39,646 bases of DNA. It comes from Fervidicoccaceae archaeon. GTDB taxonomy: Archaea; Thermoproteota; Thermoprotei_A; Sulfolobales; Fervidicoccaceae. Below the pieces are notes generated by a model. The model was not told the DNA's origin. It saw only the letters and a list, made by a program, of their open reading frames with translations, and did not search any database. Shown here one piece after another: positions 1 through 39,646 of this stretch. Within the stretch, counting starts at the first letter, position 1. Each line of letters starts with the position of its first letter. The stretch spans positions 186,001-225,646 of the forward strand of contig JAVYOA010000001.1 in assembly GCA_038734945.1 (NCBI GenBank), in the 5' to 3' direction. Made by a program: the position numbers and the translations under genes.

Positions 1-1
1 A

Positions 2-346
2 ATTCTTCCTGAGGGTACGATACTCTATCACAATCCCAGCACAGGTCTCTTCACCCTCAGCTGGAAGGGAGCCCTCCTTCTTTTTCCTCTTACACAGTCT
101 GACAGGAAAAGGATATTTGCCAAGAGAGACATCTTCATTAAATACACGAAGAAAGTCCTCCTGGCTCCTGCTGTAATAAGAAGCACGGAGGATATAAGAG
201 CGGGGGATGAGATCTTCATAGTCGATGAAGAAGGGGCTCTCCTAGCTCTTGGAAAGGCGCTGGCAAGCGCCATTGAAATAAACTCAATGAAAAGAGGAAA
301 GGTGGCTTTGGTGAGGAGGAGCTCAGATGAGCTTCAAGAGAATTAG
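2..346 (+). CDS. PUA-domain protein, 5'-truncated by window edge (archaeosine TGT C-terminal-like RNA-binding domain)
   Basis: Not in the ORF track. Frame 2 is open from base 2 to TAG 344-346: ...GLFTLSWKGA...LLAPAVIRSTEDIRAGDEIFIVDEEGALLALGKALASAIEINSMKRGKVALVRR, a typical PUA pattern. Confidence 0.8.
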   Translation: MLPEGTILYHNPSTGLFTLSWKGALLLFPLTQSDRKRIFAKRDIFIKYTKKVLLAPAVIRSTEDIRAGDEIFIVDEEGALLALGKALASAIEINSMKRGKVALVRRSSDELQEN

Positions 347-1049
347 CATATATCTGTCTGGAAGAAAAGCACTCAGGCAGGGATATAGGGTCATCTCCGG
401 CTTTAAGGGATTCGGAGCAGTTGGCATAATAACTGTCCTCCACATAGTTAGTAGCCTCAACATGGAGAAGATTGGAGTTGTGGTCACAAAATATCAGCCA
501 GAATATGTCTACAGGGAAGAGGATCTAGTCTATCCCTTTGAGATATATGTGAGCCATCCCCACAGGCTTGTTGCTCTCGTCAACAGGGAGCTTCCGGATG
601 AGAGGGTTAGAGAGGAGTATGTCTATGAGCTAACAAAGCTAATATCAAGGAAGGGCCTCTCTCCTCTATATCTCATAGGAGGGCTTGATCACAGATTCAG
701 AGAGAGGCCGGAAGAGAGACTTAGATGGCTGAAGAACTCAGCCTACAAAGGTCCAGTTCCCAACACACCAATGTTGGATAGGGGATTGCTTGTCATAGGC
801 CCCCTGGCCCTTCAGCTCATGTTCTCCGAGCTCATGGGTATACCAACGCTTGCACTGCTTCCCTATGCTTCAGCTGAGACTCCAGATCCCACGGCCGCGG
901 CCGTTGCTGTTGAGGAGCTGAACAAGCTACTTGATATCAATGTACCTACAGATAAGCTCATAGAGGAGGGCATGAAAATTCAGGAAGAGCTGAGGAGACT
1001 CGAGGAGCTCTCCACCCAGAAGCATGGAGGGAGAGAGCCCTATATGTAA
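327..1049 (+). CDS. PAC2-family proteasome assembly chaperone (COG1938-like)
   Basis: VISGFKGFGAVG, LYLIGGLD, IGPLAL and PDPTAAA motifs; 240 aa. Confidence 0.85.
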   Translation: MSFKRISIYLSGRKALRQGYRVISGFKGFGAVGIITVLHIVSSLNMEKIGVVVTKYQPEYVYREEDLVYPFEIYVSHPHRLVALVNRELPDERVREEYVYELTKLISRKGLSPLYLIGGLDHRFRERPEERLRWLKNSAYKGPVPNTPMLDRGLLVIGPLALQLMFSELMGIPTLALLPYASAETPDPTAAAVAVEELNKLLDINVPTDKLIEEGMKIQEELRRLEELSTQKHGGREPYM

Positions 1050-1060
1050 TAGTATAGGAC

Positions 1061-1140
1061 ATTGATGAGAGAACCCGGGCCTGGGCTAAAAGCCTTTAGA
1101 GCGGTACAAGCCGCAATGAAGAGAGGCCTGCGGCTGAGAA
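1061..1140 (+). ncRNA. Candidate C/D-box-like or otherwise structured small RNA
   Basis: GC-rich island in an AT-rich convergent gap. TGATGA 1063-1068, 12-nt guide, CTGG (D'-like), ATGAAGA 1116-1122 (C'-like), 11-nt guide, CTGA 1134-1137. Also a GCCGCA/TGCGGC hairpin. Confidence 0.4.
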
Positions 1141-1210
1141 AGAAGAATAGGGAAAAAAGTTCTATATTTCTTTAAAGCTCAGAGCTGGATTTAAAAGAAC
1201 ATTCAGCTCT

Positions 1211-2101
1211 TCAGCCACTAATAGCGCTTATCCTCTTCAGTATATCTGTCCTAGTCACTATCCCCTTTGGCTCTCCAAGAGCATTGACGACTATAAGCCT
1301 TCCCACACCATGAAGCTCCATTATTCTCACTGCATCCATTATATCCTCGTCCTCTCTTATTGTGACAACATGCTTCCTCATGTACTCTTCCACTTTAGCC
1401 TTCACGTTTCCCTCGCTGTATGCCTTTGCTATGTCTGTCGTTGTTATTATTCCTACTATCCTATCATTCTCTATTACAGGAGCACCTCTTATCTTCTCTC
1501 TAAACAGAAGACCAGCTGCCTCGCGGAGAAGCATCTGAGGGGTCAGCGTTATCAGATTCTTCGAGGAAATGTCACCAACAATCTCCTTCGGTATGCTCAC
1601 AAGCCTTTTTATCAATATAGCTATTTGCCCCATTGCCCTATCTATGTGCTGCACTTCTCCATCTATCAATATTCTATTGTAGCTCGTAGGCCCTATCCTT
1701 ATAATGTCTCCCTCCTTTATCTCATCGAAGTTCCCGCTAGCCTTTACTATAGCCCTTCCTCCGCCCGGATTGAGTATATCGAGGATCTCCACGGAAAATG
1801 CTGTTATATTGGTTTCCTTGCCGTCCTTCTTTATTTTGAGGGAGCCATACGCAATTATTCCTGTGCTCTTCATGAGCTCTCTGGCCTTCAGGGTTGGCAC
1901 GTATCCTCCCATTGGACCGGTCTTGCTTTCCAACAGTCCCAAGCTCCTAAGGCTGGAAATAACGTTTCTCACAGTCCCCTCATCCTTTCCTATCATCTCA
2001 GCTATCTCTATGCTCTTAATTAGCCTCTTGTGCCTCTCATAAAGCTCAATCAGGGCCATTAGAACCTCTCTCTGTGTTTGAGTTAGCTCATACATGTACA
2101 T
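1211..2101 (-). CDS. wHTH + tandem CBS-domain transcriptional regulator (COG2524-like)
   Basis: N-terminal HTH (EIAEMIGKDEGTVRNVISSLRSLGLLESKTGPMGGY) and two C-terminal CBS repeats (IRGAPVI..VGIITTTDI; GIVTRTDIL). Confidence 0.9.
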   Translation of the reverse strand: MYMYELTQTQREVLMALIELYERHKRLIKSIEIAEMIGKDEGTVRNVISSLRSLGLLESKTGPMGGYVPTLKARELMKSTGIIAYGSLKIKKDGKETNITAFSVEILDILNPGGGRAIVKASGNFDEIKEGDIIRIGPTSYNRILIDGEVQHIDRAMGQIAILIKRLVSIPKEIVGDISSKNLITLTPQMLLREAAGLLFREKIRGAPVIENDRIVGIITTTDIAKAYSEGNVKAKVEEYMRKHVVTIREDEDIMDAVRIMELHGVGRLIVVNALGEPKGIVTRTDILKRISAISG

Positions 2102-2329
2102 TTTTATCTATTCCTCTCCCTTCCACATGACATGTTTTTTCATTTTTTTAGACAAAAAGAACTCATTATAATTTTCAATTATTTTAGAAGTCTTTTCCCT
2201 TTTAAATCTATCGCTTCATCAACTTCTTTTCTTCCATAGAAAAATTTATATAGAAGTGGTTATAATGGATCCTTTGACGCTCAAATTATCCAAGTCTATA
2301 TCAATATAAGGCTTGTGAGGTGCCTCATC

Positions 2330-3985
2330 ATGTCCGTTGAACCAACAGGAATACCTGTTCTAATACTCAAAGAGGGAACACAGAGAACAGCAGGAAGGGA
2401 CGCCCTAAGGAATAACATAATGGCAGTTAAGGCGATAAGCGAGACTCTCAGAACCACATATGGTCCCAAGGGAATGGACAAGATGCTTGTGGATAGCTTG
2501 GGAGACATAACAATAACAAACGATGGAGCAACAATCCTAGACAAAATGGATATACAGCATCCTGGAGCCAAGATGATGGTTCAGATAGCCAAGGGACAGG
2601 ACGAGGAAGTGGGGGACGGAACAAAGACTGCAGTTATTTTAGCAGGCGAACTCCTCAGACAGGCAGAGGATCTCCTCGATAAGGAAATTCATCCAACAGT
2701 AATTGTCTCAGGCTACAAGAGAGCCATGGAGGAGGCAGTAAAAGTAATTGAGCAAATTAGCATACCCATTGACGTTAACGATAAGGAAATTCTGAAGAAG
2801 ATAGCTGTTACCAGTCTATACAGCAAGGCAGTGCAGGGTGCAAGGGATAGACTGGCCGAGATATCAGTTGAAGCCATAACAAAAGTCGCAGAGAAGAGAG
2901 GAGAAAGATACTATGTTGATCTTGACAACATACAAATAGTGAAGAAGCATGGAGGGAGCCTCCTCGATACAATGCTCGTCGAAGGAGTGGTCATTGACAA
3001 GGAGGTTGTGCACCCAGGCATGCCGAAAAGAATAAAGAACGCCAAGATAGCTCTCCTAGATGCAGCGCTGGAAATTGAGAAGCCTGAAATAGATGCGGAG
3101 ATAAGAATCAACGATCCTCTCCAGATGAGGAAGTTCCTCCAGGAAGAGGAAGAAATACTCAAGAAAATGGTCGACAAGATAGCTGAGGTCGGAGCAAACG
3201 TTGTTATATGCCAGAAGGGAATAGATGATGTAGCCCAGCACTTCCTCGCTAAGAAGGGAATCCTTGCTGTGAGGAGGGTCAAGAAGAGTGACATGGAGAA
3301 GCTTGCCAGAGCGACCGGAGGAAGGATTGTCTCCAACATAGAGGATCTCCAATCAGCGGATCTTGGAGAAGCCGCCCTAGTTGAGGAAAGAAAGGTTGGA
3401 GAGGATAAGATGGTATTTATAGAGGGAGCCAAGAACGCCAAGAGTGTTACAGTGCTGATAAGAGGAGGATTCGAGAGACTCATAGCAGAGGGAGAGAGAG
3501 CCCTTAGAGACTCTCTGAGTGCAGTTGCCGATGCAGTGAAATTCGGAAAAATAGTTGGAGGAGGAGGAGCAGTTGAAATTGAGGTTGCAAAGAGACTCAG
3601 AGAGATCGCTCCAAAGATAGGAGGAAAGCAGCAGCTGGCTATCGAAGCATTTGCAAAAGCTCTTGAGACTCTTCCCTCAACTCTGGCCGAGAACGCTGGT
3701 CTTGACGCCCTTGAGATGATAATGAAGCTAAGAGCAGCACACTCGGACTCCAACGGAAGATTTATGGGAATTAATGTCTTCAATGGAAACATCGAGGATA
3801 TGCTGAACCTCGGAATAATAGAGCCCGCAGCCATCAAGCTCAATGCTATAAAGGCCGCTACAGAGGCAGCAACGATGATCCTCAGAATAGACGATTTCAT
3901 AGCAGCCAGCAAAGCAGGAGCTGGGAAGGAAGGGGCCGCTCCTGGCAAGAAGGAAGGAGAGGAAGAGGAGAAGAAGGAAGACTGA
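2330..3985 (+). CDS. thsB: Thermosome (group II chaperonin) subunit, probably beta
   Basis: [27 protein letters not shown] and GGGAVE motifs. ATG 2330 follows GAGGTG SD. The alpha/beta assignment rests on the N-terminal [12 protein letters not shown] resemblance only. Confidence 0.95.
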
Positions 3986-4006
3986 AGCAAACTGTTTTTA
4001 TCCAGA

Positions 4007-4015
4007 CTTTTTTAT
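4007..4015 (+). terminator. Oligo-T terminator after thermosome gene
   Basis: T-run about 20 nt after the stop codon, between convergent genes. Confidence 0.45.
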
Positions 4016-4558
4016 TCAATCGAACCTTTCGCGATCTTTTCTATGTTCGATTTTCAGCGCATCCTGTGCTATTTTCAAAATAGCTTTAGCAGAGTCCAAT
4101 GGAGAGGTTGCGGATGTATTGATTACAGCAACTTTCTCCTCACCGTAGCATTCTGAAGCCTCATCCTCAATTTCTCCCATTTCCATGGCCTCTAAATTTT
4201 CTTGTATCTTATCATCGCTCCATCCTCTATCTCTGAGCCTTCTTTCTAGCGAATCCCTGTCCATTCTCAGCACGATGACGGAGCTCACAAGTTCCTTGGG
4301 AAGAATGCATGAAAATATTGAGAATACAAAGAGAACTCCCTCTGTTTCCCTCACCCTCCTCTCCAGCCACTTCATCAGATATTCCTCGTCATAAATATGG
4401 GATAGCCTTCTGGCATCATACATGGAGAACATACCAAGCTTTTTAGCCTCCTCGTCTACTTCTATAACATTCTTTTCTTCAAGCATCTTTCTCAGTTCAC
4501 CTGCTATAGTGCTCTTCCCAGTTCCAGGATACCCAGCAATTACTACAGCTTTACCCAA
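4016..4558 (-). CDS. Fap7/AK6 (hCINAP)-like nucleotide kinase
   Basis: Walker A GYPGTGKST and LERRLRDRGWSDDKIQEN. Confidence 0.85.
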   Translation of the reverse strand: MGKAVVIAGYPGTGKSTIAGELRKMLEEKNVIEVDEEAKKLGMFSMYDARRLSHIYDEEYLMKWLERRVRETEGVLFVFSIFSCILPKELVSSVIVLRMDRDSLERRLRDRGWSDDKIQENLEAMEMGEIEDEASECYGEEKVAVINTSATSPLDSAKAILKIAQDALKIEHRKDRERFD

Positions 4559-4639
4559 AAAGCTCCACCTTTCATTTCAAAGCTTTATCTTGGGAAAAAA
4601 ATAAATCCATTGTGCTGCAAGAATAAAGCGTGATTTCTC

Positions 4640-6466
4640 ATGCACGGCTGGTGGGGAAAAGTTCTAATAGTGGATTTGAGCAGAGGAAAGAGCACAGTTC
4701 TCTCTCCTTCCCAGGAAACATATATCAACTTTATAGGTGGTAGGGGATTAGCAGCAAGACTTCTCTGGGACCTAGCCCCCCCAGGAGTTGATCCCCTCTC
4801 TCCCCACAACCCCCTCATCATCGCATCTGGTCCTTTAACCGGTTTGCCTTTACCGAGCAGTGGTAAGCTCGTTGTGGCCTCGAAGAGCCCCCTGACAGGT
4901 GGGTATGGAGATGGCAACATTGGAACGATGGCCAGCTACCACCTCAGGAGAAGCGGCTTCGATGCTATAGCTATCATGGGATCCTCTCCATATCCATCAT
5001 ACCTCTACATAGAAAGAGGAAAGGTGGAAGTGCTTAAGGCAGATGGAATCTGGGGACTCGATACATTCTCAGCCGAGGAAAAGCTCAAGATGGAGCACGG
5101 TAAGGATGCAGGCATTCTCCTAATAGGACCAGCCGGTGAGAACAAGGTAAGGTACGCTACCATTGTCTCACAGAAGGGAAGAAGCGGAGGAAGGCCAGGT
5201 ATAGGGGCAGTGATGGGAAGCAAGAAGCTCAAGGCAATAGTCATTAGAGGAAGCAGTGAGCCAAATCTCTACGATGGAAAAAAGCTGGCAGAAACAGCCA
5301 AGGAAGCCTACACTGCCGTATTGAGGAGCACCGGATATAGATCGTGGATAGCCCAGGGAACCATGTCAACTATAGCTTGGAGCAACGCAGCTGGGGTTCT
5401 GCCAACAATGAACTTCAAAGAAGGAACATGGGAGGAGAGCGAATCGATAGGGGGGGACCTCATGGAGAAAATAAAGAAGGAGAGGAGAGGGTGCCCCTAC
5501 TGCAACATGCAGTGCGGAAACGTCATAGAGGACAATTCCTCCAGAGATAGCGAGCTTGACTATGAGAATGTTGCGATGCTTGGAAGCAACGTTCTTCTGG
5601 GCGATCTCAGAAAAGTAGCTGAACTCAACAGAATAGCCGATGAAATGGGAATGGATACTATAAGTCTTGGGAATAGCCTCGGATATTACATGGAGGCGAG
5701 CGAGAGAGGCTTAGTTGATGATAAGCTTGAGTGGGGAGACTTCAGAGGGATGAAGCTTCTTGCCCTAGATATAGCGCACAGAAGGGGCTTAGGAAGCTTT
5801 CTAGCTGAGGGTGTAATGAGAATGGCAGCATCGCTTGGAAACGATGGAGAGGAGTTCTCTATGCACGTCAAGGGACTGGAGGTCTCAGCTTACGACTGCC
5901 ATGCTGCTCCAGGCATGGCACTATCCTATGGAACTTCCCCGATAGGAGCCCATCATAAAGATGCATGGGTAATAAGCTATGAGGTAAGCACCGACAGACT
6001 ATCTTACTCAAGAGATAAGGTAGAGAGAGTGATTTACCTTCAGACAATCAGAGGAGGGATGTTTGAGGCCCTCACTACATGCAGGTTCCCATGGGTAGAG
6101 CTGGGGATTGACCTTCAGTACTATCCTAGAATGCTATCGCAGGCTACAGGCATTACCTGGACTATGGACGATTTGGCAAAGGCAGCAAACAGAATATATA
6201 CACTAATAAGGGCATTCTGGATAAGAGAGAGGGACTCGTGGAGCAGACAGCTCGACTATCCTCCCCTCAGATGGTTCAAGCATCCGCTTACAAAGGGGAA
6301 CCTTGCAGGAAGAAAGCTCGATCTAAAATCCTATGAAGACATGCTATCAGCATACTACAGTATGAGGGGATGGGATGAAAGAGGAGTGCCTAAAAGGGAA
6401 ACCCTAATTAGCCTTGGCCTAGAATTCACCATACCCATTCTCGAGAGCACAGTAGGGCTGAAATGA
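4640..6466 (+). CDS. for: Tungsten aldehyde:ferredoxin oxidoreductase, FOR (formaldehyde OR) subfamily
   Basis: MHGWWGK, KSPLTGGYGDGN, GAVMGSKKLKA, CPYCNMQC, ELDYENVAMLGSN, ADEMGMDTISLG and GAHHKDAW closely recall Pyrococcus FOR. Confidence 0.9.
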   Translation: MHGWWGKVLIVDLSRGKSTVLSPSQETYINFIGGRGLAARLLWDLAPPGVDPLSPHNPLIIASGPLTGLPLPSSGKLVVASKSPLTGGYGDGNIGTMASYHLRRSGFDAIAIMGSSPYPSYLYIERGKVEVLKADGIWGLDTFSAEEKLKMEHGKDAGILLIGPAGENKVRYATIVSQKGRSGGRPGIGAVMGSKKLKAIVIRGSSEPNLYDGKKLAETAKEAYTAVLRSTGYRSWIAQGTMSTIAWSNAAGVLPTMNFKEGTWEESESIGGDLMEKIKKERRGCPYCNMQCGNVIEDNSSRDSELDYENVAMLGSNVLLGDLRKVAELNRIADEMGMDTISLGNSLGYYMEASERGLVDDKLEWGDFRGMKLLALDIAHRRGLGSFLAEGVMRMAASLGNDGEEFSMHVKGLEVSAYDCHAAPGMALSYGTSPIGAHHKDAWVISYEVSTDRLSYSRDKVERVIYLQTIRGGMFEALTTCRFPWVELGIDLQYYPRMLSQATGITWTMDDLAKAANRIYTLIRAFWIRERDSWSRQLDYPPLRWFKHPLTKGNLAGRKLDLKSYEDMLSAYYSMRGWDERGVPKRETLISLGLEFTIPILESTVGLK

Positions 6467-7413
6467 TGTCCTCAACATTCTCAGGGGAAGGGAAAAAAGT
6501 TAGGAACAGGCTATTCCTACTGGCTCTTCTAATATTTTTTTCCTTCTTCCTTCTCTATATTCTCAGGGCACCTCAAATATTGCCCGAACAGATAAGAGAA
6601 AAGTACATCGAGTATTTCCACTACATAGAGGCAGCAGTCTCAATAGCTCTCGGTATTATAGTCATACAATCAATAGCATCCATCACAACATCCAGACTCA
6701 AGGAACTTGGCCCAAGCGCTTTTGTTGCTAGGAACATCATAATGATACTGGGATACATAGCAATAGCATTTATAGCCCTTTCCTTCTTCGAAATAACAGG
6801 AGTTATTTCCCTGGCTGGTGCAACATTTTCAGGCCTCATATTCGGGTTCGGTCTTCAGCCAGTCATGGCAAACTTCTTTGCAGGTCTCATTCTTCTCTTC
6901 ACAGGTCATCTAAAGCCAGGAAAGGTCGTCAAGGTAAGTGGAACATCGCTTCCAATAAGCATTGTTGCTTTCCCTCCATACAAGCTCTTCAGCATAAACG
7001 AGTACATGCCCAGCATAACTGGAACCGTAGTCGAGATAGGCCTAATGTTCACGAAGATACTTTCAGCTCATGGAGAGCTTGTGAAGATACCGAACAATAT
7101 ACTTCTCACATCAGGAATAGTTAGGGAGGAAATAACTGAGGAGAAGAGAGTTAGAATACGGTACGAGATCCCAATAAGCTGCGACCCAGAGAGCACTCTT
7201 TCTGAGCTGGAGGGGCAACTATCATCCGAGAGTGATATCGAAATATACATAGAGGAACAGAGCGACAAGGGTTTTTATATACTGAACATCTCTGCTAGAG
7301 TCCCCCCACACGAGAAGCTCATGAAGTACAGGTCAAGGTTGCTAGCAAAAGTAATAAAGGCGCACAGATCCCTGCTGCAGAAGGGAATTTGTGAGCAGAA
7401 GCAAAGCACCTAG
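6463..7413 (+). CDS. mscS: MscS-family mechanosensitive channel
   Basis: TM helices followed by GFGLQPVMANFFAGLIL, GTVVEIGLMFTKI and VKIPNN. Confidence 0.85.
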   Translation: MMSSTFSGEGKKVRNRLFLLALLIFFSFFLLYILRAPQILPEQIREKYIEYFHYIEAAVSIALGIIVIQSIASITTSRLKELGPSAFVARNIIMILGYIAIAFIALSFFEITGVISLAGATFSGLIFGFGLQPVMANFFAGLILLFTGHLKPGKVVKVSGTSLPISIVAFPPYKLFSINEYMPSITGTVVEIGLMFTKILSAHGELVKIPNNILLTSGIVREEITEEKRVRIRYEIPISCDPESTLSELEGQLSSESDIEIYIEEQSDKGFYILNISARVPPHEKLMKYRSRLLAKVIKAHRSLLQKGICEQKQST

Positions 7414-7451
7414 AATCAACAAACATTTATCCTTTCGATATCATAAAATAA

Positions 7452-9113
7452 ATGGAAAATAGGTGGCTCCGAACGAGAATTGCGCTTGTCTCTGCAAATA
7501 GAAGCGGAGGAGCTTATGAACAATCATTTGGAGTTAACTTTCCTCCACTGGCAGCAGCTAGCTTGGCTGCAGTAGCACATGAGCAGGGATATGAAGCTAA
7601 GCTGTTTGATGCCTCACCCCTTCACATAGGCAACAGCCATCTTGCTTCTCTGATACTCGAATATGATCCCGACATATCCGCGTTCATAGTAAACTCATCG
7701 AGCTCGGCAGGGTCGAGCGCTGAGGTAGCTCGGATGATCAAGAAGAGCGGTCAAATTATAGTTGCTGGAGGTCATCATGCCACCTTCGCATATCCTTCCC
7801 TCCTTAAAAAAGGATTCGATGTTGTTTTTCTGGGAGAGGGCGAAATCTCATTCTCCCGCTTCCTTTCTAGAATAAAGAGAGGTGAGGAGTGGAGAGATTT
7901 AGTTGGGATAGCATTTCTCGATGGAGGAAAGCCTGTAGCTACAGGAAAGGCACCAATGGTTGAGAGACTAGACGAGCTTCCCATGCCAAAATTCGAAATA
8001 TTCAACAGGGATAACTACAAAATGGGTATATTCGATCCAGATGGGAGCGTCATAACAATTGAGACATCAAGAGGATGTCCCTACAATTGCGAGTACTGCT
8101 CGGTAACGAGGATGTGGGGAGCCAAGTGGAGGCTGAAGAGCTTCTCGAGGGTTATAGAAGAGCTGAAGAAGGTCAGGGAGCTTGGCTATAGATGGGTCTT
8201 TTTTGTCGATGACAACTTCATAATTCCTCTCAAAAGAGCAGTCGAGGAGAAGATAAGGCTCCTTCAGGAGATGATAAAGACCGGGCTTAACTCGCTTCAC
8301 TATATAGTTCAGCTTAGGGCAGACTTCGTTGCCAAGAACAATTGGCTTCCGAAAATGCTCAAGGAAGCTGGAGTCAAGGTTGCATTTCTAGGCATTGAGT
8401 CTGGAGACATGGAAACTCTAGCTCGGATGAGGAAGAACCTCTCTCTGGATCTCTCCACAAGAGCCGTCAGCATGCTTTCTCACTCTGGTATAATTGTTCA
8501 TGGAGGCTTTATCCTTGGAGCACCGCATGAGGGATATGCTGCGATAAAAAGGACAATAGACTTCGCTACCTCACTCATTAACTATGGACTCGACTCAGCA
8601 CAATTTTCAATATACACTCCCCTTCCTGGCACAGAATCATTTGAAAAAGCTCTGATAAACGGTGATCTGCTAACACTGGATTGGGATCTCTATGACATCC
8701 TCCACCCAGTAATGCGCACCAAACTATCTCCCCCCATCCTCTTCTTCATTCAGAGGTTTGCCCAGTACTACTTCTTTCTAAGAAAAGGAATATGGAGCCT
8801 AGCAAGAGGAAGGCTCTTCTCTGAGCCAAAAACAGAAAAGGATAAGCTGCTTCATGCTGGAACGAAATTTTTATTCAAGAACATCCCAAGGAACATCTTG
8901 GGCCTTCTAGCCCTTCCGCTATCATCTTTTACCCTATTCTTGAAGCTCAGAAGAGGGATGAGCAGAGAGGAAAAGGAGGAGCTCAAGGACATTGCTCAAG
9001 CAGAAACTGTTCTCTCCCCAACATTTGCTGTGTTCATAAAGAGGAAAAAGGCATATAGCCTAAGTGGGCGAGAAAATGATGGTAGCAGAGCATGGAGAAG
9101 AAAGAGGGACTGA
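7452..9113 (+). CDS. B12-binding radical SAM protein, likely GDGT ring synthase (Grs)-like
   Basis: PPLAAASLAA, AGGHHATF, LGEGE, ETSRGCPYNCEYCSV (CxxxCxxC), FFVDDNF, GIESG and QFSIYTPLPGT. Confidence 0.75.
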   Translation: MENRWLRTRIALVSANRSGGAYEQSFGVNFPPLAAASLAAVAHEQGYEAKLFDASPLHIGNSHLASLILEYDPDISAFIVNSSSSAGSSAEVARMIKKSGQIIVAGGHHATFAYPSLLKKGFDVVFLGEGEISFSRFLSRIKRGEEWRDLVGIAFLDGGKPVATGKAPMVERLDELPMPKFEIFNRDNYKMGIFDPDGSVITIETSRGCPYNCEYCSVTRMWGAKWRLKSFSRVIEELKKVRELGYRWVFFVDDNFIIPLKRAVEEKIRLLQEMIKTGLNSLHYIVQLRADFVAKNNWLPKMLKEAGVKVAFLGIESGDMETLARMRKNLSLDLSTRAVSMLSHSGIIVHGGFILGAPHEGYAAIKRTIDFATSLINYGLDSAQFSIYTPLPGTESFEKALINGDLLTLDWDLYDILHPVMRTKLSPPILFFIQRFAQYYFFLRKGIWSLARGRLFSEPKTEKDKLLHAGTKFLFKNIPRNILGLLALPLSSFTLFLKLRRGMSREEKEELKDIAQAETVLSPTFAVFIKRKKAYSLSGRENDGSRAWRRKRD

Positions 9114-10117
9114 AGAAGCTGCTCATTAGCTTCACTCTAGCAAAGCTAGCACTACTTCTGCTCGCAGTTTCTCTCTCAGGCTTCTCGATCGAAGCGGCGA
9201 TGACAAGATGGGATGCTGAGCACTACATAGAAATAGCGCTGACGGGTTACTCCTCTCCCGAGAACTTCGCATTCTCACCCTTCTTTCCCATTCTGATAAG
9301 GCTGGTCAACACTGTTGTTGGCATTCCATGGCTATCAGCTTCCCTGATCTCCAACGCCTTCAGCTACACAGTTATCATTCTCATATACTTCCTCTATGGA
9401 GAAAGAACAGCCTACATACTTGCATTCTTTCCAACTTTTCTTGCTTACACACTTTTCCCCTACAGTGAGGCAGTCAGCCTGACGTTCATAGCCCTGACGC
9501 TCCTCCTGTCCAGGAATGGAAGGAACACACTAAGCTCCATGCTTTCCTATTCCATTTCAATACTCACATCCTATGCTACGGCAATAACTCTTCCTTCCTT
9601 CCTATTCCTGAAAAGAAGGAAGCTTGTCCTAATACCCATAGCTGTTGGAATTGCTATTCTGACCTTCTTCTTCTTGGAGACAGGAGATCCCCTTTACTAC
9701 TTCAAGGTTGAGGGGACGTACTGGGGAAGCGACATAACAACTCCTTGGGGACAGGCTGAGTGGATTCTTCATGGCTGGTTCACTTCTCAGTCCTGGAGGC
9801 TTGGCCCTCTCAACCTCCCACCGACATACTGGCTGGCTAGAAATATAGCATTTGAGCTCTTCTTCATAATTTCCACTGCCTTCCTAGCGCTGAAGGGGAG
9901 AAAATTCGAGCTTACATTCTCCTCTTTCATTCTCATCCAGGTACTCTGCATTACGGGAGTTCCAGCAATCTCCGTTCCAAGGCTCATTTTGAGGGCTCTC
10001 CCCTCCTTCTATGGAGCATCTCTCTTCATTAAGGAGCACACAAAGCTGTATTGTGCGTCCTCCTTTCTAGTGTCCATCCTAGTGGTATCACAGCACGCAC
10101 TCTCGTTCTTTGCCTAG
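9092..10117 (+). CDS. GT-C polytopic glycosyltransferase (PIG-V/mannosyltransferase-like)
   Basis: RWDAEHYIEIA..GY, AFSPFFP and YSEA motifs; about 10 hydrophobic segments. Confidence 0.7.
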   Translation: MEKKEGLKKLLISFTLAKLALLLLAVSLSGFSIEAAMTRWDAEHYIEIALTGYSSPENFAFSPFFPILIRLVNTVVGIPWLSASLISNAFSYTVIILIYFLYGERTAYILAFFPTFLAYTLFPYSEAVSLTFIALTLLLSRNGRNTLSSMLSYSISILTSYATAITLPSFLFLKRRKLVLIPIAVGIAILTFFFLETGDPLYYFKVEGTYWGSDITTPWGQAEWILHGWFTSQSWRLGPLNLPPTYWLARNIAFELFFIISTAFLALKGRKFELTFSSFILIQVLCITGVPAISVPRLILRALPSFYGASLFIKEHTKLYCASSFLVSILVVSQHALSFFA

Positions 10118-10944
10118 AGAAGCTTCCTCAACTCTCCCTCAATCCTCCTCAACTCTTCCTCATTGATTATCCCTTCCCTCATTGCATCGTCTAAGAGGAG
10201 CATCAAATCCTCATCATCCAAATTCCTTCTTCTTGCGATCTCTGCGAGCCTCCTAGCAATATCTTCGGGATTGCTTCTACTTTTGAGGCTCTCAGCAATC
10301 TCATTCCTTAGGGCTATCCTATCTTCGAAATAACTTCTCAGCTCTCCTCCTGCTAGATCTAGATCCCTCACAAGGAATTCCTTAGCCGCAATGTAGAACC
10401 TCCTAACTCTAGCAGGCCTTCTCGTCCTTCCAAGATAGAATATCGGGGAGTAATCCTTTAATTTCCACATTCCTCCCTCAAAATCCCCAATAGCATACGC
10501 TGCCTCAACCCTACCCAAGAACAAGTCATGATCTCCAACATTCAGGACATTTACTTTCTCAAGCTCAAGTGCAGCAGAGGCTTCTGCAATGAGAGGGGCC
10601 CCAGTTTTCTCCCCTCTAACTATTCTGAACCCCCCTCTTTCCAGCTTCCCTCTCATAAATCTCTCGGAAACATCTCCAAGAAAAGGCATCTTATCGACGA
10701 ATTTGAAATCGAGAAAGTTCAAGCCAAAGACCTTGGAGTTTTTGAGAAGCCTGTAGGTAAATCTCTCTGGAGCAACCGCTACTGCAACTAACATAGGATT
10801 GAAGGAGACCTGAGTCCACCAAGCTGCTAGCATCCCTCCAACTCTCTTTTCTGCCTCAGCAGTTATGACTGTTGGCTTCACGGGATAGAGAAGCCTCTCA
10901 ACATCCCTAATATCCACGCTCTTCCAAAGCAAGACGCTCACCAT
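10114..10944 (-). CDS. Flavin reductase family protein (DIM6/NTAB) with helical C-terminal extension
   Basis: AAWWTQVSFNPMLVAVAV, APLI and VGDHDLFLGRV motifs. Confidence 0.85.
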   Translation of the reverse strand: MVSVLLWKSVDIRDVERLLYPVKPTVITAEAEKRVGGMLAAWWTQVSFNPMLVAVAVAPERFTYRLLKNSKVFGLNFLDFKFVDKMPFLGDVSERFMRGKLERGGFRIVRGEKTGAPLIAEASAALELEKVNVLNVGDHDLFLGRVEAAYAIGDFEGGMWKLKDYSPIFYLGRTRRPARVRRFYIAAKEFLVRDLDLAGGELRSYFEDRIALRNEIAESLKSRSNPEDIARRLAEIARRRNLDDEDLMLLLDDAMREGIINEEELRRIEGELRKLL

Positions 10945-11008
10945 GAAAAAATCAATTGTGACAGCTTATATATAATTGAAGCTATATATGCAGAATGAGG
11001 GGATCTTC

Positions 11009-11671
11009 TTGAGCTTCGTTGGTGAAATGCATGAATCTTCAGCTCACATTTGGAGGAAGTTCATTCCGCATACTTTTCTTAGAAAAGTAGCAGATGGGAG
11101 CATAAAAAGGGAGGAGTTCCTCACCTGGCTTTCCCAGGACTACCTTTTTGTTAAGGGTGCAATAAGATTCATGCTAGCCTTAGCCTCAAGAGCTCCCGAC
11201 AGCCATATGCTCTTTCTCCTGGAGGCAACTCACGGAATAAGCAGGGAGCTCTCAATGTTCAAAAACACTGCAGAGAGGCTCGGAGCAGCGCTCAGGGAGG
11301 AGGAGAACCTAATAACAAATTCTTACGTATCATTCCTTCTTTCTGTAGCCCACACATCATCCTATCTGGAAGGACTAGCGGCCCTATATTGCGAGGAGAG
11401 GGCATACTATGAGGCCTGGAAGTGGGTGAAAGAGAACACAGATATGCGGAAAAATCCATATGCAGATCTCATTTCCTACTGGTCCTCAGATGACTTCAAA
11501 AAATACGTTAATAGGCTTGAGGAGATGCTGGAAGAAGCAGCATCGCATGCAGGAGAGCTGGATAGAGAGAGGGCAAAGGAGATATATAGAAAAACATCCG
11601 AATTTGAACTGGCGTTTTGGGAAAGCGTGATGGGCCCGGAGGGATTTGAACCCTCGACCACCCGGTTATGA
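11009..11671 (+). CDS. tenA: TenA/THI-4 (thiaminase II) family protein
   Basis: HTFL..VADGS, WLSQDYLFV, YC..AYY, W....F and ELAFW motifs. Start placed at TTG 11009 after GAGGGG; the ORF track starts at 10976. Confidence 0.85.
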   Translation: MSFVGEMHESSAHIWRKFIPHTFLRKVADGSIKREEFLTWLSQDYLFVKGAIRFMLALASRAPDSHMLFLLEATHGISRELSMFKNTAERLGAALREEENLITNSYVSFLLSVAHTSSYLEGLAALYCEERAYYEAWKWVKENTDMRKNPYADLISYWSSDDFKKYVNRLEEMLEEAASHAGELDRERAKEIYRKTSEFELAFWESVMGPEGFEPSTTRL

Positions 11672-11705
11672 GCCGGGCGCTCTGACCGGGCTGAGCTACG
11701 GGCCC
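11631..11705 (-). tRNA. tRNA with CAT anticodon, most likely tRNA-Ile2 (agmatidine-modified, reads AUA); intronless, CCA not encoded
   Basis: Reverse complement folds as GGGCCCG-TA-GCTC(AGCCCGGTCA)GAGC-G-CCCGG(CT CAT AA)CCGGG-TGGTC-GAGGG(TTCAAAT)CCCTC-CGGGCCC-A. The GGGCCC acceptor stem is Ile-type, not the A1-U72 initiator type. Confidence 0.93.
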
Positions 11706-11729
11706 GCAGAAATAACTTTCTAAAAATTA

Positions 11730-11748
11730 CCTTATATTTGTTTTTCCC
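11730..11748 (-). promoter_or_regulatory. BRE/TATA promoter of the tRNA
   Basis: Minus strand GGGAAAAACAAATATAAG about 25-40 nt upstream of the tRNA 5' end. Confidence 0.55.
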
Positions 11749-11749
11749 T

Positions 11750-12469
11750 TTAGCCAAGCCTAACAGGAATAGAGGGCGAGGAAATAAATATCTCCGCAGC
11801 TCTCTTCTCTTCAACTAATCTGATACCCATGGAAAGGGCTCTTATCAAGATCCCGGAGCTCTCGGCCATCAGCAATTTCTTTCCCATTTCCCCATCGATC
11901 TCCCAGCATGGCCTGAACTCCTTGGCCCAATCAAAAGGGGCAATAAAAACTATAGCAGCCCTCCCTCCATTTTTTACAATTTCGATCATTTCATCTACAT
12001 GTCTTCTCCCTCTAATGCTTGGAGCATCTGGATAGCATGCAGAACCTTCTCCTCTTTCAGCGGCAGCGCTCTTGAGCTCCACAAACATCCTCCCTTCCCT
12101 GCACTCAATCTCATAGTCGAGCAAAGATCTTCCAACCTTTGCCCCCCTTCTATCTATCCTGCATCCCTTCAGAAAGGGGATGAGTTCCATAGATAGAGCA
12201 GCCTCGAACGCTCTTTCCTGCACTTTCGTATCAACTAATACTGCACCCCTTCCAGACCTCCCAAACGATGCCAGGATCCTTGCTCTAGTTTTTTCTCCAG
12301 ATGTTTTCAAGCAAAGAGACTCCGCTCCTGGGAACACGAGATCCTTCAGCCTTCCACTGTTGCTTAACCAAGCAGTGAAAAACTTCCCATCCATTGAAAC
12401 TGTGACCGAGAATCTGCTCAGTCTCTCTAATACAGTGCAGTGCTTCACTTCTTCAAAGCTCAGTAGCAC
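11750..12469 (-). CDS. sfsA: SfsA DNA/RNA nuclease family
   Basis: LSNSGRLKDL..PG, FVELKS and YPDAPSIRGRRHV motifs. Confidence 0.9.
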   Translation of the reverse strand: MLLSFEEVKHCTVLERLSRFSVTVSMDGKFFTAWLSNSGRLKDLVFPGAESLCLKTSGEKTRARILASFGRSGRGAVLVDTKVQERAFEAALSMELIPFLKGCRIDRRGAKVGRSLLDYEIECREGRMFVELKSAAAERGEGSACYPDAPSIRGRRHVDEMIEIVKNGGRAAIVFIAPFDWAKEFRPCWEIDGEMGKKLLMAESSGILIRALSMGIRLVEEKRAAEIFISSPSIPVRLG

Positions 12470-13106
12470 TCCTTTCCTCAGCCCGCACCACCGCCTCTTT
12501 CAGCGCCTTCTCTAACCTCCTCCTGCTTTCCATATCAACAAGGAAGAACTTGGTCTCATCTATGAGTCTTCTATCAACATCAACCTTGTGCCTTAGCCCA
12601 GGAAGTATTGCATCAGGATAGTCTAGCGTCGATATCAATGAAAAGATATACTCCATGACTCTCAGAAGCATCCAGGAAGCATCCATGTTCCCCCTCTTGA
12701 CCTCCTCCAGTACGAGTCTCCTCAGCTCTCCTATGAGATCGGCGAGACCTAGAACATAGGGAACAGGCCCAACCCCCAACTCTCTTGGAGATGGGATCCT
12801 CCTCTCCTTGAGCACATGGTATAGAGCCTCTGCCTCAACATACTCCGCGAGAAATCCATCCATTGCTGCAGAGCGGAGCAGCTCCTGATGACCCTCAATT
12901 TTCCTTAGGAGCTCCGAGGAAGCCTCTCTCATCCTGCTCATTTCCTCCTCAGCTCTCTCTACCTCCCCCGCTATCATTTTTGTTATAGCCCTCCCTGAGA
13001 GCCTAACGACTTCCCTTCCAAGGCTGAGCATTTCCTCCCTAGCTGCATCTGCCTCATCCAGCGATCTCCTTATCTCCTCAAAAATGCTCTCCATATTTTC
13101 CTGCAA
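12453..13106 (-). CDS. Translin/TRAX-family protein (archaeal C3PO-like)
   Basis: REE..SLGREVVRLSG, EYVEAE, YVLGLADLIGELRR and LRHKVD motifs. Confidence 0.88.
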   Translation of the reverse strand: MQENMESIFEEIRRSLDEADAAREEMLSLGREVVRLSGRAITKMIAGEVERAEEEMSRMREASSELLRKIEGHQELLRSAAMDGFLAEYVEAEALYHVLKERRIPSPRELGVGPVPYVLGLADLIGELRRLVLEEVKRGNMDASWMLLRVMEYIFSLISTLDYPDAILPGLRHKVDVDRRLIDETKFFLVDMESRRRLEKALKEAVVRAEERSATEL

Positions 13107-14357
13107 TCATCCCAGCCTCCATGAATCTGCATATTTTCTCTGTTCCTCGCTCAGCCTATCAATTTCTATTCCCATCGCCTCCAACTTCATTGATGCAATC
13201 TCATAATCAACTTCCTTGGGAACACTAAGAAGCCTCCTCTCCAATCTCTCCGACTCAGCAATCAGCTTTACCGCAAGTGCCTGGTTTGCAAAGCTCATAT
13301 CCATAACTTCGCTGGGATGCCCCTCTGCCGCAACTAGGTTCATCAACCTTCCCTCCCCAACAAGGTAGAGCCTCTTTCCACCTTTTACTCTGTACTCCCT
13401 GAGGTTTTTCCTCACCTCTCTCCACCCCTCAGCGTTCTCCTCCAGCTCCTTCACGCTAACCTCAACATTGAAGTGTCCGCTGTTCCCCAGGACAGCTCCA
13501 TCCTTCATTTTTTTCATATGCTCCCAAACAATCACATCCTTGTTGCCCGTAGCCGTTATGAAAACATCCCCTAGCTCGGCAGCTCTCGCCATGGGCATTA
13601 CCTCATAGCCATCCATAGCAGCTTCCAGGGCTCTGACAGGATCCACTTCCGTCACGATCACCCTTGCTCCCATACCTCTTGCCCTGGCTGCTATGCCTTT
13701 TCCAACCCATCCATACCCGGCAACCACAAGTACTTTTCCAGCCAGAAGCATGTTCGTTGCTCTCAAGAGCCCATCTATTGTGCTCTGCCCAGTACCATAC
13801 CTGTTGTCGAACATATGCTTCGTCAATGCATCGTTCACTGCAATCACTGGGTAGAGGAGCAACCCCTCCCTCTCCAGAGCCCTCAGCCTCATTACCCCAG
13901 TTGTGGTTTCCTCAGTTCCCCCCCTCACCCTTTCGGCCTTATCCCTAGCTTTCTCATGAAGGTAAGCATGAAGATCTCCTCCATCATCGATTACAATGTC
14001 TGGAGAGCTCTCTGCAATTATAGAGATAGCCCTGAAGTACTCCTCCTCACTCTCGCCTCTTTTCGCAAACAGATTGACATCCTCATCAACCAAGGCAGCA
14101 GCAACCTCATCCTGTGTTGATAGAGGATTGCTGGCGGCCAAGTATACCTCCGCTCCCCAAGCCTTCAGAGTCCTAATCAGAACTCCAGTCTCCTTTGTTA
14201 CATGAAGACAGGCAGCAACTCTCAAGCCTCTCAGGGGCTTTTTCCCCTCGTACTTCTTTCTCAGCCCAACCAGTACCGGCATGTTCCTTTCTGCCCACTC
14301 CAGCTGAAGCTTCCCCTCATCTCTTTTTTCCAGGTCAGCTATCCAGAACTCCGGCAA
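13107..14357 (-). CDS. ahcY: S-adenosyl-L-homocysteine hydrolase
   Basis: NMPVL, CLHVTKET, SNPLSTQD, EETTTG, FDNRYGTGQS, GYGWVGKG and GHPSEVMDMSF motifs. Confidence 0.97.
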   Translation of the reverse strand: MPEFWIADLEKRDEGKLQLEWAERNMPVLVGLRKKYEGKKPLRGLRVAACLHVTKETGVLIRTLKAWGAEVYLAASNPLSTQDEVAAALVDEDVNLFAKRGESEEEYFRAISIIAESSPDIVIDDGGDLHAYLHEKARDKAERVRGGTEETTTGVMRLRALEREGLLLYPVIAVNDALTKHMFDNRYGTGQSTIDGLLRATNMLLAGKVLVVAGYGWVGKGIAARARGMGARVIVTEVDPVRALEAAMDGYEVMPMARAAELGDVFITATGNKDVIVWEHMKKMKDGAVLGNSGHFNVEVSVKELEENAEGWREVRKNLREYRVKGGKRLYLVGEGRLMNLVAAEGHPSEVMDMSFANQALAVKLIAESERLERRLLSVPKEVDYEIASMKLEAMGIEIDRLSEEQRKYADSWRLG

Positions 14358-14414
14358 TCTCCCTCACCAACTTTCTTATTTCTCCGTGCAACTAATAAAC
14401 TAGAGGGGGTAAAA

Positions 14415-15071
14415 GTGCAAATACGCATATCCATGGCCATGACAGCAGATGGAAAAACAGCAGATGAGGAGGGGGAGTGGTATCCTCTCTGTCCATATGA
14501 GAGGGAGAGGCTCTATGCACACATGAGGTGGGCTGACGCAATAGTTATAGGAGCGGAAACTGTGATGAACACAGATATCTCCTTCATGCCTCCAGGCTCT
14601 AGGGGTAGACCCCTTAGAGCAATTATAGATCCTTCACTCAGAACAGACCCCTCAAGAAAAATCTACTCATCGAAACGGGGGCCGCTAATTGTGATGGCTG
14701 AGAAGGGAGCTCTTGAGGAAAAGAAGGAGAAGGCTAGCTTGTTGAGGGAGATTGGAGCAGAAGTAGTAGCAATGGAGGAGAGAGATGGTAGAATAAGCGC
14801 CAGGGATGTTGTTGCCTTGCTCGAATCGAGGGGGCTGGAGAAAATTCTTGTGCTGGGGGGAGGGAAGACGAACTATCATTTCTTCAGAGAGGGACTTGTA
14901 GATGAATACTATATTACGATAGTTCCCAGAATACTTGGAGGTTCAAAGTACTCTCCAGTGTCTGGCGAGGGCTTCAGATTTCCTGGGATTGAGCTGAAGC
15001 TGGTAGAGCACAAAATTTGCGAATGTGGAAACGAGATAGTGCTCAAATATGTTCTTGCTAGACGACTCTAA
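14415..15071 (+). CDS. RibD C-terminal / DHFR-fold reductase
   Basis: [26 protein letters not shown] and [16 protein letters not shown] motifs. GTG 14415 follows a GAGGGGG SD; the ORF track start at 14202 overlaps ahcY and is too early. Confidence 0.85.
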
Positions 15072-15246
15072 TTCCGTTTATCTTCTTGCTCTGCCAAGAG
15101 TACCTTCTAATTCTCTTCGACCTGCCGAAGCCACATGCTGCACAGTAACCCTTGGCAACATTGAAGCTATGCCTTCCACATCTCCTGCACCTTATATGCG
15201 TGTAGCTCCTCGAGTGCTTCCCCATCGATGTTGTTCCCTTTACCAC
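15058..15246 (-). CDS. rpl37e: 50S ribosomal protein L37e
   Basis: [21 protein letters not shown]...[10 protein letters not shown] zinc ribbon. Confidence 0.97.
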
Positions 15247-15260
15247 TGAAGCTCACCCTC

Positions 15261-15491
15261 TCACAGGCCTGAAGCAGGAGAGACAATTATTACATTATCT
15301 CCTCTTATTATCACGGTTCCAAGCTTCCTTGGCTGGCCATCCGGGTACAGCTCCTCCGCATCCTCGAGCACTATATTCAGATGATGATCGTAGCTTTTCA
15401 GCTTCCCCCTAACCTCTTTATTTCCCTTCAGCTTAACAAGCACGATCTGTCCTACAGAGTTCGACAGTATTTTTTGGGCAGTATCACTCAT
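15261..15491 (-). CDS. lsm: Sm-like archaeal protein (SmAP1/LSm)
   Basis: VLVKLKG...[14 protein letters not shown] and [11 protein letters not shown] motifs; conserved linkage to rpl37e. ATG 15491 follows GGTGAG. Confidence 0.95.
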
Positions 15492-15571
15492 CACACTCAC
15501 CGCACGAGCCAAACAATGCTCAAGGATTTTAATCGCTCATAACGAATTAATAAACATTAGCCGAGCTGATT

Positions 15572-16051
15572 GTGAAAATGAAGAGGCACTTCCTCTCAAA
15601 GAAGGATAGAGAGCAACTCCTTTTGCTTCTAGAAAAGAAGCTCAAGATATCATCCCTTCCGGAAAGCGTCGAGGTTATGGAGGATGAGGAAACGAAGTGC
15701 TATATATTTAATGGAACTCCAGCAATTTGCATTCTCGACAATGAGCCAATACCGCTTCTCAAGTGGCTCCTCAAAAGCAGCGGACAAAAGCCCTCCATAC
15801 CGAGAATAGTAGTTAATATGGGGGCCGTGAAGCCAATAGCCAATGGAGCAGACCTTATGGCTCCAGGCATTGTGAAGATCGAGGGAAGCTTTCCAAAGGG
15901 TTCAATAGTACTAGTTGTTGAGGAAGAGAGAGGAATTCCCATAGCAGTAATGAGATCACTCCTCTCCTCCGAGGAAGTTTCGTCCATGAAGAAGGGAAAG
16001 GTTGCAGAGAACATCCACCATATTGGAGACAAGCTCTGGAAGGAGCTATAG
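15572..16051 (+). CDS. PUA-domain RNA-binding protein (MCT-1/Tma20-like)
   Basis: VVNMGAVKPIANGADLMAPGIV and KKGKVAENIHHIGDKLW motifs. Confidence 0.9.
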   Translation: MKMKRHFLSKKDREQLLLLLEKKLKISSLPESVEVMEDEETKCYIFNGTPAICILDNEPIPLLKWLLKSSGQKPSIPRIVVNMGAVKPIANGADLMAPGIVKIEGSFPKGSIVLVVEEERGIPIAVMRSLLSSEEVSSMKKGKVAENIHHIGDKLWKEL

Positions 16052-17986
16052 AAGGAGCAGGGAATCCAGGTTCGAGGGAGCATATATCCTTGCTCCAGAG
16101 AGCCATCTGAGCACGTGCTTCTTCCTTTCAATGGCTGAGGCGAGTTGCGCAATTGCTGAGGGCTCTCCATGATTCAGTACAATGTTCCTGGGCTTAGGCT
16201 CGATGTTTTCAAGAAATGACAGCAGCTCCCCTCTATCGCTATGCCCGCTGAACCCCTCTACGGAGTGAACCTCCATGTTTATCTTCAGAGGAACCAGCTT
16301 TCCCTCGCTGTTCATCAGCATTAGCTCTCTCTGCCCATCCTTTATCTTCCTCCCCAATGTCCCCTCAACCTGGAAGCTCACGAAGACCAGGGAGTTCCTC
16401 TGATCCTCTGCTAGTAGCTTCAAATACTCTACGCTCGGTCCACCGTTTAGCATTCCACTTGTAGCTAGTATGACAGATGGTCCACCTTCCGCGATCTCCA
16501 TCCTCATGTCTCTATCCTGCACAACAATGAAATTCTCATTGTAGAAAGGATTTTCACCTGAATGTATTGCCCTCTCGACACTTGGAGACATGAGCTCGGG
16601 ATAGTGAGTGTGTATTGCAGTTACCTCCGTTACCATTCCCTCTATGTAGACAGGCATTGGCTGAAGAGCCCCACTTTTCAAAGCCTCAGATATTATGAGC
16701 ATTATCTCCTGCCCTCTTCCCACGGACATTATTGGAATCAGAGTCTTTCCTCCTCTCTCTGCAGTTCTTTTTATTATGGAGAGAAGATTTGCCTCAGCCT
16801 CGCTCCTCGAGGGAAGCTTTGTTTCTCCATATGTGCTCTCCATTATTAGGGTCTCAACCCTCGGGAACTTGTCTACTGCCTTGCTCAGTAGCCTCGTGTG
16901 AGCATATTTGAAATCTCCCGTGTATACTATGTTGTGTAGTCCGTTTCCTATGTGCAGATGAACCATTGCCGATCCCAATATGTGACCAGCATCATAGAGA
17001 GTCAGCCTCACATCTGGAGCTATATCAGTAACATCTCCGTAGTCGACCGTTATCGTATGGAGAATCTCCTTCTTAACCTCCCTCTGAGTGTATGGGGGCA
17101 TTCTACCCTCTCTGGTCATTATATCGAGATAGTCCAGCTGAGTCAAGACCATTATATCCCTTGTAGCCTTCGTGGTATAGACGGGACCATTGTAGCCATA
17201 TTTGAACAGTAGGGGAAGCATTCCAACATGGTCCAGATGAGCGTGGGATATGACAACAGCATCTAGCTCTTCCAGTCTGAGCTGCTCAACGTCGAATCTG
17301 GGAGCCATATCAGGAAAGCTGTTTGCCCCTGGGCCCGCTCCTGCATCCAGGAGCACTCTGCTCTCCTCCGTTTCAACGAGAATAGCAGATCTTCCAACTT
17401 CCTGGAACCCCCCCAGAGCTGTTATTCTAACCCCCCTTGTTTTGAAAAGAGGATCCCTGTGAATTCTTTCCCCTATGCTTCTTAGAAAGCTCTTCCTGTA
17501 GCTACTTTCTCCTATGAGCTGTGATAGAATGCCGTCGAGAATTTTGGAAGAAGTTGGTGGAGCCCTTATTATAACTGGCCTCCAGCCAGTCCTTATTATT
17601 ATATCTCTCCTTATGTTTCCTCCCTTTCCAATAACAAGACCAGGTTTCTCTGCTTTTATTATAACATCCCCGAGGACATCGTCGAACTCAATTGCCTTTA
17701 TCTCGGCCTCCTTTGGGACAAGCTCCATTATAGTCTTCTTAGCTTCCTCTTTCTGCTTTCTTATTTCTGGATCGGTTCTTATGACCACTCTCTTCCTTAT
17801 CGTCCTGGCTATCTCCTTTATTACCCCCATTTGTTCCAACAGTATGCCGGGATTCTTCACATATATAGCTATTTCTGGCCCCTCGAACTCTATGGAAGTC
17901 ATCATTGCTTCTTGCGGAACTAGGGATATTATTGAGTTCCTGAGCTTTGCTATTGAGCTAGCTTTTTTCGAATTGCTTGAATTCAT
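16046..17986 (-). CDS. fttA: aCPSF1 beta-CASP ribonuclease / transcription termination factor FttA
   Basis: N-terminal KH domains (EFEGPEIAIY, KPGLVIGKGG), LGGFQEVGRS, SHAHLDH, AGHILGS, ESTYG and FSGHSD motifs. Confidence 0.96.
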   Translation of the reverse strand: MNSSNSKKASSIAKLRNSIISLVPQEAMMTSIEFEGPEIAIYVKNPGILLEQMGVIKEIARTIRKRVVIRTDPEIRKQKEEAKKTIMELVPKEAEIKAIEFDDVLGDVIIKAEKPGLVIGKGGNIRRDIIIRTGWRPVIIRAPPTSSKILDGILSQLIGESSYRKSFLRSIGERIHRDPLFKTRGVRITALGGFQEVGRSAILVETEESRVLLDAGAGPGANSFPDMAPRFDVEQLRLEELDAVVISHAHLDHVGMLPLLFKYGYNGPVYTTKATRDIMVLTQLDYLDIMTREGRMPPYTQREVKKEILHTITVDYGDVTDIAPDVRLTLYDAGHILGSAMVHLHIGNGLHNIVYTGDFKYAHTRLLSKAVDKFPRVETLIMESTYGETKLPSRSEAEANLLSIIKRTAERGGKTLIPIMSVGRGQEIMLIISEALKSGALQPMPVYIEGMVTEVTAIHTHYPELMSPSVERAIHSGENPFYNENFIVVQDRDMRMEIAEGGPSVILATSGMLNGGPSVEYLKLLAEDQRNSLVFVSFQVEGTLGRKIKDGQRELMLMNSEGKLVPLKINMEVHSVEGFSGHSDRGELLSFLENIEPKPRNIVLNHGEPSAIAQLASAIERKKHVLRWLSGARIYAPSNLDSLLLL

Positions 17987-18009
17987 AATCACGCACTCTC
18001 TCGCAAACG

Positions 18010-18062
18010 TCGAACTTATTTTCCAGCCAGAAAATGACGGCTGGAAACGATCAAGGAGTCGA
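18010..18062 (-). promoter_or_regulatory. Stem-loop in the putative 5' leader of aCPSF1
   Basis: TTTCCAGCC (18020-18028) and GGCTGGAAA (18039-18047) form a perfect 9-bp stem with a 10-nt loop; it extends imperfectly to TCGA/TCGA. Confidence 0.45.
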
Positions 18063-18256
18063 TATTGAAGGATCAATGCTTGTTATCATGCTTTCGCAAA
18101 ATATCCTTTTATTCTTTTCCCCTTTATATTTCCAAAGTCTGAACCAAAAATCCTATCCAACAGACTAGCTTTTCTATAAAGCTGACATGAGGCTTCTCTC
18201 TCTCAATCGATTAGCATCAACATTCGAGTCCACCATTCTCTTCGCTCCCTGAAAGA

Positions 18257-18274
18257 AATGTTTTGCAAAACATT
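18257..18274. repeat. Perfect 18-bp palindrome AATGTTTTGCAAAACATT
   Basis: Read directly from the sequence; it is its own reverse complement. Confidence 0.85.
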
Positions 18275-18338
18275 CTTCCTTCTGAAAGGAGGGAAAAATA
18301 TCAGGATTCTGGATCAAGTCGCATGGGCATAGTTAAAA

Positions 18339-18550
18339 CTGACCTCCTCTCTGCCCTGGGGGCCGGGGATATGCTTTTTGTCTTTCTCAATATGGTGTGT
18401 GCTCCCACCAGGTCTGCGTTGAAAGCAAACTGTTCATCGCTTCTGAAAAATGCAGGGTGTCTTTCATTAAATATTTCCAGCCCTTTCTCGAACAGAAGAA
18501 CAACCCATGTATGGTGCTTCTTATCAGCTCCAATCTATCCATTGAGAAAG
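18339..18550 (-). pseudogene. tnpB: Decayed IS200/IS605 tnpB 3' remnant with right end
   Basis: Minus-strand peptides HGLFFCSRKG (18509-18480) and FNADLVGAHTILRK (18423-18382, different frame) resemble the TnpB Zn-ribbon end and RuvC-III. They are followed by CCCCGGCCCCCAGGGCAGAGAGGAGGTCAG, like the archaeal IS605 right end ...GGGCGGGGAGGAGGTCAG. The left boundary is uncertain. Confidence 0.7.
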
Positions 18551-18555
18551 GTTAA

Positions 18556-19224
18556 CTATTCGATTTCACTGCTCTCAGGAAGCATGTTCAGCCGAGCTGC
18601 TGCCTCACCCCAAGGTGTTAGGGCTGGGTATCCCCTTCCCCTCTTCTCAACGAGGCCGATCTTTCTCAATCTGGAAATCCTATTGATAACTGTTTTCTCC
18701 CCAATGTGCAGCTTAGCAGCAATTTCCTTGTATGATGCCCTAGGAGACTCAAGAATTGCCTCTAGGATCTCTCCATCCTTTGTACCGAATCTGTTTATTA
18801 TAAAGTCTATAAAACCATATGGTATTCGAAGAGTTTCTGGACTGCCTTCTATGGCGCTCTCGATGCTGAACTTTTGCCCAGATGCCAAAGCAGAAAGAAG
18901 AACGAGAACCGATGCGCCTCTCATCCCTCCTCCAAGCTCAAGTATTAGATGTCTGTCCCCACATTCCTTCTTAATTACCTCTGTGAGCTTCACTATGCTT
19001 TCCCATGGTCTGTCAAAGTTCATATGAATTGTCGTCACGAGATTGTTGTCAAGACCAAGCTTGCTAGCAAAATGTTTGAACTCTTCTATGGCCTTAAGCG
19101 ATGTAGGATTTTCAGGACCACTAATAATTATAATTTTTTCCCCTTTTTTCACATAGCTGTCACTTATGCGCCTGAGCCCCACATCTGAATGAAAGCCTAT
19201 GTTTATGATAAAGCATCTCTCCAT
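18556..19224 (-). CDS. csa3: Csa3-like CARF + winged-HTH transcriptional regulator (orphan)
   Basis: FIINIGFH (CARF motif 1), LILELGGGMR (CARF motif 2) and a C-terminal wHTH (SYKEIAAKLHIGEKTVINRISRLRKIGLVEKRGRG...LTPWG). Start is 19224 or 19242. Confidence 0.82.
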   Translation of the reverse strand: MERCFIINIGFHSDVGLRRISDSYVKKGEKIIIISGPENPTSLKAIEEFKHFASKLGLDNNLVTTIHMNFDRPWESIVKLTEVIKKECGDRHLILELGGGMRGASVLVLLSALASGQKFSIESAIEGSPETLRIPYGFIDFIINRFGTKDGEILEAILESPRASYKEIAAKLHIGEKTVINRISRLRKIGLVEKRGRGYPALTPWGEAAARLNMLPESSEIE

Positions 19225-19394
19225 AGTTCCCACAATTCCCATTCTTTTCAGGGAAGTATTTAAATGCTTTAATAAATGACGTTTTCCTATAATAATGAGT
19301 ATTCTTCGGCAGAGAGCTCTTGGAGCTATTTAAAAGCTTTTACAGTAACTAAGAGCTAAATATTCAATTTAGTGCATATTATTGAGCAGTAAGC

Positions 19395-19697
19395 GTGATT
19401 AGAATGTCCCTGAAGGACGTTCTTGAGAGAGCCAGAGAAAAATACAACCTCTATAGAAAGCCCGAGGCAACTGCTGAGATAGTTAGCATAGATGAAAAGG
19501 AAGGGGTAGCAGAGATTAAAATTGTTGGAAGCTTCTGTAGAACCTGTGGAGTCGATGACTGGATTGAGGACTTCAGGATTCTGCTAGAGGATGAGGGAAT
19601 AACAGCAAAGCTTGAGGAGTACAGGATCGACTTCGAAGGCGAAGAAGCAAGGGCTAAGCTTAGAATAGAGTTGCCTCGAAGGATGAGGAGGCACTAG
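19395..19697 (+). CDS. Small conserved archaeal protein with CxxC, NifU-C-like
   Basis: YNLYRKPEATAE..., GSFCRTCGVDDWIEDF motifs. Confidence 0.6.
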   Translation: MIRMSLKDVLERAREKYNLYRKPEATAEIVSIDEKEGVAEIKIVGSFCRTCGVDDWIEDFRILLEDEGITAKLEEYRIDFEGEEARAKLRIELPRRMRRH

Positions 19698-19838
19698 TTG
19701 TATTGCAGAAGCACTTCAAATTCTCACAGCAGCTAAGAGTGAAAGCGATAAGCATTAAGGGAATCATAGTAATGCTGAGGAAAAATTTTTGAGGAAAAAT
19801 AAAAGAACGCAAAAATTTATGAAAAGAAGCTTTCTTTC

Positions 19839-20291
19839 TCAGGAGTGTGCCGTAACAGATATGATGGCGCTAGCTCCTGTTGGGGCAACAACCTTTATTG
19901 TGTAGACCTTTCCTGGAGTTATGGTGTTTCCTCCAGATGGTGTTAGGGAGGCAGATATCTGCTGCACCTGTCCCGAGCTTATTGTTATGCTCCCGGACTG
20001 CCCGCTAGCAATGAGAGACCCGCTCTGATTGTACACATAGATGCTGAAAGATCCGCTTAAGTCAGAGGAGCCTATGTTTCTAACGTAGAGACTAGCAACA
20101 GTCGTGCTCAGATCAGCAGCATCTATGGATATAGCGGAACCAACGTTTCCCGTGTTGAACTGTGTTGCAGAAGATGAGAGGCTGCTGACCCACACATACA
20201 GAACTGCTGCAGCTGCTATTGCTATGAGAATCAGGAGGAGGGTTGCAACTATTGGAGAAACCCCCCTCTTGACAAATCTCTTTCTCCCCAT
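19839..20291 (-). CDS. Archaeal type IV pilin (class III signal peptide)
   Basis: MGRKRFVKRG|VSPIVATLLLILIAIAAAAVLYVWV followed by an S/T-rich beta domain (LYVRNIGS, ITPGKVYTIKVV). Confidence 0.88.
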   Translation of the reverse strand: MGRKRFVKRGVSPIVATLLLILIAIAAAAVLYVWVSSLSSSATQFNTGNVGSAISIDAADLSTTVASLYVRNIGSSDLSGSFSIYVYNQSGSLIASGQSGSITISSGQVQQISASLTPSGGNTITPGKVYTIKVVAPTGASAIISVTAHS

Positions 20292-20430
20292 CAAAACATT
20301 CACCAATACTGCAATCAAAAATAAACGTGAGATTACAAAATAAATTTGATCCTGGTAAAACAAAAGTTTTCAGCGGAAAAAAATAATACCATTGAGCAGG
20401 GAAATCTCTCCTTAACATTGGGTGCTCAAT

Positions 20431-21033
20431 ATGAATTCTGTAACCATTGGAATAACAGGGGCCAGCGGAATAGTATATGGAATAAGGACTTTGGAAGAGC
20501 TTCTTGCCTCTGGAATGAATGTCTCTGTTATCTACACCAGCAGTGCTGAGAAAGTGGCTGAGTACGAGATAGGCAGGGATCTGAAGGATATCCTGGAAGA
20601 TCTATCGAAACGAAGCACTGGAAAAATGAAAGTTTACAGGGATAGAGATCTGGATGCTCCAATAGCGAGCTCCAGCAATATGGACGAAGCAGTTATAGTT
20701 GTTCCCTGCAGCATGAAGACCCTTGCTCAGATAGCATATGGCATTTCCAATAACTTGATCGTCAGAACCTCATTGAACGCGTTGAGAATGAAGAGACCCC
20801 TCGTTCTGGTTCCGAGGGAAACCCCGCTTGGCTATGTGGAGCTGAGAGCCATGCTCAGAGTCAGCGAGGCAGGAGCTATTGTTCTTCCAGCAATGCCTGC
20901 TTTCTATATAAGGCCAAAGAGCATAGATGACATGGTGAACTTCATTGTTGGAAAAGTCTTCGACACTCTCGGACTGAAGCACTCTCTCTACAGAAGGTGG
21001 GAAGGAAAAAGCGATAAGGAGGGGAGGTTCTGA
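20431..21033 (+). CDS. ubiX: Flavin prenyltransferase UbiX
   Basis: GITGASG, APIASSS, VPCSMKTLA, LVPRETP and PAMPAFY motifs. Confidence 0.93.
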   Translation: MNSVTIGITGASGIVYGIRTLEELLASGMNVSVIYTSSAEKVAEYEIGRDLKDILEDLSKRSTGKMKVYRDRDLDAPIASSSNMDEAVIVVPCSMKTLAQIAYGISNNLIVRTSLNALRMKRPLVLVPRETPLGYVELRAMLRVSEAGAIVLPAMPAFYIRPKSIDDMVNFIVGKVFDTLGLKHSLYRRWEGKSDKEGRF

Positions 21034-21095
21034 GCTAAGCTGTTTAAAAACCTGATGAGCCGAAGCATTTTAACCTGTGTGATGAAAATATTAAC

Positions 21096-21172
21096 TGCCC
21101 TGCCGAGAGAGAGCTCCGAGTAGACCCGAGAGAAGCGGGACTGTGATTCGGAGTGTTGTCGGCAGGGCAAAA
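21096..21172 (+). ncRNA. Candidate single-hairpin H/ACA-like guide RNA (or structured leader)
   Basis: Perfect 11-bp lower stem (21096-21106 / 21159-21169), internal loop GAGAGAG/TGTTG, upper stem CTCCGA/TCGGAG, K-turn-like GA-rich region, apical CCCG/CGGG stem and a 3' AAA. TTTTAA lies about 25-30 nt upstream. Confidence 0.55.
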
Positions 21173-21181
21173 GCTGGTGAT

Positions 21182-21919
21182 ATGCCGATGCCTGAGAGCG
21201 CCCTCAGCTTCGAGGGTGTTAGAAAGACCTTCTCCAAGAAAATTGCTCTCAATGGCGTTAGCTTCTTCGTTGGAAGGGGAGAAATTGTTGCTCTTCTTGG
21301 TCCAAACGGCTCTGGAAAAACCACGAGCCTGAGAATAGCTGCTGGTCTCCTTTCTCCAGATGAGGGGAGGGCATTGGTATTTGGAAGACCTGCGGGAAGT
21401 GATGAGGCGAGGAGGATGGTTGCCTATCTTCCTGAGGATGCCGGCCTGTACGAGAGGCTTAGTGGGTGGGAGAACCTACTCTTCTATGCAATGATGTTCT
21501 TTGGAAGAGGAGAAAAGGCTCTAAAGATTGCGGAGGAAGGGGCCAAGCTTGCAGGCCTCGGAGAAGATTTGAATAGACCAACTGGGGTGATGAGCAAGGG
21601 TATGAGGAGAAGAATCGCCCTTGCCAGGACCTTAATGCTCAAAACTCCCCTCGTTTTGCTGGATGAACCCACGAGCGGCTTGGACGTCTTTTCAGCAGTT
21701 GAGGTTAGGAGGGTAATTAAGGAACATGCAGAGAGGACGGGGATCTCAGTTCTAATGAGCAGTCACAACATGCTGGAGGTGGAGAGGCTCTGCGATAGAG
21801 TTGTTCTCATGCATGGAGGAAAGGTGATTGCTGATGGGAGGCCAAGGGATATCGTGGAAATGCAGGGTGTAGGAGATCTTGAGGAGGCTTTCGTAAAAAT
21901 TCTTGAAAAAGGGAAGTGA
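21182..21919 (+). CDS. natA: ABC exporter ATPase (NatA-like)
   Basis: GPNGSGKTT, MSKGMRRR, LLDEPTSGLD and SSH motifs. ATG 21182 follows GGTGA. Confidence 0.85.
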   Translation: MPMPESALSFEGVRKTFSKKIALNGVSFFVGRGEIVALLGPNGSGKTTSLRIAAGLLSPDEGRALVFGRPAGSDEARRMVAYLPEDAGLYERLSGWENLLFYAMMFFGRGEKALKIAEEGAKLAGLGEDLNRPTGVMSKGMRRRIALARTLMLKTPLVLLDEPTSGLDVFSAVEVRRVIKEHAERTGISVLMSSHNMLEVERLCDRVVLMHGGKVIADGRPRDIVEMQGVGDLEEAFVKILEKGK

Positions 21920-23175
21920 AGCTCTCCATGGATGTCTATGCAGTTCTTTGGAAGGAGCTGAAAGATCTATCAAGGGATAGGAGGACATTGATAGCTGTTG
22001 TTATCCTCCCTCTTCTCTCGCTTCCACTGCTCGGAGCAGTAACGCTCGCAGTTTACAGGACGCAGCCTATAGCATTTGCTTTAGTCAATGGGGACGGGAG
22101 CAGCATATCCAGTGAAATTGAGGATCAACTGAAACAGCTGATCCTCATCTCAGCTCAAGCTTCTGGTCAGAGAGCTGAGATCTATGAGGAGGGAAGCCTC
22201 GAGAGTGCATTGAAGAATCCGCTGCTCGACTATGTTGTTTACATCCCACCTGGCTTCGGAAAAAACGCGAGTAGTGTTGATTATGTTGCTTATCTGGAGG
22301 GATTCAAGAGAGCAGACACTGCGAGAGCCGATACTGCTCAGAGCATCTTCTTCAGCGCTGTCAGCTATCTCTCATCCTCAATAGCACAGCAGAGGATCGA
22401 GGTTCTACTGAAGGAAGCCAATTTGACGGCAGCCCCAGAGGTAATAATGCAGCCGGTTAGGGTCAAGCAGAGCTCATATGTTTCCGGGGGCGGACAGGCT
22501 CCTCCAAATGCTGAGGAGCTCAACTACACTGCAAGAATGCTTGCCTTTGCCCTCTTCTTCGTGACTACCCCCGCACTGAGCTACATGGTTGACAGTATTA
22601 TGGGGGAAAAAGAGAGGAAGACGATAGAGTCCCTTCTTTCCCTCCCAGTCAGCAGGAAGTCTCTGCTCGGAGGAAAGATCATGGCGAGCAGTATAATAGG
22701 TATATTGGCAGGAGCGGCAGATGTGGCAGGAGTAGTTCTATATTTCTATCTCATATCATTGGCTTTTGGAGGCGGAGGCGTATTTCTAGACCTGGGCCTT
22801 ATAGCAGTGCACAGCCTGGATGTTGCAATAACGGCTTTTGCCACCTGCGCTATGGTCTCCCCGCTCATAATAAGCTCGAGGAGCTCCAGGGGGGCAAATG
22901 CTACAACTGCAGCAGTAACTGGGCTGGCAATTATAATATTCTTCCTTGCCCTTCTAGCAGATGTGAGCAGGCTCCCATCATATGCCTACTACCCTCTCCT
23001 TCTGATCCCCTACATGAACAGTGTCATGGTTCTATTGTCCTATGTTCAGGGTTCAATGCTTTCCTTGGCGCTCCATCTTCTCCTCCTCTTAGGAGAGACT
23101 GCACTCCTCTACGCACTTGCCTTCAGAATGTTCAAGCCGGAGTCCCTTCTTATGCCTCCAATTGGAGAGGAATGA
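21916..23175 (+). CDS. natB: ABC-2 permease (NatB-like Na+ efflux)
   Basis: WKELKDLSRDRRTL and DSIMGEKERKTIESLLSLPVSR...GK are NatB-type motifs. Confidence 0.75.
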   Translation: MKLSMDVYAVLWKELKDLSRDRRTLIAVVILPLLSLPLLGAVTLAVYRTQPIAFALVNGDGSSISSEIEDQLKQLILISAQASGQRAEIYEEGSLESALKNPLLDYVVYIPPGFGKNASSVDYVAYLEGFKRADTARADTAQSIFFSAVSYLSSSIAQQRIEVLLKEANLTAAPEVIMQPVRVKQSSYVSGGGQAPPNAEELNYTARMLAFALFFVTTPALSYMVDSIMGEKERKTIESLLSLPVSRKSLLGGKIMASSIIGILAGAADVAGVVLYFYLISLAFGGGGVFLDLGLIAVHSLDVAITAFATCAMVSPLIISSRSSRGANATTAAVTGLAIIIFFLALLADVSRLPSYAYYPLLLIPYMNSVMVLLSYVQGSMLSLALHLLLLLGETALLYALAFRMFKPESLLMPPIGEE

Positions 23176-23257
23176 AAAGATTTTGCAAATATTTGTTGCA
23201 AATTAATGATAAAAACTATATAATCCTCTTGGATCTAGGAATTAGGGAGAATTAAGT

Positions 23258-23695
23258 ATGGTGGGCTTAATGCTTGGCCTGTACCCATTTATGCTGAGTC
23301 TTGCTGACCCGGGCTCAGGGCCTTCAACGTCGAATCTCATTAGCTACATAATCGTTTTCATCATAATAGGAGCCCTGTTTGCTGTAATAAGGCTCGCATG
23401 TCCGCCTTGCAGAGAAGCACAGAGAGCGGAAGCCCCTCCGGCACAGCCACCGCAAGTCCCCATAGCTCCAGCAGCACCAGCGGAGCCCAAAGCACTAATT
23501 TCTCCAGAGTTGCTCGCAGCAGCTGTGGTAGCCGTGCATTCTTATTTGAAGAAGGAAAAAACAGAAGCTCCCTCTCAATTCATGAAAAACATGATCTCGA
23601 AGACCTCGGTTGCTGTGAGCGGATGGGTCATGAGCGAGAGGATGAATCCCCATTTCAGGGAGGATCCTCATTTCAGAGAGAAAATTCATTCCTAG
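23258..23695 (+). CDS. mmdD: OadG/MmdD-like membrane anchor subunit of Na+-translocating decarboxylase
   Basis: TM helix, Pro/Ala linker, ELLAAAVVAVHSY and S.W motifs; operon context. Confidence 0.7.
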   Translation: MVGLMLGLYPFMLSLADPGSGPSTSNLISYIIVFIIIGALFAVIRLACPPCREAQRAEAPPAQPPQVPIAPAAPAEPKALISPELLAAAVVAVHSYLKKEKTEAPSQFMKNMISKTSVAVSGWVMSERMNPHFREDPHFREKIHS

Positions 23696-23712
23696 CTGTG
23701 AGGTGAGATTGA

Positions 23713-24213
23713 TTGAGCGAGTATAAGGTAAGGGTCAACGGTAAGGAATACATCGTGAGGATTTTGGGAGAGAAGGAAGGAAAAATCGAGGTTGAAGTTG
23801 AGGGAACAAGGCTGAGCGTTAGCGTCGAAGCGTTTGCCCAGTCCCGTGCAGAGAAAAATGAAACAATTCGGAGAGAGGCCCCATCAGCTTCCCAGCTAAC
23901 TCCTCCAGTTCAGACTCCCGAAGTTTCAGCACAGGCAGCAGTCCCTAAGACCCCATCTCCTATAACTACAGTTCCATCTTCACAACCAGCTCCACCTGTA
24001 GGGGGAGTTGTGCTCAACAGAGTTCCCGGTAAGGTTAAGGAAATCAAGGTAGCTGAGGGACAGCGTGTAGAGGCCGGTCAAACAGTTGTTGTCATAGAGT
24101 CAATGAAGATGGACATAGAGATAAGGTCGAACAGGTCTGGGATAGTGAAGGCAATATACGTTAAGCCCGGTCAATTTGCTCAGAAAGAAGCTCCCCTACT
24201 TTTAGTTGAGTGA
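23713..24213 (+). CDS. mmdC: Biotin carboxyl carrier subunit
   Basis: YKVRVNGKEY N-terminus, Pro/Ala linker and biotinylation motif ESMKM. Confidence 0.9.
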   Translation: MSEYKVRVNGKEYIVRILGEKEGKIEVEVEGTRLSVSVEAFAQSRAEKNETIRREAPSASQLTPPVQTPEVSAQAAVPKTPSPITTVPSSQPAPPVGGVVLNRVPGKVKEIKVAEGQRVEAGQTVVVIESMKMDIEIRSNRSGIVKAIYVKPGQFAQKEAPLLLVE

Positions 24214-24230
24214 GCTAGAAGGGATAAGCC

Positions 24231-24356
24231 ATGAACCTTTGGTTATTTGCTGTGTTGGTCTACATAGCTCTCTTCGTTATATCACTGACAATAGCATTCA
24301 TAATCGATACCATCAGGATTTTCCTGAGAAGGGTCATGAGCAGAGGGAAGAAATAA
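24231..24356 (+). CDS. Unannotated 41-aa single-TM microprotein within the decarboxylase operon
   Basis: MNLWLFAVLVYIALFVISLTIAFIIDTIRIFLRRVMSRGKK*. AAGGGA SD; fills the gap, and its TAA is 1 nt before the next ATG. Confidence 0.7.
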   Translation: MNLWLFAVLVYIALFVISLTIAFIIDTIRIFLRRVMSRGKK

Positions 24357-24357
24357 C

Positions 24358-25542
24358 ATGATTCCAATCGATTTCTCACAGGCAATACCCCTATTATCAC
24401 TTCCAACAGAAGAAATTCTCATAAGGCTGTTCCTCATAGTTGGAGGAATACTGGTCATCTATGGTGGGATCAAGGAAATACTTGAGCCCCTGATAATGAT
24501 ACCTTTTGGTCTTGGAGTTGCTTCGGCAAATGCTGCCTATCTAGCGCTGAAGGTCAATGGAGTAGTGCTCAACAATCCGCATGTTGCCTGGAACCTGACC
24601 GGGTATGAGTGGATACAGTACTTCTGGCTTCAACCCATCTACAATTTCACATTCATGACCGGACTCATCGCAGCTCTAGTCTTCATGGGAATAGGGGTTT
24701 TGACGGATATATCTTTTCTGTTAGCCCGTCCATATGTTAGCATGATACTGGCTGCTTTCGCAGAGCTGGGAACAGTTTTCACATTCCCAATTGCTACCTA
24801 TTTGGGACTTACCCCGAAGCAGGCTGCATCCGTAGCACTAATAGGAGGGGCAGACGGTCCAATAGTGCTGTTCTCCTCAACAGTCCTAGCACCGGAGCTT
24901 TTCATACCTATAACCGTTGTAGGTTATCTGTATCTGAGCTTGCTATATCTGTATCACGAGAAGCTCGCTGAAATAGTGATACCGAAGTCTATGGCATCTA
25001 GGATTATGCCTCCATCTAGCGTTCAGGTCGGAAAAGCTGAAAAGATAGCCTTTGCAATAATAGTGCCAGTGCTGCTTAGCGCAATATTCCCATCAGCTTC
25101 TCCATTACTCCTCGCATTCTTCATTGGAGTATTGATAAGGGAGGTTGGCAATGAGAGATATGTGAAGCTGCTGGATGAAGTCATTCTGAGCGTCTCGACA
25201 TTCTTTCTGGCTCTCGTCCTTGGAGTATCAACAACCAGCAGTGATATAATGGATCCAGTTGTTGGAAAGATATTACTCCTAGGAATTACAGCGCTTTTCC
25301 TATCCAGCCTTGGAGGAATGATAGGAGGAATAATATTGAGCTATATAAGCAAGGGAAAGCTGAACCCCCTACTTGGAGTGGCTGGAGTGTCATGCGTTCC
25401 CACAACCGCAAAGCTAGCACAGAAGCTCGCCTTTAAGCTGAACCCGGAAAACTACATGATAATGGAGCTAATGGGTCCAAATGTTGCCGGAGTTATTACC
25501 ACAGCTATAGTTGCTGCTCTATATCTCTCTGCTCTCATGTGA
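24358..25542 (+). CDS. mmdB: Na+-translocating decarboxylase beta subunit (OadB/MmdB)
   Basis: EPLIMIPFG, FMGIGVLTD, AELG, IGGADGP, NPLLGVAGVSCVPTTAK and GPNVAGVI motifs. Confidence 0.93.
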   Translation: MIPIDFSQAIPLLSLPTEEILIRLFLIVGGILVIYGGIKEILEPLIMIPFGLGVASANAAYLALKVNGVVLNNPHVAWNLTGYEWIQYFWLQPIYNFTFMTGLIAALVFMGIGVLTDISFLLARPYVSMILAAFAELGTVFTFPIATYLGLTPKQAASVALIGGADGPIVLFSSTVLAPELFIPITVVGYLYLSLLYLYHEKLAEIVIPKSMASRIMPPSSVQVGKAEKIAFAIIVPVLLSAIFPSASPLLLAFFIGVLIREVGNERYVKLLDEVILSVSTFFLALVLGVSTTSSDIMDPVVGKILLLGITALFLSSLGGMIGGIILSYISKGKLNPLLGVAGVSCVPTTAKLAQKLAFKLNPENYMIMELMGPNVAGVITTAIVAALYLSALM

Positions 25543-25631
25543 CTTTTTTGAGCGTAAAGGCAAAATTAATAATCTTTTGTTAAGATAAAAAATTTAAAAA
25601 TTTATGCACGGAGATATGGATGGTGAATAGG

Positions 25632-27200
25632 ATGGGAAAAGAGGAGCTTTACAAGCAGCTCATTTCTAAAAGGGAAGAGGCACTTCTAGGAGGAGGAAGA
25701 GAGGCAATAGATAAGCAGCACAAGGAAGGGAAGATGACTGCGAGGGAGAGAATAGAATACCTCCTCGACCAGGGAAGCTTCACAGAGATCGACATGTTTG
25801 TGACTCACAGAGCAACTGGATTCGGAATGGAAAAGAGATATGGACTTGGAGACGGCGTAGTAACAGGCTTCGGAAGGATAGGAGGGAGACCTGTATTCAT
25901 AGCTGCCCAGGACTTCACATTCATGGGGGGAAGCCTTGGAGAGAAGCAGGCTGAGAAGATAGTAAAAACCATGAGAACAGCATTGAGTGTAGGAGCCCCA
26001 ATGATATTTCTGAATGATAGCGGAGGAGCTAGAATTCAAGAAGGAGTTGACAGCCTAAAGGGGTATGGGGACATATTCTACATGAACGTTATGTCCAGCG
26101 GCATTATTCCCCAGATCGCAGCCATAATGGGTCCATGTGCAGGGGGGGCCGTTTACAGTCCAGCACTCATGGACTTCATATTGATGACGGATAGGACAAG
26201 TTACATGTTCATAACTGGTCCAAGGGTAGTCAAGGCCGCTCTAGGAGAGGAAGTTGACGAGCAGTCCCTTGGAGGAGCTGAGGTTCATGCTTCAAAGAGC
26301 GGCATAGCCAGCCTTGTAGGAAAGGATGATAGGGAAACTCTCGATTTAATAAAAAAACTCCTTAGCTACATTCCAAGCAACAATACAGAGGACCCCCCAT
26401 ACATAAAGACCGAGGATCCCATTGAGAGGCAGGACCAGGAGCTTGATGCTCTTCTTCCAGATGATCCTGACAAGCCATATGATGTGAAGGAGGTAATAGA
26501 AAAGGTATTCGACAGAGGCAGCTTCTTCGAGATATTTCCTCACTGGGCTCCAAATGCTGTTGTCGGTTTTGCGAGGCTTGGGGGTAGGACTGTAGGTGTA
26601 GTTGCAAATCAGCCAAACTACATGGGAGGATCCCTGGACATTGACTCAAGTGATAAGATAGCTAGGTTCGTCAGGTTCCTCGATTCATTTAACATTCCCA
26701 TAGTAACATTCGTCGATGTTCCAGGATTCATGCCAGGAACTACACAGGAGCATGGCGGAATCATAAGGCATGGAGCAAAGATACTGTTCGCATATAGCGA
26801 AGCTACAGTTCCAAAGCTCACTGTTATATTAAGAAAAGCATACGGAGGAGCATATATAGCCATGGGGAGCAGGCATCTGGGAGCAGATTACGTTGTAGCA
26901 TGGCCAACTGCTGAAATAGCTGTGATGGGGCCTTCAGGAGCAGTGGAGATTCTTTACAGAAAAGAAATCTCTCAGATAGCGGATGCCGAGGAGAGAAAGA
27001 GATTTCTTGAAAAGATAACACAGGAATACAAGGAGAAGCTGGCCACTCCGTACATGGCAGCAGCTAGAGGGTATATAGATGATGTTGTCCTGCCGAGAGA
27101 AACGAGGGAAAGGCTCTACAGGGCTCTCGAAGTCCTATCTACAAAGAGGGAAGTGAGGGTCAGAACCCCTCCGAAAAAGCATGGGAATATGCCTGTGTGA
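25632..27200 (+). CDS. mmdA: Acyl-CoA carboxyltransferase (methylmalonyl-CoA decarboxylase alpha-like)
   Basis: GKMTARERI, DSGGARIQEG, GPCAGGAVYSPAL, DVPGFMPG and RKAYGGAY motifs; C-terminal PKKHGNMP. Confidence 0.9.
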   Translation: MGKEELYKQLISKREEALLGGGREAIDKQHKEGKMTARERIEYLLDQGSFTEIDMFVTHRATGFGMEKRYGLGDGVVTGFGRIGGRPVFIAAQDFTFMGGSLGEKQAEKIVKTMRTALSVGAPMIFLNDSGGARIQEGVDSLKGYGDIFYMNVMSSGIIPQIAAIMGPCAGGAVYSPALMDFILMTDRTSYMFITGPRVVKAALGEEVDEQSLGGAEVHASKSGIASLVGKDDRETLDLIKKLLSYIPSNNTEDPPYIKTEDPIERQDQELDALLPDDPDKPYDVKEVIEKVFDRGSFFEIFPHWAPNAVVGFARLGGRTVGVVANQPNYMGGSLDIDSSDKIARFVRFLDSFNIPIVTFVDVPGFMPGTTQEHGGIIRHGAKILFAYSEATVPKLTVILRKAYGGAYIAMGSRHLGADYVVAWPTAEIAVMGPSGAVEILYRKEISQIADAEERKRFLEKITQEYKEKLATPYMAAARGYIDDVVLPRETRERLYRALEVLSTKREVRVRTPPKKHGNMPV

Positions 27201-27209
27201 ATTTTTATT

Positions 27210-27728
27210 TCAAAATTCCCGTTCTAGAGCTCTCTCTAGAAGAACAAGGATATCCTGCGGATGTTTAGCTACAGGTATTCCTCCAGCCTTGTCAAAGCTG
27301 CATTTTTCGCAGTATATGATCGATGGCCTGGGATCCTGAGCTGCAATGGATAGAGCATCCTCCTCGTTCTGCGAAACATAGATTCTTATTATCCCCTCTC
27401 TGGCAGAGAGCTTTCTGTAAAAGCCCTCGATGAGTATAAGGTCGCAGTTTGGAGAAGCATCTTGGATGAGCTTCAATGCAGTGTCTATATCTTCTTCGCT
27501 CTTTCTAGTCCTGAGGAACAGGGCATCAGGTGAAACGCCCACCACGGTCACAGCTCCAGCTCTTGTCAACCTATATGTATCGCTCCCCTCTCTATCCAGG
27601 AGCTCCCCAGGATGGTGTATGTGCTTGACAAAGGCAATGCAGAATCTCCTAGAAAGGGACGAGGCCAGATATTCAGCAAGCCTAGTCTTTCCAGACTTCT
27701 TCTTGCCAGTTATGGTGGCAATCCTCAT
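27210..27728 (-). CDS. mobB: Molybdopterin-guanine dinucleotide biosynthesis protein B
   Basis: GKKKSGKT, VKHIHH, DREGSDTYRL..AGA and DLILIEGF motifs. Confidence 0.88.
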   Translation of the reverse strand: MRIATITGKKKSGKTRLAEYLASSLSRRFCIAFVKHIHHPGELLDREGSDTYRLTRAGAVTVVGVSPDALFLRTRKSEEDIDTALKLIQDASPNCDLILIEGFYRKLSAREGIIRIYVSQNEEDALSIAAQDPRPSIIYCEKCSFDKAGGIPVAKHPQDILVLLERALEREF

Positions 27729-27733
27729 GATTA

Positions 27734-28987
27734 TCATGCCTCCTCCTTGCTCTTTTCCATGAGAGGGATCGAAAGGGCTTCTGGAGGTGAAAAGAGCTTT
27801 AGCTCTATCACTTCCCCCTCGTTCAATTTTCTTCCAGGCTCAATGAGGAAGAAGCCGTTTGCTCTGGTTATTGATGTGAGGAACAGAGATCCCCCATACT
27901 CCTTGGATATGGGCTCTGCCACATACTCTCCTCTATATTCAACTCTAGCTGTTCTGAATGTGAGCACCCCTGGCCTCCCCTCAACACCTCTCATGAGCTT
28001 CGCCCTAAGCTTCAGGTAGGGATCTTTGGTTCCATAGAAAGCACTGCTGAGCAATGGTATGACTATGAGGAGAAGGGAGGCCATAGCCGAGCCGATGTGT
28101 GCAGGAACAAGGAAAACAGGCTTTCCCCCAACAATCCCCATACCGCTTACTTTGCCTGGACTCACCTTTATGCCATGGAAAATAATTCTTCCTGCTTTGA
28201 GAAGCGCATCGTGGCAGGGATCATCCTCTCCAACAGATGCTCCACCAACAAGGATAATCGCGTCATAAAAAGAGGAAAGGGAGGAGATGGAGTTAGCTAA
28301 TTTTTCAGCATCATCTGGAAATATACCAATATGATGAGGTTCAAATCCATAGGAAGACAGAAGGAAGAAGGGCAGAAATGAGTAGCTGTCAGGATAGGAG
28401 ATTCCCTGGGCTTTTCTAGAGATCAGGTCGCTTCCTACAGCTGCTATCCCGATTATCGGCCTCCTGAGAACCCTTAATCTCGATCTCCCGAGCTCCATAA
28501 CGAGAACTAGGTCTTGGGCTCTAAGGATCCTTCCAGAAGGAATTGCAATTTCCCCTCCCCTTCCATCGCTTCCCCTTCTAACGATCCCCTCCCCCTTTGG
28601 GATGGGCTTCTTAACAATAAGCTTGTCTCCATCAATTGTTGCCTCCTCGAGCCTCAGAACAGCATCAGCTCCCTGAGGCACAGGGGATCCTCCTCCTATC
28701 AGCACACATTCCCCAGCCGATGTGATTTCTTTAACAATTCTCAAAATTACTGGGGAGGAGGGAGATGCATTGAAAGTATCTTCGCTCCTAAGAGCAAATC
28801 CATCATAGAAGGAAATGTCGCTGCTCGGGAAGTCTCTTGGGAATCTGAGCTCCTCAGCCAGAATTCTGTTCATTGCAAGCTCAACGCTTATTTCCTCTTC
28901 GAAGCGAGTTGAGGAGAAGGATCTCTCTCCAAGGGAGAGAGCCTCGCTCAATTCTATGAGTTTAAGCGGAATTTTTCTTCTCTGCAT
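27734..28987 (-). CDS. moeA: Molybdopterin molybdo-/tungstotransferase
   Basis: RILAE, S..DGFALRSED, GADAV, GGASVGEDD, KVSPGK and RANGF motifs. Confidence 0.88.
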   Translation of the reverse strand: MQRRKIPLKLIELSEALSLGERSFSSTRFEEEISVELAMNRILAEELRFPRDFPSSDISFYDGFALRSEDTFNASPSSPVILRIVKEITSAGECVLIGGGSPVPQGADAVLRLEEATIDGDKLIVKKPIPKGEGIVRRGSDGRGGEIAIPSGRILRAQDLVLVMELGRSRLRVLRRPIIGIAAVGSDLISRKAQGISYPDSYSFLPFFLLSSYGFEPHHIGIFPDDAEKLANSISSLSSFYDAIILVGGASVGEDDPCHDALLKAGRIIFHGIKVSPGKVSGMGIVGGKPVFLVPAHIGSAMASLLLIVIPLLSSAFYGTKDPYLKLRAKLMRGVEGRPGVLTFRTARVEYRGEYVAEPISKEYGGSLFLTSITRANGFFLIEPGRKLNEGEVIELKLFSPPEALSIPLMEKSKEEA

Positions 28988-29145
28988 TAGACAGACCTCC
29001 CGAGAAAAATCTCCCCTTTATATATATTTGTCTTTAATGAACAGATAAAAAATTTTAAATCTTTAAGATAGTTATAATTTTTTGGAAAATAATAATAATT
29101 TGTGTAAGGTGGTGAAAAATATCCAAGGATGATGGAAGGCTTAAG

Positions 29146-31653
29146 ATGACTAGAAGAGACTTCTTGAAGTCAGCTGCTTTCACTGCACTGGCTCTCTCAA
29201 TTCCTACAGGGGGGCTCAAGCTTCTTGAGAGCATTGCCGAGACTGAGGCAGGAAGTAGTGCTTTAAAGACTAGCACCCCTATTCCTTCCTACGTTCCCAC
29301 CTCCTGCGGAATGTGCGGCGGCAACTGTGGGATCAAGATAGGTGTCCTCGATGGCAAGCCTGTTGGAGTAGTTCCCATAGAAGGTCATCCCCAACCAGGA
29401 ACTTGCGGGAGATGCTCCTCTCTCCCTTGGCTCTACGATAATCCGCTTAGGCTGAAGAGGCCATTGAAGAGAATAGGCAGCAAAGGGGAGGGGAAGCTTG
29501 AGGAGATCTCCTGGGATCAAGCTCTGAGCGAGATAGCGTCCAAGTTGAAGGACATAGTTAGCAAATATGGATACAGGTCAATAGCAATAACCTATCACTC
29601 CTGCTGGGCTAGCTACTTCCCTCTATATGCTTACCTCCTGGGAACACCGAACATAGTGCAGCACGTCAGCATGTGCCACGTTCCAGGAACTGTGGCCAGG
29701 ATGCACATCTTTGGTGTTGGAGGACCAATGGCAGTGGACCCGGATTACGAGAATGCTAGCTATCTTCTTCTAATAGGAAGAAGCGTGAGCACTGGAGTCA
29801 TGGGACAAATAAAGAGGCTCAGAAACAACAGCAAGGTGAGGATTGTGGTTATAGATCCGAGAATGCCTGAGATAGGCTTCGGGGATGTTGAGTGGGTCCC
29901 AATTATCCCAGGAACGGATGCAGCATTTCTTCTATCTATGATCAACGTAATAATAGAGGAGGGTCTCTACGATGCAACCTTCCTTAAGAAGTACAGCAAT
30001 GCTCCATTTCTCATAAAGCCAGATGGCTCTCCTCTCAGAGAAGCTGACGTGAAGGAGGGGGGGAGCTCAACGGTCTACATGGTATATGACAGTGCCTCAG
30101 GCAGCATAGCTCCACACACAAGCGCCTCTTCTCCCGATCTGATGTACAGTGGAACTGTAACATTGAAGGATGGAAGCTCTCTTCAAGTTAAGACAGCATT
30201 CCTTCTGCTGAAGGAAAGAGCCTCACAGTACTCTCCAGAAATGGCTGAGGGCATAACAGGAGTGGAGGCTGAGAAGATAAGGAGGATAGCTAGAGAATTT
30301 GCTATTTATCATGGAGTAGCTGATGATACCTGGTATGCTGCCAAGAACGGAAACGACTATGATGCTGTGAGATCAATTCTCATTCTCAATGCCCTAGTTG
30401 GCAACATAGATGCTGTAGGAGGTCTCATATTCCAGGAGGCAGCAGGAGTTCCAAGCATATTGACTATAACTACAAGTGGCGGGAAGAGATATGCGCAGAC
30501 GGTTTATGGAGCTAAAATGCCGGAGGACATGTTCGCAAATGCTGCTGATAAGAGGGTTGACCAGCTGAAGTATCCCCTCACTCTGGGGACATTTGATGCT
30601 GTAATGGATGCCATAATCAAAGGGGATCCGTATCCTATCAAGGCTCTCTTCGTTATCGGAACTGCTCCAATGCATAGAGACATGGATTTAAACAAGGTGA
30701 TAAAAGCATACGAGAACCTCGAGCTCATGGTATTCATAAATATCCTATATCAGGATGATGTAGACTACGCTGACTATGTTTTGCCGGATACAACATTTAT
30801 GGAGAGAGAAGATGTTTTTTCCACTGCTTGGACGCCACATGCTGTAGTACAGAAGACAAACAAAGTCCTGGATCCCCCCGCAGATGCTGATCCAAGAGAC
30901 GTTCTCTGGGTAATGTTCGAAATAGCTAGGAGAGCCTTTCCTGAAAGAGCCTATGCCCTAGGATGGAGCGACGACTATGCAGACTATTCTAAATACAAAA
31001 CAAACTTTGTTCCAATGGTGCAGAATTCAGTTATTTCCGGAGTTGCCAGCAAGTGGAACATACCTGTTGACGTGCTGAAAGCTCAGCTCCAGAGCAATGG
31101 CTTCTACATTCTGAAGAAGAAGAGCTATTATTCAAGACCTTACAAGACACCCCTAGGCACACCCAGCGGGAAGGTGGAGATATACTCACTTTCCGCACTC
31201 GGCTCAGGCCTGGATCCCCTTCCAAAGCAATCCCCTCCATCGTATACTCTTCCCAGCGCTTCGAATGAGTTCTACCTCGTCAATGCAAAAGGCCCGCTGA
31301 CAAGCCAGCAGGCTACAATACTCGAGCCTGCCAAGTACTTGGATGATAGGACAGTGTGGATGAATCCAGAAGATGCATCGAGACTTGGAATAAGGGATGG
31401 AGACACGATAGAGCTCGAAAGCTTAGACATTCCCGGAGTCAAGGCCCAATGCGAGGTTAGATTAACAACCAGAGTTAGGAAGGGAGTTCTCTATGTATAT
31501 GCCCAGACCGGAGGCAGAATAGGAAAATGGCTTCTGAACATGAAGCACTTCTCAACACAGGGAATAAATCCTGAAGCCTTCGCTGCTGCCAAAGTTACTC
31601 CCATAATCGGAGCAGGGACTGCGAACAGCACAGTCAGGGTGAGAAGAGCATAG
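29146..31653 (+). CDS. psrA: Tat-exported Mo-bisPGD catalytic subunit, polysulfide/thiosulfate/sulfur reductase (Psr/Phs/Sre) clade
   Basis: TRRDFLK Tat motif, CGMCGGNC...C 4Fe-4S, SMCH (putative Cys ligand), PIIPGTDAA, ADYVLPDTTFMER, TPSGKVE and VWMNPEDA. Confidence 0.85.
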   Translation: MTRRDFLKSAAFTALALSIPTGGLKLLESIAETEAGSSALKTSTPIPSYVPTSCGMCGGNCGIKIGVLDGKPVGVVPIEGHPQPGTCGRCSSLPWLYDNPLRLKRPLKRIGSKGEGKLEEISWDQALSEIASKLKDIVSKYGYRSIAITYHSCWASYFPLYAYLLGTPNIVQHVSMCHVPGTVARMHIFGVGGPMAVDPDYENASYLLLIGRSVSTGVMGQIKRLRNNSKVRIVVIDPRMPEIGFGDVEWVPIIPGTDAAFLLSMINVIIEEGLYDATFLKKYSNAPFLIKPDGSPLREADVKEGGSSTVYMVYDSASGSIAPHTSASSPDLMYSGTVTLKDGSSLQVKTAFLLLKERASQYSPEMAEGITGVEAEKIRRIAREFAIYHGVADDTWYAAKNGNDYDAVRSILILNALVGNIDAVGGLIFQEAAGVPSILTITTSGGKRYAQTVYGAKMPEDMFANAADKRVDQLKYPLTLGTFDAVMDAIIKGDPYPIKALFVIGTAPMHRDMDLNKVIKAYENLELMVFINILYQDDVDYADYVLPDTTFMEREDVFSTAWTPHAVVQKTNKVLDPPADADPRDVLWVMFEIARRAFPERAYALGWSDDYADYSKYKTNFVPMVQNSVISGVASKWNIPVDVLKAQLQSNGFYILKKKSYYSRPYKTPLGTPSGKVEIYSLSALGSGLDPLPKQSPPSYTLPSASNEFYLVNAKGPLTSQQATILEPAKYLDDRTVWMNPEDASRLGIRDGDTIELESLDIPGVKAQCEVRLTTRVRKGVLYVYAQTGGRIGKWLLNMKHFSTQGINPEAFAAAKVTPIIGAGTANSTVRVRRA

Positions 31654-31663
31654 GTGATGCAGC

Positions 31664-32236
31664 ATGGTCAGATATGGTTTCCTATACGATGAGAGCAGAT
31701 GCATATCGTGCTTATCCTGTGTCATAGCATGCTCGTCGAACAACTATGGAGAATTCATGGAGGATCAGAATCCGAATCCTTTCTGGAGGACGTTAGCTAC
31801 AAACATAAGAGTTGTTATCAAGGAGGTTGGAAGGGCAGAGATCAACCTTCTCTCTTGCCAACACTGCGAGAGACCCCCTTGCGTTGAGGTTTGCCCAACA
31901 GGAGCATCCCACATTGACAGAAGCAATGGGCTCGTCGAAATAGATTATGAGAAATGCATAGGATGCAAGGCCTGCGTAACTGCCTGTCCCTACAACGCCA
32001 GATGGCTTGATAAGGTCAAGATGCTTCCCATGAAGTGCATGGGAGAAGCATGCAAGGCTAGAGTGAGCAGGGGGGAGCTTCCGTTCTGTGTGGCCGTCTG
32101 CCCAGCAAATGCTAGAGCCTTCGGAGACCTGGATAATCCTAACAGCGACATAAGCAAGAGAATAGCAACTGCCAAGACAGTTAGGCTCAAGGAATCACTT
32201 GGAACAGAACCAAAGTTCTTCGTTGTTAGGGGGTGA
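31664..32236 (+). CDS. psrB: Four-cluster ferredoxin subunit (PsrB/NrfC-like)
   Basis: CISCLSCVIAC, CQHCERPPCVEVCP, CIGCKACVTACPY and KC..C....PFCVAVCP. Confidence 0.92.
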   Translation: MVRYGFLYDESRCISCLSCVIACSSNNYGEFMEDQNPNPFWRTLATNIRVVIKEVGRAEINLLSCQHCERPPCVEVCPTGASHIDRSNGLVEIDYEKCIGCKACVTACPYNARWLDKVKMLPMKCMGEACKARVSRGELPFCVAVCPANARAFGDLDNPNSDISKRIATAKTVRLKESLGTEPKFFVVRG

Positions 32237-32816
32237 GGAAAGATGAGGAGAATGTATGCTCTGCTAACTAGCCTGGCTCTTTTAATAGTAGGGGTTGTTC
32301 TCGGCTTCATTGGTTTCAGACTCAAGGAGGTTGGAGAAATAGCCTGGGGATTTCTTGTTCCAGGTTACATGTTCTTCGCAATGACAGCAGCTGGTGCAGC
32401 TCTCGTTACTCTTGCCCCCTCCTTATTTGGATTCAGCGGGAAGGAAGGAGAGCTTAGATCCCTCAGAAAGCTGGCCCTCTGGTTCGCTGCAGGCACGCTA
32501 ATACCCTCATGGTTCCTGATACTCCTAGATCTCTCCAGACCTCCAGAGTTCGTTGAGATATTCCTTAGCTTCAATCCCAGCTCTAGAATAGCATGGATGG
32601 GAGTGTTGTATCTGACAACGTTCATTGTCCTGGTTGTAGAGCTTATATATGCCATCGTAAAGGAGGAAAGAGGTGAGGGGGTCCAGGGTAAAGCTCTAGG
32701 TGGGATCATCCTCACAATAGTAGGGACAATAGTTGAGCTCTTGCTCATCTCGAATCTCTCACAAGTATTCGGCGTCGTTCAAACATTTCCTGCCTGGCAC
32801 GGATCCTATCTTGTGG

Positions 32817-32990
32817 GGTTCAGCTCTTATATAAGTTTATATTGGTCGGTTTCATCGCCTCATCTTTGTTCCCCTGCATCCCACTCGGGTTTTCATCGGG
32901 CTTAGGAGCGTTCAGGGGTACCCTTAAACCCCCACATCTTGAGTACCTGTGGAACAAGTTGATGCACGCTACGACGTCTCTGTCGCCTGT
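32817..32990 (-). ncRNA. Predicted omegaRNA/sotRNA overlapping the tnpB 3' end
   Basis: GC-rich hairpin region (CCCGATGAAAACCCGAGTGGG, CCCCTG...CAGGGG) in the tail of tnpB. Position follows the established TnpB omegaRNA architecture; bounds are approximate. Confidence 0.55.
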
Positions 32991-34043
32991 GAAACCGCAT
33001 TTAGAGCACTTCAATACTCTATTACCATTATCTTCTAGCTTGCATCTACACCTGGGACATGTGGATGATGTTTTCTTTGGATTAACACATCCAACCTCTA
33101 AACTTCTCTCAAGTGCTTCATATCCTATGGTAAACTGTATTTTCCTGTAGAACCACAGCGATAGTTTCTTGTTGAATGTTTTGTTCTTCTTTTCGTTATC
33201 CTTAAGTTTGTTTAGGTTTTCGAGAACTATGGTTGAGTTATGCTCATCAGCTAGCTCAGCAATTCTATCGCCTATCTTATGTGTGAAATCCCATTCTATA
33301 TTCCTAATCATTTCACCATGTCTCTCGATAGCTCTTCTAACACCTCTAATGAATCTCCACGACCTTAGATATTTCTTTTGAATCTTCTCGATCCATATCT
33401 TATGTGTCAGTATTCTTCTGAGTGGTGTTCTGAATCGCTTGAGCTTGATTATTCTTCCGTTGGATGTGAAAATAGCTAGCGTAATGTTGTCGAAATTCAA
33501 GTCAACAGTCATAATGGTTCTGGGTTTTCTTGGCTTAACGGTTTTCTTGAAGTAAACCGCTACGTAGACCTCGTCTTCATTCACCTTTACAGCAATCTCA
33601 TAGTTGCTCCATTCTCTAAACTTTTCCACTCTCTCGCTAGATGTTAGCAGTTTTAGCTTAACTTCCCTGTTTTCATGAATCTTTAGAATCAGTATTCTGT
33701 TTTCGAGATCAAGTCTGTAGTCGTATTTGTCTACTCTAGCCGTTAACCTCCTTAGAACCGGCTTCTTTCCACCATTCTTTTTACTAGCTTTAGCAATGGC
33801 TTTTGCATAGACGTAGATCTGCTTTACGTGGTGTGCTCTGAAACCGCATCTTCTAAGCTCGCCGTAGAACATTCTATGCAGTTTTGCTATTGAAGGTATT
33901 GCTCTCAGGTTCCAGAGTTTGTTCACTACTAGCTGAACAACATCGTGGTAGAGCCTCAGGAACTCGACCAGAGCTTCATAGCCATTACTACCCTCGGGGA
34001 GAGCCCTTATCATAAGTGTTTCAATAAGTTCTCCTTCCCTCAT
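32820..34043 (-). CDS. tnpB: RNA-guided endonuclease TnpB
   Basis: RuvC-I TVDLN, RuvC-II VLENL, Zn finger CPRC...CSKC and RuvC-III DRDVVACINL. ATG 34043 follows AGGAG. Confidence 0.93.
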   Translation of the reverse strand: MREGELIETLMIRALPEGSNGYEALVEFLRLYHDVVQLVVNKLWNLRAIPSIAKLHRMFYGELRRCGFRAHHVKQIYVYAKAIAKASKKNGGKKPVLRRLTARVDKYDYRLDLENRILILKIHENREVKLKLLTSSERVEKFREWSNYEIAVKVNEDEVYVAVYFKKTVKPRKPRTIMTVDLNFDNITLAIFTSNGRIIKLKRFRTPLRRILTHKIWIEKIQKKYLRSWRFIRGVRRAIERHGEMIRNIEWDFTHKIGDRIAELADEHNSTIVLENLNKLKDNEKKNKTFNKKLSLWFYRKIQFTIGYEALERSLEVGCVNPKKTSSTCPRCRCKLEDNGNRVLKCSKCGFTGDRDVVACINLFHRYSRCGGLRVPLNAPKPDENPSGMQGNKDEAMKPTNINLYKS

Positions 34044-34120
34044 TGAGTAGCTTCTCCTGTGTTTAGCTGTGAGAGACATATTTATAATTTTTTCTATCAA
34101 ATTAGCTTATAGGAGATAGA

Positions 34121-34266
34121 TTGGCTAACAAGCTCTATTTTGTGAAGTGCAATGTTATAAAGTATAGGTATGAGCACCAGTACTATACCCACTAGGAAAA
34201 GACAAGGAGAAGATAAGACAGCTCCACGGAAAGAAAGTCTACGCGTTAATCATAACAGAGGAGTAA
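34121..34266 (+). pseudogene. Frameshifted ~48-aa basic micro-ORF divergent from tnpB inside the element
   Basis: AGGAG SD + TTG 34121 gives MANKLYFVKCNVIKYRYEHQYY (stop 34193-95). The -1 frame continues LYPLGKDKEKIRQLHGKKVYALIITEE* (TAA 34264-66). Confidence 0.55.
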
Positions 34267-34903
34267 TATCAAGAGATATAAACCAATATGAAACCCAAAA
34301 CAGTTGCACGAGGCAATATTCATCGCAGCATCACTTCTTCTTGGCTCAGCAGGAATGAGCCTATTCGGTGCGATGGCTATGAGAGGAAGGGAGAAGGAAA
34401 GGAGCTTCTTAGCATCCTACTATGGAAAGATGCTGATAGCATCGTCGATGGCCCTCGTTCTTCTCCTATTCTGGGATTTCCTTTCAGCGTACTATACACC
34501 AGAAGCATGGGCATCGCTCAGTAGAATGGTAAACGGCTCGTATGCATTATCTTTCTGGTTTGCAGTAGTGCTGGGCTTAGTTGCTGCCCCTCTGCTGGCA
34601 GGAATCGCTTCGAAAAGGAGATCAATTTCTGCTCTAGCCTTTTCCTCCGCTCTTTCGCTCATATTCGGCATCATGCTACTGTATTTGATAATAGTTGTTC
34701 CTCAGACTGTTTACTTCGATGTTATTCCAGAAGTCACAATAATAAATAGCTACTCAGTAGGAACAGGAGAGGCCCTCATAGGACTGGGAGGAGCTCTTAT
34801 TTGGGCTGCCCTCATAGCGCTGGGCTACTATCTTCTCCCGCTGATGCCAGAGGAAAGAGCAAGGAAGCTATTCATATTCAAGTGATTTTTTTAAATCAGA
34901 ATC

Positions 34904-35080
34904 TTATGGGAGGAGCAGCCTGAGGGCAACAACTGCCCCTATGAAGGCTATTGAAATTATTATTACAGTTGTCGGTGTTATGGAGAACTTTGTATCTGTT
35001 TCCTCATAGAAGCTTATAAGACCTGCAGCTGACATGAGACCGCTGGGCTTCTTCTTTTTTTCCTTTGATTTTGAAGACAT
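34904..35080 (-). CDS. secG: Preprotein translocase subunit Sec61beta (archaeal SecG)
   Basis: Not in the ORF track (58 aa): MSSKSKEKKKKPSGLMSAAGLISFYEETDTKFSITPTTVIIISIAFIGAVVALRLLLP; SAAGL..FYEE..I.P + TM is the Sec61beta signature. Confidence 0.92.
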   Translation of the reverse strand: MSSKSKEKKKKPSGLMSAAGLISFYEETDTKFSITPTTVIIISIAFIGAVVALRLLLP

Positions 35081-35270
35081 GTTGCATCATGCTATTTTAA
35101 GCTTCTAAAAGTAATAAATGTTTTTTGTTTTTAGTCTCAGCGATTCATAGCCATTGAAAAATTAGAGGAATAAATAACTATAAAAGAGAAAATTTTTTCG
35201 TTTTTGTTATGAAAAAATTTATATTTAACCAAATTCAATCAAAAATAGCAACACTTTTTGGTGATATAAT

Positions 35271-36965
35271 ATGAGGAGAGAGAGGGGAATATCATCAGCA
35301 GCCCTAATTGGAATAGTTGTAGTTATACTGGCAGTGGTAGCTGTTGGAGCCTATCTAGCCACAAGAGGAGGCGGAGCTCCCACAACAACTACTACAACAA
35401 CTACTTCTCCAACAACAACACAAACAACCACACAGACTACAACAACTACTGCGCAGCCTCCAAAGGGAACTCTTGTAGTAGCTATGGGGACAGATGCTTC
35501 AACTCTGGATCCTCAAGATGCTACCGATAACCCATCAGAGATGGTTAACAGAATTATCTACGAGGGGTTGGTTGAGTTCGACGCTAACTTGAACATAAAA
35601 CCTATGCTTGCTGAGAGCTGGGAGATAAAGGACAACGGAACAACATACATCTTCCATTTGAGGAAAGGAGTATTCTTCCAGGATGGAACTCCATTTGATG
35701 CCTATGCCGTAAAGGTAAACTTTGATAGAGTTCTGAACCAGTCACTTAAGCTCCAGAGGACGAGCCTTTATGCTCCAATAATTCAATCTGTTGAAATAAT
35801 AGACAACTACACGGTGGCTTTTCATTTGAAAATGCCCTTTGGGGCATTTCTCAACGACCTAGCCCACGGAGCTGGCCTAATAATATCTCCCACACTTATA
35901 AACTCCGGTAAAGATGTGAAGACGAATCCGGTTGGGACTGGCCCCTACATGCTCCAGGAATGGGTCAAGGGAGATCACATAACTTTGGTTGCCAATCCAA
36001 ATTACTGGAACAAAACTGCAGCCCCTAAGTTTGAGAAGATAATAATAAAGGTCGTTGCGGATGATAAGGCTAGAGAAAACCTTCTCAAGACTGGAGACGT
36101 CGATGTAGTCCTCAGAATTCCCCCAGTCGATGTTGCTTCTCTGAACAACACTGGCAACATAATCACTAGAGCCTATCCAACTTCAAGAGTCATATACATT
36201 GCAATGAACCTAATGAATCCAAAGTTCCAGGATGTGAGAGTGAGGCAGGCGTTCAACTACGCTGTTGACAAGGAAGCGATAATCAGCTCAATACTCAATG
36301 GGCTTGGCAAGCCAGCAACCTCACCCCTAGCATCAAGCACATATGGCTATTGCAATGCAGGCTACTATAATTACAATGTGACTAAGGCAAAGGAGCTTCT
36401 GAAGGAAGCAGGATGGTGGGATAGAGATGGGGATGGATATGTTGAGAACGCAAACGGTCAGAAGCTTGAGGTTTCACTTTGGACTCCTCAGGGAAGATAT
36501 GTTGGAGACTATCAGATGGCCCAGGCTGTTCAAAGCTATCTAACAGCCATAGGAGTGAAGGTCAATTTGCAGGTGTGGGAGTGGACTTCCTATCTCAATG
36601 AGGTTAGAAAGCCATATAATCAATCACAGAACAAGGAGCTCTTCCTGATGGGATGGGCACCATCAACAGGAGAGGGAGACTGGGTTCTAAGACCACTGCT
36701 GGCCTCTTGGATGTGGGCTCCTGCAGGGAGCAACTACGGCTACTACAACAACTCTCAGGTCGATGCTCTCATACAGAAGCAGATGGTCACCCTGGGACAG
36801 GAGAGGCTTGATGCGATGTGCCAAGCACAGAAAATAGTGTTCAATGATGCTCCATGGATATTCTTAGTGGAAATGTACGATACTATTGGAATGAAGAGCA
36901 ATGTAAAGGGAATAGTATATCTGCCAATTGAGATAGTTATGCTGAAGTATGCTTATAGCAGCTAA
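35271..36965 (+). CDS. dppA: Peptide/glutathione ABC substrate-binding protein (family 5) with class III-like signal and Thr-rich linker
   Basis: RRERG|ISS + TM, poly-Thr, TLDP, LAESWE, FQDGTPFDA, PVGTGPY and VRVRQAFNYAVD motifs. Confidence 0.92.
   Translation: MRRERGISSAALIGIVVVILAVVAVGAYLATRGGGAPTTTTTTTTSPTTTQTTTQTTTTTAQPPKGTLVVAMGTDASTLDPQDATDNPSEMVNRIIYEGLVEFDANLNIKPMLAESWEIKDNGTTYIFHLRKGVFFQDGTPFDAYAVKVNFDRVLNQSLKLQRTSLYAPIIQSVEIIDNYTVAFHLKMPFGAFLNDLAHGAGLIISPTLINSGKDVKTNPVGTGPYMLQEWVKGDHITLVANPNYWNKTAAPKFEKIIIKVVADDKARENLLKTGDVDVVLRIPPVDVASLNNTGNIITRAYPTSRVIYIAMNLMNPKFQDVRVRQAFNYAVDKEAIISSILNGLGKPATSPLASSTYGYCNAGYYNYNVTKAKELLKEAGWWDRDGDGYVENANGQKLEVSLWTPQGRYVGDYQMAQAVQSYLTAIGVKVNLQVWEWTSYLNEVRKPYNQSQNKELFLMGWAPSTGEGDWVLRPLLASWMWAPAGSNYGYYNNSQVDALIQKQMVTLGQERLDAMCQAQKIVFNDAPWIFLVEMYDTIGMKSNVKGIVYLPIEIVMLKYAYSS
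35381..35451 (+). repeat. ACA/ACT-rich low-complexity tract encoding the Thr linker
   Basis: Encodes TTTTTTTTSPTTTQTTTQTTTTT. Confidence 0.8.
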
Positions 36966-36982
36966 TCAAGAGGGGATGAGAG

Positions 36983-37924
36983 ATAGCAGCTCCTCTCTGG
37001 AGCTATATAACAAAGCGTTTTTTACTCCTTATACCAACTCTTTTGGGAGCCTCAGTCATCATTTTCTTCATGATTCACCTTCTTCCCGGAGATCCAGCAC
37101 AGATACTGGCTGGACCGGAGGCAACCCTCCAGGACATACAGAACATGAGGATAAGGCTGGGTCTGGACAAGCCGTTGCCAGTGCAGTACTTCATGTTCAT
37201 GGAGAGGCTCCTAACTTGGAATCTGGGAAACAGCCTCGTTTCAGGCTTTCCAATCTCATCCCTAATCCTTCCAAGGTTCATAAATACTCTGAAGCTAGCA
37301 GTTCTAGCAACTATTATATCTCTCTCCATAGGGATCCTTCTTGGAATAATTGCGGCTCTTAGGAGAAACACGGCCATCGATAGGATAGTTATGATATTCG
37401 CGTTGCTCGGAGTCTCCATGCCTGTATTTCTCCTCGCAGTACTTCTAATCGTTATATTCTCAATAAAGCTCCACCTTTTTCCTGCAACAGTAATAGGAAC
37501 ATCGCCCTCTCTTAGACATCTTGTTCTCCCATCCTTGACGCTTGGTCTCATAGGTGCAGCTCCCATAGCTAGGATGACAAGATCCAGCATGGTTGAAGTG
37601 ATGAGCCAGGAATACATAAAAACTAGTGAGGCGTTTGGCTTCTCATGGAGAAGGGTGATCTTCGTTCATGCCCTTCGAAACGCCCTAATTCCAGTGGTAA
37701 CTGTTGCTGGACTGAACTTTGGTTATCTTTTGGCAGGTGCAGTGATAACTGAAACAGTCTTCGCATATCCAGGACTTGGAAGACTGATAGTCGATTCAAT
37801 TTTTGCCAGGGACTACCCAGTTGTTCAGTTCGGCCTTCTGATGATAGTGGCCTTATTCGCATTTGTGAATATGGCAGTAGATGTTCTGTATGCTCTGATA
37901 AATCCGAGGGTGAGGCTCGAGTGA
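36983..37924 (+). CDS. dppB: Peptide ABC permease DppB (apparent ATA start)
   Basis: YITKRFLLLIPTLLG, LPGDPA, ARMTRSSM, HALRNALIP, TETVF..PGLG and RDYP motifs. The frame is open back to a TGA at 36977-79. Confidence 0.88.
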   Translation: MAAPLWSYITKRFLLLIPTLLGASVIIFFMIHLLPGDPAQILAGPEATLQDIQNMRIRLGLDKPLPVQYFMFMERLLTWNLGNSLVSGFPISSLILPRFINTLKLAVLATIISLSIGILLGIIAALRRNTAIDRIVMIFALLGVSMPVFLLAVLLIVIFSIKLHLFPATVIGTSPSLRHLVLPSLTLGLIGAAPIARMTRSSMVEVMSQEYIKTSEAFGFSWRRVIFVHALRNALIPVVTVAGLNFGYLLAGAVITETVFAYPGLGRLIVDSIFARDYPVVQFGLLMIVALFAFVNMAVDVLYALINPRVRLE

Positions 37925-38787
37925 TGCTATCACTTGAAGAGATTCTGACCCCTCAGAGGAAGCTACTGCTCCGGAAGCTGAGGAGAAATAAGAACGTCAT
38001 GTTAGGAGGATCCCTTGCTTTAATATTCTTCGCCATGGCCGTTCTCGCTCCCCTCATCTCTCCATATAGCCCAACTGCTGGAAATCTGATCAATTCTCTG
38101 AAGCCACCATCCTTGAGTCATCCGTTTGGAACAGATTATTTGGGAAGAGATATATTGAGCAGGGTGATCTGGGGAGCAAGAACATCTCTAATAATAGCTT
38201 TAGGGGGCATTGCAATATCTCTCACGCTTGGTGCTATTATTGGGGGATTCTCGGGATACGTCGGAGGATTTTTTGACAGTGCAGTTATGGGTATTATCAA
38301 CATACTCTTAGCATTCCCCGATATACTTCTTGCTCTTTTCGTTGCAGCTATCACTGGACCTGGGCTGGACAACGTGATCCTCGCTATAGGAGTCTACAAT
38401 TTCCCTCAATTTGCCAGAATTGCAAGGGGGGCAGTCATTTCAATAAAGACATCCGACTATGTTGAAGCTGCTAGAGCAATTGGAGAGAGCAGATCATCCA
38501 TATTTTTCAGGTACATTATGCCTAACAGCCTATCTCCGATAGTAGTTCATGCTACTCTCAGAACTGCAGCCTCTATACTAACTGCTGCTGGGCTAAGCTT
38601 CTTAGGCCTTGGCGTTCAGCCTCCAACTCCTGAATGGGGGGCAATGATAAGCGAGGCCCTATACTACTTGGATGCTGCTCCGTACATGTGGGTCTTCCCT
38701 GGGACATTCTTAGTTTTAACTGTTTTGGGATTCAATCTGCTAGGAGATGGTCTCAATGACGTTCTCAATCCAAGAATCAAGGACTGA
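37921..38787 (+). CDS. dppC: Peptide ABC permease DppC
   Basis: HPFGTDYLGRDI, YVEAARAIG and LSFLGLG..PPTPEWG motifs. Confidence 0.93.
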   Translation: MMLSLEEILTPQRKLLLRKLRRNKNVMLGGSLALIFFAMAVLAPLISPYSPTAGNLINSLKPPSLSHPFGTDYLGRDILSRVIWGARTSLIIALGGIAISLTLGAIIGGFSGYVGGFFDSAVMGIINILLAFPDILLALFVAAITGPGLDNVILAIGVYNFPQFARIARGAVISIKTSDYVEAARAIGESRSSIFFRYIMPNSLSPIVVHATLRTAASILTAAGLSFLGLGVQPPTPEWGAMISEALYYLDAAPYMWVFPGTFLVLTVLGFNLLGDGLNDVLNPRIKD

Positions 38788-39646
38788 AGAGGTCCTGAGG
38801 ATAAGAGATCTGAGGGTATACTATAGAGGAGATGTGGGCCTCGTAAAGGCAGTAGATGGAGTGGCAGTTTCCATAGAAAGGGGCTCCTCCCTCGCTCTTG
38901 TGGGTGAGAGCGGCTCAGGAAAAACTACTTTGGGACATGCAGTTATGGGACTCCTTCCATTCAATGCCGTAGTTCCCAGCGGCGAAATTCTTTTCTCTGG
39001 AAGTGATATCCTCAAGATGAGCAGGGAGCAGCTCAGAAGAATAAGGGGAGATAGAATAACCATGGTTTTTCAGGAGCCCTCAGCAGCCCTCAATCCAGTA
39101 TTCAAAATATCATCTTTTCTCAGGGATGTGCTTAGGAAGAGAAGAGGAGCATCAATGAGCGAGAAGGAGATCAGAGAAGAATCAATAAAGCTTCTGAGGA
39201 GCGTCAGAATTCCCTCTCCCGAGATGGTTCTCGATAGATATCCTCACGAGCTGAGCGGTGGAATGAAGCAGAGGGTCCTCATAGCGGCAGCCATAGCAAA
39301 CAATCCAGATCTAATAGTTCTCGATGAGCCAACTAGTGCTCTGGACGTAAGCGTCCAGGCCCAAATACTTAGACTTCTAGATGAGCTCAGAAACAAAATG
39401 AGACTCTCTCTCCTCTTCATAACCCACAACCTCGGCGTTGCTGCGCAGGTCTCGGAAAAGGTTGCTGTTATGTATGCAGGGAAGATAGTTGAGATAGCCC
39501 CGACTGAGGTCATATTCGAAAGACCTCTTCATCCTTATACCACAATGCTCATGAAAACAATACCTAGCATAAGTAAGGAAGTGAAGGAGAGATGGCTCGA
39601 GGCCATACCTGGGGCCTTCCCAGATCTAATCTCCCCCCCTCCAGGA
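38756..39646 (+). CDS. dppD: Peptide ABC ATPase DppD, 3'-truncated by window edge
   Basis: Not in the ORF track. VKAVDGV, VGESGSGKT, YPHELSGGMKQRV, DEPTSALDV, ITHNL, VMYAG and HPYT motifs. Confidence 0.92.
   Translation, partial: MTFSIQESRTEEVLRIRDLRVYYRGDVGLVKAVDGVAVSIERGSSLALVGESGSGKTTLGHAVMGLLPFNAVVPSGEILFSGSDILKMSREQLRRIRGDRITMVFQEPSAALNPVFKISSFLRDVLRKRRGASMSEKEIREESIKLLRSVRIPSPEMVLDRYPHELSGGMKQRVLIAAAIANNPDLIVLDEPTSALDVSVQAQILRLLDELRNKMRLSLLFITHNLGVAAQVSEKVAVMYAGKIVEIAPTEVIFERPLHPYTTMLMKTIPSISKEVKERWLEAIPGAFPDLISPPPG

Follow-up and report, generated by a model that had tools for sequence, protein, structure and literature searches.

A tnpB-only element, probably of the IS607 family, splits the sole NrfD/PsrC gene of a Fervidicoccaceae archaeon

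In the genome of a Fervidicoccaceae archaeon (GCA_038734945.1), the gene for the membrane anchor of a Psr/Phs-like reductase (psrC) harbours an element of 1497 bp (about 32816-34312) that carries tnpB alone, on the minus strand, which raises the question of what kind of element this is, how it came to lie in psrC and whether the interruption could serve as a switch. A preliminary description of the locus had raised the last possibility and proposed a potentially reversible, RNA-guarded off-switch for sulfur respiration. As detailed below, the locus is a case of ordinary insertion-sequence biology that involves an element of an already known kind. All coordinates (Table 1) refer to the window, that is, the whole analysed stretch of 39,646 nt (contig JAVYOA010000001.1, 186,001-225,646, forward strand).

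Table 1. Features of the interrupted psr-like operon and of the inserted element.
Feature	Position	Strand	Description
Catalytic subunit, Psr/Phs-like molybdopterin oxidoreductase	29146..31653	+	Intact, 835 aa; twin-arginine-type N-terminus; Pfam Molybdopterin, Molydop_binding, Fe4S4
Ferredoxin subunit, four-cluster, PsrB/NrfC-like	31664..32236	+	Intact, 190 aa; Pfam Fer4_11 and related domains
NrfD/PsrC membrane anchor, N-terminal half	32243..32815	+	Pfam NrfD profile positions 7-173, E 9e-16; ORF list; orthologues in G001, G002
Predicted omegaRNA guide (16-20 nt), flank next to right end	32795..32814	-	5'-ACAAGATAGGATCCGT...; position from established TnpB model
Core dinucleotide, right-end junction	32815..32816		GG on + strand, CC in tnpB orientation; recurs at 34312-34313
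Conserved right-end block (~130 nt)	32817..32945	-	ACTCAAGATGTGG...GAGCTGAACC; wholly within 3' end of tnpB frame
tnpB, RNA-guided endonuclease gene	32820..34100	-	426 aa from TTG; likely start ATG at 34043, 407 aa
Left end	34101..34311	-	Terminal ~45 nt (TCGTGCAACTGTTTTGGGTTTCATATTGGTTTATA) conserved, remainder tnpB upstream region; no tnpA; about 30 copies aligned
Core dinucleotide, left-end junction (34312-34313), with conserved flanking base	34312..34314		G-CC in tnpB orientation; candidate target/TAM motif
NrfD/PsrC membrane anchor, C-terminal half	34313..34885	+	Pfam NrfD profile positions 178-309; orthologues; empty-site contigs

For the catalytic subunit, the top NCBIfam match (PhsA) stays below its cut-off (318.8 bits vs. 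694), as do the NrfC and DsrO matches of the ferredoxin subunit, and the genome holds no second close copy of the former. The anchor that follows these two subunits is one continuous protein in two genomes of the same genus (G001 and G002) and in metagenome contigs; here, it is divided, and the split gene is the only NrfD/PsrC gene of the genome. As the preliminary description had stated, both halves are intact and lie in the same frame: they match Pfam NrfD end to end, and the C-terminal half joins the N-terminal one in frame after removal of the 1497 nt. In the occupied gene, the open frame of the N-terminal half runs into the element and meets a stop at 32905. The insertion truncates the membrane anchor and presumably abolishes the function of the enzyme. 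The assignment to sulfur respiration went too far, as the catalytic subunit resembles the PhsA/Psr type below the curated cut-off and as S0 reduction in Desulfurococcus mobilis is ascribed, in the accessible part of the genome paper, to a cytoplasmic NADPH-dependent enzyme (PMC4711178).

Removing 32816-34312 yields ...TAT CTT GTG GCA ATA TTC... (YLVAIF), and the uninterrupted orthologues from the same genus, whose alignment the preliminary description had recommended, run gap-free across the site (WHGSYMVAIFIS in G002, WHGAYLVPIFIV in G001; consensus WHG[SA]Y[LM]V[AP]IFI). GG is present at both junctions (32815-16 and 34312-13) and only once in the empty sites of G001, G002 and four metagenome runs; because the bases beyond this shared GG differ on either side, the junction ambiguity amounts to exactly 2 nt. 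The earlier view that excision of these coordinates restores psrC with a shared GG and no longer duplication is thus borne out by the orthologues and the metagenome contigs, which together with the aligned ends of relatives also rule out the alternative ends that had been considered (32810-34312).

The insertion is precise, recent and polymorphic in natural populations. Contigs with the empty psrC site, another suggestion of the preliminary description, were found in all four hot-spring metagenome runs examined (two studies); they join 32814 to 34312 and omit exactly 1497 nt, with two ambiguous letters. Over 1004 flank bases, the window and the empty-site contigs show 0 differences, in line with the recent and precise insertion that had been surmised. 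One of the runs (X1) contains the empty path alongside the occupied one, with contig ends as expected of a two-path bubble, the joint being bridged by 30 letters only, which is under the 31-letter rule applied. The element contig of this run differs from the window at three positions, so that the occupied allele is either not brand new or present in more than one form. To judge by the sister species, intact psrC is the ancestral allele. Since the interrupted and the intact gene both exist in nature, the locus represents an ordinary, very recent transposon insertion.

The termini of the element were fixed by about 30 left and 45 right ends from relatives, the sibling copies that the preliminary description had wished to see collected. 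In tnpB orientation, the left end reads G-CC/T...CTGTTT... and the right end ...GAGCTGAACC-CC. Among distinct left-end flanks of relatives, CC is found in 31 of 32 and a G before CC in 30 of 31, and the right-end junctions read ...GAACC-CC in 41 of 45 distinct cases. Owing to the 2-nt ambiguity, the conserved G-CC 5' of the left end fits both IS607 and IS200/IS605 insertion. A donor copy was not found: the genome contains no further DNA copy of the element, and the closest database copies share 73-80 % DNA identity with it.

The left end aligns with those of four full IS607 elements whose serine tnpA is intact or still recognisable, namely L084 and L094 (both in G021), L085 (G031) and L083 (G032), all of which share the left end GCC/TCGTG.A.CTGTTTGGGTTTCATA..GTTTATAA, a right end finishing in AACCCC and the CC polarity. 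In L084, this left end is followed after about 70 nt by an intact MerR-HTH/serine recombinase of 200 aa and then by tnpB, and the remaining three are arranged likewise. In contrast to these elements, the one in psrC carries no tnpA, as had been noted before (there is none in the ORF list); it lacks the MerR-type-HTH serine TnpA of its own that marks a full IS607 member and can accordingly only be a non-autonomous IS607 derivative. Around relatives of this TnpB, tblastn with serine and Y1 TnpA gave 0 matches at 67 loci (232 kb), with a positive control that worked. The proposed search of the genome for tnpA was productive in part: two Y1 tnpA genes exceed the Pfam cut-off, while the sole serine tnpA carries a frameshift that separates its HTH from its catalytic domain, and no intact one is present in this genome. 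It is this serine tnpA that the nearest TnpB paralogue in the genome adjoins (28 % identity and a better E-value, vs. 23-24 % for the TnpBs beside Y1 genes); in alignment A3, TnpB identity is 25 % for L084 and 23 % for the own-genome copy L010. IS200/IS605 elements (among them ISDra2, which is moved by a Y1 TnpA) bear subterminal imperfect palindromes at both ends that are used by Y1 TnpA on single-stranded DNA. Here, subterminal DNA hairpins in the outermost 82 nt at either end, on both strands, are no better than in shuffles (z -0.29, -1.04, -0.27 and +0.19). The ends are instead homologous to those of tnpA-bearing IS607 members, and an identical core without longer duplication stands at both junctions. 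Left-end homology and a CC core in common with full IS607 elements thus identify the element as a tnpA-less derivative of this family, in accordance with the IS607 type suggested previously, and we hold it to be very probable that a non-autonomous IS607-family element, consisting of tnpB and a guide-RNA-encoding right end, recently inserted into the sole NrfD/PsrC gene.

Regarding the protein, the ATG at 34043 is the likely true start of TnpB, as the alignment with relatives begins at residue 17 and a stop lies upstream in two of these. Profile searches returned NF040570 (guided_TnpB, 99 bits, cut-off 100) and Pfam Cas12f1-like_TNB. The RuvC acidic residues and zinc finger reported in the preliminary description are indeed (nearly) invariant columns among 13 relatives (D200, E294, D373/D375 and C348/C351/C365/C368 in 426-aa numbering; in the numbering of a 410-aa piece, D184, E278, C332, C335, C349, C352 and R358 are invariant and D357 nearly so, 13 sequences). 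The E and DRD motifs also align with TnpB and Cas12f chains in the PDB, while the first RuvC aspartate is identified by family invariance, the PDB alignments beginning after that residue; a PDB search restricted to residues 180-300 and aimed at this aspartate gave chance matches only. An AlphaFold2 model (mean pLDDT 83.8, pTM 0.73) resembles ISDra2 TnpB and Cas12f (8h1j, 8exa, 8dzj) over the whole length of the fold, with RuvC E, DRD and zinc finger aligned (Foldseek E 1e-16 to 1e-10; AsCas12f, 8dzj_A, E 1e-16 and TM 0.57 over 425 columns; ISDra2 TnpB, 8h1j_A, E 2e-13), at a sequence identity of only 15-18 %. Based on conserved motifs and the predicted structure, TnpB is thus intact in its D/E/D and zinc-finger motifs and in its full WED/REC/RuvC/TNB fold, and by analogy it may well be an active nuclease.

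The right-end block is retained in copies of full length as well as in internally deleted and miniature ones, and two relatives preserve its nucleotides yet have lost the tnpB frame; the protein tail that it encodes is modelled with pLDDT <50. By this pattern of retention, the block is conserved at the nucleic-acid level, and it probably represents a candidate omegaRNA scaffold as well as a recombination end. RNAalifold on right ends gave a weak consensus (-4.6 kcal/mol), and helices were therefore drawn by eye and counted. Compensatory pair changes leave 89.7 % of cells paired, as compared to 78.2 % after shuffling (a value as high was reached by 0 of 500 shuffles), in a test biased towards helices, these having been drawn on the very sequences later counted and in a coding region. 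Folded as a single sequence, the block does not outperform shuffles (z -0.36), and Rfam matched no family within 32600-34500 (both strands, E up to 1). The guide is placed at the right-end flank by the TnpB model, as given in the available text of a study on a clostridial system (10.1101/2023.11.20.567912). In this position, the predicted guide would match restored psrC, as anticipated in the preliminary description, and would do so beside the conserved GCC motif; the guide quoted there (ACAAGATAGGATCCGTGCC) equals the reverse complement of 32796-32814. The guide 16-mer is unique in the genome, with three-mismatch matches at chance level (9 vs. 14 for a reversed control). Flanks resembling the psrC guide in two copies from relatives (L031 and L032) were attributed to chance, no NrfD-like protein being encoded there. 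Expression of the omegaRNA and the nature of the TAM may be presumed by analogy with characterised TnpB systems.

In the accessible portion of its description, the Clostridium botulinum IStron (bioRxiv 10.1101/2023.11.20.567912) similarly has the same core at both junctions and a single one in the empty site, a scarless donor joint, a target motif that includes the core, and tnpB followed by the right end, which in our case would give the scaffold and the flank-derived guide. In both systems, TAM and scaffold end are one base apart (TGGG/UCGG in the IStron, GCC/CCC as predicted here). In contrast to the IStron, the element in psrC resides in an archaeon, lacks tnpA and a group I intron, has a candidate (N)GCC motif and accommodates its right-end block wholly within the tnpB frame, whose stop codon lies 4 nt short of the element end. 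The CC core had previously been taken to oppose the usual IS607 polarity. The observation itself holds, since CC in tnpB orientation contrasts with GG in the clostridial element, but, as far as the aligned ends tell, it is no anomaly: those IS607 elements of these archaea that carry a tnpA share the CC polarity. SisTnpB1 of Sulfolobus islandicus (bioRxiv 10.1101/2023.03.06.531077) is, according to the available part of that preprint, likewise a thermophilic archaeal TnpB with coexisting tnpB-only and tnpA-bearing copies and a TAM predicted from left-end flanks, but belongs to IS200/IS605 with an AT-rich TAM (TTTAA), whereas IS607-type ends and a GC-rich motif are found here.

Taken together, the following course of events can be envisaged. 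Exchange by a serine recombinase, which in the IS607 family makes a double-stranded circle for movement, would at a G-CC target yield CC (GG on the plus strand) at both junctions and leave everything else unchanged, the transposase presumably being supplied in trans by a full IS607 element such as those found in related archaea. By analogy with IS607 and IS605 systems, TnpB with an RNA ending in ...GAACCCC and 16-20 nt of psrC flank may then cleave an emptied GCC-ACAAGATAGG... site and would spare the occupied one, which has CCC instead of GCC.

How do other explanations compare with a recent IS607-type insertion? If a serine TnpA acting in trans excised the element scarlessly and TnpB with its omegaRNA re-cut the restored psrC, the two alleles would reflect on/off cycling. 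Such a reversible switch, which we regard as quite unlikely, could draw on the coexistence of both alleles with identical flanks, side by side in one run, on the intact TnpB motifs, on the GCC and guide match that a restored site would offer, and on the clostridial element, for which scarless excision and TnpB cleavage of the donor joint are described in the available part of the preprint (10.1101/2023.11.20.567912). However, the frameshifted gene is the sole serine tnpA that the genome has to offer, neither a circle junction nor an excision intermediate was observed, the uncertain link to sulfur respiration weakens the case, and coexistence needs no excision: the empty allele is ancestral, being present in sister species, and an insertion newly acquired by some of the population would account for both alleles equally well. 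A further scenario, unlikely in our estimation, would treat the occupied psrC as a natural homing allele within a hyperthermophilic archaeal population: TnpB, with an RNA guide directed at the co-occurring empty allele, would cut the latter, repair would proceed from the occupied copy, and the element would persist or spread without a transposase of its own while the respiratory membrane anchor is off. The TAM would here be GCC, one base off the element's own CCC end, and homing could take place with a second chromosome in one cell or once cells have exchanged DNA. A serine TnpA supplied by the community could also flip the psrC site back.

With regard to family, an IS200/IS605 (IS1341-type) tnpB-only element, moved as single-stranded DNA by Y1 TnpA and inserting 3' of (T)GCC, would make the shared CC coincidental. 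The two Y1 tnpA genes of the genome, the 2-nt ambiguity that also permits insertion directly 3' of GCC, and an NCBIfam IS200 TnpB model scoring slightly higher than the IS607 model (both far below cut-offs) are in keeping with this origin, but the left-end homology to serine-tnpA IS607 elements, the chance-level hairpins at either end and on either strand, and the lower identity to the TnpBs beside Y1 genes render it very improbable. Finally, a repeat might have been misplaced into psrC in a population assembly; the right-end block of the family is extremely abundant in the same sample type, and in X1, the run that represents the stretch best, word depth is 197 and 165 for the flanks on the empty path and 14 for the element path (rough values that do not measure cell share). 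Such an artefact appears exceedingly improbable, as a separate public contig runs from the element interior (32955) into psrC (34341), and as a chimeric join would not give the G-CC ... CC signature of the family at both junctions of an in-frame, base-precise target.

With the IS607-type insertion in psrC, a tnpB-only element widespread among hot-spring archaea receives base-precise ends, a G-CC target motif and a candidate TAM, and it is linked to IS607 elements with a serine transposase. In this archaeal lineage, the IS607 core is CC in tnpB orientation, as compared to GG in the studied clostridial element. The natural coexistence of an occupied site and the exact empty 'donor joint' offers material for testing TnpB-driven retention or homing in archaea under hot conditions. 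For the organism, it means that the membrane anchor of its sole Psr/Phs-like reductase has probably been lost in part of the population.

In the two same-genus genomes G001 and G002, psrC runs uninterrupted across the site (WHGAYLVPIFIV and WHGSYMVAIFIS, respectively), and the window without 32816-34312 reads WHGSYLVAIFIA, which bears out the preliminary description in that deletion of this segment rebuilds the gene. GG is present at both 32815-16 and 34312-13, and since the bases adjoining it are unlike on either side, the ambiguity of the junction is exactly two bases, again as proposed (a shared GG and nothing longer). The insertion is thus base-precise at G-CC in tnpB orientation. Alternative termini at 32810-34312, also suggested at the time, were rejected, as two codons kept by all orthologues would be lost.

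The affected gene is the only NrfD-family gene of its genome (1.34 Mb, 9 contigs, estimated to be 99.95% complete) and belongs to the only close Psr/Phs-like operon therein (see table); the membrane anchor is probably disabled by the insertion. The operon further encodes a molybdopterin subunit of 835 aa, whose best NCBIfam match is PhsA (318.8 bits, where 694 would be needed to reach the cut-off), and a four-cluster ferredoxin subunit of 190 aa. Just upstream, a 417-aa frame (27734-28987, minus strand) resembles, by eye, MoeA-type molybdopterin biosynthesis proteins.

Features of the element, its host operon and the X1 metagenome contigs (contig word depths are rough values, not shares of cells; TnpB residues in 426-aa numbering)
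Feature	Position	Strand	Remarks
Complex iron-sulfur molybdoenzyme operon	29146-34885	+	three subunits, anchor in two pieces
NrfD/PsrC piece 1	32243-32815	+	Pfam NrfD profile positions 7-173
Conserved right-end block	32817-32945	-	~130 nt; encodes last 34 TnpB residues
tnpB frame	32820-34100	-	426 aa; guided_TnpB 99 bits (cut-off 100); Cas12f1-like TNB domain
Conserved TnpB residues	D200 (TVDLNFDN), E294 (VLENL), D373/R374/D375 (DRD), C348/C351/C365/C368		
NrfD/PsrC piece 2	34313-34885	+	Pfam NrfD profile positions 178-309
X1 contig a	stops 30 letters beyond joint		21 kb; depth 197
X1 contig b	32955 (inside element) to 34341		1387 bases; depth 14
X1 contig c	begins at 34312		1000 bases; depth 165

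A second DNA copy of the element was not found in its own genome, while copies or fragments are present in 10 of 40 same-order relatives; G001 and G002 match psrC only. Among these copies are internally deleted and miniature forms with both ends kept (L025 in G033:C6, L026 in G022:C5, L034 in G033:C2, L029 in G031:C4, L019, and L036), and in G021 (C5, ~24219-24450; L035/L084) a right-end fragment is separated by ~110 nt from the left end of a full IS607 copy of opposite orientation. A scan of one genome per species added 28 further loci (best-segment identity 37-80%, longer matches 48-74% identical in protein), all in hot-spring MAGs, namely Ignisphaera, Desulfurococcaceae, Desulfurococcus, Sulfolobales, Nezhaarchaeota, Methanomethylicota, and Thermoproteota. 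L054 (in a Nezhaarchaeota MAG) and L055 (in a Desulfurococcaceae MAG) have identical flanks and ends on both sides, which in such different lineages is indicative of misbinning or of a transfer in the very recent past.

When the ends are aligned together with their flanks in tnpB orientation (^ marks the junction), the left junction reads N-G-CC^T(C/A)..GCAACTGTTT.GG.TTCATA..GTTTATA, with CC in 31 of 32 distinct flanks (the odd copy is truncated) and the preceding G in 30 of 31. The right junction reads ...GAGCTGAACC-CC^N, with CC in 41 and a following T in 27 of 45 distinct flanks. Outside both junctions the flanks are unrelated among copies, and the window matches the pattern exactly (...ATTG-CC-TCGTG...TGAACC-CC-ACAAG...).

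The genome carries three other TnpB genes (23-28% identical to that of the element) plus two short fragments, as well as two Y1 tnpA genes and one serine-recombinase gene, directly 3' of which the nearest TnpB paralogue is located (28% identity, E 8e-10). This resident serine tnpA is disrupted by a frameshift that separates its MerR-type HTH from its catalytic domain; in a check against an intact homologue of 200 aa, just one frame aligned, to residues 38-197 of the homologue. The IS607-like copy to which this tnpA belongs (L010, G000:C2 ~1259-3122, outside the window) retains an intact tnpB (403 aa) and ends of the same type as the element's (GGATTGCC^TTTTTCAG... and ...TTCAGAACCC^TC). Searching relatives with it retrieved full IS607 copies: in L084 (G021), the left end GCC^TCGTGTAGCTGTTTGGGTTTCATATAAGTTTATAA precedes an intact serine tnpA by ~70 nt and tnpB comes next, the same arrangement recurs in L085, L094, and L083, and the visible right ends of L085, L083, L082, and L080 finish in AACCCC. 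Judged by eye, the left ends of the window's element and of L084 are ~85% identical over their outermost ~40 nt, with TnpB identities to the window of 25% (L084) and 23% (L010) in the protein alignment. Neither a serine nor a Y1 tnpA was found near copies of the window's TnpB family in 67 loci (232 kb), and at neither element end does single-stranded DNA fold better than shuffled sequence. Given this left-end likeness, the lack of a nearby tnpA, and the missing fold, we interpret the element as an IS607-family derivative without tnpA, reliant on a serine TnpA provided in trans. In the clostridial IS607 described in bioRxiv 10.1101/2023.11.20.567912, the core is strictly GG, the target/TAM is 5'-TGGG-3', and the omegaRNA scaffold ends in UCGG, whereas the core here is CC in tnpB orientation; the opposite polarity suspected earlier is therefore real, but as it is common to the tnpA-bearing archaeal elements, it is a lineage trait and no anomaly.

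The motifs and fold of TnpB are intact. Translation probably begins at the ATG at 34043 (407 aa), since relatives align from residue 17 and two have an upstream stop. The RuvC acidic residues and Zn finger reported initially correspond to columns that are invariant or nearly so among 13 aligned proteins, all present in the window; in alignments with TnpB and Cas12f chains of solved structure, the E and DRD motifs coincide, while D200 lies outside the aligned part, drew nothing but chance hits in a PDB search with residues 180-300, and is assigned by family conservation only. An AlphaFold2 model (mean pLDDT 83.8, pTM 0.73) matches AsCas12f (E 1e-16, TM 0.57) and ISDra2 TnpB (E 2e-13) over its whole length, with the last 34 residues predicted to be disordered (pLDDT <50).

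These residues are encoded by the right-end block, the portion retained in miniature copies, and 4 nt separate the stop codon from the right end of the element. L053 and L058 keep the nucleotides of the block although a one-base gap ends the TnpB frame ~11 residues early, which argues for conservation at the nucleic-acid level. The right end also appears to be structured: five helices, drawn by eye and scored on 32 distinct copies, are paired in 89.7% of cells as compared to 78.2% in shuffles (0 of 500 as high), with a covariation score of 0.289 versus 0.115, the helices being derived from the same sequences that were scored and lying inside a coding region. Sliding the partners by one to three columns leaves 35-54% paired. 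Compensatory types occur in helix 1 (GGGGT/ACCCC, GGGTG/CACCC, GGGCC/GGCCC, GGGAG/CTCCC) and helix 3 (CC/GG versus GG/CC). A single-sequence fold of the block was no better than shuffles, and no Rfam match was obtained on either strand of 32600-34500. The G031 subtype has a block without the last hairpin (...GAGGCAATGAC.ACAGAGAGCTGAACCCC).

Modelled on the studied IS607/IS605 systems (bioRxiv 10.1101/2023.11.20.567912), a serine TnpA from another element would have inserted a double-stranded circle at CC. The right end and flank would then be transcribed into a putative scaffold ending in ...GAACCCC, followed by the guide ACAAGAUAGGAUCCGU..., with which TnpB may cut the emptied site TTGCC^ACAAGATAGG. 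The occupied site reads CCCC ahead of the same flank and thus departs from the emptied one at the position where 30 of 31 left flanks have G; TGGG and UCGG of the clostridial system likewise differ by one base (bioRxiv 10.1101/2023.11.20.567912). An exact match to the predicted 16-nt guide occurs nowhere else in the genome.

Empty alleles are found in nature. Public runs were queried with 32300-34800, parts of which are contained in 13 runs from five studies, at a sampled-word share of 0.90 in one run and of 0.41, about the share of the two flanks, in three; RNA runs containing the stretch were not among them. In the four best hot-spring metagenome runs (X1-X4, two studies), whose contigs were placed on this stretch, one contig each passes directly from 32814 to 34312, leaving out 1497 bases (two letters are ambiguous), with zero mismatches over 32300-32814 and 34312-34800. 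The joint is bridged by at least 255 letters in X2, X3, and X4, and by just 30 letters, at a contig end and below the 31-letter criterion, in X1. The three X1 contigs resemble a two-path bubble, so that both alleles seem to be present in this sample, with the occupied one seemingly in the minority. At 33010, 33992, and 34154, the element-bearing contig of X1 and the window have different bases, with identical psrC flanks; the occupied allele therefore is either not brand new or exists in more than one form. In X2 and X3, the summed word depth of contigs that resemble the right-end block (window 32804-32971) at 90-95% is as high as 37,391, so that some hot-spring communities must contain the block in great abundance, presumably in other organisms.

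A reversible off-switch for sulfur respiration was initially envisaged as a potential role of the element. A reversible psrC switch is possible in principle, but we consider it quite improbable: the genome's own serine tnpA is frameshifted, neither a circle nor an excision product appeared among the X1-X4 contigs over the chromosomal site, the empty allele is the ancestral state, and coexistence of both alleles is expected of any recent insertion, so that reversibility receives no direct support. Nor is the link to sulfur respiration established, given the PhsA match below cut-off and a Desulfurococcus mobilis genome report that ascribes S0 reduction to a cytoplasmic NADPH-dependent enzyme (PMC4711178).

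Elements with tnpB only, TnpBs of archaea, and the mechanics of IS607 had been described before (bioRxiv 10.1101/2023.11.20.567912; bioRxiv 10.1101/2023.03.06.531077). New are the exact ends and G-CC motif of a tnpB-only family, the family's connection to elements of CC polarity that carry a serine tnpA, and a natural pair of occupied and empty psrC alleles.
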